Positions 1 through 64,000 of a stretch of DNA of 64,000 bases are shown here, one piece after another. This DNA comes from Zootoca vivipara (lineage: Eukaryota). The position numbers were made by a program, and so were the translations under genes. The notes beneath the pieces are model-generated. The model was not told the origin of the DNA. It saw only the letters and a list, made by a program, of their open reading frames with translations, and ran no database searches. How positions within the stretch are numbered: the first letter of the stretch is position 1; each line of letters starts with the position of its first letter. The stretch covers positions 18,476,001 to 18,540,000 of the forward strand of contig NC_083287.1 of the NCBI RefSeq assembly GCF_963506605.1, in the 5' to 3' direction.

Positions 1-68
1 AAGTCAAAGTCTTCTTGGCTTGCTGCTCATGGTTTGCAGGTGGGGACTACTAGGAGTCTTGGTATGGG

Positions 69-338
69 CAGGGCCAGATTTAGGTTGGATGAGGCCCTAA
101 ACTACTGAAGGTAATGGGGCCCTTTATATGCCCAGCTGTCCTTTGTCAACAATAAATTGTCACTGTTTTTTTTTGTGTTGAATATATGCTATATTTTAGG
201 GAGCAGGCTAGCAAGCGGGGCCCATTACTTACTTACTATGTAGGTTTGTGGTTTTTTAAATTTTATATTTTGGAAATGTATAGCCAGTCCCCCCCCCCAA
301 AAAAAAACTTCTTTAGCTTATACGTAAATCCGGCACTG
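69..338. mobile_element. Non-autonomous hAT-type DNA transposon (MITE)
   Basis: Termini CAGGGCCAGATTTA...TAAATCCGGCACTG; 8-bp TSD GGTATGGG at 61-68 and 339-346. Confidence 0.85.
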
Positions 339-410
339 GGTATGGGTGTGATGTTAATCCACACTCTGGGTTGTTTGTCTGTGGCATGGCAGCAGTAGGA
401 GCAGGTGAGG

Positions 411-532
411 AATCACAGAATTGTAGAGTTGGAAGGGACCCTGAGGGTCATCTAATCCAAACCCCTGCGATGCAGGAATCTTTTGCTCAGGACTTTGGGG
501 TTAAGAGTCTCATGCTCTACCAACTGAGCTAG
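411..532 (-). mobile_element. tRNA-Lys-derived SINE with CR1-like 3' tail (internally deleted)
   Basis: Minus strand reads CTAGCTCAGTTGGTAGAGCATGAGACTCTTAA (tRNA-Lys-CTT 5' half), then GATTCCTGCA...CCCTTCCAACTCTACAATTCTGTG. Confidence 0.75.
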
Positions 533-2045
533 CACTGTGGGAACTTTTGAGCAGCATGAAACTGTTCACCCACATTAAGCCATAGTTTGTTTTGAGCTAG
601 GGTTTAATGTAATGTGCGTACTGGACCATTATTCACATTCACACAGCAACATGATTGAACATGCAACTTCTACTTTTAAGTGAAAAGCAGTTATGTGGCT
701 CCAATCCAACTCGTATTCCCAAACATTTGCTCCCAAACATGCCTCTTGCCATTACGGTTTGCAGGAAACTGGCTCCCCGGTTGACATGTTCTAAACTGAA
801 GTCCTTCAACAGTTATTTCTTCAAAGTAAAAATGGCCACTTTTATGCACACTTCTTTGCTACAAAAACACCCCTGCTTAAAAACGCTGTTGGGCATTCAA
901 GAGATTTTGTTTCTCTCTCAATTAAAAGCATTCATTTTTACACAAGTCTCATTCATATTTTCCGGGCTCTTAAAATTTAAGATGAAACACCTGCATTAGC
1001 GACATTGTATGTTTGATTGAAATGACTCTCTTCTCCTTTGTATCCCACATAAGCAACATTCACATAGGCACACAAATAATACAAGGGAAGCTCAAAGGAG
1101 TGTTTAGGGTCATGTGTGAAAAGGCCACTAAAGACACCAGGTTGCAAAGTGTGGCATTTGTGCTCTCAGGTCCCAGTGCTGACCAAATTCTTTTTATATT
1201 GTAATGCTTAATGCAATTTGCCAGCAATTCTTTCTTCTTTGTGAATTGGGGGAAATGCGTTTTCAGAAAAGGGTCCAACGTTACGCTGAAAAAGAAGCGG
1301 TGCCTTAATCAGGCAGCAAACCAAAAACCATGGATTGAATGATGTGTGAAAACACTGGCCTTTTCTTTAGCTCTAGAAACCGAAGGCGCACACTTGTTTA
1401 CAGGCTAGCATTCCTCCGAGTCACCTCAGAGAGATTGCAAGTGGTTGGCAGCAACATCAAAGGGAAGGATTTTGGCATGAAGTGTTTCGGTACAGGACGT
1501 CCTTAGCTGTCTTTTAACTAAGATTACTAGACCCTTTCAGCAGAGTTTAAATGTGTGGTTTAGTTTACTGTTTATATGTAGCAGAATAATGTCTGAGAAT
1601 TACTTCTAAGCATGTCTTATTTCCCTCGCTTAATATTGTTCACTCAGTGACTCTGCTCTAGGGCATAAAGGTTCCATATATTAATACATAGCTAAACATG
1701 TCAGCTCTACAAAGTTGATTACTATGAATTCACAAGCAGATTTGAAAAGCGCCCATTAATTTCCTCAAAAGATATACACTCCCCCCCCCCCGTTGATTTA
1801 TTGCTTCAAGATGTTTCCTGCTTTTTATTGTATGGCTAAGTCAGGGTTCACTGGATCAAAATGGAATTTATATGAGAACATTTGTCAGGTTGAATCAGCC
1901 GAAAGCTTTATATAGGGCTAATTCATATACACGGTGATCGTGTGTGAGAAACCCTTTTCCCATAGCAGCCGTCTGTCCGAGGCAGTTTACCACTAGGACA
2001 TGAGGGTGGTAACTATCTGAGAAAGTCAATTTGGGCCTCTACTTG

Positions 2046-2140
2046 AATCATAGAGTTGGGACTGACCACTAGCATCATCTAGTCCAACCCACAGCAATGC
2101 ATGGGGCTTGAACTGGAGATTAAGCGTCTCATGCTCTACC
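2046..2140 (-). mobile_element. Degraded copy of the same tRNA-Lys/CR1-tail SINE
   Basis: Shares atctagtccaaccc...gcaatgca and tctcatgctctacc with the copies at 411 and 27222. Confidence 0.55.
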
Positions 2141-2189
2141 ATACAAAAGGTGGCAATCACATACCATCAGCACTTGAAATGTTTAAAGC

Positions 2190-3200
2190 TAAACCCCTAG
2201 CAGAGTTATTATATGGGGCTCAGATTTGGACAGGACCTTGGATCTACAGAAGCTGTTCAATCTAAGTTGCTAAGGCAATTTCCCCCCTGCTCCATCCTAT
2301 GTTGCAAATGCTTGGAGGCTAATCTCCCCTCTGTTGAATTACAGATTTGGTGTAGGACATTTAATTATTGGCTTTGCCTAAATTCAAACCCCACTCGTCT
2401 ACTACCCTTAGTATCGCAAGATTGTCATGAGAGAGCGCTTGGACTAAAATTGTCAACCCAAAGTTTTACTTTTCTGGGTTTATCACAGCAACAGTTATTA
2501 ACACTGGGCTTCAGCAAATAATTTAATTAGACAGCAACAGAGTAATTTGGCCACGATAAGGAAATTTTGTCCATGGTATGATTATTTTCCACCTAGTCCT
2601 TTTGACACTTTGGCACCCTATTTGCTAAATTTAACAATTCCAAAATACAGACGCGCTTTCACTTTTGCAAGATTGAATATACTGCCTTCAGCTATGCTTG
2701 AGGGCCGATTTAAAAAAATATCCACTGGAAAAAATGGTTATGTTCCTGTGTATTGAGTCAGTGGCTCATGTGGTTCTGGCTTGCACTCTTTCTAAAGATT
2801 TGAGGAGTGAGGTTATTACCCCTCTACTACTATCCATGCCGGGTCACTCAACCATTACTACTTTCTTCTAGCACATGGGTAGGCAAACTAAGGCCTGGGG
2901 GCCGGATCTGGCCCAATCGCCTTCTAAATCCAGCCTGTGGACGGTCTGGGAATCAGGGTGTTTTTACACGAGTAGAATGTATCCTTTATTTAAAATGCAT
3001 CTCTGGGTTATTTGTGGGGAATAGGAATTCGTTCCATTCCCCCCCCCCAAAAAAAAACATAGTCCGCCCCAACAAGGTCTGAAGAACAGTGGATCAGCCC
3101 CTTGCTGAAAAAGTTTGCTGGCCCCTGTTCTAGCAGATCAAGATGATCAGGTGACAGAAAAAAACTGCAAGGTTTTTAGCAGGAGCAATAAGATCTATTA
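2190..3200 (+). mobile_element. Decayed non-LTR retrotransposon ORF2 C-terminus (RTE-X-like), interrupted by a MITE
   Basis: Broken frames give IYGAQIW..EAVQSKLLRQ and LTIPKYRRAFTFARLNILPSAMLEGRF; after the MITE, DQVTEKTARFLAGAI. Confidence 0.5.
2874..3127. mobile_element. hAT (Charlie-like) MITE
   Basis: Imperfect TIRs CATGGGTAGGCAAAC / GTTTGCTGGCCCCTG; TSD TTCTAGCA at 2866-2873 and 3128-3135. Confidence 0.85.
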
Positions 3201-4239
3201 TTTGATTATTGATGGAAACCTCCAAAAATGTATTTTGTACAGTTAGATTTTTACCTATATCTTCAGTACATTTTAAAAAATTTATTGCTATAGCTAGTGG
3301 CTGATGCAAATAAAGATTCTTCTGATCTGGTCTTAAGAGTCTCATGCTCTACCCATCTGAGAAAGCCAGGCGTTTCAAGATGTCAGAATGATGGCATAAT
3401 CATATAAATGTTGTGAAATACACTGAGAAACAAGATCTAATTTGCCATAGACTTACACTGTGAAGAGGATTGAGAAGTGGTTTATTCTGAGGTTTAAATG
3501 AAATAATTGACTGACTTCATAAAGATTCATACAAAACGTATGGACAAACTTTATCATGTTAACCTGATTATGTTTTCCAAAGGTTAGGGACAAGTCTGCA
3601 GCAAATGTGACCGGAGGCATTGCAACAGTGGAGGAATAGAAACGATGAGGCAATTCATTGTTTCCAATAATTGCTTCTCTTAGCATCCTGCCTCCTGGTG
3701 CTTACATGAACATTTTGCCTTGACACCATTTTAAAATGCAGACATAATCCTTATTGATTGTAATTTACCTTCACCTGAAGTACCAAACAGCAGAGCTGGT
3801 GAGCGAATGCAAGATTCTTGCCTGTGAACATGTTGTTTGTCTTCATTATAATTAGGAAAAGACTTAACTTTTTTTTTTTTTTGGAAAAGCAAGCATAGCT
3901 AATGGGAATGAATACAGATGGATCGTTTAGCCATCTTTTCCAGTGTTATTTCAGAGAGCACATTTAAGCCAAATGGCCATGGGATGACAAATAGACTGAC
4001 ATTAGTCCCCAAATATTTCCAACCATCTTTCTTGTACAAGGATTCATGTGGCCCTAGTTAGTAGATCTTCCTTAAATTTCCTAGAGCTACCTATCAAACT
4101 GAATCAAGAGTTGCAAATAAAGTTCCCCCCTTTGAATTTACATTTACCAAGAGACATATAAAATGCAATCAATATTAGAACAAGATTAAAACATGCTTTA
4201 CATTTTAAGGAAGTAACAAGATAATACTGCACGTACATA

Positions 4240-4312
4240 CTTGACAACCGAAGACTTCGACTTACGAAGAGTGCCGCGGAATGGATCGCCTTCGTAAGCC
4301 GAGGTACCACTG
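4240..4312. mobile_element. Tc1/mariner (Tigger-like) MITE fragment
   Basis: Terminus CGAGGTACCACTG followed by TA; same terminus type as 52655-52891. Confidence 0.6.
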
Positions 4313-5763
4313 TATGTCTGTACATGTATGAAGCAGCTCTCAGGCCTGGTATTCATTAAAAGCAGTGCTTTTTTCTGAGGGGACGCAGGGGTACGCATAC
4401 CCCTGAACATTTTGTGAATCTTTGTACTTTTGTCCATTTACTATATTTATTTTCCCCGATTTGAACTATAAAATGGTGGTTTTCTTGAGTCAAAATGTGA
4501 GTACCCCTAAACATAAAACTCCTGCAAAAACTGTATTACTTAACAATATTTTATACAAAGTTCCTTCTCTCATTCTTCTTCGTCCTGAATAAGACTAGTG
4601 TTAGTATGATACAAGATTCCGATATATTTGGGTCTTATTCTTGTCTCACTGAGTTCAATAGGGCTTGCTTTCACAGAGGTAGGTACAGGACTGCAGCCTT
4701 AACGTAGAGTATGTATCAAGATTTACTGTATATCTATGGGAATGGTTTTTATTGTTTTACAGTTTATAGGAATTATTGTTTTATAGTTTGCAGAAATGGT
4801 TTTTGAATTTGTACTGTATTTTTTGGTACTTCATTTCACTTTTGTATTGTATATTTATTGTACATTAAGTAACATTATAACATTGTGAAATTATAAGAGG
4901 CAACAAGCTTGCATCTGTAAAACAAAGACAATTTAAATATCAATACCGGAGCTTATACTTTGCAAATCACAACACCCACTTAGCCAAGTATTTTCTTCCA
5001 TACTGACATGTCTAAAATTAGCCTGAAGGTCAATTCTGCGTAGAAATAGCCTTGCCACAAGTACCCTTGCTGAAAAGTATTTAATGCAGACGACTTGTTT
5101 TTTGAACAGCACAACCAGGATTTAGTAAGGGTGTTGCTTTTAAAGTTTAAAACACAATCCATGGGGCAATGGGCGAGACGATGTAGACAATGCACACTCA
5201 GCACAGGTTTAGTGTGCAGAGCACAGCAGTAAAAACCTCCTGCATCCAAGGATGGATAAGACCAAACGTACAAAGCTGCATGTGTGGGTTGAACATATAT
5301 TTTGTTTGGTTCCGTTCCTTCTAGTGCTCTGGCATTAGAAGTGGAACCAGTTTCCACTAAAGGGCTGAGCTGTCCCTCCCCAGTTCCTGCAGATGCTTGG
5401 CAGCGCTCCTTTTTCATCTTCCTTCAAGTCTTCCCTGTTGCACATTTGTGACCTCCCCTTTTTATATTTGCTTCTTCAGACTTTTTTTTGTTTGTTACTG
5501 TTCTTCATGGCATCATCTACTAAAAGTTGTGATCACAGGGCGCCTATCCTCACAAACATTTCCGCTGGAAAATATGTTGAAGTTGAGAAATTTGCCATTT
5601 TTGAACTAGTAAACAATTTAAGCATGGTAACACTGTGCGTTCGGGGAACTACAAGGATTGCAATATGATTTCAGTGCTGAGGATGCAAGTCAGATATGCA
5701 TCGCAGGTCACTTGCTTCCTACAATGGGCTTATGGTTGTGGGAAATATGCAAAAATGCCTATA

Positions 5764-5990
5764 CAGCCATACCTTGGATGTCAAATGGAATCCGTTCCGG
5801 AAGTCTGTTTGACTTCCAAGGTGTGGCTTCCGATTGGCTGCACGATTGATCCCGCAGTCAACTGGAAGCCACGCTGGGTGTTCGGCTTCCGAAAATCATT
5901 CAAAAACCGGAACAATCACTTCTGGTTTTTGATTGTTCGGGAGCCGAAACGTTCTGAGTTTACAGGTGTTCGGCTTCCGAGGTGCCTCTG
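5764..5990. mobile_element. Tc1/mariner (Tigger-like) MITE
   Basis: TA-flanked CAGCCATACCTTGGA...TCCGAGGTGCCTCTG; related internal sequence recurs at 63726-63870. Confidence 0.65.
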
Positions 5991-6202
5991 TACTCAAACC
6001 ACCACCTTAGAACCAGCCCGCTATGAGCAATCTTACCTTCTGGAGCCCTGCACTGAACGAGTCTTCCCCCAAAAGTTATTTCTACACTGGGAAAACCTTG
6101 TGCAAAACGACCTTTTAAACTGGCTTGCCGTGAACTGCGTAAAGTTGAAAGCGCATGTTAAACATGTATCATTTGCAAGTGACCTGTATATATACCTTAG
6201 AT

Positions 6203-6340
6203 CAGTGTTTCCCAACCAGTGTGCCTCCAGATGTTTTGGGACTACAACTCCCATCATCCCTAGCTAGCAAGACCAGTGGTCAGGAATGATGGGAGTTGTA
6301 GTCCCAAAACATCTGGAGGCACACTGGTTGGGAAACACTG
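6203..6340. mobile_element. Palindromic hAT MITE
   Basis: Perfect inverted arms of about 53 bp starting CAGTGTTTCCCAACC; TSD CCTTAGAT at 6195-6202 and 6341-6348. Confidence 0.92.
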
Positions 6341-7069
6341 CCTTAGATGAGCCTAGAGACAAGGTGAAACAGTGCCAAGCTAAAGAGCTGTGTTTTAGGA
6401 GAGCTGCTGATTCTATATAACTGATAAGCATGAAATAACACAACAAATTAAGGTATGCTCTTCGATGTGAGCATATTTTGTTTGATATAAGGTGAATGAT
6501 GTAACCTATATAGTGTTAAGATATTGCTACCTACAATATAATACCATGTGTTGTAAGCCTTGATAATGCCGTGGCACATACTGTATGACAAAAGATTTGC
6601 TTTGTTTTGAAACGTGGAACAGTATGAACAAATTTTATTACAACCTAATTTATGCATCCCATTGCAGATCAAGAGATGTTTGCAAGTGCTAATCAAGTAG
6701 ACGCCATCCCAGATAAAATCAGGGAGTATGTCAAGAGCGATTGCCTTTTACATAGCTATTGGAATTGCTTCTTGTGTACAGGGTATTGTAGGGCAGTGGA
6801 GACATCCCGGATTTTAACCCTGCCAATGTCATCCTGGAGATGATGATCTTTAACAAAGGACATTAAAATTGAATGTGTTAACAGTATTGTTGGACCACCC
6901 TTTTCCCGTGGCAATTGATCCACAAATAGCGTACTGGAGCTGGCCCTTAGGGAAAAAAGAACAACTCGGAACTAAAAGCAACTGCAGATTCTTTAGTTTT
7001 ATGCAAGTTCAGAAACATGCAGAGCTGACCTGGGTCCACTGCACAAGGAGCATTACAAGAAGTGCATGT

Positions 7070-7737
7070 TATCAGCCACAGTGTTTTTTTTTTATTGAGT
7101 GCTTTAATAATACAAGTGTACATCAACTGATCCACAGTCAAAAGTGGCAGGTCCCTAAGAAATTTACAAGCACTTTTCTTTTAAGTAAATCAAAATACGT
7201 ATCATCTGGTTCAACCCAGCAGCCTAGTGTTTGGGAAAAGAGCAGGCTGGTGTTAAAACACAGTCTTAGTAATGCACAGTGATTCTTAAGTTTTATGCTT
7301 TTTTTTTTAATACAAAACCGGTTCCCAGTAACATGCACCCACCATTAAAGACTTCCGTACAAAAAAATAACCCTAAACACTACATTTAAGTAGAAACAAT
7401 ATATAGTTCTGAGTTTGTTTGCTTGTTTTTTTCCTCCAAAGACACAACAAAGAAAAAAATACATTAATACAAAGCTTTGTGACAAAGCTCTATACTATTA
7501 CAGCTCCAACATTCCTTGCACTGTAACCCCAAATTCCCAATCTATATTTTAAAGATACAGTTTTCAAGTTGAACAGAAAATAAAATATAAGAATAAAAAT
7601 AAAGGGGGGGGGAAGGGAAAAGGGCAATCAACTTTGTCACAAAATGCTTCCAAACGTAATAAAAATAAGAAGGGGAGGGCTATTGATGCACTTGGTGAAT
7701 GTGCTTGCACAGGTCCAGCATGTTCCACAGCAGATTC
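7070..7737 (-). other. UBE2E2: UBE2E2 3' UTR (distal end approximate)
   Basis: Follows the stop codon; U-rich and repeat-free; AATAAA on the minus strand at 7091-7096 with an ATTAAA just upstream. Confidence 0.55.
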
Positions 7738-7914
<177 letters not shown>

Positions 7915-10811
7915 TCAAGATCCCAGATCTGAATGTTAGAATAAAGGAATAACACTGACTGAGAAGGACTGTGCCCTATCATCTGTGCCACAGACAGAAA
8001 CCAAACTGACCCCCCTGCTTCTGGAGGGTGTTCTAATCACGATACTCCATGGTACATGTAGTTTGCAACAAAGCTCTCTGGAGCTGGAACTATCACCTTC
8101 TACGTTACTTTGCAAAGTGCTATGCACACTTATGGTACACTACCTCCAATAAATAATAAACCGGTATATCTGATATGACCCAACCCTACTTGCATTTCTG
8201 ATGGGCAGGTAAATGAGACAGCCTTCATTTGGATGCAGGAGTGACTCGTGGTTTCATGGAGACCTCAGTGCCTCGCCTCTTTACCACCAAATGGCCAGTG
8301 TGCCGTTTGGTGGGTTTAGGAGCAAAACTTCCACTCTACCTGTCCTAATGCAAATCCAGTGTTCCCCCACCCCACCCCAAGGCTCCCTTACCCTTTTTGC
8401 CATTTTCAACAATGCAAAATTTGAAGGCTGAAACACCAGCAAACTTCATGCATGCACCTTTCACTCCCATGCCAAACTGTAAATGGGACAGGATACAAGG
8501 GATCTCATTCTCATGGCGTCACTTTTTTCAAATTAAGAACAACAAAAACAACATTATTTATAACAATAATTAATAATAATGCAGATGCTATCATTTTATA
8601 ATTTCTTATTACTCTATCACAACCACTTCATTTATTTCTTCCGCCAAGGTAGAAAGGGTGGGGTGTGTTATTGTTTTGCTGTTTTGTTTTACTTATTTCC
8701 TTGTTTTTATCCTGTATTTCATTCTGTGAACTGCCCTGATATCTTATGATGAAGGGCTGTATATAAAGCTAATAAAATCAATGAATAAACAAACAAACAA
8801 ACAAACACACAGCAATAAATCCACCAAGTTGCTTGCTAGAATCAGAAAGCAGTTAACTACAATTTGCTCCCTGATGGTGCTGACACAGTTTACAAGTCAA
8901 ATCTCACAACACTTGTTTAAAAGGGACAAGCATGTGCCTCCCTTGAGTGATCAGAAATAAAAGGTTGGCAATGTAAAGCCAGAGAGGGAAGATCTTCTCC
9001 TCTACATCTTTTGCAGATTGCCGCAAGAACGTCAGAAGTTTCAGGAGCAAATACCTCTTTTTCATTTCCTCAGCACGGCTTGCTTGAGAAGAACAGCGGT
9101 GCTTGCCAATGAAGCTGCAGCTGCGCGTCAAACTCAGTTTAATCACTGCGTATGGCTGGAGGTTAATTAGCTGCCATTCTTATTACTATTTGTTGTTCTA
9201 ATGAAGATTTGCATAATTCCAAGCCTAATGGATAACTGATACATGTCCCCCCCCCTTTGCGAGGGAAAACCTGCATGTTTTGTATTTATATTTTTGTGGA
9301 AGCACTCGCTGTTGCCTTTCCATTTGACCTGATCTACTTCTGCCCATTAGATGAGTAGTGAACAAAGAGCACAAGGTTGCTTATCATTGCAGGGCCCCCG
9401 CCAGGTTTCTGCCTTTAAAGTGGGCTGGGGCAGGCTAAGATGAAGGGAAGACGGAGGGCACTGAAAATTGCTTCCAGCTGACAGAGAACAGAGAACACTG
9501 TGTGTGTGTCTGTGTTTTCTGAGATGTGCCTGGGGTATTCTCAAAGCAATTCCCCCACTGAAAGAAAAAAGGTAGTCAATTTGCTTCTCCATGTTCAAAA
9601 TCAGATTACAAAGCATGACTAATCTGACAATTTGTTAAAATTGCACCAAACCTATACTGGGTCTAAAAGAAATGGGCCTAAAGCCAGAAAACAGCACTGC
9701 AAGAAAAAGATTTTTTAATGAAAAAAAAATTCCATCATGCCAACGTGAGTTCTCCCTTAAAAGCCCCTGTATAAATCTGTTTTGGTTTTAAAAAAGAAAC
9801 ACCATCCCATGAATGCACAATTGTTATAAACAAAGAAATGATCCAGGCAAGAAAGGAAAAATTTGAAGAAAGCATTTCGTATGAACTTGGCATTAAGTAG
9901 TCAGACAAACCAAGCTCACACCAGCCGTAGAGTATTAATTCCATCATTCCTATGAGCAGTTTAAACGTAAATTAAGGATTGAGAAACTGGGTTAGTTCAC
10001 ATTACATGGTAGAACCCCTGGCTTGGATGTTGACTCCTCCCTGCATGAGCTCTGTTTAGTTAGTAACTTCCTCATTTGCAGCAAACCACAACTTGACCTT
10101 GTGTCCCAAACGATAAACTATGGTTTGTGCTCACCCTGCTAAACCAGGATTGTACACCAAGGTTGATTCTGGTGTGCTGCAGATCATCAATGCATCATTA
10201 AACTCTGTTTTGCTGCAAATCAGAAATTAACTATTTAAGTAGAATGCAGAAAGGGAGGAAGAAATTAAGGAGAATGTGTGACTCCTGAGCTTGTTCCCTA
10301 GTGAAACCATGTTTGAGCCATGGTATTAAATTAAGAGAAAGAATTAAACTCCAGGGTGGCTGAATCAGCAGAAAATCTTTTCAGTGCAAAAAGCAATTCA
10401 ATTGATTTGTGGGTGATTTCCCCCCAACACCAGATAGAAAAATCAATAGCTGCTATCTTTACCATCGAAATGTATCAAGTACACATTATTGCAAATAAAA
10501 ATATGTTACTGACTTAAATAGATTTCCGTATTGATAGCAAAACAGACAAACTCCTCCATCTATTAATATTTTTGACAGCTGACACTGAATGAATAGGGAT
10601 GTCACTCCCCGCCCCCCTGCACTTTAACAGGAGCCTGAAATGTAACAATTAAGCAGGAAAGGTTTTTCCCAGCATGCTCAATTTCTTCATTCCAGATTTT
10701 TGTTAAAAACACAATAGCAGGGCTAGGCAAAAGGCTCAACTCTGTGAATGCACTCAGTCTAAATTGCATTCATTACCTGCAACACAAGTATTTTTGGTTA
10801 ACCATTTACTA

Positions 10812-11081
<270 letters not shown>

Positions 11082-11196
11082 CTATTTATAATAAATCAAA
11101 TATATACTGCTATTCGTAATAAATACAACTTGCTTCAAACGGTTTTTCATTTTGTGTTTTAATGTTGTAACCCAGCCTGGGATCTTAGGGTGGAAG

Positions 11197-11286
11197 CATA
11201 GCTGCCAAGTTATCCCTTTTTTAAAGGGATTTTCCCTTATGCTGAATAGGCTTCCTCGCGAGAAAAGGGAAAACTTGGCAGCTATG
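11197..11286. mobile_element. 90-bp hAT MITE
   Basis: TIR CATAGCTGCCAAGTT; TSD GGTGGAAG; near-identical inverted copy at 48976-49065. Confidence 0.88.
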
Positions 11287-11857
11287 GGTGGAAGGCAGGG
11301 ACTAAACAAACCAACAATTATCCACGCTAATAAAGATTTCCATTCCATTCCATCATATAAACAAAAAGCTATCTAATTTGTCCAAGTTCTGGCCCTTACA
11401 TAGTCAAAACAGCACCATTCTCATACAAGAGGGAGGTATCAGCAGGCTTAGGGGGACCCAAATGTTTGTAGATGTAGAAGCAATTTTTAGAAGAAAACGT
11501 GTGTGTCTGTCTGTGTTGGGGGAGGAGTCAAAGCAGCCCAATGTGTCCTGAGTGTGCTTAGCATGGATTGCTGACTGACTGTTGACAGGAAAAAGCATAG
11601 AAACAGGTGGGTGGAATGGAAGAGAGCAGGACTCTCTGCACTGTGACTGGTCCCACATGGTATCACCGAGACCTGATTGACTTGAACATGTAGTTGGGCC
11701 ATTTTGTATCACTGGACCCAAACATTGGAATACTCTTTCAGCAGAGATATATGCTGACTTTCAAGTGTCTCCTGAAGACCTTTTGTTGCTAACGGGCCTA
11801 TGCAGCTATTTATACTTTATTGTTTAGCCAGTCATCTTAATGATTATTTTGTATTTA

Positions 11858-12132
11858 ATAATAATAATAATAATAAGAAGCGTAATAATAATTTATTTTT
11901 TATATCCTGCCCATCTGGCTGGGTTTCCCCAGCCACTCTGGGCGGCATCCAACAAAATATTAAAATACAATAGTCCGTAAACATTTAAAGCTTCCCTAAT
12001 CAGGGCTGTCTTCAGACGTCTTCTAAAAGTCTGGTAGTTGTTTTTCTCTTTGACATCTGACAGGGCGGGTGCCACTACCGAGAAGGCCCTCTGCCTGGTT
12101 TCCTGTAATTTGGCTTCTTGCAGCGAGGGAAC
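11858..12132 (-). mobile_element. L2 LINE 3' end with flanking simple repeat
   Basis: Encodes RQRAFSVVAPAL...TFRRRLKTALIREA; L2-type 3' stem-loop GCCGCCCAGAGTGGCTGGGG; same 3' end at 44903-45000. Confidence 0.75.
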
Positions 12133-12154
12133 CATATTGTTTTTATGGTGCTTC

Positions 12155-12276
12155 CATAGAATTATAGAATTGTAGGGACCCCGAGGGTCATCTAGCCAAA
12201 CCCCCTGTAATGCAGGAATCCTGCCCACAGCTATCCCTGGGTCGGCTCAAACCACCAGCCTTCTGGTTAACAGCCA
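12155..12276 (-). mobile_element. SINE with tRNA-Asn-derived head and CR1-like tail
   Basis: Minus strand GGCTGTTAACCAGAAGGCTGGTGGTTTGAGCCGACCCAGGGA resembles the tRNA-Asn(GTT) 3' half; followed by GATTCCTGCATTACAGGGGG...TACAATTCTA. Confidence 0.65.
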
Positions 12277-12319
12277 TTGTGCCAGTTGCATATATTATTG
12301 TACACCACCATGATGTTTC

Positions 12320-12322
<3 letters not shown>

Positions 12323-12354
<32 letters not shown>

Positions 12355-12425
12355 TATAATAATATTTATACCCCGCCCTCCCCTGTCAAAACCGGGCTCA
12401 GGGCGGCTGACACCAACAAAACCAA
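12323..12425 (-). repeat. (ATA)n microsatellite plus short L2-type 3' tail
   Basis: About 10 ATA units, then tttataccccgccct...ctcagggcggct. Confidence 0.6.
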
Positions 12426-14065
12426 CAAAACGTGGGAGCTGGCTGAATGTAAACATTATAATAATAACCAAGAAGGAAATATAATATAAATATTATAATC
12501 CCATATAATATGTTTTGTATTTGTCTATTGCTGCCTGCTTTGTATGTCAGTATATATTTGTCTGGGTCTCGTGGCGTAGGCAAGTGAGTGGGTTGTTGGT
12601 TGAGGAGATGAGACTGAATTATGGGGGTAGCTGCAGAGCGGATCAGAGGTTGTGTTAGAAGACTGATGTTTGAGTATCTTATGTAAGAGTATGCTTGAGA
12701 GGAACTGAGTGGAATGCACTTTTAGATGTAGTTACATTAAGTTGGGTTTATGGTTGTATAGGGGGCTGGGAATTGAATTGGATTGGCTTGCTTAACTTTA
12801 TGATGGATTGCACATATGGTGGGTTGGAAAGAGTGGTTTCATTTTTCATTCAATTGGTTGCTAATTACATTGTTTCAAAATGTGGCATCTTTATTTTATT
12901 TTTTCACAGATGACTTTCATTTGTGATGTTTCATTTTTGATGTTTCAGAAGATATTTTGATGAGTTGTTAATTATGTTGTCCTAATATGTGAAATGTTCA
13001 TTGTATTTTTATAGTTGATGTTGTTTTAGGGGATGCCCTAATTACCTGTTAATTGTAGTGCTCTATAATGCCCATTTTTCGAAATTATTTTTTAGTATTT
13101 GATGTTTATTATGTCTTAACATATGCTGGAAATTGCTTATATTCTGTCTGAGTAAATAGTTACATAGTTTAATATAAATAATACAATTCAATATGAATAG
13201 TGCAAAATTGAATGTAGATTAAATTAAAATGGGGGGGGGGAGGGAGGGATACTTTTAACTATCCTCAAAGGCATAGTTTTGTATATCCTAGATGCTGAGT
13301 GACCTTTAGGTTCTTGCATGTCATGTGGTGTAGGACATACACTTTTTCACAAATCCTCAGCTCCAGACAGTTTCTCTATAGAATCAAGAGATGACAATGT
13401 CAACTCAGACTTTGTGAACTCTAGTTGCATGAAACACCATGATGTCTTCAAATGGGATTTGACATAGCAGGCTTTTAAAACAACAAAGAAGCAAAGTCTA
13501 ATGCATAACAACCCTAACATTGCAAATACTTTTGAAAGCCATTGTTTTATTCCCCTCCACCCCAATTTTGGAAAAATGCCAGAATCTAATCCAATTTTAA
13601 AACATTCCCCCATCTTTGATCACTTGCACAAACCTACGGTTTTTGACTTTATTTCTTGGAGAACTCCCTTAAAATATGTACACAGTACAGTGAAATCTTA
13701 TATATGTCTATTAGTATGTAATTCCACTGTGTTCATTGGGTCTTGCTCCCAGGGATGCATAGGACTGCAGCCTTAATGTTTAAAAATAGTTATAATGAAG
13801 GAAAGAAAGGCAAACCATGAGCAATAAGCAAGGTTTGTTCTTGAATTATTTGTCAATTCTGTCTAATAAGATTGGATTCTGGGTCTCTGACATCACCTGA
13901 CAGACATTGGATCATAATGGTCATTATTTCTTCATATAATTTTCAAAGCAGCCATGCACCTTTGTAAGTATTTTGTACATTTCCTTTTGTACATAATAAA
14001 ATTCTACACGTGTATCAAAATTGGTTCTGAAACTACTTATTTTTCAGTATAAATTATTAATTTTA

Positions 14066-14233
<168 letters not shown>

Positions 14234-14924
14234 TTAATAACTGAAAAATAACACTTGTGCAGCACATATACTTTTCATAACTATTGTTTTCACATTTTTG
14301 GACCTGTTTATAATTTACTGTGTATATGACATCATTTTCTGTACCCTAAAGTACGTTTTCCCAGCCCCAGAAACAGGTGTTAGACATTCTGTATTTCTTT
14401 ACATTGTCATTCACGTTATCAATTTCTGTTTCCTTTTTTTATTAAAAAAAAAGACCAGTTAATACATTCTCTATTAATATACCTTGTCATTCACCTTATC
14501 ACTAGGTGGCATTGTAATAACATTATTTTGAAGGATATGCTACTATAAAGCTTTGGCACCACGACAAACAACATTGTTTCTGGACACCTAAGCCATTCCA
14601 GTAACAGATGACTTCTTTATTCCTTAATTATGATACTATGTATTGAATGTAAAAACAAACACAAAGAAAAATGATTTTTCTCTGTCTCTCTAACACACAT
14701 ATTATCAGCTAAGATGTTCCTAATGTACACAGCACTTAAGCACAGGTGGCAGGCATCATGACAAGCAACATTTTAAAATAGATATCTAGATCATTCTAGC
14801 AACAGGCGGCTACGGTATCCCACAATGATTACATAATGCACTGAGAAGTGGAAACTAAGCTCAAGAAAGAATGCTCAGACCAGTTAAATTATGAAAGATG
14901 TTGTCTATAATAAACACAGGTGTA

Positions 14925-15026
14925 AACAAAAAATAAATTAAAAATCCTTTCCAGTAGCACCTTAGAGACCAACTAAGTTTGTCATAGGTATGAGCTTTCG
15001 TGTGCATGCACACTTCTTCAGATACA
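14925..15026 (-). mobile_element. Penelope-like element pseudo-LTR fragment
   Basis: Matches the terminal repeat of the GIY-YIG-bearing fragment at 50209-50719. Confidence 0.75.
14988..15025 (-). ncRNA. Minimal type I hammerhead ribozyme (Penelope-associated), core intact
   Basis: GUAU-CUGAAGA-A-GUGUG-CAUG-CACAC-GAA-AGCU-C-AUAC: stem I, CUGANGA and GAAA core, stem II, palindromic stem III. Confidence 0.7.
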
Positions 15027-15821
15027 GGTGGATAAACCAAATCCATACACACCTTACAAACTCTTTTCTGATTAATACAACTTACATCTAAAACTCACGT
15101 TCTTGTAATAAAAGGTAAAGGAAACACAGAAGTAAGTTTAGAAAACAGCAAATTCTCTCTCTCACACACAATTATGTGGTAATTTCAGTCTAAGTATCAA
15201 GTCTCTCCCTTCCCCAAGTTTACACTTTGAGGGCAAAAATTTAAGAAACAGCATAACTTGTTGCTACCCCCCCCACAACTATGCACATTATACTCATTAC
15301 ATACAGCCAAACTATGAAAACCAGAGCCCCATGAATACACTGAATCATAACACTTTTTTTAAAAAAACACCATCTTTATTTTTATTTTATAAAAAAAATG
15401 TAATGAGAGTCTGTAATAATGAAAAACATTCAAAATACAGGAGGTGCAGCAAGAAAACTGCTGGTACATTTGCAATGCTAAGCAGGGTAGGGTCCAATAT
15501 GGTTTCAAATTGGATGGGAAACCCCATGTTGAGATTCCGGCATTGCATGGGGTTGGACTATATGACCCTCAGGGTACCTTTCTACTCATTTAAACGAATG
15601 AATACCCATGCTGGGTGTGGCTGATGAGAGTTGTAGACTAATGGGAACCTGTAGTATCACAAGTTAAATTACACTGTGTTTCTGATGGATGCTTTCACTT
15701 ATGACACTATTCACAATAGACAATAATGCTGTAACTATATTTAACTATAGTTATTCCTATAAAATATATGTTGACATTTGCAAGGACAGTGTTCTTGTGA
15801 AAAACTAACATCTGTCTACTT

Positions 15822-15958
15822 TAGGATTCACGGAAACTTGGGTCTGCAGTTGTTTTTGGACTACAACTCCCATCATCCCTAACTAGCAGGAACAGTTGTT
15901 AGGGATGATGGGAATTGTAGTCCAAAAACAGCTGGAGACCCAAGTATGGGAAACCCTG
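15822..15958. mobile_element. Palindromic hAT MITE related to 6203-6340
   Basis: GGACTACAACTCCCATCATCC inverted arms; TSD GTCTACTT. Confidence 0.82.
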
Positions 15959-16599
15959 GTCTACTTTCAAGCTTTTCAGACCAAGAACCTGCATTCAATG
16001 CCAAACTGCAATGTATTCATTTTTTTTTAAAAAAAACACCCAGATACAAAGGAAGCGGGTGTCCTATATTTTTAATATTTCAAACTGAAGAGAAATTTTG
16101 TAAAGTGTGCTTTTCATGCATGGTGGAAATACCTATAGAAAAATATTTTCTCTCTCCCCTTTGGGAGGGAGGGACATAAATTTAATGAAATCCCACACAA
16201 CCTCAGAGGACGAAAACAGGGAGGGTGTCATTAGTGCAACACATGTCAAATCTGGGCAAGACCCAAGTATCCAGTGGAAGAGCAATGGTTCAAACCAGGG
16301 ATGCTAACTCTTTTCAGCCTAAGGGCCACACTGACCCGCAGCCAACCCTATGAAGGTCACATGATGAAGCAGGGGTGGCCAAAGTGCAAAGGTATGCACA
16401 TCTGAAGTCAAAGTTATCATTCATTATTATTACTAGTGTATCCTTAAATTCATTAGGTTATCAGTTCACTAATTCATTAAGGAAGACCTTCTCCACACAC
16501 TTCCTCCATTGCAATCCAGATGATTCTTTCCATTTACTACTTATTAATGAACTATGAAGAATTTGTGCACCCAACTCCCCCACTCTCCCTCCAATAATT

Positions 16600-17200
16600 T
16601 ATGCTGCCTTCAGCATAGGCCAGGGGATGCTTACTGGTAGTTCTCTCTTTTTTGAAGTTGCCACCCGCTTTTTAAAAATCGCTGGCTTGCTCTGCGCCAC
16701 CCCATAACCGTCCCTGATGCCTGCCGAAGAAATACGATCTCTCAATGCTCTCAGTAAGTGCTTCGTGTAGCTTTGGCTGCTCTCAAGAATGATTGCAAGA
16801 GATTTTATCTCTTTGGCAGGCGTCAGCCTGCAGAACCTGATGGACGCAGACTTTCTTAAGGGCTGCGGAAGTGCTCTTAGCAAGGAAGTAGAAGCTCTCA
16901 ATATGGAAGTAGTAGCTGCTGCTTCGAAAGGGGTTGCAAAGGACTTTAGGGTATTTATCCTCCCCCCCCCCCAAAAAAACCTCCCACAACTGAACATACC
17001 AACAAAAGTTTTGGCGGATGAATAAACATTTTCTGGGCAACTTGATATTGTTTCCCAGTTGGCGAAACATATGGCGGCTTACATATTCAAAAGGTTATTT
17101 TCCAGTTCTGACTACTGTAATCAGAACCGCTGCTTATGTGGTCAGGAAATCCAAGGTTTAAATCACATAACTTTTTGCACAATCTTGGGACAGTACTGTC
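16600..17200 (+). mobile_element. Possible decayed LINE ORF2 C-terminus
   Basis: Fragmentary coding-like frames ending in RCLCGQEIQGLNHITFC (zinc-knuckle-like). Confidence 0.35.
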
Positions 17201-17318
17201 ACTGTTGAGCTACAATTTGGCCCCATAACTGAGCTCCTGATGAAGGACAGACAAAAGGCAGCCTCATTATCTAGTGCCCCCCCCTTGCTTCAGTCTTAAA
17301 TTAATGCAGTAACTCTGC

Positions 17319-17577
17319 TGCCAACCTAGCAGTCCTGCCAACCTAGCAGTTCGAAAGCACGTCAAAATGCAAGTAGATAAATAGGAACCGCTACAGCGGG
17401 AAGGTAAACGGCGTTTCCATGTGCTGCTCTGGTTTGCCAGAAGCGGCTTTGTCATGCTGGCCACATGACCTGGAAGCTATACGCCGGCTCCCTCGGCCAA
17501 TAATGCGAAATGAGCGCGCAACCCCAGAGTCGGTCACGACTGGACCTAATGGTCAGGGGTCCCTTTACCTTTACCTA
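17319..17577 (+). mobile_element. Sauria SINE, 5'-truncated
   Basis: GCCAACCTAGCAGTTCGAAAGCAC...CATGCTGGCCACATGACC...CCTTTACCTTTACC tail. Confidence 0.88.
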
Positions 17578-20500
17578 ACTCTGCTGAAAGTCTCCCAGAG
17601 AACCTGGTTACAGAGCGGCCAAAAATACTGCAATTTTTTAAAAACAGAACAAAATTGACGGTTATTATTTTAAATAAACAAAAAACAAGCCCTAATAACC
17701 TCTTAACAGAATGTGCTGATTTTAATTCCTCTTCTAAACAATCTGTAGTCCTAATTACTAAAATTATCACTAATTTTGCCATTGATTTTTGTGGTCCCCG
17801 CTTATACAGCTACCACCACTCTTTACTCTCTGCTGATATCTAAGGTACAAGGTTCTTGCTAATGAACATTGTAAAATTGTATTCTTTTTCTGGAAGTGGA
17901 GGGGAATATGCTTTAAAAAACCAAACATGAATCAGTAATCAGTAAGTGTAATCTACCTTGATACTATATTTCTATTTAGTATATAATTAGTAGCAGGATC
18001 TTCTGCTGCAATGTATACTTACACTAACATTAACGGAGAATTGTCCCCCCTCTTTTAATTACTATAATTCAAGATTGATGAATAAAATATTTATGTCTAA
18101 ATCATTATTTCACTTTGTTCCTAAGTGAAACCTTCTTCTATTTGAAAGATTTACAATATGCCTCTAGCTTTGTTGTCCACCAAGATAAATGAATAATATC
18201 AGATATTATTGTCAGTCAAGACTAATGGTGGTTCTGTTGCGAACTGCTGCTCACTATTATTCAGCAGAAAGAAGTAAGATTCGATTTAGCCACAATATGG
18301 CATTATATTTTCAGGGCATTTCTTATGAAATAGTACCAGCTACAACTGTAATAATACTATTGCAATAATGTACTCAATAAGCAGAGTGTAAAAAATAACT
18401 ATATCCAGAACAGATGAAGGCTTTTGGCTATGTTCCATGCCTTGCAATATAACCAAGGCATGCAATTATCACATGGCATCATGTCGTGTTCAATGCTCAA
18501 CTATTCATTTTGTGTGCTGAAAGTTAATAAAACCCTCTTAACTGTTATTCCTTAGGCTCCCTTCAATAAAATATCCAAGTGCATGATTTCTTGCATATAA
18601 CTGAATGATGACTACTGTTTAAAGCAGTGTATCAGTTCATTAGTCATGGTATCTGCATTAATTTTCTGTAATAGCTGATAACGTTTCACAGATTTCTAAA
18701 TGGCATACTTTCCTTATAAAGTGGGATGCTGATCTTATTGTATTATGAAATCTTTTAAGGAAGGATTAGAAAACATTTTTTTTAAAGGGAAAACTGGTCT
18801 TTTTAGACAATTGAAACAGACACAGCATTGCCATTCATTCGCATCTGACAATGTCTATATCAGGAAACTACCTGCCAAATGGAATTTAATTTACCCAGTT
18901 CTCAGTTTGCATTAACCTTTGAGTAATAAAGCACAGCTGAGACTGCTGTAAGAAATAAACTAGAGAATTAATAATGAAAGGGACTTCTGCCATCCATGGA
19001 AATACCAATCACAACTTGTCTGGGAAGGTTTAATTGTTACTGAACCAAAAAGGTGGCTAACGGTACTCTTTATCAACCTAAAAAAATGGATATGCCACAG
19101 CCATAGCAGAATGTCTGTTCACCAGGGGGTTAGATGATCTGGGTGTCCCTTTCAACGCTACAATTCTATGATGTCAACTACATTGCCTGACTGCAGCTTG
19201 CTCTTGTGACAATTCATTTATCCCAGTATGCAAGAAGGAGAAACACACACAGTGGAAATGGAAATGGAAATGGTATTAACTATGGACTAAGGCAGAGGCT
19301 TTTAAACTGTGGTCGCCAACCTAGTGCCCAGAAATCTCCACATAGTCACACCTGGACCCACGCCAATAGCAAAAATGCATCTGGTGAATTTCGAACATTG
19401 ATCCAAAGATACCAAATATAACATTCTGTTTCAGGGATTGGGACCCCATGGCCCTTTAGATGTTGCCAGACTACAACTCCCAGAGTCCTTGAGCACTGCC
19501 GACTTTGGCTTGGGCTTGATGGGATTTATCCATAGGTTCCATAGTCATGTTCTATTTCTGTCTTTTTTCAATCCATGTTATCACTGAAAGAAGCGAAGTA
19601 ACTGGCATAAAACATGCCTTTAAATATACTTGCTGTTTTTCTTGCTTCTCAACTTTCCTCCTCAAAGCCTCAATGTTAAATGCAATTAAATGCTTTTACT
19701 CTTTGCCAGTTCTGTCTGCTTCTCACAGCCCACTTATTGTCAGGCCCAGCAGGGAGCTGCTATTAATTGGCAGATGCTGAAACAAAGGCATGGTCCAAAT
19801 AGCACAAGATCTGTTGCTCCTACCTTGGGCTACTCTGGCTTTGGTCTGCTTGCTCCAGCCTGTCCTTGCAAATCAGCATTCAAGGGCCCAGAGGCAGGGC
19901 ATATTTCCAAACAGGTAAGGTTGAGGTTGGAGTAAGGGAGGGGCATAGTCAGGGACAGCTGGGTCAAATTCAGGTACAGCCAGTAAAGCAGGCCAGGTTG
20001 GACCAGACTGCTCAGCCTGAAAAACCAAGCATGGGACAACAGTTATTGGTTCCTTGGGTCACCTATTCCAGAGGGGCTTCAGAGCATGAGTGTTGCTAAA
20101 TTGCAGAAGATTTCAGCCCAATTATTCCACCTGCACGACAGCTGCTCTGGTAGCACAGTCCCATATTCCAAACCCTCAGCGCCTTACACAGATATTGTGG
20201 AAAACCAGTTGCAGCTGCAGCCAAAGATCTTAGGACTGGAGAGATGGTTGGTAAGAGAACTTTGGATGAAGGAAATGCTTAATTCCACACTGTATTTCAT
20301 TCCTCAATGCTTTGGGAAAGTATATTAAGATGGAGATTTTTAAAAAAGTGCTGATGCCTGGTAAACTGGTAAAGAGGCCAGGATTGAGAAGAGGAAACCT
20401 GGAAGTGTGTGTGTTTGTAGTGAAAAGATTATGGATTCCCACTTTATACTGGCAACCATGCACTGGAGAGCAACCCCCTCTCAAATTCTAAGTGTATGGA

Positions 20501-20611
20501 GGAGGTTTTAGTGGTTGAGTGGTGAGAGAAAAACTCTGAAGATGATCCAAGATACTTTCTTTTCTTCCCGTATTTGAAGACTCAGTCCTGGTACTGAAAA
20601 TATTGGGCTCC

Positions 20612-21034
20612 CACCGTCTTCCAAAGCAACTACTCTATTCCGAACTTAAAAATGGAAAGCGTAATGCTGGTGGTCAACAAATGAGGTTTAAAGACTCTCT
20701 CAAGGCAAATCTTAAAAAAAAAGTAGTATAAACACTGACAACTGGGAAATACTGGCCTGCGAGCACTCCAATTGGAGAACAGCCTTTACCAAAGGTGTCA
20801 TGGACTTTGAAGACACTCGAACTCAGAACGCAAGGGAGAAACGTACTAAGAGGAAGGCACGCTTGGCAAATCCACACCATGATCAACTCCCACCCAGGAA
20901 CCAATGTCTCCACTGTGGAAGGACGTGTGAGTCCAGAATTGGCCTGCACAGTCACTTACGGACTCATTGTTAAAACCGTGTTTATGGAAGACAATCTTAC
21001 TCAGCTACGAGTGATTGCCAAAGAAGGAAGAAGA
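20612..21034 (+). mobile_element. RTE-clade LINE 3' end
   Basis: RLPKQLLYSELKNGKRNAGGQQMRFKDSLK...CLHCGRTCESRIGLHSHLRTHC*; short 3' UTR and GAA-repeat tail. Confidence 0.85.
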
Positions 21035-24000
21035 ACATTATTGTGGAAACAACTCCACCAGTAGCTCACCATCCAATTCAATGTCCCATCTTTGAAAGGT
21101 AAAACCCTAACTGAGGTGGGCCCAGGGTATCTTAGGGAAAAGCTATGCTGTTATCAACGTCCCCATAATTTCAACATCAGCTAAGGAGCTCCTTTGCATT
21201 TGGAGACTCCCATTTGCTCACAAGAAGCAGGGTTTTCCTGAATGATTGACTCTGGGACACACGTCTGAAAAGAGACCTGCTGCCAGTCACTGTAAACAAT
21301 ACTGAGCTACAGGGACCTACCTCTGTTTAAGACATTTTCCTCTGTTCTCGTGTAAAAGATTTTCAGTGTTTCAATAATTAATTACTGAATTCATTAAATG
21401 CATTTAATAATTTAGAAATACAAATCAATACTAGTACATTTGCACATTTCAAACAGTCCAGTCCTATGAGTATTTATCTGCACCACAGAATTCAATGGGT
21501 AAACATGTTTAAGATTGCACTGAAGCTTTCTGCCTATTTTTAAGTTACTGTACTATAGAAGAATTCAAAATAAATAAGCTCCATTCAAAAAGCAGATAGC
21601 AATGATTAGCACCACAATTTTTCTTTTGCAATTAATAATGCTTCATTTTCTTCTTTAATGCTTTTTCTCAATTATTAAGCCATTTATACACTCACAATCC
21701 CCAAGGGAGTGACAAGACACCGGGCTTCTCCAGAGAAAATTCCCATATGTGCAAGTCCTCTGCAGGAGAATAATTCTATCTGCTTTAACGCAGGAGAATT
21801 TAATTGCTCTCTTCTCTGTGTGGACATCTGCCGAATATGCTGAAGCTCCAGCATTTTATATTTCATGTGATTTATACAGCCATTCAATGCTGATTGTGCT
21901 GGCGAATAAACCACAGACCTCAGTGAAAGCAAAGAATCATCTCAGCATTTGAAATGATATTATCTTTCAATAGACTGATTCAGATGGACACCAATTTTGA
22001 GAAAGGGCAAGCTAATCCTTCTAAGACTGAACTGTCCCAGCTCTTATGTGTGCTGTTGCTGTCAACCTCAGTTAAATTAATCAATTTCAGTAGCAAGACA
22101 AAGCTCCCTGCTGTAGATCCAGCTGGAAATGGCTGAACCATAAAGATAAGTCGGTTCATGTAAGCACTGATTAAAGAGTTTAGATGTATCCTTCTAATAT
22201 TTAGATTGCTCCTTACAAGCTGTAACACAGAATGGAGAGTGTATATATAGCATGAACAGGCAAGATTTTGTATCAGCAATGACTTGTCAGAAATTGCTAT
22301 CTACAGCTACATGTCTCATAAAATAGATGATATAATCTATTATATATTATATCGTATTCACAGGGGATGCTGAAATAGCAACAAACTGTGGTGTGCCAGT
22401 TCCACACATTAATAAAGGTTGCAGTATACTGCCGTCTTGCAGGGTAACCCTGCTCAAAAATACCATGTGGATATTTTAATAGCAAAATACACATAAACAA
22501 ATACAGGATTCAGAATGCTGCCAAAGAAGCTGACAGGCTAGTTTTGAGAAAGCAGAAGCTTGCAGTTTCCCTCTCATCTGTCTGCCTCCAACCATCCTTT
22601 CACCCCCCCCCTACTAATTACTAATTCCAACACTATAATGGTACCAAGATCAGGGGTTATGAGAGTTCTTCTGGGACACGGTAACAAAAAAAAAGGGGGG
22701 GGGGGACAAAACACCCAATGCCAATTGCACTCAAGCATTCAAGTCAACTCTACTTAGCAGAGAAGCTTTTGCTGAAAAAGCCACACCTTTGCTCTTTGCA
22801 GTATCGGTAAATATTGGAAAAAGCACAATGCTCATTACTTGCAAATGGAAAGTCACCTACAGTTTCAGAACTGTAGTCAATGCTACATTCTGTTTCTCCC
22901 CTACACTCCTAAATATCCATACACTATGAGGCAAATTATCAGTTTTTTTGGCAATCTCATTGACTGATAAAATGCATATTTAACTGAAGAGTGGCCCTCA
23001 TTCCCTCAAAAAGACTAAGAGGCCAAAACAGGAGGTGAACATACCAATAACAACAACAACAACCCACTAACACATCCTGAGCAAGGAAACAAACATTCTG
23101 CACCAAGAAAAGATTGGGTCCATGGCCAATATAAATACCTTCTGTGGTGTATACAAGTCCAGACTGCAGGTGGGATGGGTACGCACCAGAGTTAATATAA
23201 TATATCTTTGTAAACCATTGAAAATATATTCAATTTTATCTTAAATGTAGCTACCTAGGTTAAATATTTTCAGTTTCCTCAATGGCGTGGTTTCTACATA
23301 ATGTGAAACCAAAGCATGTATTAATGCGACCATGTGAGCTCCCAGGGAGGAAATTACAGCCACTTTACTCCTCTCTAGTTGTTTTGCTCCTGCGCTGTGC
23401 TGAGTTAAACCATGAGTTGGCTGGCTTTATCATCTAACCCCAGACTTGAGATTTAGCTCTCTCCAATTCTCTCCATGAGCTGTAAACCAAGAACATTTTT
23501 TTCAAAGCTATGGCTTGACTTAGTATGATTCGCAAACCAATGCATTTTAAGCTAGTAGCTTCTTTAAGGAAACCCCTGCTGGAAAGTTACTTATCCTAGA
23601 CATTGCTCAATAAATACTGTATGTGTGAAAATGTAATCATTAAGATTAGCAAGCTATGTAACTGATTGCAAAAGTCTCCACAGAACTGCATTTTACAATT
23701 TCCCTTAACTGATATGTATTTCCCCTAGAAATTACAATGACAATACTACAGATGTTTATTTTAACCAGAGCTGTAATTTGTAGAAAAAAATACCACCTTT
23801 TCAAATCAGTCAGTTGGCAGTTTCTTCCATAGGGATTATCATGGAATTAATCCAACTATCAGGTAAATTTAAATATAATATTTTCACTGTTGATATCCAA
23901 ATAAACAAGGAAAGCATATGTCAAGGCAAAATATGCTGATTTCTGATCAACTCCATGTACATGGTTGGCCACCAATCTTTCTTCACTTGTTTTTTAATAA

Positions 24001-24259
24001 TGTTCTCCAGTCCATTTTGGACTCCATATGAAATAACTGTTATTGTAGCTATGTTTGTTCGTTATTCATCAGAGATTACAAGAACCAGAACCAGGATGAC
24101 AGCAGGGAGACTGGATTTCTGCTAAAACATGATTAGTGAACCCTGTGGTTCTCCAGGTGAATCTATTATTGGACTAAAACTCCCATTATCCATGGCCATT
24201 GGCCATGCTGGCCATATACCTGTGCAAAAGGATCAATAAAAAGGAAACAGAGAGTAACA

Positions 24260-24970
24260 ATAAATGGATAGCTCCTCCAATGTTGGGATATAAAAGGGAC
24301 CCCTCCTAAATCCGTGCTTTTAAACTTCTTAATAAGTGATTTAGGATTATGGGTGAGCAGTGAGTTAGCCAGATTTGCTTGATGATACTAAATTGTTCAC
24401 AGTAGTTAAAACACATACATTGTGAAGAGCTTCAAAAGGATCCATCCTTTTGGCAGGAAAATGCAACTCAACATAAAGAAGTATAAAGTGGTGTATGCCA
24501 GGGTAAATGAATTGCAATTTCATATATATGCTCATGGGATTTGAACTGGCAGTGACTAGCCAGTAATGAGACCTTGGGGTTGTAGTGGAGAATTCATTGA
24601 GGATGCCGACCCAGTGCAGCAGCTGTGAGAAAGCAGAATTGCATGCTTTAATCATTAGAAAAGAAACTGAAAACAAAACTGCCGATATCATAATGCCCTC
24701 ATACAAATTATGCAACTGCATTTTGAACACTGTACAGGCCTGGTCACCTCTTGTGAAAAAAGGATATTGTAGAGCTGGAAAAGGTTCAGAAATAGATTAC
24801 CAAAAGGATCAAGGGTATGGAGCAACTCCCCTATGAAGAAATGTTGCAGAATTTAGGATTTTTAGTTTACAGAAACGGATATGGAACAGAAAATAGAAAG
24901 TAATTCTTTGCATAGCACATAAAGTATGGAATTTGCTTCCACAAGAGGCACTGATGGCCATCAACTTGCA
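24260..24970 (+). mobile_element. Decayed CR1 LINE ORF2 fragment
   Basis: Frameshifted FA/DDTKLF motif followed by CEELQKD; downstream VQAWSP..KK..ELEKVQ-like segment. Confidence 0.7.
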
Positions 24971-24991
24971 TGGGTGATGATGATGATGATG

Positions 24992-25945
24992 TTAGGGCAG
25001 GTAGGGTCTCAGTTGGTATACCAAATGGAGCTGGTAGACAGCTGCCCTGGACACAGAATTGACCTGCGCCTCTATGGATAGCTGTGAGTCCAAAATAACT
25101 CCTAGACTCTGCACCTGGTCTTTCAGGGACACAGTTACTCCATTCAGGATCAGGAAGTCCTCCACACCAGCCCGCCCCCTGCCTCCCAAGCAAAGTACTT
25201 TTGTTGGGATTCAACCGCAATCTGTCCATCCTCCAACCGCCTCCAGAAACTCACACAGGACATTCACTGCTATCACTGGTTCAGATTTAAAGGAGAACTG
25301 GGTATCATCTGCATACTGGTGGACACCTAGCCCAAACCCCCTGATGATCTCTCCCAGTGGCTTCATATAGATGTTAAAAAGCATGGGGGAGAGGACGGAG
25401 CCTTGAGGCACCCCACAAGTGAGAGCCCAGAGGTCTGAACACTCATCCCCCAACACCACTTTCTGGACACAGCCCAGGAGGATGGAGAACCATTTTATAA
25501 CAGTGCCCCCAGCTCCCAACTCCTCTAGATGGTCCAGTAGGATGTCATGGTTGATGGCATCAAAGGGCACTGAGAGATTCAGCAGGACCAGGAAACAGCT
25601 TTCATCTCTGTTGCTAGCCTGTCGGAGATAATCAACCAGCACAACCAAGGCAGTTTCAGTGCCATGATGAGGCCTTAATCCTGACTGGAAGGAATACAAA
25701 TTGCCCGCATCCTCCAGGTGTGTCTGGAGATGTTCAGCGACCACCTGCTCAATCACCTTCCCAAGAATGGAAGATTTGAGACTGGGCGATAGTTGGCCAT
25801 GATGGTTGGGTCCAAAGATGGTTTTTTTAAGAAGCAGTTTTTAAGAAGCTTCTTTAAGCAGGTCTGGGAAGACTCCCTCACAGAGAGATGCATTCACCAT
25901 CCCATGGAGTCCATCATCCAGCCCTGCCTGGCTCACATAGGGGAC
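24992..25945 (-). mobile_element. L2 LINE reverse transcriptase fragment
   Basis: FQSGLRPHHGTETAL, GVPQGSVLSPMLFNIYM, HQYADDTQ; frameshifted. Confidence 0.9.
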
Positions 25946-26569
25946 CCAGCAGTTTCTTCTTATGCTCTTATACTTAATGTCTGTTCTGTATGGAGTTACA
26001 AACCTACTGCTCAGAGAATAAATGTATGGAAAAATCTGCAACCCTGACTTTGTGGCCAGGATGGAAACATGAGACTTGATCCAGTATTTCTGTGCCATAC
26101 CTAAAGCAAGTGAAAAAGAAGCAGTTTTTTTATAAATAAAACAGTGACAATATATCACTATTGCTATTGCATTAGGAAAGTAGGTCAATACCAAACACAC
26201 AAGGTTTCTCTTCCCCTTCCCTCTTGAGAGACATCTGAAACTTAATAAAATTAGAGATCATCTCCAAACAAAAGTTTTGAACCTGTACAACGCTTCATGT
26301 TTTGGCTACATATCGTATTCTGCTTTGGTACATGATCAAGCATGATCAAAGTTAAGCTTTTTTAGCATTTAAGTTTTGTAAATATTATTTCATGGATTTC
26401 ATTATTCCAAGACAGTACAGTATTTCTGCCAAGAAAGTAGTTTATTATTATATCAACTTGATAGGATTCTGTTTAATTGTTTGACCATGAGTTTTGTTTT
26501 TAAAGTTCAGCAGTTCTTTCTAAAACATTAGTTTGGAAAGTTGGAAATGAGCCAGAGGCTGATGATGGG

Positions 26570-26903
26570 GGGACGCGGGTGGTGCTGTGGTCTAAACCTC
26601 TGAGCCTAGGGCTTGCCGATTGGAAGGTCGGCGGTTTGAATCCCTGTGACGGGATGTTCAGTCCCAGCTCCTGCGCACCTATCAGTTTGAAAGCACGTGG
26701 TGGGAAGCCGCTGGGAAGGTAAACGGCGTTTCTGTGCGCTGCTCTGGTTCGTCAGAAGCGGCTTAGTCATGCTGGCCACATGACCCGGAAAAACTGTTTG
26801 TGGACAAACTCCGGCTCCCTTGGCCTATAGAGCGAGATGAGCACTGCAACCCCAGAGTCGTCCGCGACTGGACCTAACAGTCAGGGGTACCTTTACCTTT
26901 ACC
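26570..26903 (+). mobile_element. Sauria SINE, near full length
   Basis: 5' GGGACGCGGGTGGTGCTGTGG, B-box-like GGTTTGAATCC, ACCTTT-repeat tail. Confidence 0.9.
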
Positions 26904-27221
26904 AAATAAGCAATTCCTTGAAATCTAAGCTGCCACTTTTTTCAGTGGTTTAGACTGTATTTTGCTATCTAGTTCCCTGGTAGTATACCCCAATGAACTC
27001 AATGGAAATTACTTTTGAGTACCAGATTTCAGTGTAAAATACTATGCATATTTTTAAGGTGTAAAGTGCTGTGGGGTCTGTGTAGAATGCAGCATATAAT
27101 CTAAATTAATAAATTAAGAAAATATAACCTATTTTGAGAAGCATAACAAGATGTGTAAAGGATCCTACAACTCATCAAGTATGCCACTTTTGAAAATAAT
27201 TTTAAGAATATAATCATACTC

Positions 27222-27357
27222 ATATAATTGTAGAGTTGGAAGGGGCCAGGAGGGTCATCTAGTCCAACCGCCTGCAATGCAGGAATCTTTTCCCCAACGT
27301 GGCGTTTGAACCCACAAACCCTGAGATTAAGAATCTCATGCTCTACCAAGTGAGGTA
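27222..27357 (-). mobile_element. tRNA-Lys(CTT)-derived SINE with CR1-like tail
   Basis: TGGTAGAGCATGAGATTCTTAATCTCAGGGTTTGTGGGTTCAAACGCCACGTTGGG followed by GATTCCTGCATTGCAGG...TTCCAACTCTACAATTAT. Confidence 0.85.
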
Positions 27358-29169
27358 CGTATTAATGCCCACAATTAAGATTTGAAGCACTATTAAAGCT
27401 TAACTTTAATTTTGTGAGTAAATGAAACATTCCCAAACTGGGAAGAAAATCTTTTCATACTTTCAAATATAGCTCTCTCCTTGTGTGTGAGGGTGAACAT
27501 TTCTGTTATTACCAGTAGAATAATGTATAATATAAAAGATTATACCCCGGGGCATATTGTACCACTAGTGGATAAAAATGGCTGAACTCAGCTTTAGGGG
27601 AAAGAAGTGAGTGATAGATGAATCTCATTTTCTTTAAAGATAGAAAAGACCCAGAGGATTTAAATTATAGAGGTCTACAATTCTGTTAAACACAGGCTTG
27701 AATGTCTTACCAAAAATTGCTGCCCTGCACTCTGAATCTTTACTAGAGAAATCTATTTATTCCAATCAAACAGCTCTTATTTATTAAAAAAAAGTCCTTG
27801 ACAGCTTCTTCACTGTGTCTTCTTGGAATGGCTGAATCCTCTGCTTTAGTATCTCATGATGCAGCAAATATTGAGGCTCAGAGGTGGTATTGATCTTAGA
27901 CAATGAACTAGGACACGTACGAACCAAGAAGAAATTGCTTCTCTATCCCCCGTCCCAATAAGGAAACTAATGTTAATGATCTGGTGCCTTATCAATGGCT
28001 AAAGGTATCACGACTTCATGCAGCCAGAAAAATATATTGTAAACTTCCAGGTTTGGGGTGTGTGGGTGGTGCAATACTGTAACATGTGATAGGAATGTTG
28101 TGCAAAAGCTGTGTAACTTCACCATGAAACCTTTCCTTTTTTATGATGGTTTATAACTTTATGGTGCTGCACTGCCAGCTGAGCCTGAAAGTAGCATTTG
28201 CAAGCTGTATGTGGAACTGTAATGTCTATTGGAACTTTGTTTTTATATATTTTACAACTTGCATGCTTCTGTGCGCAACTGAAACTTCACAACCTTGCTG
28301 CTGTGTGGGTAAGGATGCATACTTGGGTGAGAAATGTGGGGTGGGAGTGGGGAAATAAGTGCTTCCACAATATCACCCGGGTTCTGATAAACTATCCTGT
28401 GTATCTTCTCACTATATTTATATTTGCATTATTGAAGGCTTCTCTCATCCTATAATAATAAAACAACTGATTAGATTGTGAGCTATCAGAAGAGCTACTT
28501 GCCTATTTTCCTGGGACAACGTAAAATCCCATTTATGAGCTTCACTGAAGTTTTTCTGATGCAATGTTCAAGTAAGGCTGCTTAGGATCACAGTCTGCAT
28601 CTGCTTTTTAATGTTTTTATTTGTGTGTTTTTACCCTCCACTGTTCTTGCTTTGTATTCTACCTACACTCAGTCGTACTGGAACTTTTATCTCAGCACAA
28701 CATGATATCCTTCTGTTTAATAGAGAGATTGAAATGGCAATCAATCGCACTGAATGTTTTTCTAATCTTGCTTATCGCTTTTAGCCTTTCACAATCTTTG
28801 TGTCTATTCTTACTGCTAAACCGCATCACATTGATAAATCTCATGTAAGGCTTTAGAAAATATTTTCCTCCCTGCCTAATAAACCATTAAGATAGCATCT
28901 CCTGTTCATTAGGGAGACAAGCATTCGGGGCTTCATATTGATGGATCTGCTTAACATTTAGTTATAGAAAATACCTGTGTCTCTTTCTTACTGTTGGCAA
29001 TAATGGGTAGCCAATCTGGAGATTCAGCTATGGTACTGTAGTAACTGTACCACCTAGGACCACATGGGAGAGGTTGCATGCTAAGCCATATTAATTCCTA
29101 TGAATATGAGCTGCATTAATACCTATAGTGGCATTATCACATTTTGTCTTTCTTACCTCTTATTCTAAA

Positions 29170-30085
29170 CTAGCTGTACCCTGCCACGCGTTGCAGTGCC
29201 CCCCAATCGGTCGGCATATCCCTGTGAGTGCTTTGATCCCCCTTCCTGTACCCCCCTCCTCCCCCCACCCCTAGGTTCATCTGTGTGACTCCCCCCACCC
29301 CCACCCTGCATCTTCCTGGTTCATCTCTGTGATTCCTGGCGGGGTCCGGTCTACCTCTGACCAGTGTGGTGGGGTTGTCAGTGTGGTCCGGTCTGTTTTG
29401 TGGTAGGGGAGGAGGCGGGTATCCTGGTCTCCATTGTGGAGGTGGTGGCGTCAGGGTCGGGGTCTGGCCTGGCTCACGGTGTGGGTCGGGCTCGTCCAGT
29501 CTGTCCCTTGGTTTGAGGGGGATTTGGCGTGGTGGTGGCAGTGGCGAGGGCTACGGACAGGGCTGCCTCCCTGGGAAGTCTAGGTCTTGGGTGGGCGTGT
29601 GGGCTGTGGAGTGGTCTGGTTTCCTGGATGGAGGTGGTTTCCTGGGGTGGCGAGGGATGGGGAGAGGCCTGGTCCCTGGTGGCGGCCTGGTCCCTGGTGG
29701 CGATGCGATCTCCGGGGTGGGCGAGGGCTGTGGAGCAGCCTGCTCCCTGGACGGTCTGGGATGGGGATCGGCCTGGTCTCAGGGTGGGCGTGGTCTATGG
29801 GGCGGGTTGTGTGTCGGGGTGCTGGGTTTGGATGGGGAGTGGGGGGGATTGTAGAAGTATTTTTGTCATGTGTGAGTTAGATGTCCACTGGAGGGTGCAA
29901 TTTTTAAAAACAAAAATCCAGGATTTTTACCTGTCCTAGGTTAGTTCTATCCAATGTAAGTGGATGGAAACACTCCCGTAGGGGAATGTGAGGTTGTGGC
30001 CAAATTTGAGAACGATTGGGTAAGCGGTTTCGGAGAACACTGTGTTTTAACAAACATGGACCTTCTACATTTATATATATATAGA
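29170..30085 (-). mobile_element. Non-autonomous Helitron
   Basis: Minus strand starts TCTATATATATATAAA and ends with a GC-rich imperfect hairpin plus GGGTACAGCTAG; inserted between A and T with no TSD. Confidence 0.75.
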
Positions 30086-30149
30086 TGAAAAGCATGTTCC
30101 AGGAAAACAAAGCAGATAGAATAGGTAATCTTTCTGAAGCCAAACGAGA

Positions 30150-30288
30150 ACCTATTAAGAGTTCTTTGAGTGTGTCAACAAGCATATAGATAGAGGTGAG
30201 CTACTTGACACTGTCAAAAGCTTTTTCAAAGTAAGTACACAGACAACCTCACCAAAGACTCCTGAGTAAGCTCAGCACTCATGGATAT
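30150..30288 (+). mobile_element. CR1 ORF2 fragment
   Basis: VNKHIDRG..YL..QKAF...PHQRLLSKLSTHG remnants. Confidence 0.6.
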
Positions 30289-31267
30289 AGATATAGATTC
30301 TGTGTGGACTATATAGAAAAAAATATTTAGTCAACATTGATTCTAGAATAAAATATTGTGTGTACACAGCCTGAGCCTCTTTTGTGAAAATGTCTGTCCA
30401 ACAAATAAATGCAAAGATGGATGTGAGGGTACATACACACCATAAACTTAAAACACATTTCTTCCCAAAAATCATGGGGAACTGTAATTCCCGCTCATAA
30501 AGCTACAGTTCCAAACCAGAATTTCCTTTTCTGAATGAGAAACCCTTGTTTGAAGTGGATTTAAGATTCTGGTTTGAAGAGCAAGTGCTCATTGGTACAT
30601 CCATTTACAGCTCAACAGAGGCAGAAAGGGTTGTTGCACGAGAGCAGGAATGAAGTGTACAAGCCTCTGACTCATTTCCAACTTTCCAAACTATCGCTTC
30701 TTCTGCACTCTATAAAATAAAACGCCAAAAAAGAGAGAAACTACTTTCATATTATAGTGAATCAACCCCTCTGCCTTTTATGTTTGCATATTTCAGACAA
30801 GATTCTGGAGCTTTACAATGTTTTTGATGTCTTTAGAAGTAATCTTTTTTAAAAAATTTATGTTACTTGCCAAGTCCCCATTCTAATAGGGAGAGCAGCT
30901 GCTTCCTCACAACGATGTGCATATTTCTTGCTTTTAGAAGAAAATTTTGTTTATTAATAGTAATCTATTTTTCATAGCATAACAATTTGTTAGATAATAG
31001 AATAAAAACACAGCTTTCATTTCACGTGTGCGCTACATTCTTAAGAGATGCAGTTGAGAGAGATTATTCATGCCGAGGGCAGAACTGGAAAGTGCTTGAT
31101 TTATCAGCTACAAAGAAGAAAAGAAAGGCAGAACCACCAGATCCAAGTTATTTGGTTGCCACCCACGAAAGAAGCCTATACTGTACCTCTAAATGCCTGG
31201 CTCCAAATTGCTCTTAAGGTATGCATGCTGCACCACCTTCCTTCCATGGACACCTGGCAACTGAGTA

Positions 31268-31499
31268 CAGTGGTACCTCTACTTACGAATAACTCTACTT
31301 ACGAATGGAGCTCCGTCCGCCATCTTGGATACGGTTTAGATAGGATTTTTTCTACATACGAATTTTTATATTGGGTTGCTTCTACTTAAGAATTTTTTCT
31401 CCCAATGCATTCCTATGAGATTCGACTTACAATTTTTTTCGACTTACAAATGTGCATTCAGAACGCATTAAATTCGTAAGTAGAGGTTCGTAAGTAGAG
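31268..31499. mobile_element. Tigger-like MITE
   Basis: TA-CAGTGGTACCTCTACTTACGAA start with inverted TTCGTAAGTAGAG end (right terminus damaged). Confidence 0.7.
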
Positions 31500-32481
31500 T
31501 TCACCTTGGGCCAGACATCAGTCTAACTGAACTCACTGGTTTCTTATGAGAATACAATACAGATAAGCCCATATAAAGATAGGGACACAAACGTCAAATG
31601 TGACAAAATTGCATTTCTCTCTGCCCACCCCGACCCCAAAACCAGGCTGTGAAAATGTTGTGGACAGCTGGGTCTGATCCATTAATCAAATATGGCTAAC
31701 TTGGCATAGCTACCTTCATACTGTAGTTGGAAATGTGTAAGTACAAGTATCGGGGTTTTGACGTACACCATCACTGAAAAGCACGGTAGGGTTTAACCAC
31801 CGTATGAAGTACGAATGATAAATGAACAGTATCAGCAGTGGAAATAAATATTTTGAAAAATTATTTTAGTTAACTATCATAAGGTTTATGAATACACAGG
31901 TGAGGATTTATGCTTTTTATACAAGCATCGCTCCTCAATATTTCCTACATGTATCTAACAGCTAGGTATGCAAGTGGATGAAGGATGGGAAAATGTTAAA
32001 GAATTAATACTATCATCTCTTGTAAAGCAAGGGAACAATCCATCATGTGCTGCCCATGAAGCATCATTCATTTCAATGAGGCTTTAGTAGGAAGGCTGTT
32101 ACTCTGTTTTCAGAATTATCTTTTGTTGCTGTGTCACAGTAATTCTTATTCAGAGCCACTTCTTAGTAAAAAAAGGTGATAGTTATTTACAGTATTACAT
32201 ATAGAAGTGGCACCCTTGATATAGCCTTAGGGTACCTTTTTCCTTATATTAACACTCTATACATGAATGAATCAAACAAAACCTTAGCCCAGATTACACT
32301 TCCAATGACACTATTAATTTATTACAACAATAATTTTGTGACACTGGCAAACTGATTTTAAGACTACATGCACAGGAACCTGTCATACAATTCAAAATAA
32401 TTCACTATCATCTTGCTCTTTTCACATTCTTTCCCAACATTTACAATATAGGTAGTATTGCTTGCCTCTCTTAATCTAGGA

Positions 32482-33220
32482 CAGTGGTGGCGAACCTATG
32501 ACACGCGTGTCAGACGTGACACGCAAAGCCCTCACTGCTGGCACGCGCCCCATCGGCCCATTCACGCTGTTGTTGTTGTCCCCCCCCCATTTGTTCTCCC
32601 GCTCCTCCTACAGCTTGTCTCCGCTACAGCTTGTCTCTGCCGTTAAAACCCATAAAACCCAGATCCGTTTTTGTTGTTGTTGCTGCTGGTAACTAGATTG
32701 GTTTTTTAACCCTTTCTGTGCTTTTTTCCTGGCACTTTGGCAGACTATGATTGGGTGCAACAGCGTTTGTTTTTAACCTGTTCTGTGCTGGGTTTTTTTG
32801 CGCTTTGGAAGACTAGGTCGGTGCTGCGTGTTAGTTCCAGCGAAGGTATTATTTGTCATTTATTTCTGTTCTCCCCCCCCAAAAAAGCACAGCAGCTTTG
32901 GGGCATCCCCCCAAAAAAGCAAAGCAACTTTTGCACCCCCCCCAAAAAAAACCTCCAAAACTTTGGTCAGCAGCTCCCCCCCAAAAAGCTCAACAACTCT
33001 GGGCACTTTGTGATAAATAAGGGTTTTTTGGTTTGGTTTGGTTTGGTTTGGTTAATTAATTAGTTTTTGGTTTATTAAATACAGTTATATATTACAATTA
33101 TACATTTTTGTTATTTAAACTATAAATATCACAAAATTATGGTTTTTTCTCGAAGTGACACACCACCCGAGTTATGCTCGGTTTTTTGACACACCAAGCT
33201 CAAAAGGTTGCCCATCACTG
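32482..33220. mobile_element. Non-autonomous hAT element (hAT1-like)
   Basis: TIRs CAGTGGTGGCGAACCT / AGGTTGCCCATCACTG; subterminal GACAC motifs; TSD ATCTAGGA. Confidence 0.88.
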
Positions 33221-33721
33221 ATCTAGGATCATCAATCTATTTACACTGATGCTGTACTTCCTATGACCAACAATTCATATTACTCTAATTTAGAATTATC
33301 ATACAAATATTATAGCTATATGTATTAAATTTTATATCAACTCAGAAACTAGAGACCCGTTACTTTAATGAAAGAAAAGTTAGTCTCTGCAAAACAGGAA
33401 CTTATAAACTTCATGCATTTAAGTTTCCCCTCTTCAGCAGATCATTGCACTATGCTCAAGAGGCCATAGGATTAAGGCCATTGATCCTGTGGGTGCTGTA
33501 TATTTAAACTCTTCTGCAGCTGAATTTAGGTTAAGGCTGACTATAGGAGGAGACATTTTTAAAGACAAAAATATCGCAAGTGAAATGTCAAAGAAGAGTG
33601 TGATAAAAAATATCAACATACATAGCCAAAATAAATCTGTATGATGCAAAAAATTTAAATCATGCCGCTGTTACCAGAATGTAGCATAGTACTAAGGGAT
33701 ACATACTTTATACCGGTATCT

Positions 33722-33930
33722 ACAAAGCGCTTTATATCATATAATATAAAGCGGATTGTGGTAGGGCTGTTAAGAAATTTAGCTTAGGGTTTGGTTTGTG
33801 TAAGGCCACAGCTCATGCTGAGTAATGGGGGGCGTGTGTATGCAAATTCCTTGGATCTGATTGGTTGGTGGGGCCCCTCTTAAAGCTGCGTCCACCATTT
33901 TCTGGTCACATTTTTGCCTGGCGTTTGAAC
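33722..33930 (+). repeat. Split direct repeat A1 (209 bp)
   Basis: Identical by eye to 40725-40933. Confidence 0.95.
33815..33902 (+). promoter_or_regulatory. Putative Pol II promoter within repeat A
   Basis: TGCTGAGTAA, GC box GGGGCGTG, octamer ATGCAAAT (33840-33847), CTGATTGG (CCAAT box), CTTAAAG near 33880, CCATTTT. Confidence 0.55.
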
Positions 33931-34816
33931 TGTGTGTTTCTATCGGTTCCTGTCTGGCAAGAGAGCGTTCCTGGATTCCTGGAGTCTGGTTGTATCTGGC
34001 TTATTTAATTTGCTGATTTATTCAGCTTATTGCTTGCTTTTGATTTTTAGCTTTCATTTACTGCCTTATTTAGCTCCGTTTTGATTCTCCCCCTCCCCTC
34101 CCTCCCCACTCCCTTCCCCTACGGCTCGGCCTCGGCTAGGGGCGTTGGGAGTCCCCCCCCCCCGCACAGGCATCCCACTTTATTTAAAGGGCGCACCCCC
34201 CTTTAGATTCCTTTAAATTCTTTAAATTCCCCCCCCCGCTTGCCTTGGCTAGCCTGCTGTGGCTCTTGGTGGGCAAGGGGGCCTTGGTACCCTGAGGGAG
34301 CCTTGGCTCCTGGCTCCTTGCCTGGCCGTTTTCCTGCTGGGGCTGGGCTGGGCTGGGCTGGAGCCACGTGGGTGGTTAATAGGGCTGTTGCCGGCTGAGG
34401 AGCATTGAGGCTGCTTGCGCTCTGCTGGGGGCCTCTAATTTGGCTTATTGGGGGCTGTGGCGTTTGCCGCCCCCCCTGGGGTGCCTGCGGGGTGGGGGTG
34501 CATCATTGGGAGGGCGCCAGGCCGTTATTGTGCCTGGTTTGCACGCTGCGTCCGCCATTTTAATGCTTGCAACCCCCTTTGCTATTAAGCAGAGAGCTGC
34601 TGCTTGTGCATTGGGGGGAGCGGTTTGAGGGGGGTTGCTGGGTCTTTAGGACCTTGGGAGGGGGTCCCCTCACTTGATTCACCTGGGGGGCCTCTAGTTT
34701 TTGTGTCCTGTATAGCGTTTGTTTTCTGTTTGCATCTGTTTTAGCTGAGGAAAATTTTTTTTCCTGGCTGCAGTTTATTTCGAGGCTTGAGTGCTTGCAG
34801 CCAGTTTCTGGGCGTT

Positions 34817-34850
34817 TGGCGCCATCTACTGGCCACGAGTTGTTACTACA
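34817..34850 (-). promoter_or_regulatory. Putative CTCF site (core plus upstream motif)
   Basis: Minus strand TGTAGTAAC-N6-TGGCCAGTAGATGGCGCCA. Confidence 0.55.
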
Positions 34851-35648
34851 CCTACAAATTTAATTGCCTTTTCCCTCAGCCTATATTGAAGTCCCTTGAG
34901 CAGGCTTTGACTTTATTGTGTTGCCTGACTAGCTTATTGGGTCATTTTAACTTATTGGTTTCCTTTAATTACTTGATTTAATTTATATCCTTTTATTTAG
35001 GAATCTTAATTGATTCCATTGGATTATAATTGGCTTTGACCTGCGTGGGCTTGCTTTGGTTAAGTGAAAGGAAAAAACTTTTACTCCTTGCCTTTAATTG
35101 GAGGCCTGAGTACTGCAGCCTACTTTAGGTTCTCTATGCCATCGGCTGGCCTCAAGGGGGTTATCGCACCTTGTTAGTTTTGATACTGTTCCTTCCCAAT
35201 AGATAGGGAATACATTGCTTGGCCTGCGTTTTGGGTTTCTTGCATTGTTTAATTGGCTTAATTGATGTCCATTGTTTAATTCAATTTAATTTTAATTCAC
35301 GTTAATTTAGTTTTCACGTATTCTGGTTAAGGATTCTATTTGGTTGCGTGGGTGGGAGTTTGGCTTTGGCCTGCGCATTTCCCTCTCCCTCCCTTTTAGG
35401 GGGGGGGCCGGGGCGTGTGCCGGGGTCCGGCCTACACCAGCCTGCAATACAAGTCTAACTGATTTCCCTGGGGCCTTTCAGAGGCCTGGGTGTCCCCAAA
35501 TATTTTGCAGTTAGTTTTGCAGATTGGTTGGGAAGGCTCCAATATTTGAGGGGTGGGGTGACGCCGCCTAGTGGTTAAAGTGGTAATACGCACCCCTGTG
35601 TGATTCCACGTGTGTTTGCTTGTTATTCCAAGTAGTTAATAGTTCAGG

Positions 35649-37332
35649 ATGGCGGCCCACCCATCCACTTCAGGGAAATCTAAGAGGGTCATTAAGGGCG
35701 CTTCGCAGAAGCTGCGTTCGCCAGCCTCGCAGGCAGCGGGTCGCGTGGAAGCATTCATCGCTAGCATTGCTGGTGACCCACAGGCCCTGGCCCAGCTTGG
35801 ATCTGGGCTTGATGCCTTATTACAGAACCCGGCCTCTCATCCTGCCGCCTCGACCTCTGCTGGTTTACCTCTGGAAGCAGGGCGGGAGGCGGCGACTACG
35901 GCCATGCCTCCAGACCGGCAAGGCCCAGACCCTCTTTCTGCCCCCTCTACCTCTGCAGGTGTATCCCTGGACCCTGGGCAAGCTACGGTGGCGGCGTCGC
36001 AGCCTCTGTCCCCCATGGCGACCATTCTGGGACTGCCTGAGACCACCACGTCTGGGCCAGTTGACTCGTCGGATGACGACTTCGTGGGGCCTTCTGGTGT
36101 TCTGATGCCGAATGCCTCTTCCACTCCTATGGTGGTGCCGGCGCCCCCTCCCGTCAAACGACGAAGTGAGGGGAAGCAGCCTCGGCGCACCAGGAGGGCG
36201 AGGCAGGCTAAGGGCAGAGTAAGTGGGCAAGGGCAGGGGGGGGCGGACGGGGGCCTCCTCTAATGTTGTTGTTTCGCCCGTTGCTCCATCCCAGACTCTT
36301 GCCGTCGCCTCGCGGCGCGAGGGGCTTTCGTCGGCATCCGGCGAGGAAGCCCTCCCAGTGCCGGCTAGAGCGTCGAGTGGCGGAAAACGTCGTCACAAAA
36401 GTCGTTCCAGGAGGCGGGCAAAGAGGCGCAAGGACGATACCTCGGCTTCGACCACCTCAGGTTCGTCCTCTAGCTCCGAGGGTTCTGATCACTCTATGGG
36501 GTTGTACTGGGCTTACGGGGAAGTGGATTCTGGCCTTCCTCGTTGGGCCTGGGCTCGTCGAGCGAATTCGCATCGTGCTCGTTATGGAGCTGTTCAAGAA
36601 TGTCTCGACGGAGAGTTGGTCCCGGAAACCACGGTTTCCACCAACAGTACTAGGGATATTATTCCGGGCAGTCACTTGTCCTCTAAATTGAGGTCTAGGA
36701 TATTGGATGGTAAATAGGTAGACATTTTTGATTTAGCTCCACCAGAGGAGGTGGTCCCTGAGCAAGAAAACGCCCTCGTTGGTACTAAGAAGAAAGGCAG
36801 GGGGAGAAAGGTGGAGCGGACTTTCGAGCGTTGGCTCGATTGTTATCAAGTTTTTTCCGGGGTAGTAGTAGCGGCATATCCCCGCAGGGCTCTACACCTT
36901 ATCGTGTACCAGTCCATCGTAAGGTCAGCATATAACATGGCAGGGGAAGCGGCCGCAATTGCTTCTGATGAAAGATTTCGCAGGCGGGCGTCAAAAATTG
37001 ACACCGCCCGCTTTGACAGGAAAGACTTGGACCTTTGGACCACGTATGTGGCTCCGTCGGTTTCACGGAAACCCGCCGAGCAGCAAAGGGCTGAGACCCA
37101 GCCTTTTAAGGCGGCACCTAAATTGCGCTGCTGGGATTTCAATAAAGGACTGTGTCAGCGCCCGCGGTGTATTTATGCGCACACTTGTGACCGGTGTGGC
37201 GGTAGCCACCCGGCTGTTAACTGCTATGCGGGCCGGCGGCCCTTTCGTGGGGGTCGGGGAGGATTCAGGCAGGCGCCAAGGGGTTCCGCCCCTGCCCTCC
37301 CCGCTCCCCCCGCAGCTTCCACATCAAAGTGA
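35649..37332 (+). pseudogene. Ngaro gag-like ORF1, disrupted
   Basis: ATG at 35649; frameshift near the G8 run at 36236-36243; TAG at 36715-36717 in GK*VDIF; C-terminal zinc finger CWDFNKGLCQRPRCIYAHTCDRCGGSHPAVNC followed by RGG repeats. Confidence 0.82.
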
Positions 37333-38494
37333 ATTGCTTCAGTTAGCTTTTTCTCCCATTAAGTTACCGGCCCTTAAACATTGGTTAGCCTCCTATCCCA
37401 ATATTGAGGCGGCTGCATATCTTCGGGATGGTTTCTCCTTCGGGTTCCGGATTCCGATAGCTTCGGTTCCCCTGGCTAGGAATCCTAGGAATCAGAAGTC
37501 GGTGAGAGAGATGCACGAGGTCGCAAGGCGGAAGGTTAATAAAGAAATAGCCCTCCAGCGCATGGCTGGTCCTTTTGCGTCTCCGCCTTTTCCCAATCTG
37601 CACCTCTCTCCCTTGGGAATCGTCCCCAAGAAGGCTCCGGGTGAGTTTCGGCTCATTCATAATTTGTCTCACCCTAGGGACACGTCCGTGAACGACGTGA
37701 TCCCTCCGGAGCTTTGTACGGTCAAATACGCTTCTCTCGACCAGGCAATTAAAATGATCAGAAAGTTTGGGCCGGGGGCCTTGTTGGCAAAATGTGATAT
37801 CGAATCGGCTTTCCGATTATTACCAATTCATCCGCATGATTTTTGGTTGCTGGGCTTTCAGTTTGAAGGCGCCTATTATTTTGATAAGGCCATGCCAATG
37901 GGCTGCTCCGTAGCCTGTGCGGCCTTCGAGCGCTTATCGCAGGGTGAGAAGGCTGACATGAGGATGTGGCTGGTATTCCTGGAGGAATACAATGGGGTAT
38001 CCTTGTGGCAGGATGTTTTAAACCTGCACAACGATTTCCAAGTGCACTCCGATGCGGCGGGTTCCCTGGGATTTGGTTTGTTTTGGAATGGCAGGTGGTG
38101 CGCACAAAGATGGCCCCCTGCTTGGCGGGACACTGAAATCACGCGGGATTTAACTTTTCTTGAGTTCTTTCCTATAGCAGTTGCAGTCCATATTTGGGTT
38201 GACGACTTCAAGGACCGCCGCGTATGCTTTTGGTCAGATAACCAGGCTGTGGTGACTGTCCTTGCGAAACAATCTTCTAAGTCAACTCGGGTATCGGCTC
38301 TGCTGCGGGCATTCGTGCTGCAGTGCCTGCGTTTTAACATTATTTTCTCTGCGCGTTTTGTCCCGGGCGTGGCCAACGATATAGCTGACGCTTTGTCACG
38401 ATTTCAGATGGAGCGCTTCAGGTCCCTGGTTCCAGACGCACAACATCAGCCGGAGATTTTCCCGGATCGTCTTTGGAACCTTGGCAGCTGCTAG
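36959..38494 (+). pseudogene. Ngaro reverse transcriptase/RNase H with in-frame deletion of the RT catalytic region
   Basis: SPLGIVPKK..FRLIHNLS, AKCDIESAFRLLP and MPMGC present, but no YxDD; RNase H motifs SDA, LEF, SDN and ADALSR intact. Confidence 0.9.
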
Positions 38495-39387
38495 TCTTGC
38501 AGGGAGTAGCTGCTTCTGTTTCCCCCTCTACCCTGCGGGCTTATCAAAAAGCTTGGACTGACTTTTTAACTTTTCGCAGTCAGTCGCTCGCGGTGGAGGG
38601 AGCGGCCCGCCCCTCTTCTTCCCAGGTGCTTCAATATTTGGCACACCTGTTTCACCTGGGAAGGGCTGCCAGGACCATAAAGCTCCAGTCTGCGGCCATT
38701 TCATTTTTCTCGAAATTGTTTTTTAATAGGGACCCTTGCGCCAAATTTGTGGTGCGTAAGGCCATGGAGGGATGGGGTAGGCCTTGTCCTCCCCGTTCCC
38801 CTACCAGGAACCCGATTTCTTTTGATCTTCTCACTAAAATGAGATTGAAGCTTAGGGTGGTGTGTTGGTCTAAATATGAGGCCCGTTTGTTTTCGGCCGC
38901 CTTCTCAGTGGCCTTTTTTGGCGCTTTGAGAATTGGTGAAATTGTAGGGGGTCAGATGCGTCAGGGGGTGCCAGGGGGTTTGCTACTCCAGGACATACGT
39001 CTGTCGCCAACGGAATTGTTAATCACGATTCGGAGTTCCAAGACCGACCAGGCTGGTAAAGGAGCAGTAATGCGACTGCCTGCTACGGGGCAGACGGGCC
39101 CCTGCCCGGTTAAGGACGTAGCCAAATTCTTGGCGGAAAGGCCAGCTGGGGAGGGCCCCTTGTTTGTGCATCAGGATGGTAACCCGATGACTAGGCTGCA
39201 ATTTACTAGAGTTATGAGGAAGGTGATAGCGGCATGCGGTTGCGTGGCCGCTAATTACGCTCCTCATTCCTTTCGCATTGGGGCCGCCACTACGGCGGCC
39301 CACTGGGGTCTTTCGGTTGATGCTATTAAGGATTTGGGCAGGTGGAAATCTGCAGCGTATAGATCTTATGTTCGGAAGCGCTCCTAA
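38473..39387 (+). CDS. Tyrosine recombinase (start uncertain, no ATG)
   Basis: ALRIGE (R), SKTDQ (K), HSFRIG (HxxR), LGRWKS (W), YRSYVR (Y); N-terminal STLRAYQKAW. Confidence 0.92.
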   Translation: MEPWQLLVLQGVAASVSPSTLRAYQKAWTDFLTFRSQSLAVEGAARPSSSQVLQYLAHLFHLGRAARTIKLQSAAISFFSKLFFNRDPCAKFVVRKAMEGWGRPCPPRSPTRNPISFDLLTKMRLKLRVVCWSKYEARLFSAAFSVAFFGALRIGEIVGGQMRQGVPGGLLLQDIRLSPTELLITIRSSKTDQAGKGAVMRLPATGQTGPCPVKDVAKFLAERPAGEGPLFVHQDGNPMTRLQFTRVMRKVIAACGCVAANYAPHSFRIGAATTAAHWGLSVDAIKDLGRWKSAAYRSYVRKRS

Positions 39388-39396
39388 CTTTGTCGT

Positions 39397-39993
39397 TTGT
39401 TTTCCAATGTTTTCCCAGGGCTCGCGGACGTGCACATATGGATGGTGGGACATTCCATAGTCCATTGGGCAGGCCTTCGCGCTGGCCAAACGCCATTGGG
39501 TCCTCGACTTGGCCTTCCATCCAACATCCAAGTGACCTGGATGGGCAAGAGGGGCATGCGCTGGGGGGAGCTTCTCCCTTTGCTGCGGCGCAAAGCCCTC
39601 TTGCTCGGGTGCCCGTCCGCCCTGGTGATCCAGCTGGGAGAAAATGACATCCCCGCTGTGGACCCGTTATCTCTTCGCCTGGCTATCCTACGAGATTTGT
39701 TGGAGATAAGGACTTGGTTCCCTGATACCGTCGTTTTTTGGTCCCAAATGTTGCAGAGGATGCAATGGCGGGGTGATATTCCTCCTCTGGCTGGGGAAAG
39801 AGCTAGGAAGAGGGTTAACAGCGCAGCATCCAAACGGGTGTACGAAATCGGGGGGAGTTTGATTCGTCATCCCGCAATTAATGTTAGAGCCCCGCTTTTA
39901 TATCGGGATGATGGGGTTCACTTATCCCCTGATGGGTATGACATTTGGCTGCGTGATGTGTCTGAGGGTTTAAAAAGTTGGTTAGGTCTCTGA
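39397..39993 (+). CDS. SGNH/GDSL-family hydrolase (start uncertain, probably spliced)
   Basis: Block I VGHSIV, block II GKRG, block III LGEND, block V DGVH. Confidence 0.88.
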   Translation: MFSNVFPGLADVHIWMVGHSIVHWAGLRAGQTPLGPRLGLPSNIQVTWMGKRGMRWGELLPLLRRKALLLGCPSALVIQLGENDIPAVDPLSLRLAILRDLLEIRTWFPDTVVFWSQMLQRMQWRGDIPPLAGERARKRVNSAASKRVYEIGGSLIRHPAINVRAPLLYRDDGVHLSPDGYDIWLRDVSEGLKSWLGL

Positions 39994-40022
39994 GTGTTGG
40001 CGGCAAGCCAGGGCTGGCTTGA

Positions 40023-40728
40023 TTGGCGGTTAGGCTTTTGGTTGGTTAATCGGTTGGTAGAGGGGGTGGCACACGGATGCCTACCCTCACCTCCGTTTGC
40101 TCCATATAGAAGTATTCCGTTAAAGGAATCTCGGGGCTTACACTCTTGTCCTTACCATCCCGCCATTGGCGGGAATGGTGGGCCCAATTTTAAGAGCAAG
40201 AGCCTTGAGGAACATTCTTGGTGAAGGTGAGGAGGGAATGACTGGGCGCAGCCACCTCCTCACTCCCAGGTATGTTTACTTGACTTCCATGCGGAAGTCG
40301 GAGCAGGAACTGTCCAAGCGGACAGTGGTGAGTCCTGTCCTATGGTGACAGCTGATGTGAGTCCTGCCACGTGGGCAGATGAGGTGAGTCCTGTCCAATG
40401 GTGACAGCTGATGTGAGTCCTGCCACGTGGGCAGATGAGGTGAGTCCTGTCCAATGGTGACAGCTGATGTGAGTCCTGCCACGTGGGGCAGATGAGGTGA
40501 GTCCTGTCCTAAGGGGACAGCTGATTGAGTCCTGTCCTGGATGGACAGATGGGGATAGTCCTTCTTTAGGAAGGACGAGTGAATAACCAAAAGCCTAAGC
40601 CAACACTCGGATTAAATTGTGTATTTAATAAAGTTGTGGCCCTAAATTATTTGCCAAAAACCAAACCATAATTCTGTTGTCAGTTGTGAGTTATTTAAGG
40701 TAATTTTCTGGGAAGCCTCGACACACAA
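40023..40728 (+). repeat. Split direct repeat B1 (706 bp)
   Basis: Identical by eye to 41095-41800 (offset 1072); AATAAA at 40627-40632. Confidence 0.95.
40309..40576 (+). repeat. Tandem hairpin array in B1 (alternating 29/27-bp units, 56-bp period)
   Basis: Repeated GTGAGTC-CTGYC-loop-GRCAG. Confidence 0.9.
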
Positions 40729-40933
40729 AGCGCTTTATATCATATAATATAAAGCGGATTGTGGTAGGGCTGTTAAGAAATTTAGCTTAGGGTTTGGTTT
40801 GTGTAAGGCCACAGCTCATGCTGAGTAATGGGGGGCGTGTGTATGCAAATTCCTTGGATCTGATTGGTTGGTGGGGCCCCTCTTAAAGCTGCGTCCACCA
40901 TTTTCTGGTCACATTTTTGCCTGGCGTTTGAAC
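40725..40933 (+). repeat. Split direct repeat A2
   Basis: Copy of 33722-33930; overlaps B1 by ACAA. Confidence 0.95.
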
Positions 40934-41094
40934 CCCTCCCACCCGCCCTTTCTTTCTTGCAGGTTAGCACGACATTGCTATTGCCTTCGGGGCCGCCTGT
41001 ATTCAGGGGTCAGTAGGAATTTTTCCAATTGGCTGATTGGCTGTGCCTCTTGGTTTTCGCCTACTGCGCTAGCAAATTGTCACAACTTGTTAGG

Positions 41095-41800
41095 TTGGCG
41101 GTTAGGCTTTTGGTTGGTTAATCGGTTGGTAGAGGGGGTGGCACACGGATGCCTACCCTCACCTCCGTTTGCTCCATATAGAAGTATTCCGTTAAAGGAA
41201 TCTCGGGGCTTACACTCTTGTCCTTACCATCCCGCCATTGGCGGGAATGGTGGGCCCAATTTTAAGAGCAAGAGCCTTGAGGAACATTCTTGGTGAAGGT
41301 GAGGAGGGAATGACTGGGCGCAGCCACCTCCTCACTCCCAGGTATGTTTACTTGACTTCCATGCGGAAGTCGGAGCAGGAACTGTCCAAGCGGACAGTGG
41401 TGAGTCCTGTCCTATGGTGACAGCTGATGTGAGTCCTGCCACGTGGGCAGATGAGGTGAGTCCTGTCCAATGGTGACAGCTGATGTGAGTCCTGCCACGT
41501 GGGCAGATGAGGTGAGTCCTGTCCAATGGTGACAGCTGATGTGAGTCCTGCCACGTGGGGCAGATGAGGTGAGTCCTGTCCTAAGGGGACAGCTGATTGA
41601 GTCCTGTCCTGGATGGACAGATGGGGATAGTCCTTCTTTAGGAAGGACGAGTGAATAACCAAAAGCCTAAGCCAACACTCGGATTAAATTGTGTATTTAA
41701 TAAAGTTGTGGCCCTAAATTATTTGCCAAAAACCAAACCATAATTCTGTTGTCAGTTGTGAGTTATTTAAGGTAATTTTCTGGGAAGCCTCGACACACAA
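41095..41800 (+). repeat. Split direct repeat B2 (hairpin array at 41381-41648; AATAAA at 41699-41704)
   Basis: Copy of B1; ends in ACAA. Confidence 0.95.
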
Positions 41801-44800
41801 TAGTTTCCAGACTACAGTAAAATCCCTCATAGACCCAAGGCAAATTATTTCTCCCTAGATAAACATTTATAAGACTTATTCGCTTCAGAGCAGGGCATAT
41901 TATGGATCAGGTTAAATATGGCATGGTATACTTATGGTACTTGCTTGACTTTAAATAAAATAAATGAAAGCATTTAATGACATTTCTTTTTAAACTTCAT
42001 GCTACCATGTCCAGCTGGATGTGCAAAGGAAATAGCCTCAGTTCAGATACAAGAAACCATGGTTCCCCACTACAATGGGCTCAGAGAGTCCAGTCCCCCT
42101 TCTTCCCCACCCTCCTCTTTTGCTCATGTAATGAAGAGATGCTGTGGATTTTGAGCTAATCACAGCTCCCGGTGATATCCATACTTGGGAGAATTGTGGG
42201 TTGTTCACTGGTGTTCAATTTGCAGGTGGTGTGCCAAATCAATCCTCTATATCTGGTTCTTTGTTACTTTTATGGAGTGAATTCCCTAGGTTGGTGAAAC
42301 TGCTTTTGGGTCCAAGAAGTCTGGTTTGGGGTGTTACTTGTTGCTAGCTCTCTACTGTTATAACTGCTGCTGACTGTAGCCTGGTGAATGTGTACAATGG
42401 CTGGTTATTATGCAACAATGACCGCTCAACTTACATTCCCCTTAACACATATAAATAAGAAAGCATTTTAAACAGAAAATACAACTGAAACATTACTGAT
42501 ATTCAGTCAGTTACATTAAAAATAAAGATTGCAGAATCAGAACAGAGTCTGGAAACATTTAATAAAATGTACAGCTCTAGTCCTTCCTTGTCCGAATCTG
42601 ATACAAGTACTGTATAGAAGAACAAGGATTTACTAGACAGTTTGTGTGGATAAAGAAACTAAAACAGAATTCTGTATGTTTTAATCACTTACTTTCTTTT
42701 TTTTTAATAGCAAGCTTCACATTAGCAAGCATTTTACGTTTCTAGGCTGCAGTCCAAACAGCTCTGTGCACAATGTGAAAGCACTTCTGTGTACATATAG
42801 GAGTCACAAATTATTGTATCATATGCTCTTCTTTCCCTAAGTACTTCAGGGGGCATGAAGAGCTGCAGCAGAAATGTAGTCTGAAAGAACCTTGAACTGT
42901 GCACAATGGTTATACTATGAGCTACATTAAATACATTAAAAAAAATATTTTCGAATCCCAGTGTTCACACACAGTAGACTGATTGGGGGAATAATTATTT
43001 CCACAATTTCCATAAAAGGAAAGCGGGGAGAAATCTTCACTTTCTTTAACACTAAGCTAAGCTAAATAGTTTCTTTGAACTACTCAGCTAAATACTTATG
43101 TCATCTACAGAAGTGAAACAAACCCTCTCTTGCCAAGCAAACAATGGCACATGCAAATTAACAGTTACAGCAAACTATTTTGATATTTTGGGCAACACTA
43201 TACAATAATCATGTGACTTTCTGGTTATATTTTTCATATTGTTTTGGGCAACTTAATAAATAAGGACTTTAAGGAAATAAAATGCAATGCATTTTTTCAA
43301 TAGCTGCCGGTCGAGTGTTAATTAGAACTAAATTAGAGAGCTCCTTTCACAACAAGTGCTTTCTTCTGTGGGCTTGCATAGCAATTTGTCCAACCACTCA
43401 AACTCCAGGCATAGAGTCCAGTGCGGATAGACAGCTAATCCTCTATACATCACACTTTCTTTGTAATTTGTGTGACCTCTAAATAGATAGTATTTGAGTA
43501 ATTATAATTTTGTGACAACCATGTCATCTGCCTGGCAACTGTCAAATAGATATTAACTTTCATTTGATGCTGGAGGTCTCTCCTGCCAACAGAACACCAG
43601 GTCAAATGGCTCCCGTGATTGGAAAGTGGGCCTTGAAGCCTTCAAAGGCTTAGAAAGAGAGCTTCACTATAACAAAAAAACCAAAAACATTCCATTCAGC
43701 TCGGACTTCTTTCTACAGAATACGAACTCTTGTGTGCAAAGGCAGCAAAGCAAGACCCTTTTTGTGACCTTCAGGCAATTCAGGTTTCACGGAATTGTTT
43801 CCGTAGAGCAGCCTGTTGACCGGACAGACAATAAGCAACTTCCCTAGGATTAAGTGTCTTTTGAACAGTAGACATGCTTTGAAAGGAAGCCATGGATAGG
43901 CTGAAAACAAACAAAAAACATCTCCCCTGGGAGAGCTTAGTCAAATAGGCATCAATTTAAATCTGTGTTTGGCTTTAAAATGGCACATTCACGCATATTG
44001 GCCAGCTTCGCACATTACACTAAGGCCAACCATGGCTAACCTAACCATGAATGAGCAAACATCATGGCTGTTTCGCTCCTCCCCCAGTAATGCTGCGTCA
44101 GTACCCAAAGTGAAGCCATGATTCTGCTTAGCAGTACACCCCAACTCACCCAGGCTCATGCTTTGCCTCCTCCAGATGAACCACACTCAATAAACCAAGA
44201 ATACACCTTGGCTATAGCTCATAGTGAGGGAGGGAGACATAGTGGATGCAGTTAAGCCAAACCGTGGCTAAGCTCTGGTTAGCTTGGCGGCGGCAGGACC
44301 AGGGACAAATGAAGTGCCCACAATTTCCCCCTGTGAGTTTTAGCTTAGCATCATGTGCAAACCAGATCTAAATAGATTGAACCAATAGAGGCCAAAACAT
44401 TCACACATGCTCACTGCTGGGAAACAGTTTGCAAAAATCACTCTCCCCAGGCATCTATACTAGCTCATTAGAGTGTCTGGAATCAATAGCTGTTATCATT
44501 AGAATCACAAGATGATTAGCACAGAAGTGGCTGGTCTTTTCTAAGCCAGAAGGTATGTTGAGCATTAGCTAATGCTTCAAGGGCTGCATTGGAGTGGTGG
44601 TCATGGTCAAAGCGGCCAGCACACACTCCTTGTATGTGCCACACATTCAAAGCACAAAGTTTTGTGGGCCACAGATTTGCCACTCCTGTGCTTTTAATAA
44701 AAAGTATTCTACTACCAATGTGTCACAATATGCCCAGTGTTTGTAGTAGGATCTGCAGTCAGAATTTTGATGCCACACTTGCACACCTGCATTTTACTTT

Positions 44801-44902
44801 TCAATATAAATCCTAAAGAATTTGATATTTAAATGAACAGATTTTTTTAGTTTTATTTATTAATTTATCTATGGCACAGATATTCTGAAACCAGCCCTTT
44901 TT

Positions 44903-45025
44903 AGGGAAGTTTTTAATGTTTTATCACATTTTTAATATTCTGTTGGGAGCCGCCCGGAGTGGCTGGGGAAACCCAGCCAGATGAGTGTGGTATAAATGAT
45001 AAATCATCATCATCATCATCATCAC
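44903..45025 (+). mobile_element. L2 LINE 3' end plus (CAT)n
   Basis: GCCGCCCGGAGTGGCTGGGGAAACCCAGCCAGATG; same 3' end as 11858-12132. Confidence 0.7.
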
Positions 45026-45334
45026 TACATAAACAAATGTTTTTCCAAATAATTTCCCTATTGTACATCCAAATAATCAATAAAACAATTCCATCACTCT
45101 GCAGGCTACAACCTGCTCCTTTTTCCTTTCTTCCTTTGTACACATTCCATCAATTTGTTCATAACCATCAGCTCAAAACATTTTATTAACCATTCTGAGA
45201 CTGTTGGGATATTTCAATACTTCCACTTTCTGGCCCATATGACATTTGTAGCCATTATTAAAAAAGAGACTAGTGGTTTCAGTCTTTTATGTACGTCTTC
45301 ACCAATAAAATTGAACAGTACTGTAAATCTTATT

Positions 45335-45489
45335 CATCGTCCTTTAGTCATCTTAGTCGTGTCCGACTCTCCGTGACCCCATGAACCTGAGCATGCCTTG
45401 GAAATTTCTTCTCAACGCTTCTCCTTCTTAATGTCTATGGAGTTTTCATTGCAAAAATACTGGAGTGGATTGCCACTTTCCTTCTCCAG
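45335..45489 (-). mobile_element. BovB/RTE-tail element fragment
   Basis: CTGGAGAAGGAAAGTGGCAATCCACTCCAGTATT and CATGGGGTCACGGAGAGTCGGACACGACT. Confidence 0.7.
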
Positions 45490-45599
45490 TAAATCTTATT
45501 ATACAAGCAGATATTACACCACCGGCTTCTTTAACTGATAAACTATCTGAAGGGTTATCTACCTGAATCCACATTTAATCCAGAGTTGCTCTGTGTGCA

Positions 45600-47200
45600 G
45601 TCTTTCCCATTTCACTTTGTTTATTGTTCTTTTTCCGCTATCAATTATGTGTAGTTTTCACATAATTTTTCGCATCTGCTTTCATAATTTGCTCCTTAGC
45701 TGTCTCCTATTTACATGCCCATCTTGGCACCAGTAATTTCAACAGGTCACTCCCGATTTGGAAACACTTGTACCAATGTGGTTTCTACCTAGCAGAGCTC
45801 AATGAGATTTCATGCCCATCTTGGATTAATTCTCCAAATTATGACATCTCATCCTACTGCCAAGTCATAAAATCTGATATCTTATTTCTCCTTAAAAATA
45901 TGATGCCATATTGCAGATGACATATATGAGATTTCCTGGCTCGGTTTTGTTTTATATTTAGTCCCACATTTTAAACAATTGAGAAGGGAATTCAATTTTA
46001 TTTCAAGACCTCCTCCCTCTTTGGTGTTCACATCTGATTTACAGTGGGGTCATCAATAAATACCGTAGCTTTGCAAGTTGATAGAGATCTTCCTCTTCCT
46101 TTTGCGATAGCCATAGTTTCAACCATGTTAGCTGTGCTGTGCAGTCTCATAATACATAGTCAGGTTAGGGACTGCTAAACCTCCTTTGTGCTTTGATGCT
46201 TGCATAGTCATGGTTTACTGACAATTTTAGGGTGTTTATCTTGCCAAATAAAGTTCTCTAAGCTCTTCACCCAGCTTTTAAATTCTCTTGATTCTATAGA
46301 GAGGAGTAAAGTGGTAAACAAAACCAAAAATCTTGGCAAGATAATCATTTTTATGGCATGAATCCCTGCAGTTCATCAGTTTAACTTGCTCTAACTATAA
46401 GCAGACTCTGCAGCCCTGCCGAAAAAGTTCACAATTTATTTTACCTATTTTACTGACATCTTCCACCAGTTTCACACCTTTCATACTTTACTGCTTTATT
46501 TGTTACCTTTGACTCACATTGTTGTGTGATCTGCTGTTTATCCTGTATGTCAAGATTAGCTGCAATGACCTCAGTTTTAATTACCCTTGTATCCAGAGAT
46601 AGAGACCGTACTACATGAAATACGTGGGACAGAGATATTCTTGGATTTTTGAAAGATAACATATCTATGTATAGTAAGATCTTCATTTGGCCATTTCTCA
46701 TTCTTATTCCTTGTATCTCTGTGTGTCACTTCTAATTACACAAGCTAAGGTATTGCTAAAGTAAATAATAATGTTGACACAGGCCCCCCACTGTCTTGCC
46801 CCTCTCCTTAGGTGTAATTCTCTTGTCAGTTGACAGCTTATTATAAATCTTTGCTAATTGAGTCATACAGATTGTTTTTACCCATCACAGAATCAGTGGG
46901 GAAATGTTAAAAAAGAAATTACGTCAAATAAATATGGACACACAACCTATCAAAGGCTTTGGTTGCATCTAACACCACAATGGTGATTTCTTTAATATCT
47001 AAGATTCCTTTCACCATGACATATCCTTAAAATTCCCATGTCTTTCCACCTTTGTAAGGTGATACTCATATCCTTTAAATAGTTTACTCAAAAGATGTTC
47101 ATATTTAACTGCAATATGTCTCTTGCAAACATATTAGATACTCCCTATGCCACTTTATCCACTTAAGAGACCTGTGCCCTTTTCTCAGAATCATCTTACT
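45600..47200 (-). mobile_element. Ancient L1/Tx1-like ORF2 remnant (bounds approximate)
   Basis: IVVLDATKAFDR near 46940-46980 and RRGARQ near 46790-46810 on the minus strand, in RT motif order. Confidence 0.5.
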
Positions 47201-48585
47201 AGATTCATCTTAATATTTGTCTTAATGGATTATTTTGCTTATTTATTTAATTTGGGTTCATTTCATATATAAGAAAAAAATATCAAATTATGTTGTATAG
47301 AATTTACCTTCATTACTATTACCATAAGTTCTTTCTGGACATGAAACTGATAGAAAGCAGGCATTGAACAGACTAATGAACAATCTTTTAAGGGGAAAAA
47401 AAGACAATTCCTTCAGCCAGTCAACACATTTACTGTTCAAATTAATGCCAACCTAGTTTAAAATAAAAAAAATTAAACCTGAAACAAATGATGAACCACA
47501 TCACCAGGAGACACCCACGGTGGACTGTGATTTCCCTTTTAAGTGCTGTGTTCAATGCCTGGCTGGCCCTCATCAATCAGTCTCTGTTCATGCCAAGAAT
47601 TGGCCCTGGACATATCTGACTCCAGGGTTTTACAGGTTCTGGGCAAAATATAGGCAAACAGTCAACCATTACCCTTTCCTTTTCTGCTTTCTGTGTGACT
47701 GAAGGATGAGGCACTGGATGTTCCTTCCCCTCGCTAACATCCACGTATCTGCTGTGCCCAGCACAGAAACAACAGAACAGCACTTAGCCAAACCAGCCTG
47801 GTGGCAACCTGAGGTGGATTACTCAAGAAGCAGGCAATGAAACTGAAGCTATGCAGAATGTTGGAAAGCTTATGCCCTGCTGCCCTAGTGATGCAATGCA
47901 AGCTCAGACAGAGACTGATGGAGCAGCAGCATATCTGTTGGTGTGATGGATTTCTCATGGGACTTTGGCAGAGGTGTTATGGGCATGTGCAGAAAATGAG
48001 ATGAGGAGGGGCAGCACCTGCCAGTCCGGGACCAGAGGGAAAAGAGGAGTAAGAGTAAGAGTGGACAGTGGCAATATTAAGGAAGGAGCAGGCAGAAGCT
48101 ACTATCACCAGCAGCCAGTGGTAGTTTTGGGTTACTCCATTCTGCTGCAGTTGCCTGCTAGTATGTGGGCCCTGGTAGATGCTGGGCTTGTCCATGGTAG
48201 AGATGAGTCACATCAATCATATACATCAGGTTTATGAACAATCGATTGGTTCTTAAACAAACCAAACTTCAACAAATGGATATATTTAGATTAAATACAG
48301 CCAAGACATGCAAAATCTTTCTCTGGATCCAAACATTAAGATCATAATCCAGATAATTCACTTAGGCACATTCAAGGGTCTGTGCATTTTCAGGGGGACT
48401 AACAGCCCTTCCCAACATCATATCACATACCTATTCTTTGAGGTGGAGGCTAGGGGGCTGTTCTACGGCCTTTAAAATGTGTTTGTAGGAGGGAGGATTT
48501 TTTAAAATTCTAACTATTGATTTCTACTTTTATCTTGAATTTTTATCTTGTGAACCATCCTCAGGTGAAGGGCAGTGTATAAATT

Positions 48586-48586
<1 letters not shown>

Positions 48587-48627
<41 letters not shown>

Positions 48628-48646
48628 CAACAACAACAACAACAAC
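48587..48646. repeat. Compound (AAT)n(AAC)n microsatellite at an L2-type tail
   Basis: Direct reading; a similar compound repeat lies at 50717-50772. Confidence 0.9.
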
Positions 48647-48975
48647 ATGATGCAAAGAACAAAAACACAAGTCAAAAGCCACATTAGGCATGCTAACGTG
48701 ATCTATACTTCCCTATTTAGCTTGTGGGCCAAATGATTCAGACTGGAAAATGCGGATATCTTAAAATTATTTCTTAAATATTGACAAGTAATAAATGGCA
48801 TAGAAAAGCATTCTAAATATTAATGGAAAATTCCTACTTTGAATGAATGAATGAATAAATAAATAAATAAAGTTTTATCCGAAAGATGGTGAAAAATGAT
48901 TTCCTGGAGCTGTGAATTTGTAAACTTTTCCTTTGCTATAAAATGCCTTTTGTATAGTAAATATGGTGCAAACTT

Positions 48976-49065
48976 CATAGCTGCCAAGTTTTCCCTTTTC
49001 TCGCGAGGAAGCCTATTCAGCATAAGGGAAAATCCCTTAAAAAAAGGGATAACTTGGCAGCTATG
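48976..49065. mobile_element. 90-bp hAT MITE (inverted copy of 11197-11286)
   Basis: TIR CATAGCTGCCAAGTT; flanked by GTGCAAAC (2 extra nt on the left). Confidence 0.85.
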
Positions 49066-50099
49066 GTGCAAACATGTGTAATTTATTTGTAACCTTTCCA
49101 GAACAGAACCCTCATTTCTCATGAGAACAACTGCAATTGATGCTCAAAATGTGTTTCACATTGCTACATTTAAAACAAAACCCTAATATTCTTCAGTGCT
49201 TCTTATGAGAGGCAGGATGCCACACTGGGAAGTAATTCGTTTTCTTTATCTATCTTTTCCCATAACTTTTCTACTGTAATGTTCAACAAATATTTAAGTG
49301 CCAGCATGAAGTGGATTATTGTTAACATGTTGCAAGGAAATTGCACAGTGCTAAAGCTTGCAATAAAAATAAGCAGAACGCCCACTGTTAATACTCTGTA
49401 GTTAAGTGTATTAGCTGCCTTCAAAAGCATTAACTCCCACTCAAACAGCAATGCTATTTTGTCCAATCTATTACATTCAGAAAGTAAAAAAGAAAAGAAA
49501 AAGAAAAAGCAGTTGGGGGCTATCTGAAATCTTTATGTCCATGTGTAGCATACTCAAAACAAAATTGTTTTAATAGAACTGAAAATTGAGTGTGTGCAGG
49601 ATTTCTTACGTGCGTAACAAACAAAAAGCTTTTCCATACACTGACAAAATACTCTTTGAGAAATTACACATTTCTTTTAAGCTTCGAAGTGATGGAAAAA
49701 ACATACGGTATATCTGTTTCTTTCCTGCATTTGAAATGTGTTACCTCACACTCTGCAATACACTACAGCAGCAGGTGTTTCAGAAGGATGATGATTTGGG
49801 AAAGATGCCAAGGCATAGCCATACCAATAAGTTCACAAGATGTCAGGATAAACTATTAACAGTTTTTGTAAGGCAGGGATTCCACCTGGAAGCTAGGGAG
49901 CAGGCTGTGATGGAGAGTGTGTGAAGAGGGACTGTTAATCTGTATCATGCACAATACCAGGATCATGTGCCTTAGAAATCTGAACTATTGCCAAACAGCT
50001 CAATATAAATGTGGGGAAGAATTTGTGGTTTCATACACAATAAAAGCAAGGAAGCATAGCCTTGTACTTAGAACTTACACTTAAGGAAGGCACCCCTGC

Positions 50100-50208
50100 T
50101 GGGGCAACTGTGCCCCGAAGAACCAGGTGCGCAGCCTGGGAGTCATTGTGGACTCACAGCTGTCCATGGAAGCACAGGTCAATTCTGTGTCCAGGGCAGC
50201 GGTCTACC
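50100..50208 (+). mobile_element. Internal L2 ORF2 fragment
   Basis: QVRSLGVIVDSQLSMEAQVNSVSRAAVY; homologous to 25035-25140. Confidence 0.75.
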
Positions 50209-50719
50209 TGACATCAGGAATTACAAGACAGAGAAACCAGTAGGAGAACACTTCAATCTCCCAGGACATTCTATACAAGTTCTCAAAGTAGCTGTCTTAC
50301 TACAAAAGAATTTCAGAAATAGACTGGAAAGAGAAGTTGCTGAATTGCAACTTATCACCAAGCTCAAAACCATGGAGGGACCTGGTTTGAACAGAGACAT
50401 AGGATTCTTATGCTAAAGCGATCTTCAGCCATCTCAACCCTTGCTTTTTCATGCAAGACCATTTGCAATTGTTTACAGTCAACAGCTATCAGTCAGTCAA
50501 TCAATCACCCATTTCCACCACCCTTCTGAGTGATACCCCCTCCCCACCCTTTCCCTACATAAGCGCCTGGGGACTTCTGCTTCAGTGTATCTGAAGAAGT
50601 GTGCATGCACACAAAAGCTCATACCAAAATAAAAACTTAGTTGGTCTTTAAGGTGCTGCTGGAAGGAATTTTTTTATTTTGTTTCGACTATGTCAGACCA
50701 ACACGGCTACCTACTGTAA
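50209..50719 (+). mobile_element. Penelope-like element 3' end (GIY-YIG endonuclease C-terminus plus pseudo-LTR with hammerhead)
   Basis: KPVGEHFNLPGHSIQVLKVAVL...REVAELQLITKLKTMEGPGLN; hammerhead at 50587-50624 with GAAA changed to AAAA. Confidence 0.88.
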
Positions 50720-50738
50720 TAATAATAATAATAATAAT

Positions 50739-50774
<36 letters not shown>

Positions 50775-51444
50775 ACAGAGTTCTGCTCACAATATTTTGG
50801 AGTCAAGTCATAATGTGAATCTGAAATTTGGTTGTGCTGTAAACAAAAAAATTGCACTGAAAATACAGAAAGGAACATGAGATATTAGATGACATCAAAA
50901 AATTGGTATTCCCCAAATTTTATACTTGCATACTGTAAATAAAGTGAGATTTTATTGAACACAAGTGCAGCATCAAGGACCTGAGTCCATACACACAAGA
51001 TCCAAATGCGACCTCTCCAGCTTCACTAATAAAAGTTCCAGCCTAAAAAGTGGTTTGCCTAAAAAAGACCCAAAGTCTTCTATTAGCTTACTTTATTTAC
51101 ATTTGTACCCGGCAAGATGCATCGGGGAACACCTTAAACTTCACCACAATTGTGTGAAGAAGCTGTGAATGAACCTTTGTGCCTTGCAGTCACAATTGTT
51201 TTTATTCTTTTCTTTTACAGTGAACCTCTTTGTGATATTTTTGTGCTTTTCTACAAACATTCATGCAGCTGCTGGCATTCTGCTAGAACAAGGTAACTGG
51301 TCTTTTAACAGAAGAGATGAAGAAAATCTGAACTGAAATAAGAAATGTGTAAATCTCAAGAGATAGACAGAAACATGATCCAGGAGACTTGAGAAACTTA
51401 AGGACTATATCAACTGTTATCTTTGTTTCAAATTGACATTAGCT

Positions 51445-52243
51445 TAAGGTTACCAGATTTTTTTCAATGAATCTGGGGACGCAATCAATCAATAAATAAA
51501 TACTACACGTTCGGGGCGTTGATGCTGCAGCAATGGTGGTGGCAGAGGGGCGGCCACCGCCTTGAACTTAGCCGCCACCTTTCCCCCTCCTCTGAGGCTT
51601 CTATCTCCTTTCTCCATGAGCCTGGGCAGCCCCTGAGTTGTTGGTTCTTCGGTGGTGGTGGTGGTGGTGGGGAAGCAGTGTGTGGTGGGTCAGGCATGGA
51701 AGGCAGAGAAGGAGGGCCAAGAGCCACAGCAGTGAGGCTCAGGCAGCGCGATGGCTCCCTTCCCATCGGAGCAGCCCCAATCCCATTACTACTTGCGTGG
51801 AAGCAGGAGGGGGTGGGGATCCTTTCGGAGCAGCCTCATTCCAACTCCTACTTGCGTGCAAGCAGGAGGAGGCGGGGATCCCTCAGCTGGGAAGGGAGGC
51901 TTCCTGTTCCCTAACTGAGAGATCCCTGCCTCCTCCTGCTTGCACGCAAGCTCTGATAGGCAGCATGAAGCCTCCCTTCACAGCTTAGTTGCTGGGGTCA
52001 GGGAAGGTGGAGGCAGCCTGGAAGCTGCTTCTTAGAGCCCCTGCACCACCATCATATGGGGACTTCCAAGCAGCTCCTGAAGCCAGCCGGAGCCAACTGC
52101 TCCAGGCTGCTGAGACTGCCGCTGCTGCGTTTCCCGGGGAAATTAGATGAAATCCGGGGACATTCTGGGGATAGAATTTGTCTGGGGACTTATTCACAAA
52201 TCCAGGGACTGTCCCCGGGAAACAGGGATGCCTGGTAACCCTA
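51445..52243. mobile_element. Non-autonomous hAT element (Blackjack-like termini)
   Basis: TAAGGTTACCAG / CTGGTAACCCTA; subterminal GGGAC motifs; TSD CATTAGCT. Confidence 0.85.
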
Positions 52244-52654
52244 CATTAGCTTCCTAGGTTATAGTCTGGACACAAAGCTCAAAATCTGAATACCTTTGCA
52301 CCATCTGGAAGCACATCAGATTAGTCATTCTCTGGCAACAGAGAACTGCAATTATTCTGGTGTAATTTTAAGAAAGGCCCTGCTCATGTGTCTGCCAACA
52401 GGACACTTAGGATGGCAGGCATGAGAGACTGTTTTTTTGGCTGGGAGTGGGGAGCTCATTTATGGTACTTCTTACTCTGTTGTATTTTAGGTGGGCCTGG
52501 ACACATTTCTATTTCAGATTGCTCTTAATTGGGATTCCTTTTTGTTGCTGACTCTTCTTTTAATTGGCTGTGGGTTGCATTTTTAAATTTTCAAGGGCAA
52601 TGCTGGCTTTGGGTGCAATTGGTTACTCTGCAATTTTAATTGTGAACTTTTATA

Positions 52655-52891
52655 CAGTGGTGCCTCGCAAGACGAAATTAATTCGTTCTGCGAGTCGTTT
52701 CGTCTTGCGATAATTTCGTCTTGTGAAGCGCGGTTTGCCGTGGCAAAAAACCAAAAACCCACCAAAAAAAACCGTCTTGTGAAGCGTGGCCATAGAAAAC
52801 TTCGTCTTGCGAGTCACCAAACACATCGCAAAACGCTTTCATCTTGTGAATTTTTCGTTGCGTGAGGCATTCGTCTTGCGAGGTACCACTG
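52655..52891. mobile_element. Tigger-like MITE, complete
   Basis: TIR CAGTGGTGCCTCGCAAGACGAA / TTCGTCTTGCGAGGTACCACTG; TA TSD. Confidence 0.9.
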
Positions 52892-53569
52892 TATTTTGTT
52901 TTACAGTGTTCTGCTTGCCACCTTGGAAAAACACAATTAAGCCAGTGGAATAGTGCAGAGTGGTCTTTGACTAATTGTATATCTCTCAGTGTATATTGGT
53001 CCAATTACTAATTGAAACATATGAAAAGAGGAACAGATTGGTATGACTGGTACATGATAAGGGTCTGGAATTGTGCAGAGCACAGATATTTTGTACGAAT
53101 CTGGAAACTGAAGTAGAACTATGAGAACCTATGCTCTCTTTTTAAATAATGAATGCCAGTGAGCATGGTTCACAACCTTTTCTGCAGCACAGGTGTACCC
53201 CTCCTGAGGCACTTTTGGGCCCCCAACTTTTTAAGGGGGGCAGGCCACCCTCAATATTCAGAGGATGTTCGGCTCCATCCCCTGGCTCTTCATGACATTG
53301 CACTTGTGATGTCAGGATGTTGTGTCCAGCCCCCTCAATCATCTTGAGATGTTGGCGCCTCTGCCTCCAGCAATAGCATAGAAGCCAACTCCCAGCATAC
53401 CACAAGAACACCTGGGAGAGAGAGACCACTGACACCTCTCTGGTTAAGGGATAAGGTTCTGAAACAGAGCAGAATGGGCACCTACAGGCTTGCAGTTCTT
53501 AGTTGAAGATTGGTAAAAATGCTTTTCCCAGTCACGGAAATATCTGTGGAATTCAGCACTGCAGCTGAA

Positions 53570-53725
53570 AAGGACCATATTTGGTGGTAGAACACATGCC
53601 ATGAATGCAAAAAGTACCAGGTTTAGTGCTTGGCATCTCCAAATAGAGCTAGCATAGACCCCTGTCTGAATCCCTGAATAACTGTTGGCATTCAGCACAC
53701 ACACTAAACTAGGTGGACCGATGGC
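53570..53725 (+). mobile_element. Old tRNA-derived SINE
   Basis: Degenerate A box (GTGGTAGAACAC) and B box, tail ACTAAACTAGGTGGACC; related tail at 21270-21320. Confidence 0.5.
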
Positions 53726-53838
53726 CTAATTCCAAGGTCGCAGGTTCGTTTCCATATAGGACAGCTGCATATTCCTGCATTGCAGGGGGGTCGGACTAGA
53801 TGATCCTCAGGGTCCAACTCTACAATTTTATGACTCTA
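53726..53838 (+). mobile_element. SINE with tRNA-Ile-like head remnant and CR1-like tail
   Basis: CCAAGGTCGCAGGTTCG resembles tRNA-Ile; followed by ATTCCTGCATTGCAGGGGG...CCAACTCTACAATTTTATGA. Confidence 0.6.
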
Positions 53839-54605
53839 AGACAGGTTATATTCCAGTGCTTCTAGTGCTATGTGATATTACAGTGCTATGGATTGGTTGT
53901 TGTCCTTCAGTTGCAGAGACCTTTTTGAAAATATGCTGGAACCACCACCAAAATACTCTAGGTTGAAATGCTCAGGGGACAGAGCTCCCCATCGCTCATC
54001 CTTGTGCCTTCCCATTACGTTCCTCTGGCCTAAATCTCTCTTTTCTTGTCATAACACTTTTTGGAAACACATGCACCACCACCACCACCAACTGACCCCA
54101 GAAAGAGAGTTGATGTTTTTTTAAAAAAGTAAAAGATGCATTATAAAGAAATTGTGACGAGTTTAAAGTTTTATAAAACTGCTTATAACCCTAAGCATCT
54201 AGAAAACGGCAAACTGAAAAGTTAATGATTCATAATGAGTTGTTCAGGCAAGCACATTATACATTCATGTTCCCAAGAGTTAATTAGAAAAAATATATAT
54301 AGTACCATAAAATCCAGGAAGATTAGAATAGGTGCTAAGCCTTTAATTTAGCATCTTTACCACTAGTAGTATTTTAACATTAGACAGTCACTAGCAAATG
54401 TGATAGTATCCACATTTTGCCACTTAACATCACTACTGCTGTAACTGTAACACAGAGGCATTAGTAAAATTACATATTTCTTTCCAGAATATTAACATTA
54501 GCAGCAGGAAACCCAAACCACTGAAAATCTGAAGAGTTGTCCAGATGAAAACTTATGTAAAGAGAAATACATTTTACATTCCAAAAAAATAGGTTCACAG
54601 TTCTT

Positions 54606-56712
54606 TTTTTTTTAACATAATTTTTATTGATTTTACAAATTACAAAAAACGGTACATACATAAACACCTTTTCCACCTTCTTCCCACCCCCCTCCATGGG
54701 ACCTCCCCTGCCACAGAAGTATCCCACGCAGGTGAACAGTCAGAGGTGGTCCATTTTATGGTTGGATTTCTGTCCCCCTCCCCCTCCCCTGCCCCCAAAG
54801 CCCCCCCCCCCTGCCACCAGAGAGCTCCAGGAAACCAGGGCAGTATGCAGAAAGTCATCCATCCAACCATCTATTCTCATACCAAAAAAAAAAAATTAAA
54901 AAAAAGAAGAAAAAGAGAAAGAAAAAAAAGAAAAAAAAGGAAAAACAAAACAAAACAAAAATAATCTTTTTTCCATTCATAATTGATAAACCATATTTTG
55001 TGGGCTTCCCCAACCTCCCCCCTTCCCCGGTTTTCATCCCTTTTTTATCCTCTTCAACAGTTTCTTATTCTGTAAGATAATTACCTTTATACCTTATACT
55101 ACTTTAAACCTTAGCTATTATCATTTTCACCTAATATCCAAATCACTGAAAAATCAAACTCCCATTTTTTCTTCCCGTGCCTAATTTTTATCCCCTCTAT
55201 AAGCCTCCATATTTTCACCTTTTTCCAAAATCAATTCACTTTTTAAACTATAACTATTCCCAATCTAACCTTTCATCCCCGATTTCCGGCTACAACCCCC
55301 CCAATCCAGCAAGTTCCGTAGTCAGCAGTCCAGTTTTAATCCTAGTAATCCATCCTATTAATCACAACTTCACTTTCCCTTCACCCCACCCCCTTTTTAC
55401 AGTTTTTTGCCATCCAGGCCTCCATACAGCACCCCTGAGTTTCTTCTCTTCTCTGCTTATTTTTTTCCTCTTCCCTGTGGGCATTCTGGAGTTCCAGTAA
55501 ATCCAATCGTACCCCCCTCAAAGGAGGGGCACTCCACCTGACTTTTTGTAGAGTAAAATCATCTTTTTTTTCGTGGTGAGCTTCATTTTGTATTATATTG
55601 TCACAGTCCTCATTTTCATCTTTTCGTTCCAAATCACAGTCCCCATCATTGTCAAAATCCTCCAAATCACTGTCACTATCACTGTCATTCTCACACTCGT
55701 CTTCCTCAGTTTCAATAGCTTCATCCTCTAAGAAGTCATATTCTGCCATCACCATCTGGAATTGTTGCTTTAACTCTTGCTGTTGTGTCTCCTCTTGACA
55801 TAGTTCTATTCTTACTTCCCACATTAAGGTCAAAACAGTCCGCTGGAACTCAGGCGAATACCTTTTTGTTGACATAGTTCAATCCTGTCAAGGTCAAAAC
55901 TTGTCACATGGGGTGGAAAATGGTCACAGTTTATTTTCTCGACTCCATTTTAACAAGCTGGCTGCATTCTCCAAGGCTTATTAAAAATAAAGTTCAAACT
56001 CACATTTCAAAAGCATATAAACCAAAAAAAGGATTTCCAAAAAGTCCAAAAATAGAAATAAAAATAAAATTCCACTTATAGATCCTGATCAGCTCACTGG
56101 GTTGTCTGGGCTGCCGGCTCCCGGGGAAAAGAAAGGTCTTTCTTCATCTTAACCTCTTTCTGCAGGGTATTCACAACCACAGTCTTTCTCCCCTTTTACC
56201 CTGCATCTAGGGGAGGTCCTCTTTGATGCCTTTGAGGGAACCTTTTAAATTGAAATCTTCTATTTACGGCTTCGGGTTTCTATTTACTGTCTCTTAAGTT
56301 GCCGGTGGGGTGGGGGTGGCTTCCTCTTTTTTCCCCTCTCTCCCAAATCCAAATTATTTTATAATCCAAATCGTGAGATTACTTACACTCTTATTTCCAA
56401 TCGTTTTTTTCAGAAGAATCCAGCGCTCTCCGCCTTCGGCTTGAAGCTTCTCTCCGCTAGGGTAACGTTGTCGCTCAAGATGGCCCCCGCGACTTCTACC
56501 CTCCTCGCTCTGGAGCTCTTATTAGAGCTTGCCGGAGAGTTGGGGAGTCCGGATTGGGGCTCTGCCGAGCAAAATCGCCCCCGGGACGCTCTTCCCAAGG
56601 TTCTAAGGGGCGCAGCGTCGCTCTCGCTGCCCTCCCCACTCCTAGCAGAGACGGGCCGTCTCGGAGACGAGACGGGACCCCGCCGATCGGCGCTGGCGCT
56701 GAACCGGAAGCC
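54606..56712 (-). mobile_element. Complete 2.1-kb non-autonomous L1-mobilised retroelement
   Basis: 16-bp TSD TAGGTTCACAGTTCTT (54590-54605 and 56713-56728); TT/AAGA target; CpG-rich 5' end GGCTTCCGG; AATAAA and poly(A). Confidence 0.9.
55381..55875 (-). CDS. Hypothetical 164-aa acidic/coiled-coil protein within the 2.1-kb element
   Basis: ATG-initiated uninterrupted ORF in the element's sense orientation; D/E-rich middle. Confidence 0.45.
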   Translation of the reverse strand: MSTKRYSPEFQRTVLTLMWEVRIELCQEETQQQELKQQFQMVMAEYDFLEDEAIETEEDECENDSDSDSDLEDFDNDGDCDLERKDENEDCDNIIQNEAHHEKKDDFTLQKVRWSAPPLRGVRLDLLELQNAHREEEKNKQRREETQGCCMEAWMAKNCKKGVG

Positions 56713-57059
56713 TAGGTTCACAGTTCTTAAGGCTTTGCTAAATATTCTCAACTGAATGTAATTGGTGATTTCTGGATCCAGAACGTAAACCGAATCCCCC
56801 TTGCTTCTATTTTCATTGCCCATTCATCTCTCTCTTTCCTGCCTCCATACCCTGATTCACTGCTATTCTTACATTTCTTTCTTTCCTCTTTCCTAAATGA
56901 CCACAGAAATTGTGGTTCCAGATAGGTAGATTTTGCTGTGGAATGGGGTCAGAGGAAAAACGAAGCCAATGCAGAGTAAGGTAATATTTCCTGCATTGCA
57001 TTTTCCTCACTCTGAATTACGTGACAGGAAAAGAGGTTAGCTATAATGCAAGTCATACA

Positions 57060-58950
57060 GGGTATTTTTACATTTGGAAGAACTAAAAGGATAGTCGTTG
57101 TGGGCTGATACATTATTCAGATGTGTGGCAGAAGCACTCTTTGAACTGGACCACAGAAATAGATCTCCAGATCACTGCAGAACTATGTGAATGTGGTGCA
57201 CACCAGGACAAGCCCTCAAGATAGGACACATTCTGCTGCCCAGCCCATTGTGTTCTTGGATAGTATGGCTATATTGTTGATTGAAGGGTATTCTTTAGGA
57301 TTGTTGTGATTCCTTGTACCATGAAAGAGTCATGCTCTGGATGGCTTGTATTGTTTGGGGGAAGTTCTGCTAAATCCAAGCATGCATAGAAGGTTGGCTT
57401 CAGCGCTGAGAGAGCTTGCTCTTAATTGTCACCTCTTTGCTGTACAGGCAGTTTACAAAGCAAATAAATCCAAGGTGGAAGAGCCATAAATATTTTTGTA
57501 ACGTCTGACAGATTCAAATGAATTTGTACAATTACTGTCACAAATGAGCCTTGAGTGAAATTACCTTATTAGAACACTGCAATTAAAGATCTCTTGGCTA
57601 ATATTATTTCCTTTTTACAGTCAATGAAAACAATTCTGATGCCAGTGAAGAGTGATTACTGCAAATTTGTCTCACTGCCTGGGAGACTGTCATAGCATGC
57701 TGTTACTTTAAAAGAGGTTCAAGGCATTATTACATAAAACTAAATATTGTGAGATAGGAATTTACGGTAAGTATATAGATAGGAAACGGAAAATGCCAAT
57801 GATCCAAAATGCCAACTTTCTCTTGTAGCACAGGAAACTGGTTGCCAGAGAGGCCTCTCCAGTATTGGAGATATGAAAATCATTTCTGGAAAAGAGTTTG
57901 AAACAAAGCCCCTGAGAAAGTATAAAGAAAAGTACCTTGTAAACGGGGGTTAGGCTACTAAATTATATCTAAATATATATGCATTTTTTTCAAGGGGAAA
58001 TTACAGCAAGCTGGGGGGGGGTTGTCAGTCATTGTGCTCATTTTCAAAAGGTGATAAAAGTAGATCAATACAAGTGGAAAGCATCAAAGTACTGTCGCTA
58101 GCATTAAATTGAGCATCTTTCTCCTCCCTCATGATACAAATGTACTGCACTACACACTTTCATGGCTCTAATGGGGTGTTGCTTGTGCATCAGAGGCACC
58201 TCAGAATAGAAGTATTTCTGCATTCTTACATACTGATAATTTAGGAGAAAGTGAACTTGACATGGTAAGCAGCAAAAATCTACAGGATGGGAAGTGACAT
58301 GGTGTGTAAGGAAAGTGACAGGATGATGATGTTGTCACTACCACAACTATTCCATAATTCTAGAATGTGCTTCTAAGAACAATGTTACTTATATTTGATA
58401 TTGGGAACATCAGCGCAAAACAGCATGTTGAAGAACATGTAGAAGAAAACAGGGGACTTGCAGACCACAAAGTTTTGTGGATAACAAGCTGTGGCAAAAC
58501 ATTATACCAATTTTCCCTCTTTGAGAGAACAGTTGGTTTGGAGAATAAAGGAATAACATCTTGAGTACAAATATGCACTGGGAACAGATAATTCAATCTG
58601 CAATGAGGCAATCTGCAATCCACTGGAACTTTCCAAGCCAAATGTCAATAATTTTGATGCCATGAAATAGGCAAGGTGACAGAATTGATACTCTAAAGGA
58701 GCCTGCTTTGCACTTTATGTTCTTATATATCTCTGATAATTACTTGAATGAAGAAATCGCAAGTATGATGATATAAAGTTGGGAGGAATTGCAGACACGG
58801 ATGGAAATACATTCAAAATAGTCCTTGTGAAATGTTGTTCTAGGCTGCAGGCAATAAAATGATGGTGTTAATATATACATTTGAAGGTGTATATATTGAT
58901 AAGAAAAATAATGTGCACAAATGATGCACCTGAGAGACTGTTAAAGTTCT
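57060..58950 (+). mobile_element. Very old CR1/L3 remnant (bounds approximate)
   Basis: DDIKLGGIADT-like RT segment at about 58766-58800 plus upstream degenerate ORF2-like stretches. Confidence 0.4.
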
Positions 58951-59302
58951 AGCACCAATGTGGGCCACGCCCCACAGGGGGGTAATATGATTTTTAAGGG
59001 GTGCAATTTGAGAATTGAGTTATTAACAGCTAACAGCTAATGGCCACAGGAATAGGAGTTCACTTTTTGAATAATAAGAATTATATGTCACGGGGGAGGG
59101 GGGAGAGATCAGGATTTTAGAGATGCTTAGGTGGGGCATGGGCAAAAAAGGGCTGGGAACCACTGCTCAGTCTAGCATCACTGAAAACAACCAGGTATTT
59201 TAATGGATTGTAATTTAAACACAAATCTACAGTTGGATATGATTGTTATCTACTACATAGGTTATCTGGGCTACAGTAAGAAGCACTTTATGCAAGAGTG
59301 AG

Positions 59303-59525
59303 AGAGCCTGTGTGGTACAGTGGTTAGACAGTGATAGATTTAGAATTGGGGAGATCTGGATTCAAATCTCCACTTAGTGCCATGAAGCTCACTGGAAGAT
59401 GTTGAGCCATTAACAAACTCTCAGCGTAACCGATTTCAAGGGTTGTAATGAGGACAAACATATGGAAAGCACCAGACTTCCTCTGAGCTCCCTGGAGAAA
59501 GGGTAGAATATATATGTAAATAAGA
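59303..59525 (+). mobile_element. tRNA-derived CORE/Squam3-like SINE
   Basis: GTGGTACAGTGGTTAGA (A box), GGATTCAAATCTCC (B box), GCCATGAAGCTCACTGG, L2-like tail. Confidence 0.7.
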
Positions 59526-60726
59526 ATATTAATGATGAAGCTCCTGCAGCAGCAAAACGCTCTGTTGGCAGTGGTTAATGCCATATTCCAGTTTTTGCTT
59601 GCATTTTTTTTAAAAATCTGAAAGCGAACTGTGATCCAGATGAGTGACTTTGGAAAACTAGCACATAACACACACCCCTCCTAAAAGGAACTAGCTATGT
59701 ATAGCTTAGCGAAACAAAGATTAGACAGTGGCAAGATTGAAGCATATCCTGCAACATTCTGGTTTAATAATCAAGGTCATGGAATATTTAAGAACCCCTC
59801 GCCTAGTCTCAGCAAATAATTGACAGGGGAATCTTTGTAATCACTGTCAATCTCTTCCTAAAAGCCACAAAGATGAAGTATAGATCCAAATGTCACACAG
59901 GGGTAATACAAGCTCTTTTCACAGAGCTAAATGTTAACTGTATGGAATTAAATTTTAACTTGCCTACATGAAATATAGAATTAAGTGTAATTGTTAAAGG
60001 ATTCAGGTTCAGTTTGCTAAATGTATGATCCGCCATTGTAATTACTTCAAAACATTCCATTTAAAAGTTTTAAATAGCCTTGCTAGATGTAAGGCATGTT
60101 AGCCTTTTCTTTCCATTTATCCTATGCAACTCAATGGTAAAACTCCAGCTGAACTCATATAGGTTGAAGCTAATGTCATATCTGCTTCACAACTGATGAC
60201 ACTTGTAGTTGTGTAATATATTATCTTCAGTAACTCATAGAAGCACACTCAGAGCTCAGCAGTGTAGTTGGGGGGAAAGGCAGACGGGCATGGAATAGCA
60301 TGAACTGAAGAAAAATTGTTGTTTTAAATTGTTTACATCTCTCCAGTAAATCCTTCATTCTATTCAAACTATAGTTGCCCCTCCTTCTTACCTGCCTTAC
60401 TGTATTACAGTAGTTTTTGTCTGTGCAAACTGACACACAACATCCTTCCCATTGCTCACTATACTACATAGGGCCTAGATGACCCTTGTGGTCCCACAGA
60501 ACTCTACAATTCTATGATTATTTCAAGATGCGGCTTTTCTTCCTGACTTTAGGTACAACTGAAGAAGATAAGGGGAAATCTAGTCTTTTTAAGAATGGCA
60601 AATGCAGCCACAGTGATACCTAATTTCGGACAGTGGCCACAGTTAGTTCCGGGGCAGAAATCTTCCCCTCTGTGCAGCTTTATCCCCAACAGGAGGCAAA
60701 CAGCAGATCCAGGGGATGGGACTCAG

Positions 60727-60841
60727 CAGGGCTGTCTCAAGCCGGTCGGGCGCCCTGGCGCTGTGGCATGGAGATCGCTCCGGCGCCCTCCTGCCTGCCT
60801 GGCGCCCTGCACCACCGAGACTACCCCTAGCGCCGGGGCTG
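60727..60841. mobile_element. GC-rich hAT MITE
   Basis: CAG...CTG termini; repeated GGCGCCCT; TSD GGACTCAG. Confidence 0.75.
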
Positions 60842-61035
60842 GGACTCAGATGGGGAAAAGGTTCCTGTGCCCCAGCATCTGAATTAAGCTACATATATTC
60901 CTCTACAAGCCTACAGGAGAGCTATTTTGTTATTTAACTGATTCCTTGCAAAAGAAAAACTACTGGCAACACACTAACTGTTGTCTAGTTAACTGCAAGT
61001 GACTAACAACTCTGATAAAGGAAATTAAAAGACAC

Positions 61036-61164
61036 TTTCTAAAGAAGTGTGCATGCACACGAAAGCTCATACCAAAATGAAAACTTAGTTGGTCTTTAAG
61101 GTGCTACTGAAGGAATTTTTTTATTTTGCTTTGACTCAGACCAACACGGCTACCTACCTGTAAC
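61036..61164 (+). mobile_element. Penelope pseudo-LTR fragment with damaged hammerhead
   Basis: Matches 50591-50719; flanked by 10-bp duplication TAAAAGACAC. Confidence 0.82.
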
Positions 61165-61200
61165 TAAAAGACACATTGTCTCAGAAAAATGCCTTTATAG

Positions 61201-61597
61201 CAGGACTTTTCCTACCAAGTGGGTTGCAGGAGTACTTCAATATGGAAGTCGTGGGCCACACACTGCCTTGCTGCATGGGAGGGTGAAAATGAGGCCAAAA
61301 CTTGACACCCCCACCCCACCCCTCACACTGCCTTCCCAAAGCCAGCTAAGCAAGGTACCAGGCTCTGGGAAGGAGGCACAAGGCTCTGGTAGGGTAGGGT
61401 CCTAGAGCCCCCACTTCCTTCCCAAAGCTGGGAAAGTGCTAACTAAGCTTTGGGAAGGGGGTGTGCAGACTCTAGGACCCAGTGGCTCGCTTATCTGGCT
61501 TTGTGAATGCAGTGTGAGGGCCAGGTAGGGGCGTTAAATGTTGCTGTAGGCTGCAAAAAAAAGCCTTGAGGGCTTGGACACATGTTGGACCACCCTG
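61201..61597. mobile_element. hAT MITE
   Basis: CAGG...CCCTG termini; TSD CTTTATAG. Confidence 0.72.
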
Positions 61598-63725
61598 CTT
61601 TATAGCAATCTGTAAAAAAAAAAAAAAAAAAAACCAACACTCCTGCAGTGATTTTTTTTAAAAAGTTGGTTTAATTTATAATCAAATTTCTTAATTGTAA
61701 ATCATTTAAACCTTTTTCAACTGAATAACTCAATCTGGATTTATATGTTTACATTACAAAATGTTTGCTTCTCATATACCTAGGATATGTTGCTGTCCCA
61801 CAAAGAAATGGATCTTTATAAGATACTTTAAAGCATCTTTGGTTTTCAGTATGAAACTTCTTTGTATAAACTAGCAATTCTTTTAAAGGAATTAACTTAT
61901 CCTCATGTTTATCTCCATGTAGCACAGCATGATTCCACACCACCAACAGCATTTTAAATAGCCAGAGGGATGAGTAACTCCCTTAATCTGTACAGAGCTA
62001 AAGAAAAAAATTCTTAAAGCTGTATTTTGAAAGAGTCTTTTTGAGCCATCTATTCTTTTGCATGCTGAAAAAGCTATTAAGAATGGTGTATTATAATAAA
62101 AACAAAGCAAATAAATAATAAAAATGAATTCTTCAATTGGCTATAGCAAAGACTGAAAGGTGTACAGTTTGCTAGCACTTCTTGTGAGCTTAAAGGCACT
62201 GAAGATAAACATCTGTACAACTCATCTATTCCCAAATGGCAGAATGGTGATTGTTCATTTCTGCGAAAACATTTCATTTTTGTGAGCCCCTGCTGCTACA
62301 AGAAGCATTAACTGAAGCAGTATTACTACAGAATACTTCTAAAGGTGCAATTTGCATTAGGACAAAATCTGATATTTGAATGCTTTCCAGGAGAAGATTT
62401 AATTGCAAGTAAACAAGGATGCTTCCTCTCCCCTTCAGTTTATAGAAGGGTAGATATATTAATCTGTTGTGGCAAAAATAACAAAGCTTTTGCATACCAT
62501 GGAAGTATTTATCATTATGAATATATATGCCACAAGACTATTGTCTACTAGCTTTCCCAGGTTAGGCAAAAAGGTGCAGATAGCTTGAAGAGGAAAACCA
62601 GTGCACCAGTGCCTGAGAGGCAATATAAAACGGGGGGAAATGGCCTTGCCTCATTGATATGATTTTCAGGTATCTTCTGTCCGTGTTAAATGAGACAGAG
62701 GAGTCAGGAGTTTCCTGGGGATACAGTTCTGCCTCAAAAAGGGATGTTCAATATAGCAGCAGTTTACCTCCTTTCTTAAACTGGGATTGAAGAGAAAGAG
62801 AAAGTTCCAAATTCAATGGGACAATTATGAGAATCTCTCAGAAAACTATTACTATAGGTAAAATGTCAAAATATAATTATTATCCTGCCACAGAACAAGT
62901 CCATTGATTTGGCCATTTATTCATGATAAATGGATGTCACTGAGAAGAAAGGTTAAAAAGAAAGGAGTTCAGAATAATGACACTGCATCCTATTTATTGC
63001 AACAGTGCCAAACACAGCATTAAATATCTATTTCTATATTTCAAGTCTAGACAGATGCTATAAGAGACCCATAAAACTATGTTACACTCTTTAATATGTT
63101 GCTACAATGGCTGCTTCCAAGAGAAATTCAGGTAAGAGCAGCTTTGGGTGCATTCATAATTTTCATAGTGGCATGCTATTGACAGTTGAGTTAACACTTA
63201 CTTGCCCGTTTAACTAGCTTTTTGCATCAGTAGAGCACTGTATGGCAGTTCACATCTGGATTTATTACCCTTGCTTACTCCTGAAACTTGTTTATGGTTC
63301 ATTTACTCATCATATGGATAATGAGACCAAATATTTTAAGAATATCTGAGTACGGGAGACAGTCTTACTGCAAGGAACTGGGCTACACAATCTGGAAATC
63401 CCTTTCGGTTAAGCAACTTTATCACTATATATAAGAAAATATACGCAATTGGGGGGAGTGTAAGGGGAGAGGCAGTACCTCTGGCATGCTTGGAAATTGT
63501 CCTCTCACCAACACGAAACCAAACCTTAAATTCTGGAACTGCTAACCAACAATATACAATCTATCAGTGATGCAACAGAGGTGGAGGACTAAGTCTGCCA
63601 ATTTATACATACACTTATGTAGAAGTCCCATTGAACTTAATCAAAATTATTTTTCTGCATAGTAACAAAAATGATACTCTGTGAAAAGGCAAGCAAACAT
63701 GCATGGATTTTCTATTAAGAGAGTA

Positions 63726-63870
63726 CAGTCGTACCTCGGAAGTCGACTTCCGATACGTTCGTAAACCAAGGTGCAGCTTCCGATTGGTTTCCAATTGTGC
63801 AGGCACGCTGGAAACAATAGCGGAAGCCATACAGGACGTTCGGCTTTGGGAAAAATGTTCGAAAACACTT
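63726..63870. mobile_element. Tigger-like MITE fragment
   Basis: TA-CAGTCGTACCTCGGAAG; homologous to 5764-5990. Confidence 0.6.
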
Positions 63871-64000
63871 GACTCCTAAGGCAAGTTGTTTCCTGCCAAG
63901 CTTTTTTTGGAAATTTTAAAAACCACAGCTCTTTTTATTAAAAAGAAGAAGAAGGTTATTGTTGGGATTCTTCTGAGATATTTTAAAAGATAAATGATAT

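Follow-up and report, generated by a model that had tools for sequence, protein, structure and literature searches.

A Ngaro-type retrotransposon lacking its reverse transcriptase active site, probably inserted very recently after copying in trans, in a UBE2E2-type intron of Zootoca vivipara

RESULTS AND DISCUSSION

Structure of the element and its host gene

The window, which is the whole stretch of 64,000 nt of Zootoca vivipara DNA analysed here, carries a retroelement with split direct repeats in an intron of a UBE2E2-type gene (Table 1). Comparison of the repeats within the window gave 209/209 identical positions for A1 (33722-33930) and A2 (40725-40933) and 706/706 for B1 and B2, in agreement with an earlier note on this DNA, which had found no mismatch in either pair. 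The 161-bp spacer and the 1.7-kb leader that it had described were likewise located. The four nucleotides ACAA counted in both repeats are the element's own only at the B ends; at 33722-33725 they are the host target, so that A proper comprises 205 nt.

Table 1. Features of the element and of its host gene in the window
Feature	Position	Strand	Basis or remarks
UBE2E2-type last coding exon, to stop codon	7738-7835	-	
UBE2E2-type host exon, 148 nt	10892-11039	-	
UBE2E2-type host exon, 133 nt, downstream of host intron	14078-14210	-	
Host target 4-mer ACAA	33722-33725	+	Single in empty-allele contigs; variable over 46 5' ends; L035 paralog test
A1 repeat, 205 nt, or 209 nt including the host 4-mer	33726-33930	+	Identity to A2
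T-rich leader, 1.7 kb	33931-35648	+	No ORF of at least 100 aa inside
gag-like gene, C-terminal Cys/His finger, broken twice	35649-37332	+	Most sister copies: one open frame of 562 aa
RT/RNase H frame, stop to stop, 441-nt in-frame deletion	36923-38494	+	RNase H motifs retained
Tyrosine recombinase frame, open	38389-39387	+	R-K-H-R-W-Y motifs at 38923, 39037, 39265, 39334, 39358
SGNH hydrolase frame, open	39388-39993	+	S, N and D/H motifs present
B1 repeat, terminal ACAA	40023-40728	+	Minisatellite of ~56 nt at 40327-40562; AATAAA at 40627
B-A junction hairpin (predicted)	40705-40780	+	Crossover between 40728 and 40729 at 2x2 internal loop
A2 repeat	40729-40933	+	Identity to A1
Spacer C, 161 nt	40934-41094	+	Acceptor-like AG ending at 40962
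B2 repeat	41095-41800	+	Ends in the element's own ACAA, 41797-41800

The reading frames followed one another in the order proposed earlier (gag, RT/RNase H, recombinase, SGNH hydrolase), with weak Pfam matches in the window copy. RVT_1 gave a weak 0.005, Phage_integrase 1.6e-5 together with an N-terminal SAM-like domain at 2.6e-4, and Lipase_GDSL_2 4.3e-5, all under the curated cut-off; in a sister copy without the RT deletion, RVT_1 was above the Pfam cut-off at 9.5e-12. The recombinase residues R-K-H-R-W-Y were assigned from the general catalytic-residue pattern. Upstream of the SGNH domain, a branch-point-like CTAAC, a pyrimidine tract and an AG ending at 39418 are retained in an older family, and this AG is predicted to be a splice acceptor. 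The C-B border is strongly conserved among older relatives, and the leaders of close copies fall into several types that can hardly be aligned to each other. The element is rich in GC and CpG relative to its flanks, with a CpG observed/expected ratio of 0.7-0.9 in the coding part against 0.3 outside.

The host exons within the window lie on the minus strand and the exon preceding the host intron is found at G000:C12:18587804. Since these exons flank the element, it is intronic and antisense, as had been claimed, within an intron of about 97 kb. A second UBE2E gene, with D instead of E in a shared motif, lies about 185 kb downstream; the name UBE2E2, which rests on this second gene and on the human gene arrangement, is presumably correct. 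The antisense orientation had also been expected to shield the host pre-mRNA from the splice and poly(A) signals of the element. By crude counts this expectation held for splicing, with one acceptor-like and two donor-like motifs on the host-sense strand compared with five and twelve on the strand of the element. It did not hold for polyadenylation, since five AATAAA motifs remain on the host-sense strand at 0.62 per kb, about the density of the flanks (0.67-0.90). A large effect on UBE2E2 is unlikely, and the single insertion is probably of little consequence for the host gene.

Classification

The split direct repeats in the arrangement A1 ... B1-A2-B2 were accompanied by a tyrosine recombinase instead of a DDE integrase, by gag-like and RT/RNase H ORFs (RVT_1 being over the cut-off in the undeleted sister, and the two ORFs being broken in the window copy), and by an SGNH ORF after the recombinase, the last of which is a feature of some Ngaro members. 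Only 30 aa follow the RNase H end motif in the window element, leaving no space there for a PAT-like methyltransferase domain. The window element lacks the inverted termini and the internal complementary region of DIRS1-like elements, as its end repeats are direct only and the inverted pairs of 23-25 nt are internal. On these structural features, the window element is placed as a further member of the Ngaro elements that carry a hydrolase, and the Ngaro assignment of the earlier note, drawn from the split direct repeats, the recombinase and the missing methyltransferase, is retained, the SGNH frame also being in line with it. Among the papers listed in literature searches on squamate Ngaro elements, none names them in its title.

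A PAT-like element that had lost its methyltransferase was weighed against this placement. Passages in PMC4157794 ascribe the A1-B1-A2-B2 layout to PAT elements as well and report a Pat1 lineage without methyltransferase in C. briggsae, the domain itself being given as a PAT feature there and in parts of PMC7192593. Such a loss is nevertheless very improbable here, because tails of 27-51 aa follow the RNase H end motif in 100/101 homologues (squamates, amphibians and others), so that the whole clade lacks the domain, and because sections of PMC9210276 and PMC7192593 describe amphibian Ngaro elements with an SGNH frame behind the recombinase. A Pfam Dam (PF05869) search of the same genome for a DIRS1-like outgroup gave no match, which is no proof of absence.

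The nearest named RT proteins came from Zootoca vivipara and Podarcis muralis (68-82%), followed by other squamates and then amphibians, which agrees with the squamate family suggested previously. An unlabelled RT/RH tree of 27 rows, made up of 23 of 120 hits and four loci (L053 being less than half filled), contained a squamate clade (97/94) and, nested in it, a subclade of lacertids (100/100).

A lineage without the RT active site

The RT/RNase H frame of the window copy has no YxDD, 147 codons being missing at the junction 37930/37931; with an undeleted sister as the reference, the lost residues are 337-483 and include YLDD at residue 358. Two lesions break gag: the frame shifts in a G-run near 36236, and a TAG at 36715-36717 stops it early. 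Neither the RT deletion nor the gag breaks had been noticed in the earlier note. Since autonomy requires both an intact RT active site and an intact gag, the window copy, as judged from its frames, is unable to move itself, and a view of this copy as competent finds no support.

The 441-nt deletion was present in 8/8 full-length matches to a junction probe, that is, at at least eight loci (40/73 candidates scored), and at least 21 further close copies were without it (RT search, 40/226 candidates scored). The eight deleted copies occupy eight different loci with unrelated flanks, and all have nine small diagnostic changes in common, as well as an additional minisatellite unit. Two groups, separated by about 24 substitutions, can be told apart. 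The first comprises the window copy, L021 and L022, which are 1-2 substitutions apart and have gag broken by the same two breaks, and the second comprises L023-L027, which are 0-3 substitutions apart and have an open gag. Arrival of the window copy as an autonomous element followed by decay in place would suit its open recombinase, SGNH and RNase H frames and its perfect ends, but, barring a transfer of the lesions between loci by gene conversion, this course of events is scarcely credible in view of an identical deletion at eight loci and identical gag breaks at three loci that differ so little. The lesions are therefore older than the insertion, and the sequence groups indicate that the RT-dead lineage has been amplified more than once.

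Splicing was considered as the origin of the RT deletion and rejected, because the missing piece has no terminal AG in the registers that the junction permits. A founder would instead have lost the 441 nt of RT, probably via template switching between the near-repeats GAGTGCTT and GTGCGCTT, and its lineage would then have split into the two sublineages, each of which would have been amplified again recently (five and three copies), one of them after the loss of gag. Helpers exist, since 10 of the 21 copies without the deletion combine a complete set of repeats with four open frames. The non-autonomous lineage was likely mobilised in trans by such intact family members: as the ends of the window copy are intact, its RNA could have been copied by helper Gag and RT. 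For DIRS-1, the RT is reported to act in trans in a part of PMC7192593.

Empty allele and age of the insertion

In contigs of X1 (S1) and X19 (S15), the alignment begins at 41797 and extends through the right flank, and the loose end of each equals window positions 33692-33721, which constitutes the empty site. X5 from organism B, a related species, has this join too, apart from a small difference upstream, while X15 (S12) and X18 (S14) contained a contig of 1134 nt, as in X1, that departs from the window sequence at 33725. An empty site with a single ACAA, as predicted by the earlier note, thus occurs in further runs of this species as well as in the related one, and the suspicion of a polymorphic insertion gained support from an empty allele recognised by sequence in X1, X19 and X5 and by a contig of equal length in X15 and X18. 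No base was gained or lost between the empty and the filled allele. The contig of X17 goes 26 letters beyond 33725 off the A1 path, and X17 and X4 were not counted as empty. In X5, no B-end contig was found at 88% likeness, which was not taken as absence. Contig depth ratios of leader to flank (16.7, 14.4, 11.9 and 11.2 in X1, X15, X17 and X18) were rejected as a measure of copy number, because depth is no copy number.

The filled allele was in no contig among the matches listed for seven runs, contigs being prone to drop variants, and the insertion is consequently known from the assembly alone. An assembly error at a site that is empty in all animals would account for the empty form in every listed contig across the site, including that of X1, which is a possible source of the assembled DNA. 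This explanation is highly unlikely, since the element is inserted precisely at an RNAA 4-mer, has ends typical of the family, leaves the empty allele unchanged to the base and has only 1-2 differences from its nearest sisters; the contigs are accounted for if the source animal was heterozygous or was another animal.

The 1-2 substitutions separating the window copy from two sister copies bear out the proposed recent insertion, and 1-2 changes in 7 kb could be explained by copying errors alone. Identity of the A and B repeats is common in the family, since 14/21 complete copies had no difference within either pair. At least 29 close body-bearing copies in the genome are in line with the claim that the family is active. 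Unfixed 'Dirs' insertions are known from anoles, with 6873 listed at low frequency in one table of the portion consulted of PMC7561263. The locus thus very probably holds a very recent, unfixed Ngaro-type insertion that has neither an RT active site nor a whole gag and that likely relied on intact kin acting in trans for its copying.

Ends and target rule

The survey of ends covered 50 loci, four of which were without a 5' end of their own and two without a scored 3' end. All 48 scored 3' ends were ACAA, whereas the 5' 4-mer was ACAA in only 8 of 46 ends. The 5' 4-mer had A at -2 in 45/46, A at -1 in 41/46 and a purine at -4 in 41/46 cases, giving RNAA as the family-wide host target pattern. 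At one locus, L035, five paralogous host repeats carry the 5'-like core (CAAG three times, CAAA and GAAG), not ACAA. The survey and L035 together imply that the host 4-mer remains at the 5' end and that the element supplies its own ACAA at the 3' end. A 4-bp target duplication was rejected on the same two grounds, and the apparent duplication in the window, read in this light, would be partly a chance match. No mixed-overlap remnant was seen at any end of the surveyed sequences, which fits a single crossover point.

Folding of the B-A junction and integration chemistry

Fold prediction returned a long imperfect hairpin at the B-A junction, with z values of -6.3 for the sense and -5.6 for the antisense strand, energies of -22.6 vs -18.0 kcal/mol, and none of 200 shuffles folding equally well. 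The crossover lies where a 5-bp helix meets a 2x2 internal loop, and a family of about 70% identity has the same hairpin architecture at its own natural junction. Across six rows, 22/22 pairs were kept and four pairs were changed on both sides; these rows represent two independent sequence types, the structure was derived from the same sequences, and 77/500 shuffles also reached four double-changed pairs. Slid controls dropped to 31-52% paired. The ends of the 16/40 older solo units in which both ends were recognised paired alike (z -2.3 to -7.2). In the three pairs that were changed on one side only, the change leaves a G-T wobble on the sense strand, which suits folding of RNA or of the sense strand more than folding of the minus-strand cDNA.

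The predicted fold suggests either integration of a single strand, as in integrons, or a signal in the RNA. The internal B1-A2 junction would serve as the template for a B2-A1 junction, and the recombinase would join the latter to a host RNAA site. As the chemistry of this step we tentatively prefer one strand exchange at the folded junction, by analogy with integrons. The alternative is that the hairpin serves as an RNA signal at B1-A2 that suppresses 3' processing of B1, allowing the transcript to reach B2, and that integration proceeds from an ordinary double-stranded circle in which the overlap is very short. As the hairpin could form in RNA only at B1-A2, it could block poly(A) use at B1. 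B1 (40627) and B2 (41699) have an AATAAA in common, the one in B1 lying about 75 nt ahead of the hairpin. The better folding of the sense strand and the sense-strand wobbles also speak for an RNA signal, and the double-stranded circle is the model described for DIRS-1 in a section of PMC7192593. Set against it are the exact coincidence of the crossover with the helix/loop border in both families, the lack of mixed-overlap remnants and the element's own core at all scored 3' ends. We consider the RNA signal with circle integration a serious possibility, of somewhat under an even chance, and the RNA-signal and recombination roles of the hairpin can coexist.

Taken further, the preferred strand exchange would mean that the Ngaro recombinase reads a folded, single-stranded B-A junction and makes one exchange 3' of the host RNAA, as with integron cassettes; in this full form, the proposal is a speculative one that we hold to be rather unlikely. 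If it were true, any intact-ended RNA, whether RT-dead, gag-dead or perhaps a 1-kb A-spacer-B unit, could parasitise the family, and this lizard family, whose insertions are unfixed and whose empty site is defined to the base, would provide a testable vertebrate case. A literature search found no paper joining tyrosine recombinase retrotransposons with integron, single-stranded and hairpin. The word 'integron' is absent from PMC7192593, which covers Ngaro, hairpin, junction and recombinase, and these four terms also occur together in PMC2632668.

Family forms and solo units

The full repeat set was present in 21/29 close body-bearing copies, the remaining 8/29 ended after B1, and one locus was a head-to-tail dimer (L034, L033). 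In the search for A-C-B units, 40/3111 candidates were scored and 20 loci were taken, comprising 16 solo A-C-B units, one tandem pair, one solo in which A is cut, and two 5'-truncated units. Two solos and the tandem pair were identical to the A-C-B unit of the window. Six identical solos were without an identical full copy among the copies compared, a pattern that hints at direct movement of solos.

Exact matches numbered 333 for the 26-nt C-B motif, 24 for the B-A junction and 28 for the body-B junction. The argument that solos outnumber full elements 13 to 1 and hence move by themselves was rejected, because most C-B matches belong to older families. Among 40 further C-B matches on C1-C2 (50 listed, of which nine were among the copies compared before and one was not included), three were at least 95% like the unit of the window and 37 fell into older families. 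The solo tree contained the 10/40 C1-C2 matches with both ends recognised, and the other 30 were omitted.

Significance and comparison with known systems

In the parts of the papers compared here, experiments deal with DIRS-1, and the cycle of Ngaro elements is presented only in the form of a model. The present family is of note as active, polymorphic and mapped to the base. It is moving now in an amniote, with unfixed insertions and with open-frame helpers and RT-dead dependants existing side by side. Its target rule and crossover can be read to the base, so the 76-nt junction and the 4-nt target offer a defined substrate for testing recombinase integration, and its insertions are usable as presence/absence markers in population work.

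The integron attC site, as portrayed in passages of PMC4792948 and 10.1101/2022.09.11.507474, is an imperfect hairpin conserved in structure more than in sequence, with a short microhomology beside one crossover point and many genomic targets, which the predicted B-A junction may resemble, and attC sites undergo one strand exchange (excerpt of PMC4792948). The analogy holds in outline only, the Ngaro junction being no member of this class and the likeness coming from a predicted fold. DIRS-1 of Dictyostelium is also a tyrosine recombinase retrotransposon with an internal copy of the end junction and a single-stranded cDNA, but it differs by its inverted repeats with an internal complementary region and by its methyltransferase domain; a trinucleotide is said to flank both its ends, whereas the 4-mer of the lizard element is matched only partly (all from portions of PMC7192593).

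The SIRE/VIPER elements of trypanosomes (PMC6681497, in part) similarly include short A2-spacer-B2 units apart from the parent, whose mobility is open there too, and they differ from the lizard element in superfamily, gene order and host. Ngaro 1-4 of Cafeteria burkhardae, as presented in sections of PMC8547959, also have split direct repeats, solo AB repeats and internally deleted variants that have spread. The deletion there concerns ORF1 and is accompanied by a target change, whereas in the lizard family it removes the RT core and the targets are alike in all groups.

DIRS-53_XT and DIRS-54_XT of Xenopus, as described in parts of PMC9210276, share the order A1, gag, RT/RH, YR, SGNH and B1-A2-B2 without a methyltransferase, and their young copies also have identical repeats. 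The RT/RH of the lizard family is 48-49% identical to uncharacterised Xenopus proteins, which carry no Ngaro label. Unlike these Xenopus elements, the lizard element has a lacertid host, an exchangeable leader of 1.7 kb, an RT-deleted, gag-broken copy and a B repeat of 590-706 nt with a minisatellite, compared with 152 nt in DIRS-53_XT.

Predicted splicing and expression of the SGNH and recombinase genes

The SGNH protein is likely to be translated from a spliced RNA, because an older family (L052, L053, L055, L056, L058) retains the branch-point-like motif, the pyrimidine tract, and CAG/G, while the reading-frame relation between recombinase and SGNH is not retained. In the window copy, the branch-point-like motif overlaps the recombinase stop codon. 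The first ~120 codons of the recombinase frame contain no Met; therefore, translation of the recombinase may require splicing or frameshifting. In the other sublineage that shares the window copy's 441-nt RT deletion (L023 to L027), a T-run of the recombinase near window position 38718 was extended by 3 or 6 bases with the frame kept in four of the five copies, and the remaining copy was frameshifted.

Coordinates of the element features and related loci (window positions unless a contig is named)
Feature	Position	Detail
High-copy repeat	32875-33227	Left flank
Leader	33931-35648	Compared with L037, L038, L042, L044, L047
Recombinase frame	38389-39387	
Predicted acceptor region before SGNH	39384-39418	Branch-point-like motif, pyrimidine tract, CAG/G
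Inverted repeat, 23 nt, 83%	40030-40052 and 40576-40598	Start of B pairs with stretch just before its AATAAA
Minisatellite in B	40327-40562	Unit ~56 nt
Spacer and C-B border	41020-41120	
Head-to-tail pair of full elements (L034 + L033)	G000:C2:27637742-27656146	Single common ACAA junction
Tandem A-C-B-A-C-B (L062)	G000:C3:25994398-26004320	Sequence of the window's A-C-B unit

Repeat structure and multimeric forms

Conservation of the spacer and the C-B border was strong even between families whose identity elsewhere is 70-80%. Subfamilies differed in the minisatellite by whole units, giving B lengths of about 592, 647, and 702 nt before the terminal ACAA core, and within any one copy the minisatellites of B1 and B2 always agreed. 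In formal terms, the L062 tandem, which matches the window's unit without a difference, is a miniature element that has no genes but has the complete repeat arrangement. The two full elements joined at one ACAA are either a dimer or the product of one copy inserting into the end of the other. The high-copy repeat in the left flank of the window copy stops about 500 nt from the insertion.

Leader types among close copies

The 3′ halves of close copies were 97-98% identical, yet these copies carried several leader types that could barely be aligned with one another. This leader variety resembles the promoter swaps of L1.

Follow-up and report, generated by a model that had tools for sequence, protein, structure and literature searches.

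DIRS-53_XT and DIRS-54_XT of Xenopus are Ngaro-like tyrosine-recombinase (YR) retrotransposons that carry an ORF for an SGNH hydrolase (PMC9210276). As far as the excerpts of that paper describe them, they have in common with the lizard element studied here the A1...B1 A2 B2 repeats, the overlapping gag, RT/RNase H, YR and SGNH ORFs, and no methyltransferase found. In the same excerpts the hydrolase has no proven function and neither splicing nor a frameshift is mentioned, whereas in the lizard element the route to the hydrolase was seen in RNA and the routes to YR and RT are predicted. No splicing or frameshift site in Ngaro was reported in the literature searched, which excluded the 2004 article of Goodwin and Poulter, that of Poulter and Butler from 2015, the Repbase reports and supplements. 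In YR retrotransposons the ORFs number three or four and overlap, and on the translation of the downstream ones the portion of the literature searched is silent; the lizard element offers an exact site for each, predicted in the case of YR and RT.

Retroviral env, and pol or gag of copia-type elements, are expressed by subgenomic splicing, in which one promoter provides spliced RNAs for the 3' genes and the unspliced RNA is both genome and gag-pol message. In contrast to these, the lizard donor lies 270 codons into gag, so that the 3' genes would be fused to a long Gag piece, which makes an ATG of their own unnecessary; moreover, the enzyme for integration would itself be made from spliced RNA. 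Regarding frameshifting, PA-X of influenza A is made by a +1 shift on UUU_C, with CGN preferred next, at about 1.3%, and CCC in place of UCC lowers the shift without abolishing it (PMC3498833), while in plant amalgaviruses a UUU_CGN +1 site links ORF1 to the polymerase (PMC5052127). With the sites UCC_UUU_CGU and UUU_CGN, as the excerpts of these papers present them, the lizard site shares UUU_C followed by CGN, a preceding codon ending in C (UCC or CCC) and a downstream ORF in +1. Unlike the viral sites, the predicted lizard site would connect gag with RT of a retrotransposon, a use of UUU_CGN of which those excerpts make no mention. The gag-pol of yeast Ty1 and Ty3 is also expressed by +1 frameshift, with the motif CUU_AGG_C in Ty1 (cited in the excerpts of PMC3498833 and PMC5052127); the lizard model has in common with them a Gag-RT fusion through a +1 shift on unspliced RNA, but the motif differs and Ty1/Ty3 have a DDE integrase within Pol. 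Finally, in the part of PMC3905857 that describes ORF1p of ZfL2-1, of the CR1-clade LINEs, an Arg-rich motif immediately precedes an SGNH esterase in one protein. An Arg-rich run also stands directly ahead of the SGNH domain in the lizard spliced Gag-hydrolase, but ZfL2-1 is a LINE with a single ORF, and a sequence match was not found (PDB search, E 0.1).

The window is the whole stretch of 64,000 nt of Zootoca vivipara DNA that was analysed; all coordinates are positions within it and all features are on the + strand (Table 1). A young Ngaro-type element is represented in it by a defective copy; the assignment was made by repeat layout and ORF content, the former being also that of PAT-like elements. 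The split direct repeats A1...B1 A2 B2, which the definition of Ngaro-like elements requires, are present, and an identical 4-nt core is found at either end and at the B-A junction (one copy tabulated). The ORFs follow the Ngaro-like order of gag-like, RT/RNase H and tyrosine recombinase, with an SGNH hydrolase downstream of YR as in the amphibian type; in a six-frame Pfam scan no methyltransferase domain was found in the window element, and PF13472 was found on the last ORF only. Most near copies have gag as a single uninterrupted frame of some 560 codons, and in the window it is broken twice, by a frameshift in a G run (36236-43) and by a premature stop (36715-17). A 441-nt deletion at 37929/30 takes the YxDD, which other copies have, out of the RT, and in this copy, with its deletion, Pfam scores fall marginally below the curated cut-offs. 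We rejected the deletion as an excised intron, its ends not being GT..AG in any register and showing microhomology.

Table 1. Features of the Ngaro-type element in the Zootoca vivipara window.
Feature	Position	Strand	Evidence
Ngaro-type YR retrotransposon, whole defective copy	33722..41800	+	split direct repeats; copies in G000; 4-nt core shared
Repeat A1	33722..33930	+	100% identity to A2
Gag-like ORF with C-terminal CCCH-type finger, broken at two places	35649..37332	+	ORF; copy comparison
Family-specific donor AGA/GTAAGT, intron start 36219	36216..36224	+	models P0001, P0156, P0157 pair it with 36295
Acceptor of small gag-internal intron, AG 36293-94	36270..36294	+	gene models alone; not among the listed RNA joints
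Main shared splice donor CAG/GTTCGT, phase 1, after gag codon 270	36458..36466	+	RNA joint; 12/13 subfamily representatives
RT/RNase H open frame, gag +1	36923..38494	+	ORF, Pfam, copies
Predicted +1 ribosomal frameshift site CCC_UUU_CGU, gag frame	37240..37248	+	copies; codon invariance; distant families; motif class of PMC3498833
RT acceptor of the initial annotation (C-rich tract + CAG), not supported as acceptor	37291..37315	+	reads; copies; tract composition
Predicted recombinase splice acceptor, AG 38406-07, phase 1	38384..38407	+	conservation; models P0017, P0018, P0020
Tyrosine recombinase (YR) ORF without usable ATG	38389..39387	+	Pfam PF00589, PF02899, each barely under curated cut-off
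Hydrolase acceptor: CTAAC branch motif on YR stop, U-rich tract, CAG	39384..39418	+	RNA joint; conservation
SGNH/GDSL hydrolase exon	39419..39993	+	Pfam PF13472, E 4e-5, below curated cut-off; models P0002, P0151
Repeat B1, with 56-nt tandem units inside	40023..40728	+	repeat comparison; copies
Repeat A2	40725..40933	+	100% identity to A1
Repeat B2	41095..41800	+	repeat comparison; copies

The initial annotation had proposed that the three downstream ORFs, for want of suitable ATGs, are all reached by splicing from gag. Every motif on which it relied was found in place and in the expected phase: the RT acceptor candidate CAG at 37314-15 (phase 0), the recombinase CTGAC...TTTCAG at 38406-07 (phase 1), the hydrolase CTAAC (39384-88) with its U tract, followed by CAG at 39417-18 (phase 1), the donor AGA/GTAAGT at 36219 directly after gag codon 190, and further donors at 35959, 36461 and 36710. 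As to the ATGs, it was right for YR and SGNH, because their first Mets are located 119 codons past the acceptor (38764) and within the first catalytic block (39442), but not for RT, whose conserved part is preceded by ATGs in frame (36968, 37046, 37175 and 37226); these are not conserved, the position of the first Met in the open frame varying between copies from codon 1 to codon 145. Between 33722 and 40010, at least 15 pyrimidines precede 15 of 161 YAG sites in the 20 nt upstream; the same measure gives 17 for the RT site, with only 3 U and without branch motif, and 13 for the YR site. Nine GT sites in 33722-36720 fit the U1 consensus at 6/9 or better. Such chance matches being common, single-copy motifs are weak alone, and conservation and reads decide; by these, about two-thirds of the three-way programme was right.

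RNA was searched in four of 15 listed runs: the raw runs X12, X13 and X14, chosen by species label (6% of each aligned), and X1. Six stranded reads of X12, one of the three raw runs, with 3 distinct starts and a single orientation throughout, contain a GT-AG joint at L035 3720>7120, which corresponds to window 36460>39419; it was also present in one contig of X1, which comes from another study and was taken as RNA by guess. The predicted hydrolase acceptor is thus joined to one of the candidate donors of the initial annotation. The product is in frame, phase 1 to phase 1, consisting of Gag 1-270 plus SGNH with an exon of 811 nt. The interval 36461-39418 fits a U2-type spliceosomal intron, with GT..AG ends, removed in RNA and kept in DNA: no spliced retrocopies were found in G000 among the matches scored (40 of 74 and 30 of 30 candidates), and all 30 near-identical hydrolase exons scored there share their place with the recombinase and none adjoins the donor exon. 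The reads are closest to L058: of 40 diagnostic letters they share 34 with it and 6 with the window copy. L058 has a broken gag and no YCC_UUU_CGN motif; the reads therefore demonstrate working sites and not their use by an active element. Functionless cryptic splicing in decaying copies would be compatible with few reads and a broken source, but it is contradicted by conservation and is extremely improbable, in fact already largely refuted: donor, acceptor and phase are retained out to families at 37-47% RT identity, and read-through from the recombinase, the candidate route without splicing, was rejected because the spacers before the acceptor (25-61 nt) have indels that place them in all three frames.

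A phase-1 YAG at the hydrolase acceptor was found in all 27 resolved copies (of 36) and, by eye, in another 8. Among distant families it lies 5-20 nt upstream of the first hydrolase motif in 11 of 11, the other two phases having 3 sites. The same junction appears in RefSeq gene models, which are predictions, of the window family, of a subfamily at 63% and of Podarcis. A PDB search with the hydrolase gave no match at E 0.1. Taking the RNA joint and its conservation together, the hydrolase is almost certainly made by the splice from 36461 to 39419.

The donor used in this joint is itself conserved. In 12 of 13 subfamily representatives a phase-1 donor lies 41-50 nt upstream of the gag YW motif, and in the remaining one a phase-1 donor scoring 8/9 is located further upstream. 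We rejected 35959 and 36710 as shared donors, both being absent from distant subfamilies; 36710 adjoins the premature stop 36715-17. The proposal that recombinase and hydrolase share one phase-1 donor holds in RNA for the hydrolase and, for the recombinase, has the support of conservation and gene models.

The predicted recombinase acceptor falls inside the coding end of RNase H, on the conserved motif ADALSRFQ. Its codon is CAG in all 13 representatives, which are related subfamilies of one genome and not 13 independent trials; as a control, 1 of 7 invariant Gln columns uses a single codon. In the 18 distant families (of 72 clusters) that passed the filter, Gln is encoded by CAG at 16 of 17 sites, against a background of 0.44 (p 1.7e-5); the two families without CAG at this position have one in phase two codons later. 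The YR frame opens 7-11 codons upstream of the acceptor in all 22 resolved copies. Models P0018 and P0020 put a Gag-like N-terminus onto this acceptor; no Gag-recombinase gene model turned up in the window family. At a depth of about 3 no read contains a joint into 38408, which would be compatible with a recombinase made through a -1 shift out of the RNase H end or from a non-AUG start, with CAG kept for protein reasons. The site does encode a conserved motif, and an overlap of 28-30 codons is open by chance at p ~0.14 per lineage. We consider this alternative quite improbable, given that no X_XXY_YYZ site was found in any of the 22 copies, that CAG is preferred to CAA well beyond the background and, where lost, is backed up by in-phase rescue sites, and that gene models of two Podarcis species use the acceptor. 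Splicing at 38406-07, as the initial annotation had it, is predicted with good probability from conservation and gene models.

For RT, splicing was postulated from 36219 to 37316, and it may be extended to a joint between the shared donor and an AG near the RT start, so that all three downstream genes would be spliced. The 36219>37316 joint would stay in frame, 33 of 39 copies have a phase-0 CAG no more than 6 nt from the proposed site, and the read depth at 37316 is just 0.16, insufficient for exclusion. Nevertheless, of 13 representatives only 1 has the donor at that position, and in gene models its partner is a site in gag (Table 1). The tract before 37314 encodes the Pro/Ala tail of gag and can pair with the preceding G-rich run; it falls to 8-9 pyrimidines of 20 in 10 copies, and CAG is missing in 6. 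In the sister-subfamily models P0031, P0158 and P0159 the shared donor is spliced into RT at a phase-1 TAG 50 nt upstream of the RT anchor, but this acceptor is absent from L087-L090 and would remove conserved RT residues, and no phase-1 AG is common to all subfamilies. Splicing of RT is therefore unlikely; the claim of subgenomic splicing rather than frameshifting, borne out in RNA for the hydrolase, is likely wrong for RT, which is better explained by a conserved +1 motif.

Of 31 distant families, 30 have RT in +1 relative to gag, and in +1-related copies the gag stop is fixed 97-103 nt upstream of the RT anchor, with one exception. Within the overlap with the open +1 ORF, UUU_CGN occurs in the upstream frame as in PA-X-type sites: YCC_TTT_CGN is found in 61 of 65 copies, its last base being free. 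Synonymous sites are conserved above background, since among the 77 invariant columns of gag the codon too is invariant in just 2, both within YCC_TTT_CGN (RT control, 6 of 256). TTT_CGN was found in 12 of 30 distant +1 families against 3.9 expected, or 6.6 with amino acids and per-family codon use fixed (p 0.0014); this is the count with the wider anchor, 31 of 72 clusters having passed the filter, and a stricter filter gave 5 of 18 families. The trace expected in the RT frame, PF[VAEGD], is present in 11 of 44 database proteins, always 57-67 residues ahead of the anchor; the motif is missing in 18 of 30 distant families and the trace in 33 of 44 database RT proteins. The hairpin 3' of the site is strong in the window copy (z -2.8), and a conserved stimulatory hairpin is not general, with z below -2.8 in 3 of the 14 copies folded. 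Gag and RT are fused in frame in 7 of 36 copies and shifted the opposite way in 4, at homopolymer runs; we rejected in-frame fusion as the natural state, these counts fitting an indel hot spot.

With the hydrolase spliced, RT might also be reached by a +1 shift elsewhere (e.g., at the gag stop codon), by reinitiation or from an internal ATG, YCC_UUU_CGN being kept as an RNA packaging signal or for a Phe-Arg-Gly peptide. The fixed gag stop directly upstream of the first conserved RT residues, the RT-frame ATGs and the distant families without TTT_CGN agree with this. However, the codons preceding the gag stop vary, the ATGs are not conserved, the invariance is limited to YCC_TTT_CG with the next base free, matching the prediction from the viral motif, and the enrichment persists with amino acids fixed, so that we give these routes a low probability. 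A +1 ribosomal frameshift at YCC_UUU_CGN is, on balance, the probable origin of RT.

The explanation that we moderately favour for the element as a whole is that the phase-1 donor 36461, in the middle of gag, is spliced to the hydrolase acceptor 39419 and likely also to the recombinase acceptor 38408, while RT would come from unspliced RNA by the +1 shift at CCC_UUU_CGU (37240-48), close to the gag end. Directly observed were the RNA joint to the hydrolase, the frame of this joint and, for every signal, its conservation. One promoter and one ATG would then yield four proteins: Gag, a rare Gag-RT/RNase H, Gag(1-270)-recombinase and Gag(1-270)-hydrolase. The shared N-terminal Gag piece ends in an Arg/Lys-rich run that may serve both enzymes as an RNA-binding or nuclear-targeting tail. 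If this is true, recombinase and hydrolase are redefined as proteins that each carry a 270-residue Gag head with this run, and therefore the unexplained hydrolase resembles the Arg-motif-plus-esterase ORF1 proteins of CR1-clade LINEs. Likewise, if animal genomes use a +1 shift at UUU_CGN, a signal described in viruses would be extended to a mobile element that is widespread and offers many natural variants for study. It is possible, with a probability somewhat short of even, that one code is common to hydrolase-bearing Ngaro elements, those of lizards as well as very distant families, with a mid-gag donor to recombinase and hydrolase and a PA-X-type +1 shift for RT, which would be a retrotransposon first for this signal; such a code would supply a mechanism for all three start-less ORFs. 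One class of "uncharacterized LOC" gene models is explained as spliced transposon RNAs.

In the 5' leader, a scan found no donor at 7/9 or better, and the X1 contig runs unspliced through the site just before the gag ATG. In several subfamilies a YAG is located at this site, a candidate acceptor of a 5' leader intron, which in the window is weak (10 of 20 pyrimidines).

Positions 33722-41800 are one retrotransposon copy with split direct repeats A1, B1, A2 and B2; its four ORFs code for a gag-like protein, RT/RNase H, a tyrosine recombinase (YR) and an SGNH hydrolase. The element type is already known, and its repeats and ORFs are arranged as in the amphibian Ngaro elements of PMC9210276 (available portion). 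In the portions of the literature searched, neither splicing nor a frameshift site was found to be reported for Ngaro, and the accessible part of PMC5009743 mentions neither DIRS nor Ngaro. New are the RNA joint for the hydrolase, the frameshift motif and the tests at codon level, an earlier mention being possible.

In RNA, the hydrolase is joined by a splice, 36460>39419, that places it behind Gag 1-270. For RNA mapping, one contig set and about 6% of the reads in each of three raw runs were aligned to the undeleted copy L035:975-8020. One of the four joints listed was GT..AG, L035 3720>7120, which is the window joint above. It was carried in run X12 by 6 reads with 3 starts, all oriented as the bulk of the reads, and by one contig of X1, presumably RNA, from a different study; it was not found in X13 (294 reads) or X14 (45 reads). 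The initial annotation had listed 36461 among its candidate donors and 39417-39418 as hydrolase acceptor, and the two are indeed joined in RNA, in frame: counted from the ATG, the 5' exon is 811 nt long, both sites are in phase 1, and the reading frame passes from Gag 1-270 into the hydrolase. In X12, coverage stood at 8-29 across the gag 5' exon, at 0.1-0.3 in the first half of RT and at 17 in the bin where the hydrolase exon starts. The reads matched copy L058 best (34/40 diagnostic letters; window copy 6/40), and the near-identical hydrolase exons scored all lay in unspliced copies (30/30). Among predicted models, RefSeq holds the same 461-residue Gag-hydrolase product under more than 10 accessions, and Podarcis and a subfamily at 63% have homologous junctions.

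Thirteen subfamily representatives were compared, clusters at 95% RT identity drawn from 37 copies with open frames; 12 of them keep the donor in phase 1. The hydrolase acceptor was in phase 1 in all 27 copies resolved (of 36) and, by eye, in 8 more. The distant set, drawn from metagenome and genome contigs, comprised 97 loci in 72 clusters with RT 37-50% identical; there, families with a resolvable hydrolase start had a phase-1 YAG 5-20 nt ahead of the first motif in 11/11, and 8 of these had no Met at that start. Read-through from YR into the hydrolase was ruled out, since the spacer behind the YR stop measures 25 to 61 nt and takes all three frames. Separately, P0004, a host-like model of 1030 residues, ends in the hydrolase, and its entry point coincides with the start of the exon; a host transcript may use this acceptor. 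Ngaro-like elements carrying these signals (L199-L216) were also seen in contigs filed as bacterial metagenome genomes, several of them animal symbionts; these contigs are likely host DNA in bins.

The recombinase is likely reached by splicing at the acceptor 38406-38407. Because this AG lies inside a conserved RNase H motif, ADALSRFQ, as part of its Gln codon, constraint on the protein has to be discounted. This codon was CAG in 13/13 representatives, and a single codon was used in only 1/7 invariant RT Gln columns taken as control. Eighteen distant families had CAG at 16/17 Gln sites, where the background rate is 0.44 (p 1.7e-5); in both exceptions, one with CAA and one with Lys, an in-phase CAG stood two codons downstream. 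The YR frame opens 7-11 codons ahead of the acceptor and is open through the overlap in 22/22 copies resolved, in which no -1 slippery heptamer was found there; the first YR Met lies 22-145 codons past the acceptor. In the predicted models P0018 and P0020, from two Podarcis species, a basic, Ser-rich Gag-like N-terminus is joined at this acceptor, and a third, P0017, enters it from RT; no Gag-recombinase model of this element's own family was found. The acceptor proposed by the initial annotation is thus supported by conservation and the Podarcis models, but none of the listed read joints enters it, at a depth of about 3.

Unspliced RNA would serve as the genome and as message for Gag and small amounts of Gag-RT, and splicing from the mid-gag donor would place YR and the hydrolase each behind Gag 1-270. 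In all models read, an Arg/Lys-rich run ends the shared Gag head, directly ahead of the donor. According to the available part of PMC3905857, ZfL2-1 ORF1p has an Arg-rich motif before its SGNH esterase, as in the predicted Gag(1-270)-hydrolase, and that esterase binds phospholipids. The Gag head may target the enzymes to RNA, particles or nucleus.

The splice put forward for RT, 36219>37316, was not supported. Its donor was at that place in 1/13 representatives and missing from copies L060 and L064-L067, and three gene models pair it with an acceptor at 36293-36294, giving a small in-frame intron inside gag. In favour of spliced entry as the initial annotation proposed it, 33/39 copies have a phase-0 CAG within 6 nt of 37314, and in three models of a sister subfamily the main donor is joined to the beginning of RT; the depth at 37316 (0.16) is too low to rule it out. 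Against it, the tract before 37314 is U-poor everywhere (at most 5/20), has 8-9 pyrimidines in 10 copies, encodes the end of gag and can pair with the G-rich run upstream of it, and the subfamilies do not all share an AG in either phase.

We predict that RT is made by a +1 frameshift at CCC_TTT_CGT, where splicing rather than frameshifting had been proposed. RT is in the gag +1 frame in 25/36 lizard copies, the remainder having indels at homopolymer runs, and in 30/31 distant families. The motif YCC_TTT_CGN is conserved inside gag in 61/65 copies, its last base taking all four letters, and wherever RT is in the gag +1 frame, the shifted frame meets no stop before RT (L060, with an upstream indel, was set aside). 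Across the 13 representatives, 2/77 invariant-residue gag columns had an invariant codon, namely the motif's TTT and the Gly after CGN; the RT control gave 6/256 columns (Phe 2/23). Linker residues in the RT frame vary freely and therefore do not explain this codon invariance. Among 30 distant +1 families, TTT_CGN was in the overlap of 12 (3.9 expected; 9/14 with hydrolase, 3/16 without) and missing from 18. With amino acids and family codon use fixed, it occurred in 12/14 Phe-Arg families against 6.6 expected (p 0.0014). No conserved 3' structure was found downstream in the copies folded.

In influenza, a +1 shift on UCC_UUU_CGU was detected by mass spectrometry at about 1.3%, and CCC in place of UCC lowers it by 40-70% (PMC3498833, accessible part). 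The element's predicted gag-frame counterpart has CCC; the exact influenza site occurs in several subfamilies of the lizard and, among the distant families, in L202. UUU_CGN ahead of amalgavirus polymerases extends the motif (PMC5052127, in the text available). In 7/36 copies, G- and C-run indels in the gag/RT linker have put the two genes into a single frame; of these copies, L082 and L083 are near-identical and lie on different contigs.

Features of the element and copies with an altered gag-RT frame (window positions)
Feature	Position	Strand	Remark
Repeat A1	33722-33930	+	first of the split direct repeats
CCC_TTT_CGT	37240-37248	+	gag frame, about 60 codons ahead of the RT anchor
gag/RT linker	37250-37312
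Repeat B, inverted ends	40030-40052 and 40576-40598		23 nt, imperfect
Repeat B, tandem units	40327-40560		56 nt; number differs among copies
gag-RT fused in frame			L048, L064, L067, L082-L084, L087
gag-RT shifted the other way			4/36 copies: L047, L085, L086, L090

All splice-like motifs of the initial annotation were found, with phases as stated. The element is rich in pyrimidines and has many motifs of this kind (15/161 YAG sites with at least 15 pyrimidines in the preceding 20 nt; 9 donor-like sites scoring at least 6/9), so each was tested by reads, gene models and conservation. A YAG (window 35646-35648) lies 1-14 nt upstream of the gag ATG in several subfamilies with otherwise unrelated leaders and is absent from the L098-L115 group; a leader intron ahead of gag is possible from this pattern, and none ending there was seen in the RNA data examined. 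Copies L106, L107, L109 and L113 have a second donor-like site (7/9, phase 1) some 14 nt upstream of the gag stop, through which YR or the hydrolase could be fused to almost the whole of Gag.

Thirty copies at 96-100% identity were found in the lizard's own genome (40 scored of 237 candidates), with many further subfamilies (gag identity down to 32-57%). Database proteins 99-100% identical to those of the element are assigned to Zootoca vivipara, which makes the host a lacertid lizard. The window copy is defective and cannot make RT with YxDD: it has a frameshift at 36236-36243 and a stop at 36715-36717, common to L031 and L032, and a 441-nt RT deletion at 37929/37930, lacking YxDD and found in 8 near-identical copies (window copy, L031, L032, L040, L041, L042, L044, L046). 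That this non-autonomous form stands at 8 copies although its RT lacks YxDD points to mobilisation in trans as its likely route of copying; trans action is reported for DIRS-1 RT in the part of PMC7192593 available.

In X12, 55 reads had the repeat B end in front of repeat A (L035 982-1444, window 33724-34180); only 5 continue into the A2-B2 spacer, and the leader beyond is covered as well. A B-A-leader junction may be crossed by RNA, whether it stems from tandem copies, as L038 and L039 are, or from a circular form. Outside the element, 29001-30000 contains a short GC-rich stretch, strongly T- and G-skewed, with a composition like that of the element's leader.

Follow-up and report, generated by a model that had tools for sequence, protein, structure and literature searches.

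A conserved hairpin at the repeat junction of a Ngaro retrotransposon family in Zootoca vivipara and its putative role in integration

How retrotransposons with a gene for a tyrosine recombinase (YR) become integrated has not yet been shown, and the specificity of these recombinases had not been studied experimentally as of 2020, according to PMC7192593. A stretch of 64,000 nucleotides from Zootoca vivipara (NC_083287.1, positions 18,476,001 to 18,540,000 of the forward strand; here called the window) raises the question in a concrete form, since it holds an element whose end repeats, A and B, also meet internally at a seam, B1|A2. A preliminary description read this seam as a phage-like attachment site, in which a 4-bp ACAA core would be flanked by symmetric inverted arm motifs. 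Its letters and coordinates are all correct (ACAA at 33722-33725, 40725-40728 and 41797-41800), and the end counts of the family support B1|A2 as the type of junction at which the element recombines. Which features of the seam are conserved, and by what mechanism it may act, is examined below.

A Ngaro element and its family

The element at 33722-41800 is a Ngaro retrotransposon, placed by its structure (Table 1). On comparison of the letters, the split direct repeats A1 ... B1 A2 B2 that Ngaro requires are present, and 33722-33930 is identical to 40725-40933 (A1 against A2, with ACAA included). As far as the consulted sections of the sources go, Xenopus DIRS-53_XT (PMC9210276) and a Ngaro element of Cafeteria (PMC8547959) have the same layout, with the order A1-ORFs-B1-A2-B2, gag-like, RT-RH, YR and SGNH reading frames, and solo A-B units. 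The first coding region is probably gag-like, judging from its position in Ngaro elements (PMC9210276, in part), and had no Pfam match. The RNase H label on the following ORF is likewise presumptive. In the window copy, the RVT_1 score of this ORF is depressed by an in-frame internal deletion at about 37930-37935, which takes out the YLDD-bearing part and leaves the frame 147 codons shorter than in 18 other copies, where YLDD is present. Among 29 loci compared, the same deletion is common to the window copy and seven others (L061-L066, L081); these copies are nearly identical at separate genomic sites and, therefore, likely moved in trans. No methyltransferase family was matched at E 0.05 in the six translated frames scanned.

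Phage_integrase and SAM-like domains were recovered from the YR by a profile scan. Among proteins of solved structure, Cre is the best match (E 7e-14, aligned over profile positions 63-363 of 369), and neither the scan nor the Cre alignment over these positions matched an arm-binding domain family. None of 12 YRs matched the IntI-specific models; the only hits were to models of the XerC/XerD/XerA type, far below cut-off. The closest named YR proteins are unannotated and originate from lacertid lizards and amphibians. The Zootoca vivipara genome carries a large, recent Ngaro radiation, with at least 150 YR matches at 60% identity or more among 817 candidates, most of them with open frames.

Table 1. 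Features of the window element and its seam (window coordinates)
Feature	Position	Strand	Remarks
Host-derived 4-mer, left of the crossover at the left end	33722..33725	+	ACAA here; R-N-A-A in the family
A1 repeat	33726..33930	+	33726 is the first element base by the family crossover
Gag-like region (putative) with Cys/His cluster	35649..37332	+	broken by a frame change and a stop
RT/RNase H-like ORF	36923..38494	+	RVT_1 E 0.0028, under the curated cut-off
Tyrosine recombinase (YR) ORF	38389..39387	+	Cre/Xer-like, two domains, catalytic R-K-H-R-W-Y kept
SGNH/GDSL hydrolase ORF	39388..39993	+	Lipase_GDSL_2 E 4.3e-05; typical of some Ngaro elements (PMC9210276, in part)
B1 repeat	40023..40728	+	706 bp identical to B2; holds the 56-bp tandem array
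AATAAA poly(A) hexamer and conserved AGTTGTGGCC	40627..40641	+	motif in 26/26 diverged types
Left inner motif AAACCAAACC	40658..40667	+	predicted to pair with 40791-40800; partner not conserved
Near outer stem, B end with A start	40684..40790, limits approximate	+	continues the hairpin
Conserved junction hairpin	40720..40765	+	DNA z -5.8; covariation
Hairpin, 5' side	CACAA 40724-40728; crossover 40728^40729; 6-nt spacer 40729-40734; TT 40735-40736	+	
Hairpin, loop and 3' side	loop 40741-40746; AA 40751-40752; partner spacer 40753-40758; TTGTG 40759-40763	+	
A2 repeat	40729..40933	+	repeat comparison
Right-hand motifs GGTTTGGTTT and GGCCACAGCT	40791..40816	+	predicted outer helices in the window family; not conserved
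Spacer s, A2 to B2	40934..41094	+	
B2 repeat	41095..41800	+	last letters are the element's own ACAA

Comparisons were drawn from 79 loci of the window element's family, which supplied 74 left and 78 right ends, and from 50 diverged loci of the same genome with a YR identity of 60-84% (the sister families). Of these 50, 36 were parsed with B1/B2; the other 14 (13 without a pair, and L177, a parsing miss) stand outside the target counts and were checked separately. The junctions comprise 27 distinct types when the window copy is included, and 26 diverged sister types. A distant YR used as a genome query returned no match above 41% identity, and its matches, many of them at places found before, were taken as families already sampled. 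More remote relatives came from metagenomes: 47 loci, of which those of 2500 bases or more were self-compared, gave five usable junctions in two families. In viral contigs, no relative of the element was found.

Solo A-s-B units account for 44 of the 79 family loci, full A-X-B-A-s-B elements for 19 and A-X-B forms for eight; six loci have one end not seen, one is a tandem dimer (C2:27638441) and one reads A-s-B-A-s-B (C3:25997445). According to an excerpt of PMC6681497, SIRE of Trypanosoma cruzi corresponds to A2 plus B2 of VIPER; here too, solo A-spacer-B units are more frequent than full elements. About 16 solos (e.g., L112, L131, L136, L137, L147, L148, L149) form a clade with variants peculiar to it; none of the loci examined is a full two-junction copy belonging to this clade, and the mean difference among nine of its members is 0.6%. 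The clade may represent a non-autonomous unit comparable to SIRE, or else a burst of slightly greater age that has since collapsed. Solos derived from the A pair, which is short and distant, are far more numerous than those derived from the long and close B pair, and a sister-family locus, L190, has three B ends (A-X-B-A-s-B-A-s-B). The tandem array in B is built of 27/29-nt units with a period of 56 bp (40327-40562 and 41399-41634), and A-s-B lengths step by about 56 bp among copies (about 960, 1020 and 1076), suggesting a variable copy number of the array. A 23-nt inverted pair within B (40030-40052 with 40576-40598) brings the start of B beside the poly(A) hexamer. In the left flank of the element, 33050-33230 holds a very high-copy repeat.

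All copies share one crossover point

In every copy, the exchange between element and host lies at the same point, right after the AA of the element. Family copies end on the right with the element's ACAA in 78 of 78 cases, and the next base is A in 44 and T in 20. Many right ends were located with a pattern that itself contains ACAA; a core-free pattern gave 105 B ends versus 106 with the core, and the 99 listed on C1-C14 coincide by eye. Therefore, variant right ends were not missed. The left ends, read with target sequences rebuilt from the flanks of each insertion, are of another kind. Their last four bases (n = 74) are ATAA in 17 cases, ACAA in 13, AAAA in seven, AGAA in seven and one of 13 rarer types in the rest, so that the fixed 4-bp ACAA core first proposed as common to element and target does not hold. 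By position, a purine stands first in 67 of the 74, any base second, A third in 72 and A fourth in 66. The 74 left and 78 right ends together give the target consensus R-N-A-A^W. It matches the element at positions -4, -2, -1 and +1 only, with nothing at +2 to +12, and only the AA is near-invariant.

In eight copies, the last base of the left end is not A, yet the right end is still ACAA; the right-hand AA is, therefore, not a target duplication. These data support insertion by joining at a short A-rich target match, without target-site duplication. All 74 left ends of the family keep the element's 6-nt spacer. In the sister families, 36 of 36 right ends keep the junction 5-mer and 33 of 34 left ends keep the spacer, while the left ends (n = 34) have a purine in 32, A in 33 and A in 32 at the first, third and fourth bases; the target base at +1 is not enriched there (A in 11 of 36). 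Right flanks starting with the element's spacer, as the product of a second cut would, were found in 0 of 78 family and 0 of 36 sister copies. At the left end of the window element, flank contigs of three sequencing runs stop exactly at 33725, and one contig of run X11 follows the flank to 33725 and continues with 73 letters absent from A1. These contig ends fit ACAA at 33722-33725 being host sequence. For DIRS1-like elements, Table 3 of PMC3266345 lists circular junctions of the form AAN and some elements that start with NTT but end with NAT; NAT ends would match the AT tolerance on the target side here (7 of 74).

The reconstructed target had also been described as weakly dyad-symmetric. Over 73 targets, the mean is 2.56 of 10 matches versus 2.55 for permuted flanks, two of the 73 reach 7 of 10, and no signal is seen at the centre originally proposed or at 72 other settings of centre and spacer. 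Across the family, such symmetry is no more than chance.

The distribution of the copies also bears on the form of the integrating molecule. On a circle of the whole element, the two seams would be identical over 706 bp to the left and 205 bp to the right, and their equal use would make half of the copies permuted (A-s-B-A-X-B). No permuted element occurs among 20 two-junction family copies (a chance of about 1 in a million under equal use), and 0 of 43 A starts upstream of the YR in sister families are preceded by a B end. Thus, the simple circle form with two equal hairpins fails, and an extra assumption is needed. Given that the seams are identical and permuted copies absent, it cannot be local arms that define the site of integration, and the internal seam more likely serves as a template than as such a site. 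A1 and A2 carry the same subfamily variants in all 19 single full-length copies and are identical over the compared stretch in 15.

A conserved, covarying hairpin at the seam

At the B|A seam lies a hairpin that is conserved and covaries, and whose 5' arm contains the crossover immediately behind AA. Its 5' side runs from a box across the cut and six bases to TT, a short stem closes on a variable loop, and the 3' side leads from AR across six bases to a second box. This geometry, CRCAA^N6-TT...AR-N6-TTGYG, is present in 27 of 27 distinct junction types (YR 60-80% identical to that of the window copy). Position +1, the first base after the cut, is Watson-Crick paired in none of the 27 and forms G.T in three. 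Across 23 aligned junctions, 97.3% of the main-helix cells are paired, and in 10 of 18 pairs both partners have changed, among them an A-T to G-C exchange in the box. The covariation score of 0.386 was reached by 0 of 500 shuffles and compares with 0.06-0.14 for slid controls, bearing in mind that related sequences can outscore shuffles. Within the family, variants found in five or more of 74 A starts (+1, +16, +17 and +29) all fall at unpaired positions; a C to T change in three copies retains a G.T pair, and three single-copy changes break pairs. Outside the outer box, A stands at -6 in 25 of 27 types and is predicted to be unpaired in 8 of 10 + strand folds. The hairpin is the strongest symmetric feature of the seam and was absent from the preliminary description.

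In both distant metagenome families (YR 32-40% identical), an inverted repeat brackets AA at the seam, and the register of the hairpin is looser. L225 folds well (z -5.4) but has spacers of 6 and 5, whereas the folds of L219 and L231 are not better than shuffles (z -0.9 to -1.5) and their +7/+8 positions are not TT. The family of L219-L221 and L231 reads AA^C at the seam with GTT in the partner arm, which is the integron triplet. Rfam holds no family for the junction (best E 0.26). No description of a Ngaro or DIRS junction hairpin, nor a comparison with integrons, was found in the consulted parts of the literature (PMC3783388, PMC3266345, PMC4157794 and PMC6681497 included), and an earlier notice in the founding Ngaro papers is possible.

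The inverted motifs that had been taken for recombinase arm sites do exist. AGTTGTGGCC (40632-40641) and GGCCACAGCT (40807-40816) are complementary at 9 of 10 positions, and AAACCAAACC (40658-40667) and GGTTTGGTTT (40791-40800) at 10 of 10. They are roughly centred on the junction in the window copy, but share no common centre (40724 and 40729, with the core centre at 40726.5). Two or more centred pairs of at least 9/10 occurred in 1 of 2000 dinucleotide shuffles and two such pairs anywhere in 68 of 2000, a post hoc figure for which the search window and tolerance were picked to fit the observed pairs. In the window family, the whole fold-back is predicted at -82.6 kcal/mol as RNA (z -6.8, 241-nt region), with z -6.5 as DNA. 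The two pairs are its predicted outermost helices and are, therefore, base-pairing features rather than protein arm sites.

Conservation decreases outward from the hairpin. For the near outer stem, a + strand duplex z of -2 or lower was obtained in 11 of 15 families with RNA parameters and in 11 of 15 with DNA parameters. Conserved distal arms were considered and rejected: a far-arm duplex z at or below -2 (DNA, + strand) was obtained in only 2 of 15 families, the window's and that of L171. Among the 26 diverged sister junction types, none shows a centred pair with 9/10 or more. AGTTGTGGCC itself is kept in 26 of 26, directly behind the hexamer, and its DNA partner in 0 of 26; with G.U pairs allowed, 3 of 27 types have a partner with z below -2, the window family among them. 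For the same reason, the suggestion that B1 would pair with A2 in RNA and mask the first poly(A) region finds no conservation behind it, and across families the accessibility of the hexamer in B1 is not consistently lower than in B2. With the arms not kept and a Cre/Xer-like recombinase in which no arm-binding domain was found, the phage-like layout of core and arms is not supported either. Lambda-type attP sites combine a core with arm sites and cross over at a short A-rich core. Unlike these, the seam has no conserved arms, no arm-binding domain to serve them and no target match of 6-7 bp.

How the seam may act in integration

Taken together, the hairpin, the single crossover class and the parallels with integrons, CTX phage and DIRS-1 favour the seam as a folded single-strand recombination site, which would undergo one strand exchange and be attC-like in its working yet not an attC. 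Based on sequence comparison, we give this reading an even chance. The Cre-like recombinase of the element would cut the folded strand once and join it to host DNA at R-N-A-A^W, and host replication or repair would complete the insertion. The folded molecule would be DNA, either a free single strand or an extruded cruciform, rather than RNA. N6 would act as the recombinase spacer between the CRCAA/TTGYG box and the TT/AR box. The internal B1|A2 copy most likely serves as a template for rebuilding the terminal seam in each cycle, not as an equivalent attP on a two-junction circle.

Tyrosine recombinases act at the 5' edge of a spacer of 6-8 bases, where each strand is cut and a 3'-phosphotyrosine remains. 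Two staggered cuts across an unmatched spacer are expected to give two product classes. A second cut six bases on would here place the element's spacer at the right ends and host bases at the left ends; the proposal, accordingly phrased for the single class seen, is that only one strand would be exchanged. With N6 as the spacer, the observed join would correspond to a cut in the + strand, presumably the reactive one. The + strand is weakly hinted at by the T.G at +7 (21 of 27 types, with T-A in six), by the purines that make up 94 of the 108 letters at loop positions +1/+2 and opposite them, and by the folding energy, which as DNA favours the + strand in 9 of 10 families. The hints are weak because the + strand of the element is G/T-skewed throughout, G.T fits RNA too and the cDNA of DIRS-1 is antisense; the families are also related. 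The antisense cDNA stands against a folded + strand as well, as this would need the sense strand. A - strand cut with TT as the first swapped bases fits the target consensus too.

A wider proposal is more tentative, and we regard it as possible rather than probable: Ngaro elements may integrate as folded single-stranded DNA by one recombinase exchange from a linear, terminally redundant strand, not from a double-stranded circle, and solo A-s-B and A-X-B copies may partly be direct hairpin-to-hairpin products. Such a strand would give exactly the full, A-X-B and A-s-B forms, and would fit the architectures seen; homologous recombination also yields A-X-B and A-s-B. In DIRS-1, the cDNA is single-stranded and mostly linear, and the circle junction could not be amplified (PMC7192593, as excerpted).

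Several known systems share parts of this scheme, as far as the consulted portions of the sources describe them. DIRS1-like elements also have an internal copy of the end junction, an AAN/NTT junction motif and no target duplication (PMC3266345, PMC7192593), and single-stranded cDNA has been shown for DIRS-1 itself (PMC7192593). They differ in having inverted repeats and an ICR able to pair with the ends, whereas the window element has direct repeats and the local hairpin would supply the partner strand. Moreover, their published model makes a double-stranded circle (PMC3266345, PMC7192593). The integron attC is cut in the folded strand between A and C of AAC, next to a purine-rich unpaired spacer (PMC5027507), and its recombination is resolved by replication (PMC3458562). 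In attC x attI recombination (PMC3458562, PMC5027507, PMC4792948), as at the seam, an imperfect hairpin is kept more in structure than in sequence, the terminal loop is variable and the products have one polarity; the cut after AA adjoining an unpaired purine-rich spacer is also shared (PMC5027507). Unlike attC, the seam has no AAC or RYYYAAC box (AA is followed by A or G in 27 of 27 types, and AAC occurs only in one distant metagenome family) and no extrahelical bases near its inner box (L box). None of the 12 YRs matched an IntI-specific model, and, unlike in the IntI system, a retroelement with a loose host target takes the place of attI. The CTX phage, whose folded attP is used by host XerCD, offers another parallel: here too, a folded strand mimics a duplex core, and the recombinase has no IntI-specific insertion (PMC4792948, PMC3458562). 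As in integrons, a single exchange is completed by replication (PMC4792948). However, CTX borrows host enzymes and a fixed chromosomal site, while the window element encodes its own enzyme and has thousands of possible sites.

The main alternative, which we consider unlikely although it retains an appreciable share of the probability, is that the hairpin acts in RNA, as a signal for RT pausing, template jumping or priming or for poly(A) choice, and that integration proceeds through an ordinary double-stranded junction with an AA match. The G.T/G.U pairs favour the sense strand, the 241-nt region folds well as RNA, and the subfamily variants common to A1 and A2 are expected if B1|A2 is the template. 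Transcription data agree with it as well: in run X21, sense reads span the junction to a depth of about 89-fold, and in run X22 the depth drops from about 55 to 10 past the hexamer. What an RNA role leaves unexplained is an unpaired loop exactly at the crossover, two spacers that are always 6 nt, an invariant TT at +7/+8 and the single crossover class; poly(A) masking, moreover, is not conserved. Within 40545-41090, the sense RNA of X21 continues past the junction and dwindles close to where A2 ends (40934), and that of X22 dwindles after the hexamer. Among the loose RNA read ends listed, no poly(A) tail was found. A search of sequencing runs listed no carrier that is recorded as RNA.

An improbable alternative dispenses with the circle by target-primed capture. 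The recombinase would nick the host after R-N-A-A, the host end would pair with the TT of an antisense cDNA and prime or capture it, and the hairpin would mark the start and the stop of copying. This would account for the single crossover, the match of 2-4 bases left of the cut and the absence of permuted forms, and it suits a DIRS-1 cDNA that is antisense, single-stranded and mostly linear (PMC7192593, in part). However, the base at the cut is looser (A in 66 of 74) than the preceding one (72 of 74), which would be unexpected for a primer end, and the anchor-bearing right ends, 78 of 78, are exact, being neither truncated nor extended by extra bases. In the parts of the literature consulted, no precedent was found.

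The model of the preliminary description, in which the recombinase would bind symmetric arm sites around a 4-bp ACAA core in a double-stranded attP of lambdoid style, is very improbable: the two roughly centred pairs of the window copy, the constant ACAA of the right ends and a published model in which the intermediate is circular and a short motif is shared (PMC3266345, PMC7192593) are outweighed by ACAA in only 13 of 74 targets, arms centred in none of the 26 sister types, a Cre-like enzyme in which no arm-binding domain was found, and identical seams with no permuted copy among those counted. Equally remote is a role without folding, with the 3' half of the hairpin as a second, inverted recombinase site in duplex DNA or as a template-switching by-product that keeps the repeats alike; both arms do read AA-N6-TT on opposite strands, but the spacer letters covary across families, keep T.G and always mismatch at +1, whereas copying would make perfect repeats and protein binding would need no complementary spacers.

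The window element itself is an ordinary family member; its conserved junction structure is real, and the integration mechanism is putative. The absence of permuted copies challenges the accepted model of a double-stranded circle. With a structure of 45 nt, a fixed cut position and the target R-N-A-A^W, the question of integration becomes testable with oligonucleotides. If the folded-strand reading is true, single-strand recombination by tyrosine recombinases would not be limited to bacteria, and Ngaro insertion would be a eukaryotic counterpart of integron cassette insertion.

What the first reader, a model, noticed from the sequence alone, without database searches (positions are those of the whole stretch)
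40282..40576. Covarying array of nine RNA hairpins in the B repeat of a Ngaro retrotransposon
Seen: nine consecutive CTGYC-loop-GRCAG stems start at 40310, 40335, 40364, 40391, 40420, 40447, 40476, 40504 and 40532. They are joined by conserved (G/T)TGAGTC linkers and bracketed by two more hairpins (GACTTCC/GGAAGTC and GTCCTTC/GAAGGAC). Stems alternate CTGTC/GACAG and CTGCC/GGCAG, a compensatory change, while the loops vary (AAGC, CTATGGT, ACGTG, CAATGGT, TGGAT and others). The array recurs in B2. Inference: selection acts on structure rather than sequence, suggesting a multivalent RNA platform for Gag binding or packaging, or a processed small-RNA array. I know of no description of this in DIRS/Ngaro elements. 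A DNA-level alternative is an enhancer array, since the units contain CACGTG, CAGCTG, CAGATG, TGACAG and TGAGTC.
Basis: partly seen in the sequence, partly recalled or inferred. Interest (0 to 1): 0.85.

Follow-up and report, generated by a model that had tools for sequence, protein, structure and literature searches.

The report
Palindromic tandem repeat in Ngaro tail
A 56-base tandem repeat whose ~28-base modules can each fold into a short hairpin lies in the 3' terminal repeat of a very young lizard Ngaro retrotransposon and is transcribed, but the claimed covariation is a single compensatory change copied by duplication, so an RNA-scaffold role is plausible and unproven.

Summary
Nine CTGYC-loop-GRCAG inverted repeats, two bracketing 7-bp hairpins and TGAGTC linkers lie in the 706-bp B repeat of an SGNH-type Ngaro element (33722-41800, + strand). 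They are repeated identically in B2.

The array is a minisatellite. Its core is 3.7 copies of a 56-bp unit made of two 28-bp half-units. All 11 modules keep a 25-29-nt register.

The "covariation" is one U-A to C-G event spread by duplication; the other four stem pairs never vary.

Some evidence favours hairpin potential:
- Arms vary far less than loops and linkers (Fisher p = 0.0004).
- Variants seen in reads of other copies fall mostly in loops.
- One variant has a U·G intermediate.
- The outermost modules pair through different sequences.

Some evidence goes against it. For the inner units the all-hairpin fold is not the predicted favoured RNA structure.

Sense-strand RNA covers the array. 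No splicing from the GTGAGT linkers was seen.

My best reading (0.38) is a cis-acting stem-loop platform in the 3' UTR or first-strand cDNA. The rivals are a neutral hairpin-prone minisatellite, an E-box enhancer repeat and a U1-site array. A small-RNA precursor role is rejected. The scan had noted other copies of this Ngaro family in the genome, but not this array.

The parts
33722..41800 (+). Whole Ngaro-type YR retrotransposon (8,079 bp), laid out as A1-[ORFs]-B1-A2-spacer-B2
   Evidence: Self-BLAST repeat map; Pfam hits for RT, YR and SGNH; no other copy in the window
33722..33930 (+). A1 split direct repeat (209 bp)
   Evidence: 100% identical to 40725-40933
36751..37332 (+). Gag-like ORF with a C-x7-C-x4-C-x3-H motif followed by a C-x2-C-x3-H-x4-C zinc knuckle (knuckle starts at nt 37186)
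   Evidence: Translation and motif scan; no Pfam hit
36959..38494 (+). RT-containing ORF
   Evidence: RVT_1 at E = 0.0048, below the Pfam cut-off
38473..39387 (+). Tyrosine recombinase ORF
   Evidence: Phage_integrase at 1.3e-5 and Phage_int_SAM_1 at 2.2e-4
39397..39993 (+). SGNH/GDSL hydrolase ORF, ending 30 nt before B1
   Evidence: Lipase_GDSL_2 at 4e-5; 52-57% identical proteins in Podarcis muralis and Lacerta agilis
40023..40728 (+). B1 split direct repeat (706 bp)
   Evidence: 100% identical to 41095-41800
40282..40577 (+). The hairpin-module array in B1: 11 modules in a 25-29-nt register (h0, u1-u9, h10)
40327..40538 (+). Homogenised core of the array: 56-bp unit x 3.7 copies (96% matches), made of two 28-29-bp half-units (73%)
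   Evidence: TRF; the repeat finder family D1
40282..40299 (+). Bracketing hairpin h0, GACTTCC-ATGC-GGAAGTC (-9.2 kcal/mol). A major subfamily has loop CTTCA with the stem unchanged
   Evidence: variants at 40289 and 40291 plus an insertion after 40292 in 46 of 70 X22 reads and in DNA contigs
40558..40576 (+). Bracketing hairpin h10, GTCCTTC-TTTAG-GAAGGAC. It sits where a 10th unit is expected, and the linker before it matches 9 of 12 bases
   Evidence: linker comparison made by eye
40627..40632 (+). AATAAA polyadenylation signal, 50 nt downstream of the array (repeated in B2 at 41699-41704)
   Evidence: Sequence
40725..40933 (+). A2 split direct repeat; its first 4 nt (ACAA) overlap the end of B1
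40934..41094 (+). Unique 161-bp spacer between A2 and B2 with two ATTGGCTG (CCAAT-box) repeats
   Evidence: RNA reads cross 41094 into the start of B2 (22 reads)
41095..41800 (+). B2 split direct repeat
41354..41649 (+). Identical second copy of the array, in B2

Best explanation
Segment 40282-40577, repeated at 41354-41649, is a minisatellite inside the B split direct repeat, which is the 3' untranslated tail of a very recently inserted SGNH-type Ngaro retrotransposon.

It consists of 11 modules of about 28 nt. The inner seven are a recently homogenised 56-bp repeat. The outer four are older and more diverged.

Each module carries a short inverted repeat followed by a (G/T)TGAGTC linker. What is held across modules and across family copies is the pairing potential of the arms, together with the linker. 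The loops change freely in sequence and length.

I therefore read it as a cis-acting array of short stem-loops. It would act in single-stranded nucleic acid: either the sense genomic RNA, where it lies in the 3' UTR 50 nt upstream of AATAAA, or the first-strand cDNA. It would offer many equivalent sites to the element's own machinery.

The most likely partner is the zinc-knuckle Gag-like protein during RNP assembly. The RT is the alternative partner. Unit number would drift by slippage.

Shown here:
- the anatomy of the array and its host element;
- its tandem-repeat origin;
- the stability of each hairpin;
- the excess conservation of the arms;
- loop-biased variation among copies;
- transcription of the sense strand.

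Inferred:
- that the hairpins form in vivo;
- that their retention is due to selection;
- the identity of the binding partner.
For: - Arm columns vary far less than other columns among the nine units: 2 of 10 against 17 of 19, Fisher p = 0.0004. The two variable arm columns change together, U-A to C-G.
- Loops range from 4 to 8 nt. This is natural for hairpins and awkward for a dimeric DNA-binding site.
- All 11 modules, including the two bracketing hairpins with unrelated 7-bp stems, keep a 25-29-nt register. h10 sits where a 10th unit should be and pairs through a different sequence.
- I counted nine variant events in reads and contigs of other copies. They are: h0 loop ATGC>CTTCA; 40320 G>A; an AC insertion after 40427 in a loop; 40539 G>A in a loop; 40553 G>A in a linker; a CTGCC-CCAACTG-GGCAG unit; a CTGTCC-CAAGA-GGGCAG unit with a U·G wobble; and a CTGTCC-CTTAGGGT-GGACAG unit.
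- Seven of the nine fall in loops, which make up 22% of the bases (binomial p = 0.0006). The single arm change keeps pairing.
- Individual hairpins score -4 to -11 kcal/mol.
- The region folds better than shuffles on both strands: RNA z = -3.0 (+) and -4.2 (-); DNA z = -4.2 (+) and -6.3 (-).
- 5-bp hairpin density here is the highest in the window, at 11-12 per 300 bp against a median of 3.
- In run X22 the reads lie almost all in one direction, which is the sense strand if the library follows the usual convention. They cover the array at depth 55-87, with zero over YR.
- A Gag-like ORF carries CCCH- and CCHC-type motifs.
Against: - There is only one independent compensatory event. The other four stem pairs never vary, so they say nothing either way.
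- The inner units are recent duplicates, at 96% identity.
- The all-local-hairpin fold scores -86.3 kcal/mol, against -98 for the MFE with pairing span limited to 30 nt and -126 for the global MFE. Inner stems have predicted probability 0.05-0.2 in sense RNA even with the span limited to 40 nt.
- The arm/loop classes were defined after seeing the pattern.
- The variant list is truncated to the best supported rows, and its events may not be independent. The stems-only test gives just p = 0.07.
- The copies seen in a second organism are identical in the array, which shows recency and not constraint.
- No relative from another species could be examined.
- Nothing here shows binding by Gag or RT.
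Confidence: 0.38

Rival explanations
1. Neutral, hairpin-prone minisatellite. An ancestral ~28-nt unit happened to hold a 5-bp inverted repeat. Hairpin-forming sequence promotes polymerase or RT slippage, so the unit expanded. Intra-strand template switching and repeat homogenisation keep the arms complementary and produce one-step 'compensatory' changes. Exposed loops are mutation hot spots. There is no function for the element.
For: - The tandem-repeat architecture has a 96%-identical core.
- Unit number varies among copies: two joints, one skipping 149 bases and one 117, each with a replaced loop.
- There is only one covarying pair.
- By my own estimate, the chance that a 28-nt unit holds some 5-bp inverted repeat with a 4-8-nt loop is a few per cent, which is not negligible.
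- Template switching can create and maintain hairpins and compensatory substitutions without selection (PMC8794818, found).
- RNA structure stimulates RT indels (PMC5737552).
- The inner hairpins are not the favoured predicted fold.
Against: - The outer, older modules have diverged strongly in loops and linkers yet none has lost pairing.
- h0 and h10 pair through unrelated 7-bp stems in register with the array.
- The TGAGTC linker is conserved in 8 of 9 units, and hairpin-templated repair does not explain that.
Confidence: 0.28
2. DNA-level enhancer or promoter repeat, like the duplicated enhancers in retroviral U3. The 56-bp unit is a cluster of transcription-factor sites, and duplication raises transcription of the element. 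The sites are E-boxes CAGCTG, CAGATG and CACGTG, a CCAAT box and TGACAG.
For: - There are 11 CANNTG E-boxes in 260 bp, against 1.3 expected from the rest of the window.
- CACGTG occurs 3 times, CAGCTG 4 times and CAGATG 4 times.
- A CAG(C/A)TG E-box overlaps the 3' arm in 8 of 9 units.
- From general knowledge, tandem duplication of 50-100-bp units in terminal repeats is a classic enhancer pattern in retroelements.
- B lies directly upstream of A in the B1-A2 junction.
- CCAAT boxes also occur in the nearby spacer.
Against: - The motifs that sit in loops are the least conserved parts. CACGTG is in 3 units only and CCAAT in 2.
- Those loop motifs are destroyed in variant copies whose arms stay intact: CCAACTG replaces ACGTG, and an AC insertion breaks CACGTG.
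- Inverted arms with 4-8-nt variable spacing do not fit a dimeric site.
- There is no full AP-1 site (0 TGAGTCA).
- The transcription start is unknown, and the RNA data gave no start site near the array.
- Motif calls are pattern matches only.
Confidence: 0.18
3. U1 snRNP-binding array that controls 3'-end formation. The linkers GAG|GUGAGU and GAU|GUGAGU are strong 5'-splice-site look-alikes, exposed between hairpins 60-300 nt upstream of AATAAA. U1 bound there would damp cleavage and polyadenylation at the B polyA signal. Known precedents are the 3'-UTR 5'ss-like elements of BPV-1 and HPV-16 late mRNAs. This would favour read-through of B1 or restrict expression.
For: - Seven GTGAGT occur on the sense strand and none on the antisense strand, against 0.06 expected per 260 bp.
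- AATAAA lies at 40627-40632.
- No splice joints from these sites appeared despite depth 55-87, as expected for non-spliced U1 sites.
- The mechanism itself is established knowledge recalled from memory. It was not tested here.
Against: - The GT dinucleotide is absent from the edge linkers (TTGAGTC, ATAGTC, GCAGGAA), so the seven copies are one motif multiplied by duplication.
- B1 and B2 are identical, so the array cannot by itself distinguish the two polyA sites.
- This is a post hoc match among many recognisable motifs.
Confidence: 0.08
4. Accessory binding sites for the element's tyrosine recombinase, like the arm-type sites of phage attP. They would act on the double-stranded circle near the B/A junction.
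For: Each module is a pair of short inverted arms around a 4-8-bp spacer. The array ends about 150 bp from the B/A junction at 40725-40728.
Against: - The likely core site at the start of A has 10-bp arms CGCTTTATAT/ATATAAAGCG around a 6-bp spacer. Its sequence bears no resemblance to CTGYC/GRCAG.
- The spacer length between array arms is variable.
- The compensatory arm change would alter a protein-recognition site on both halves.
Confidence: 0.03
5. Precursor array for processed small RNAs (miRNA-like or siRNA).
For: Both strands are represented in RNA reads, with X21 mostly antisense and X22 sense over the array. Double-stranded RNA is therefore conceivable.
Against: From general knowledge, stems of 5-7 bp are far shorter than Drosha or Dicer substrates need. 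No small-RNA data were available.
Confidence: 0.01

Closest known systems
Vertebrate Ngaro retrotransposons with an SGNH hydrolase ORF (Goodwin & Poulter 2004; Xenopus DIRS-53_XT/54_XT as described in PMC9210276)
   Same: Split direct repeats A1-[ORFs]-B1-A2-B2. Gag-like, RT, YR and a fourth SGNH ORF after YR.
   Different: The papers I could read describe no tandem or hairpin array in the B repeat. This copy also has a 161-bp unique spacer between A2 and B2.
3'-UTR stem-loops recognised by the reverse transcriptase of stringent-type LINEs and their SINE partners (e.g. eel UnaL2; see PMC5135761 for L1/Alu)
   Same: A short hairpin in the 3' tail of the retroelement RNA would serve as a cis recognition signal. 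B appears more abundant in DNA word depth than the ORFs, which would be expected if non-autonomous copies retain it. The tool warns that word depth is not copy number.
   Different: Those elements have one defined stem-loop at the very 3' end, not 11 reiterated modules. Ngaro replication goes through a YR and a circle, not target-primed reverse transcription. RT binding was not tested here.
Retroviral and LTR-retrotransposon packaging signals bound by zinc-knuckle nucleocapsid (clusters of stem-loops with exposed G/U-rich single strands)
   Same: Several short stem-loops separated by UG-rich single strands. The element encodes a CCHC-type knuckle.
   Different: Classical packaging signals lie in the 5' leader, are not tandem repeats and have longer, distinct stems. 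This comparison is an analogy from memory only.
Duplicated enhancer repeats in retroviral U3 (e.g. the ~75-bp repeats of murine leukaemia viruses)
   Same: A tandem 50-100-bp unit inside a terminal repeat, dense in transcription-factor motifs, with unit number varying among copies.
   Different: Here the conserved parts are inverted arms and a linker, and the loop-borne motifs are variable. The position relative to the transcription start is unknown.
5'-splice-site-like negative elements in papillomavirus late 3' UTRs (BPV-1; the HPV-16 late regulatory element)
   Same: Several 5'ss consensus motifs in a terminal 3' UTR shortly upstream of a polyA signal, not used for splicing.
   Different: Here there are seven identical strong sites embedded in a hairpin repeat. 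U1 binding is untested, and the edge linkers lack the GT.

Membership tests
Ngaro (DIRS-order YR retrotransposon with split direct repeats) | A1-[internal]-B1-A2-B2 repeats with A1=A2 and B1=B2 | tested here: met
   A is 209 bp and B is 706 bp, both at 100% identity. A 161-bp unique spacer lies between A2 and B2.
Ngaro (DIRS-order YR retrotransposon with split direct repeats) | Encodes a tyrosine recombinase instead of a DDE integrase | tested here: met
   Phage_integrase at E = 1.3e-5 and the SAM-like N-domain at 2.2e-4, both just under the Pfam gathering scores.
Ngaro (DIRS-order YR retrotransposon with split direct repeats) | Reverse transcriptase / RNase H ORF | tested here: inconclusive
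   RVT_1 at E = 0.0048, 17 bits against a cut-off of 29.6. No deeper search was run.
Ngaro (DIRS-order YR retrotransposon with split direct repeats) | Vertebrate subgroup: an extra SGNH hydrolase ORF after YR | tested here: met
   Lipase_GDSL_2 at 4e-5. Lacertid homologues at 52-57% identity. The feature is described in PMC9210276.
Evolutionarily supported structured RNA element | Several independent compensatory base-pair changes | tested here: not met
   One covarying pair among 5; four pairs are invariant. One U·G intermediate appears in a single DNA contig.
Evolutionarily supported structured RNA element | Proposed structure is the thermodynamically favoured fold | tested here: inconclusive
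   The outer hairpins have probability 0.8-1.0 and the inner ones 0.05-0.5. The all-local fold scores -86 against an MFE of -126 kcal/mol. The local hairpins dominate only for the minus strand folded as ssDNA.
Evolutionarily supported structured RNA element | Conserved in related elements of other species | not testable with these tools
The metagenome scans found nothing. The viral scan found only an unrelated integrase. Contigs from the second organism are identical.
Evolutionarily supported structured RNA element | Match to a curated RNA family | tested here: not met
   No Rfam hit in the array at E <= 1.
Tandem enhancer repeat of a retroelement terminal repeat | Tandemly duplicated unit dense in transcription-factor motifs | tested here: met
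   56-bp unit x 3.7 copies. 11 E-boxes against 1.3 expected. These are pattern matches only.
Tandem enhancer repeat of a retroelement terminal repeat | Orientation-independent activation of transcription; factor occupancy | not testable with these tools
   This needs reporter and chromatin assays.
miRNA/siRNA precursor hairpins | Stem of about 20 bp or more | tested here: not met
   Stems are 5-7 bp.
U1-binding 3'-UTR regulatory element | Unspliced 5'ss consensus motifs upstream of a polyA signal in the terminal exon | tested here: met
   7 GTGAGT motifs, sense strand only. AATAAA at 40627. No joints from these sites.
U1-binding 3'-UTR regulatory element | U1 snRNP binding and an effect on polyadenylation | not testable with these tools
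   This is a biochemical and reporter test.
Tyrosine-recombinase binding sites | Arms resembling the core-site arms at the recombination junction | tested here: not met
   The A-start palindrome arms CGCTTTATAT are unrelated to CTGYC.

The most novel reading that the evidence does not exclude
The array is a selected, multivalent single-stranded nucleic-acid scaffold peculiar to this Ngaro lineage. About 11 short stem-loops lie in a ~28-nt register, and alternating stem identities limit mispairing between neighbouring modules. Exposed GUGAGUC linkers would recruit many copies of one partner to the 3' tail of the genomic RNA or to the first-strand cDNA. The partner would be the element's CCCH/CCHC Gag-like protein, its RT, or host U1 snRNP. 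This would be the first defined cis-acting replication signal in a YR retrotransposon.
Probability: 0.3. Interest if true: 0.65.

Novelty: new member of a known kind. Interest (0 to 1): 0.4.

Why it matters
As far as I could find in the searched literature, no cis-acting signal for RNA packaging, reverse-transcription priming or strand transfer has been defined for any DIRS or Ngaro element.

This is a young, multi-copy family that is still transcribed, and it carries a compact, easily mutated candidate element in its 3' repeat. That makes it a practical entry point. The same 250 nt can be tested as RNA structure, as a Gag or RT ligand, as an enhancer and as a U1 or polyA regulator.

If the array turns out to be neutral, it is still a clean natural example of how tandem duplication and template switching can imitate covariation. 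That is a caution for sequence-only structure calls in repeats.

Tried and rejected
- Exact-pattern scan of metagenome contigs for two consecutive modules: 0 hits.
- Protein-profile scan of metagenome contigs with the SGNH alignment: no relative.
- YR protein against viral contigs: only a 28%-identical integrase on a viral contig, irrelevant here.
- Rfam at E <= 1 over the whole element: nothing in the array.
- Earlier scan notes by place, words and sequence: other Ngaro copies are noted, but nothing on this array.
- Coding reading: the 104-aa minus-strand ORF across the array has no Pfam match. By my reading of the sequence it exists because the minus strand of the repeat lacks stop codons, and the plus strand has TGA in every unit. 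The period of 56 is not a multiple of 3.
- Small-RNA precursor: rejected on stem length.
- YR accessory sites: the arms are unlike the junction palindrome.
- Long-range partner for the linker: no complement of GTGAGTCCTG occurs inside the element.
- Splice use of the GTGAGT linkers: no joints were reported at depth 55-87.
- Start, end and polyA inference from RNA reads: confounded by many diverged copies and by B1 = B2, so no claim is made.
Full report
**Host element.** The window holds one complete YR retrotransposon on the + strand, at 33722-41800.
- Self-comparison gives A1 33722-33930 = A2 40725-40933 (209 bp, 100%) and B1 40023-40728 = B2 41095-41800 (706 bp, 100%).
- B1 and A2 overlap by ACAA. 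A unique 161-bp spacer (40934-41094) separates A2 from B2.
- The ORFs give weak but coherent Pfam hits: RVT_1 (36959-38494), Phage_integrase plus its SAM-like N-domain (38473-39387) and a GDSL/SGNH hydrolase (39397-39993).
- A Gag-like ORF (36751-37332) carries a CCCH-type motif followed by a CCHC-type knuckle.
- An SGNH ORF after YR is the described hallmark of vertebrate Ngaro elements (PMC9210276).
- The nearest proteins in the databases are 52-57% identical, from Podarcis muralis and Lacerta agilis.
- Identical repeats point to a very recent insertion. Earlier scan notes list other young copies of Ngaro elements in this genome. The window has no second copy.

**The observation.**
- The pattern CTGYC-N3-9-GRCAG occurs 9 times in each array and only 3 times elsewhere in the 64 kb.
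- TGAGTC occurs 8 times in the array, against 0.06 expected per 260 bp.
- GTGAGTCCTG, allowing one mismatch, occurs 8 times in each array. The window total is 20, against 2.75 expected.
- 5-bp hairpin density is the highest in the window.

**What it is structurally.**
- It is a tandem repeat. TRF finds a 56-bp unit x 3.7 copies at 96% identity, which resolves into two half-units of 28-29 bp that are 73% alike.
- One half-unit type carries CTGTC-CAATGGT-GACAG-CTGAT. The other carries CTGCC-ACGTG-GGCAG-ATGAG.
- The edge units u1, u2, u8 and u9 are more diverged.
- With the bracketing hairpins included, there are 11 modules with start-to-start spacings of 28, 25, 29, 27, 29, 27, 29, 28, 28 and 26 nt.
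- The linker before the last hairpin matches the usual linker at 9 of 12 bases, by eye. That hairpin is therefore plausibly a decayed tenth unit that pairs through a different sequence, GTCCTTC/GAAGGAC.

**The covariation claim.**
- On the alignment of the nine units (seven distinct rows), the 5-bp stem is 100% paired.
- Four pairs never vary. The fourth pair is U-A in five rows and C-G in two. 23 of 500 shuffles reach the observed score.
- The C-G units are copies of one another through the 56-bp duplication, so this is a single compensatory event, not an array-wide signal.

**Evidence that still favours hairpin potential.**
- Arm columns are much less variable than the rest: 2 of 10 against 17 of 19, Fisher p = 0.0004.
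- Loops differ in both sequence and length, from 4 to 8 nt.
- Reads and contigs from other copies add nine variant events:
  - the h0 loop ATGC>CTTCA, seen in 46 of 70 RNA reads and in DNA contigs;
  - 40320 G>A;
  - an AC insertion after 40427 that breaks CACGTG;
  - 40539 G>A;
  - 40553 G>A;
  - a unit CTGCC-CCAACTG-GGCAG, in an array two units shorter;
  - a unit CTGTCC-CAAGA-GGGCAG, which has a U·G wobble, the expected intermediate between U-A and C-G;
  - a unit CTGTCC-CTTAGGGT-GGACAG.
- Seven of the nine events lie in loops, which make up 22% of the bases (p = 0.0006). One lies in an arm and preserves pairing. The stems-only test is weak at p = 0.07.
- Caveats: the tool lists only the best supported differences, the events may be linked, and the site classes were defined after the fact.

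**Folding.**
- Single modules fold at -4 to -11 kcal/mol.
- The 311-nt region folds better than dinucleotide shuffles on both strands: RNA z = -3.0 (+) and -4.2 (-); DNA z = -4.2 (+) and -6.3 (-).
- The nine-hairpin picture is not the favoured prediction for the sense RNA. The all-local structure scores -86.3 kcal/mol, against -98.1 with a 30-nt span limit and -126.2 for the global MFE.
- In sense RNA, modules u2-u6 have stem probabilities of 0.05-0.2 and u7 0.47, even with a 40-nt span limit. h0, u1, u8 and u9 are robust at 0.8-1.0.
- The 3' arm of one unit can pair with the 5' arm of the next. The alternation of stem types makes this a mismatch at one junction type and a G·U pair at the other (inference from the sequence).
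- The local hairpins are best predicted for the minus strand folded as ssDNA, which is the polarity of first-strand cDNA.

**Expression (about 6% of each RNA run was read).**
- In X22 the reads lie almost all in one direction. This corresponds to sense RNA if the library follows the usual stranded convention.
- In X22 they cover B at depth 44-87, the SGNH ORF at 2-19 and YR at 0.
- 22 reads cross from the spacer into B2, so much of this RNA does not come from full-length genomic transcripts of copies like this one.
- In X21 the array carries mostly opposite-direction reads (10-16, against 3-9).
- No joint starts at any GTGAGT linker.
- DNA word depth is several-fold higher over B than over the ORFs. 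This suggests B-bearing non-autonomous or solo copies, but the tool warns that depth is not copy number, and the array's own repetition inflates it.
- Contigs from a second organism match the array with 0-2 differences. That reflects recency and not constraint.

**Alternatives.**
- *Enhancer repeat.* There are 11 E-boxes against 1.3 expected, and a CAG(C/A)TG overlaps the 3' arm in 8 of 9 units. However, the loop-borne motifs CACGTG and CCAAT are the least conserved parts and are lost in variants that keep the arms. There is no full AP-1 site.
- *Neutral minisatellite.* Hairpin-prone sequence slips, and template switching can create and maintain hairpins with one-step compensatory changes (PMC8794818; RT indels at structures, PMC5737552). 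This explains the single covariation. It does not easily explain the conserved linker or the unrelated stems of the outer modules.
- *U1-site array.* Seven strong 5'ss look-alikes lie on the sense strand only, 60-300 nt before AATAAA at 40627-40632, and none is used for splicing. This is a known way to damp polyadenylation in papillomavirus late mRNAs (from memory). However, the edge linkers lack the GT, and B1 = B2.
- *YR accessory sites.* These are unlikely. The probable core site at the start of A has 10-bp arms around CATATA that are unrelated to the array arms.
- *Small-RNA precursors.* Excluded by stem length.
- *Coding.* Excluded (period 56).

**What could not be done.** The decisive test is covariation and unit structure in relatives. 

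**Verdict.** This is a real and tidy feature in a correctly identified host, but it was over-read. My best single reading is a cis-acting stem-loop array in the 3' tail, acting in RNA or first-strand cDNA (0.38). A neutral hairpin-prone minisatellite follows closely (0.28), then an enhancer repeat (0.18). Interest is moderate. The array is a good experimental handle on an obscure transposon class, and nothing yet sets it apart from the common class of TE-internal tandem repeats.

Noticed in passing
window 40731-40756 (also 33728-33753 in A1): The A repeat begins with a perfect 10-bp inverted repeat, CGCTTTATAT / ATATAAAGCG, around a 6-nt spacer CATATA. It lies 3 nt inside the B/A junction. The layout is that of a tyrosine-recombinase core site and is a candidate crossover site of the element.
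   Followed up: partly
window 40934-41094: A unique 161-bp spacer lies between A2 and B2, which the textbook B1-A2-B2 scheme does not include. It holds two tandem ATTGGCTG (CCAAT-box) copies at 41028-41043. Its 3' half and the first ~125 bp of B show DNA word depth of 80-147k against ~3k for the ORFs. RNA reads run from it into B2. It may be shared with an abundant non-autonomous family, or it may be a promoter.
   Followed up: partly
window 40097-40138: Many X21 RNA reads match only this ~42-nt piece of B and diverge on both sides: 35 loose ends before 40096/40097 and 45 behind 40138. DNA depth peaks here. The piece looks shared with another abundant, expressed repeat.
   Followed up: no
window 39397-39993: X22 RNA coverage is zero across YR (38584-39411) and begins in the bin starting at 39412, beside the start of the ATG-less SGNH ORF. 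This fits earlier scan notes that predict a spliced SGNH mRNA. No acceptor joint was visible in the truncated tables.
   Followed up: no
window 36751-37332: The Gag-like ORF has a C-x7-C-x4-C-x3-H motif directly followed by a C-x2-C-x3-H-x4-C knuckle (nt ~37130-37225). It has no Pfam match.
   Followed up: partly
window 40611-40632: A 7-bp A/T hairpin, ATTAAAT-TGTGT-ATTTAAT, overlaps the AATAAA signal. B as a whole holds about six 7-bp perfect hairpins in 706 bp, against about 1 per kb in the window.
   Followed up: no
window 33931-35648: About 1.7 kb lies between A1 and the first long ORF with no ORF of 100 aa or more. It contains only small simple repeats such as CTCCCC-rich and CTTTAAATT x3. 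It may be a long 5' leader or extra cargo.
   Followed up: no
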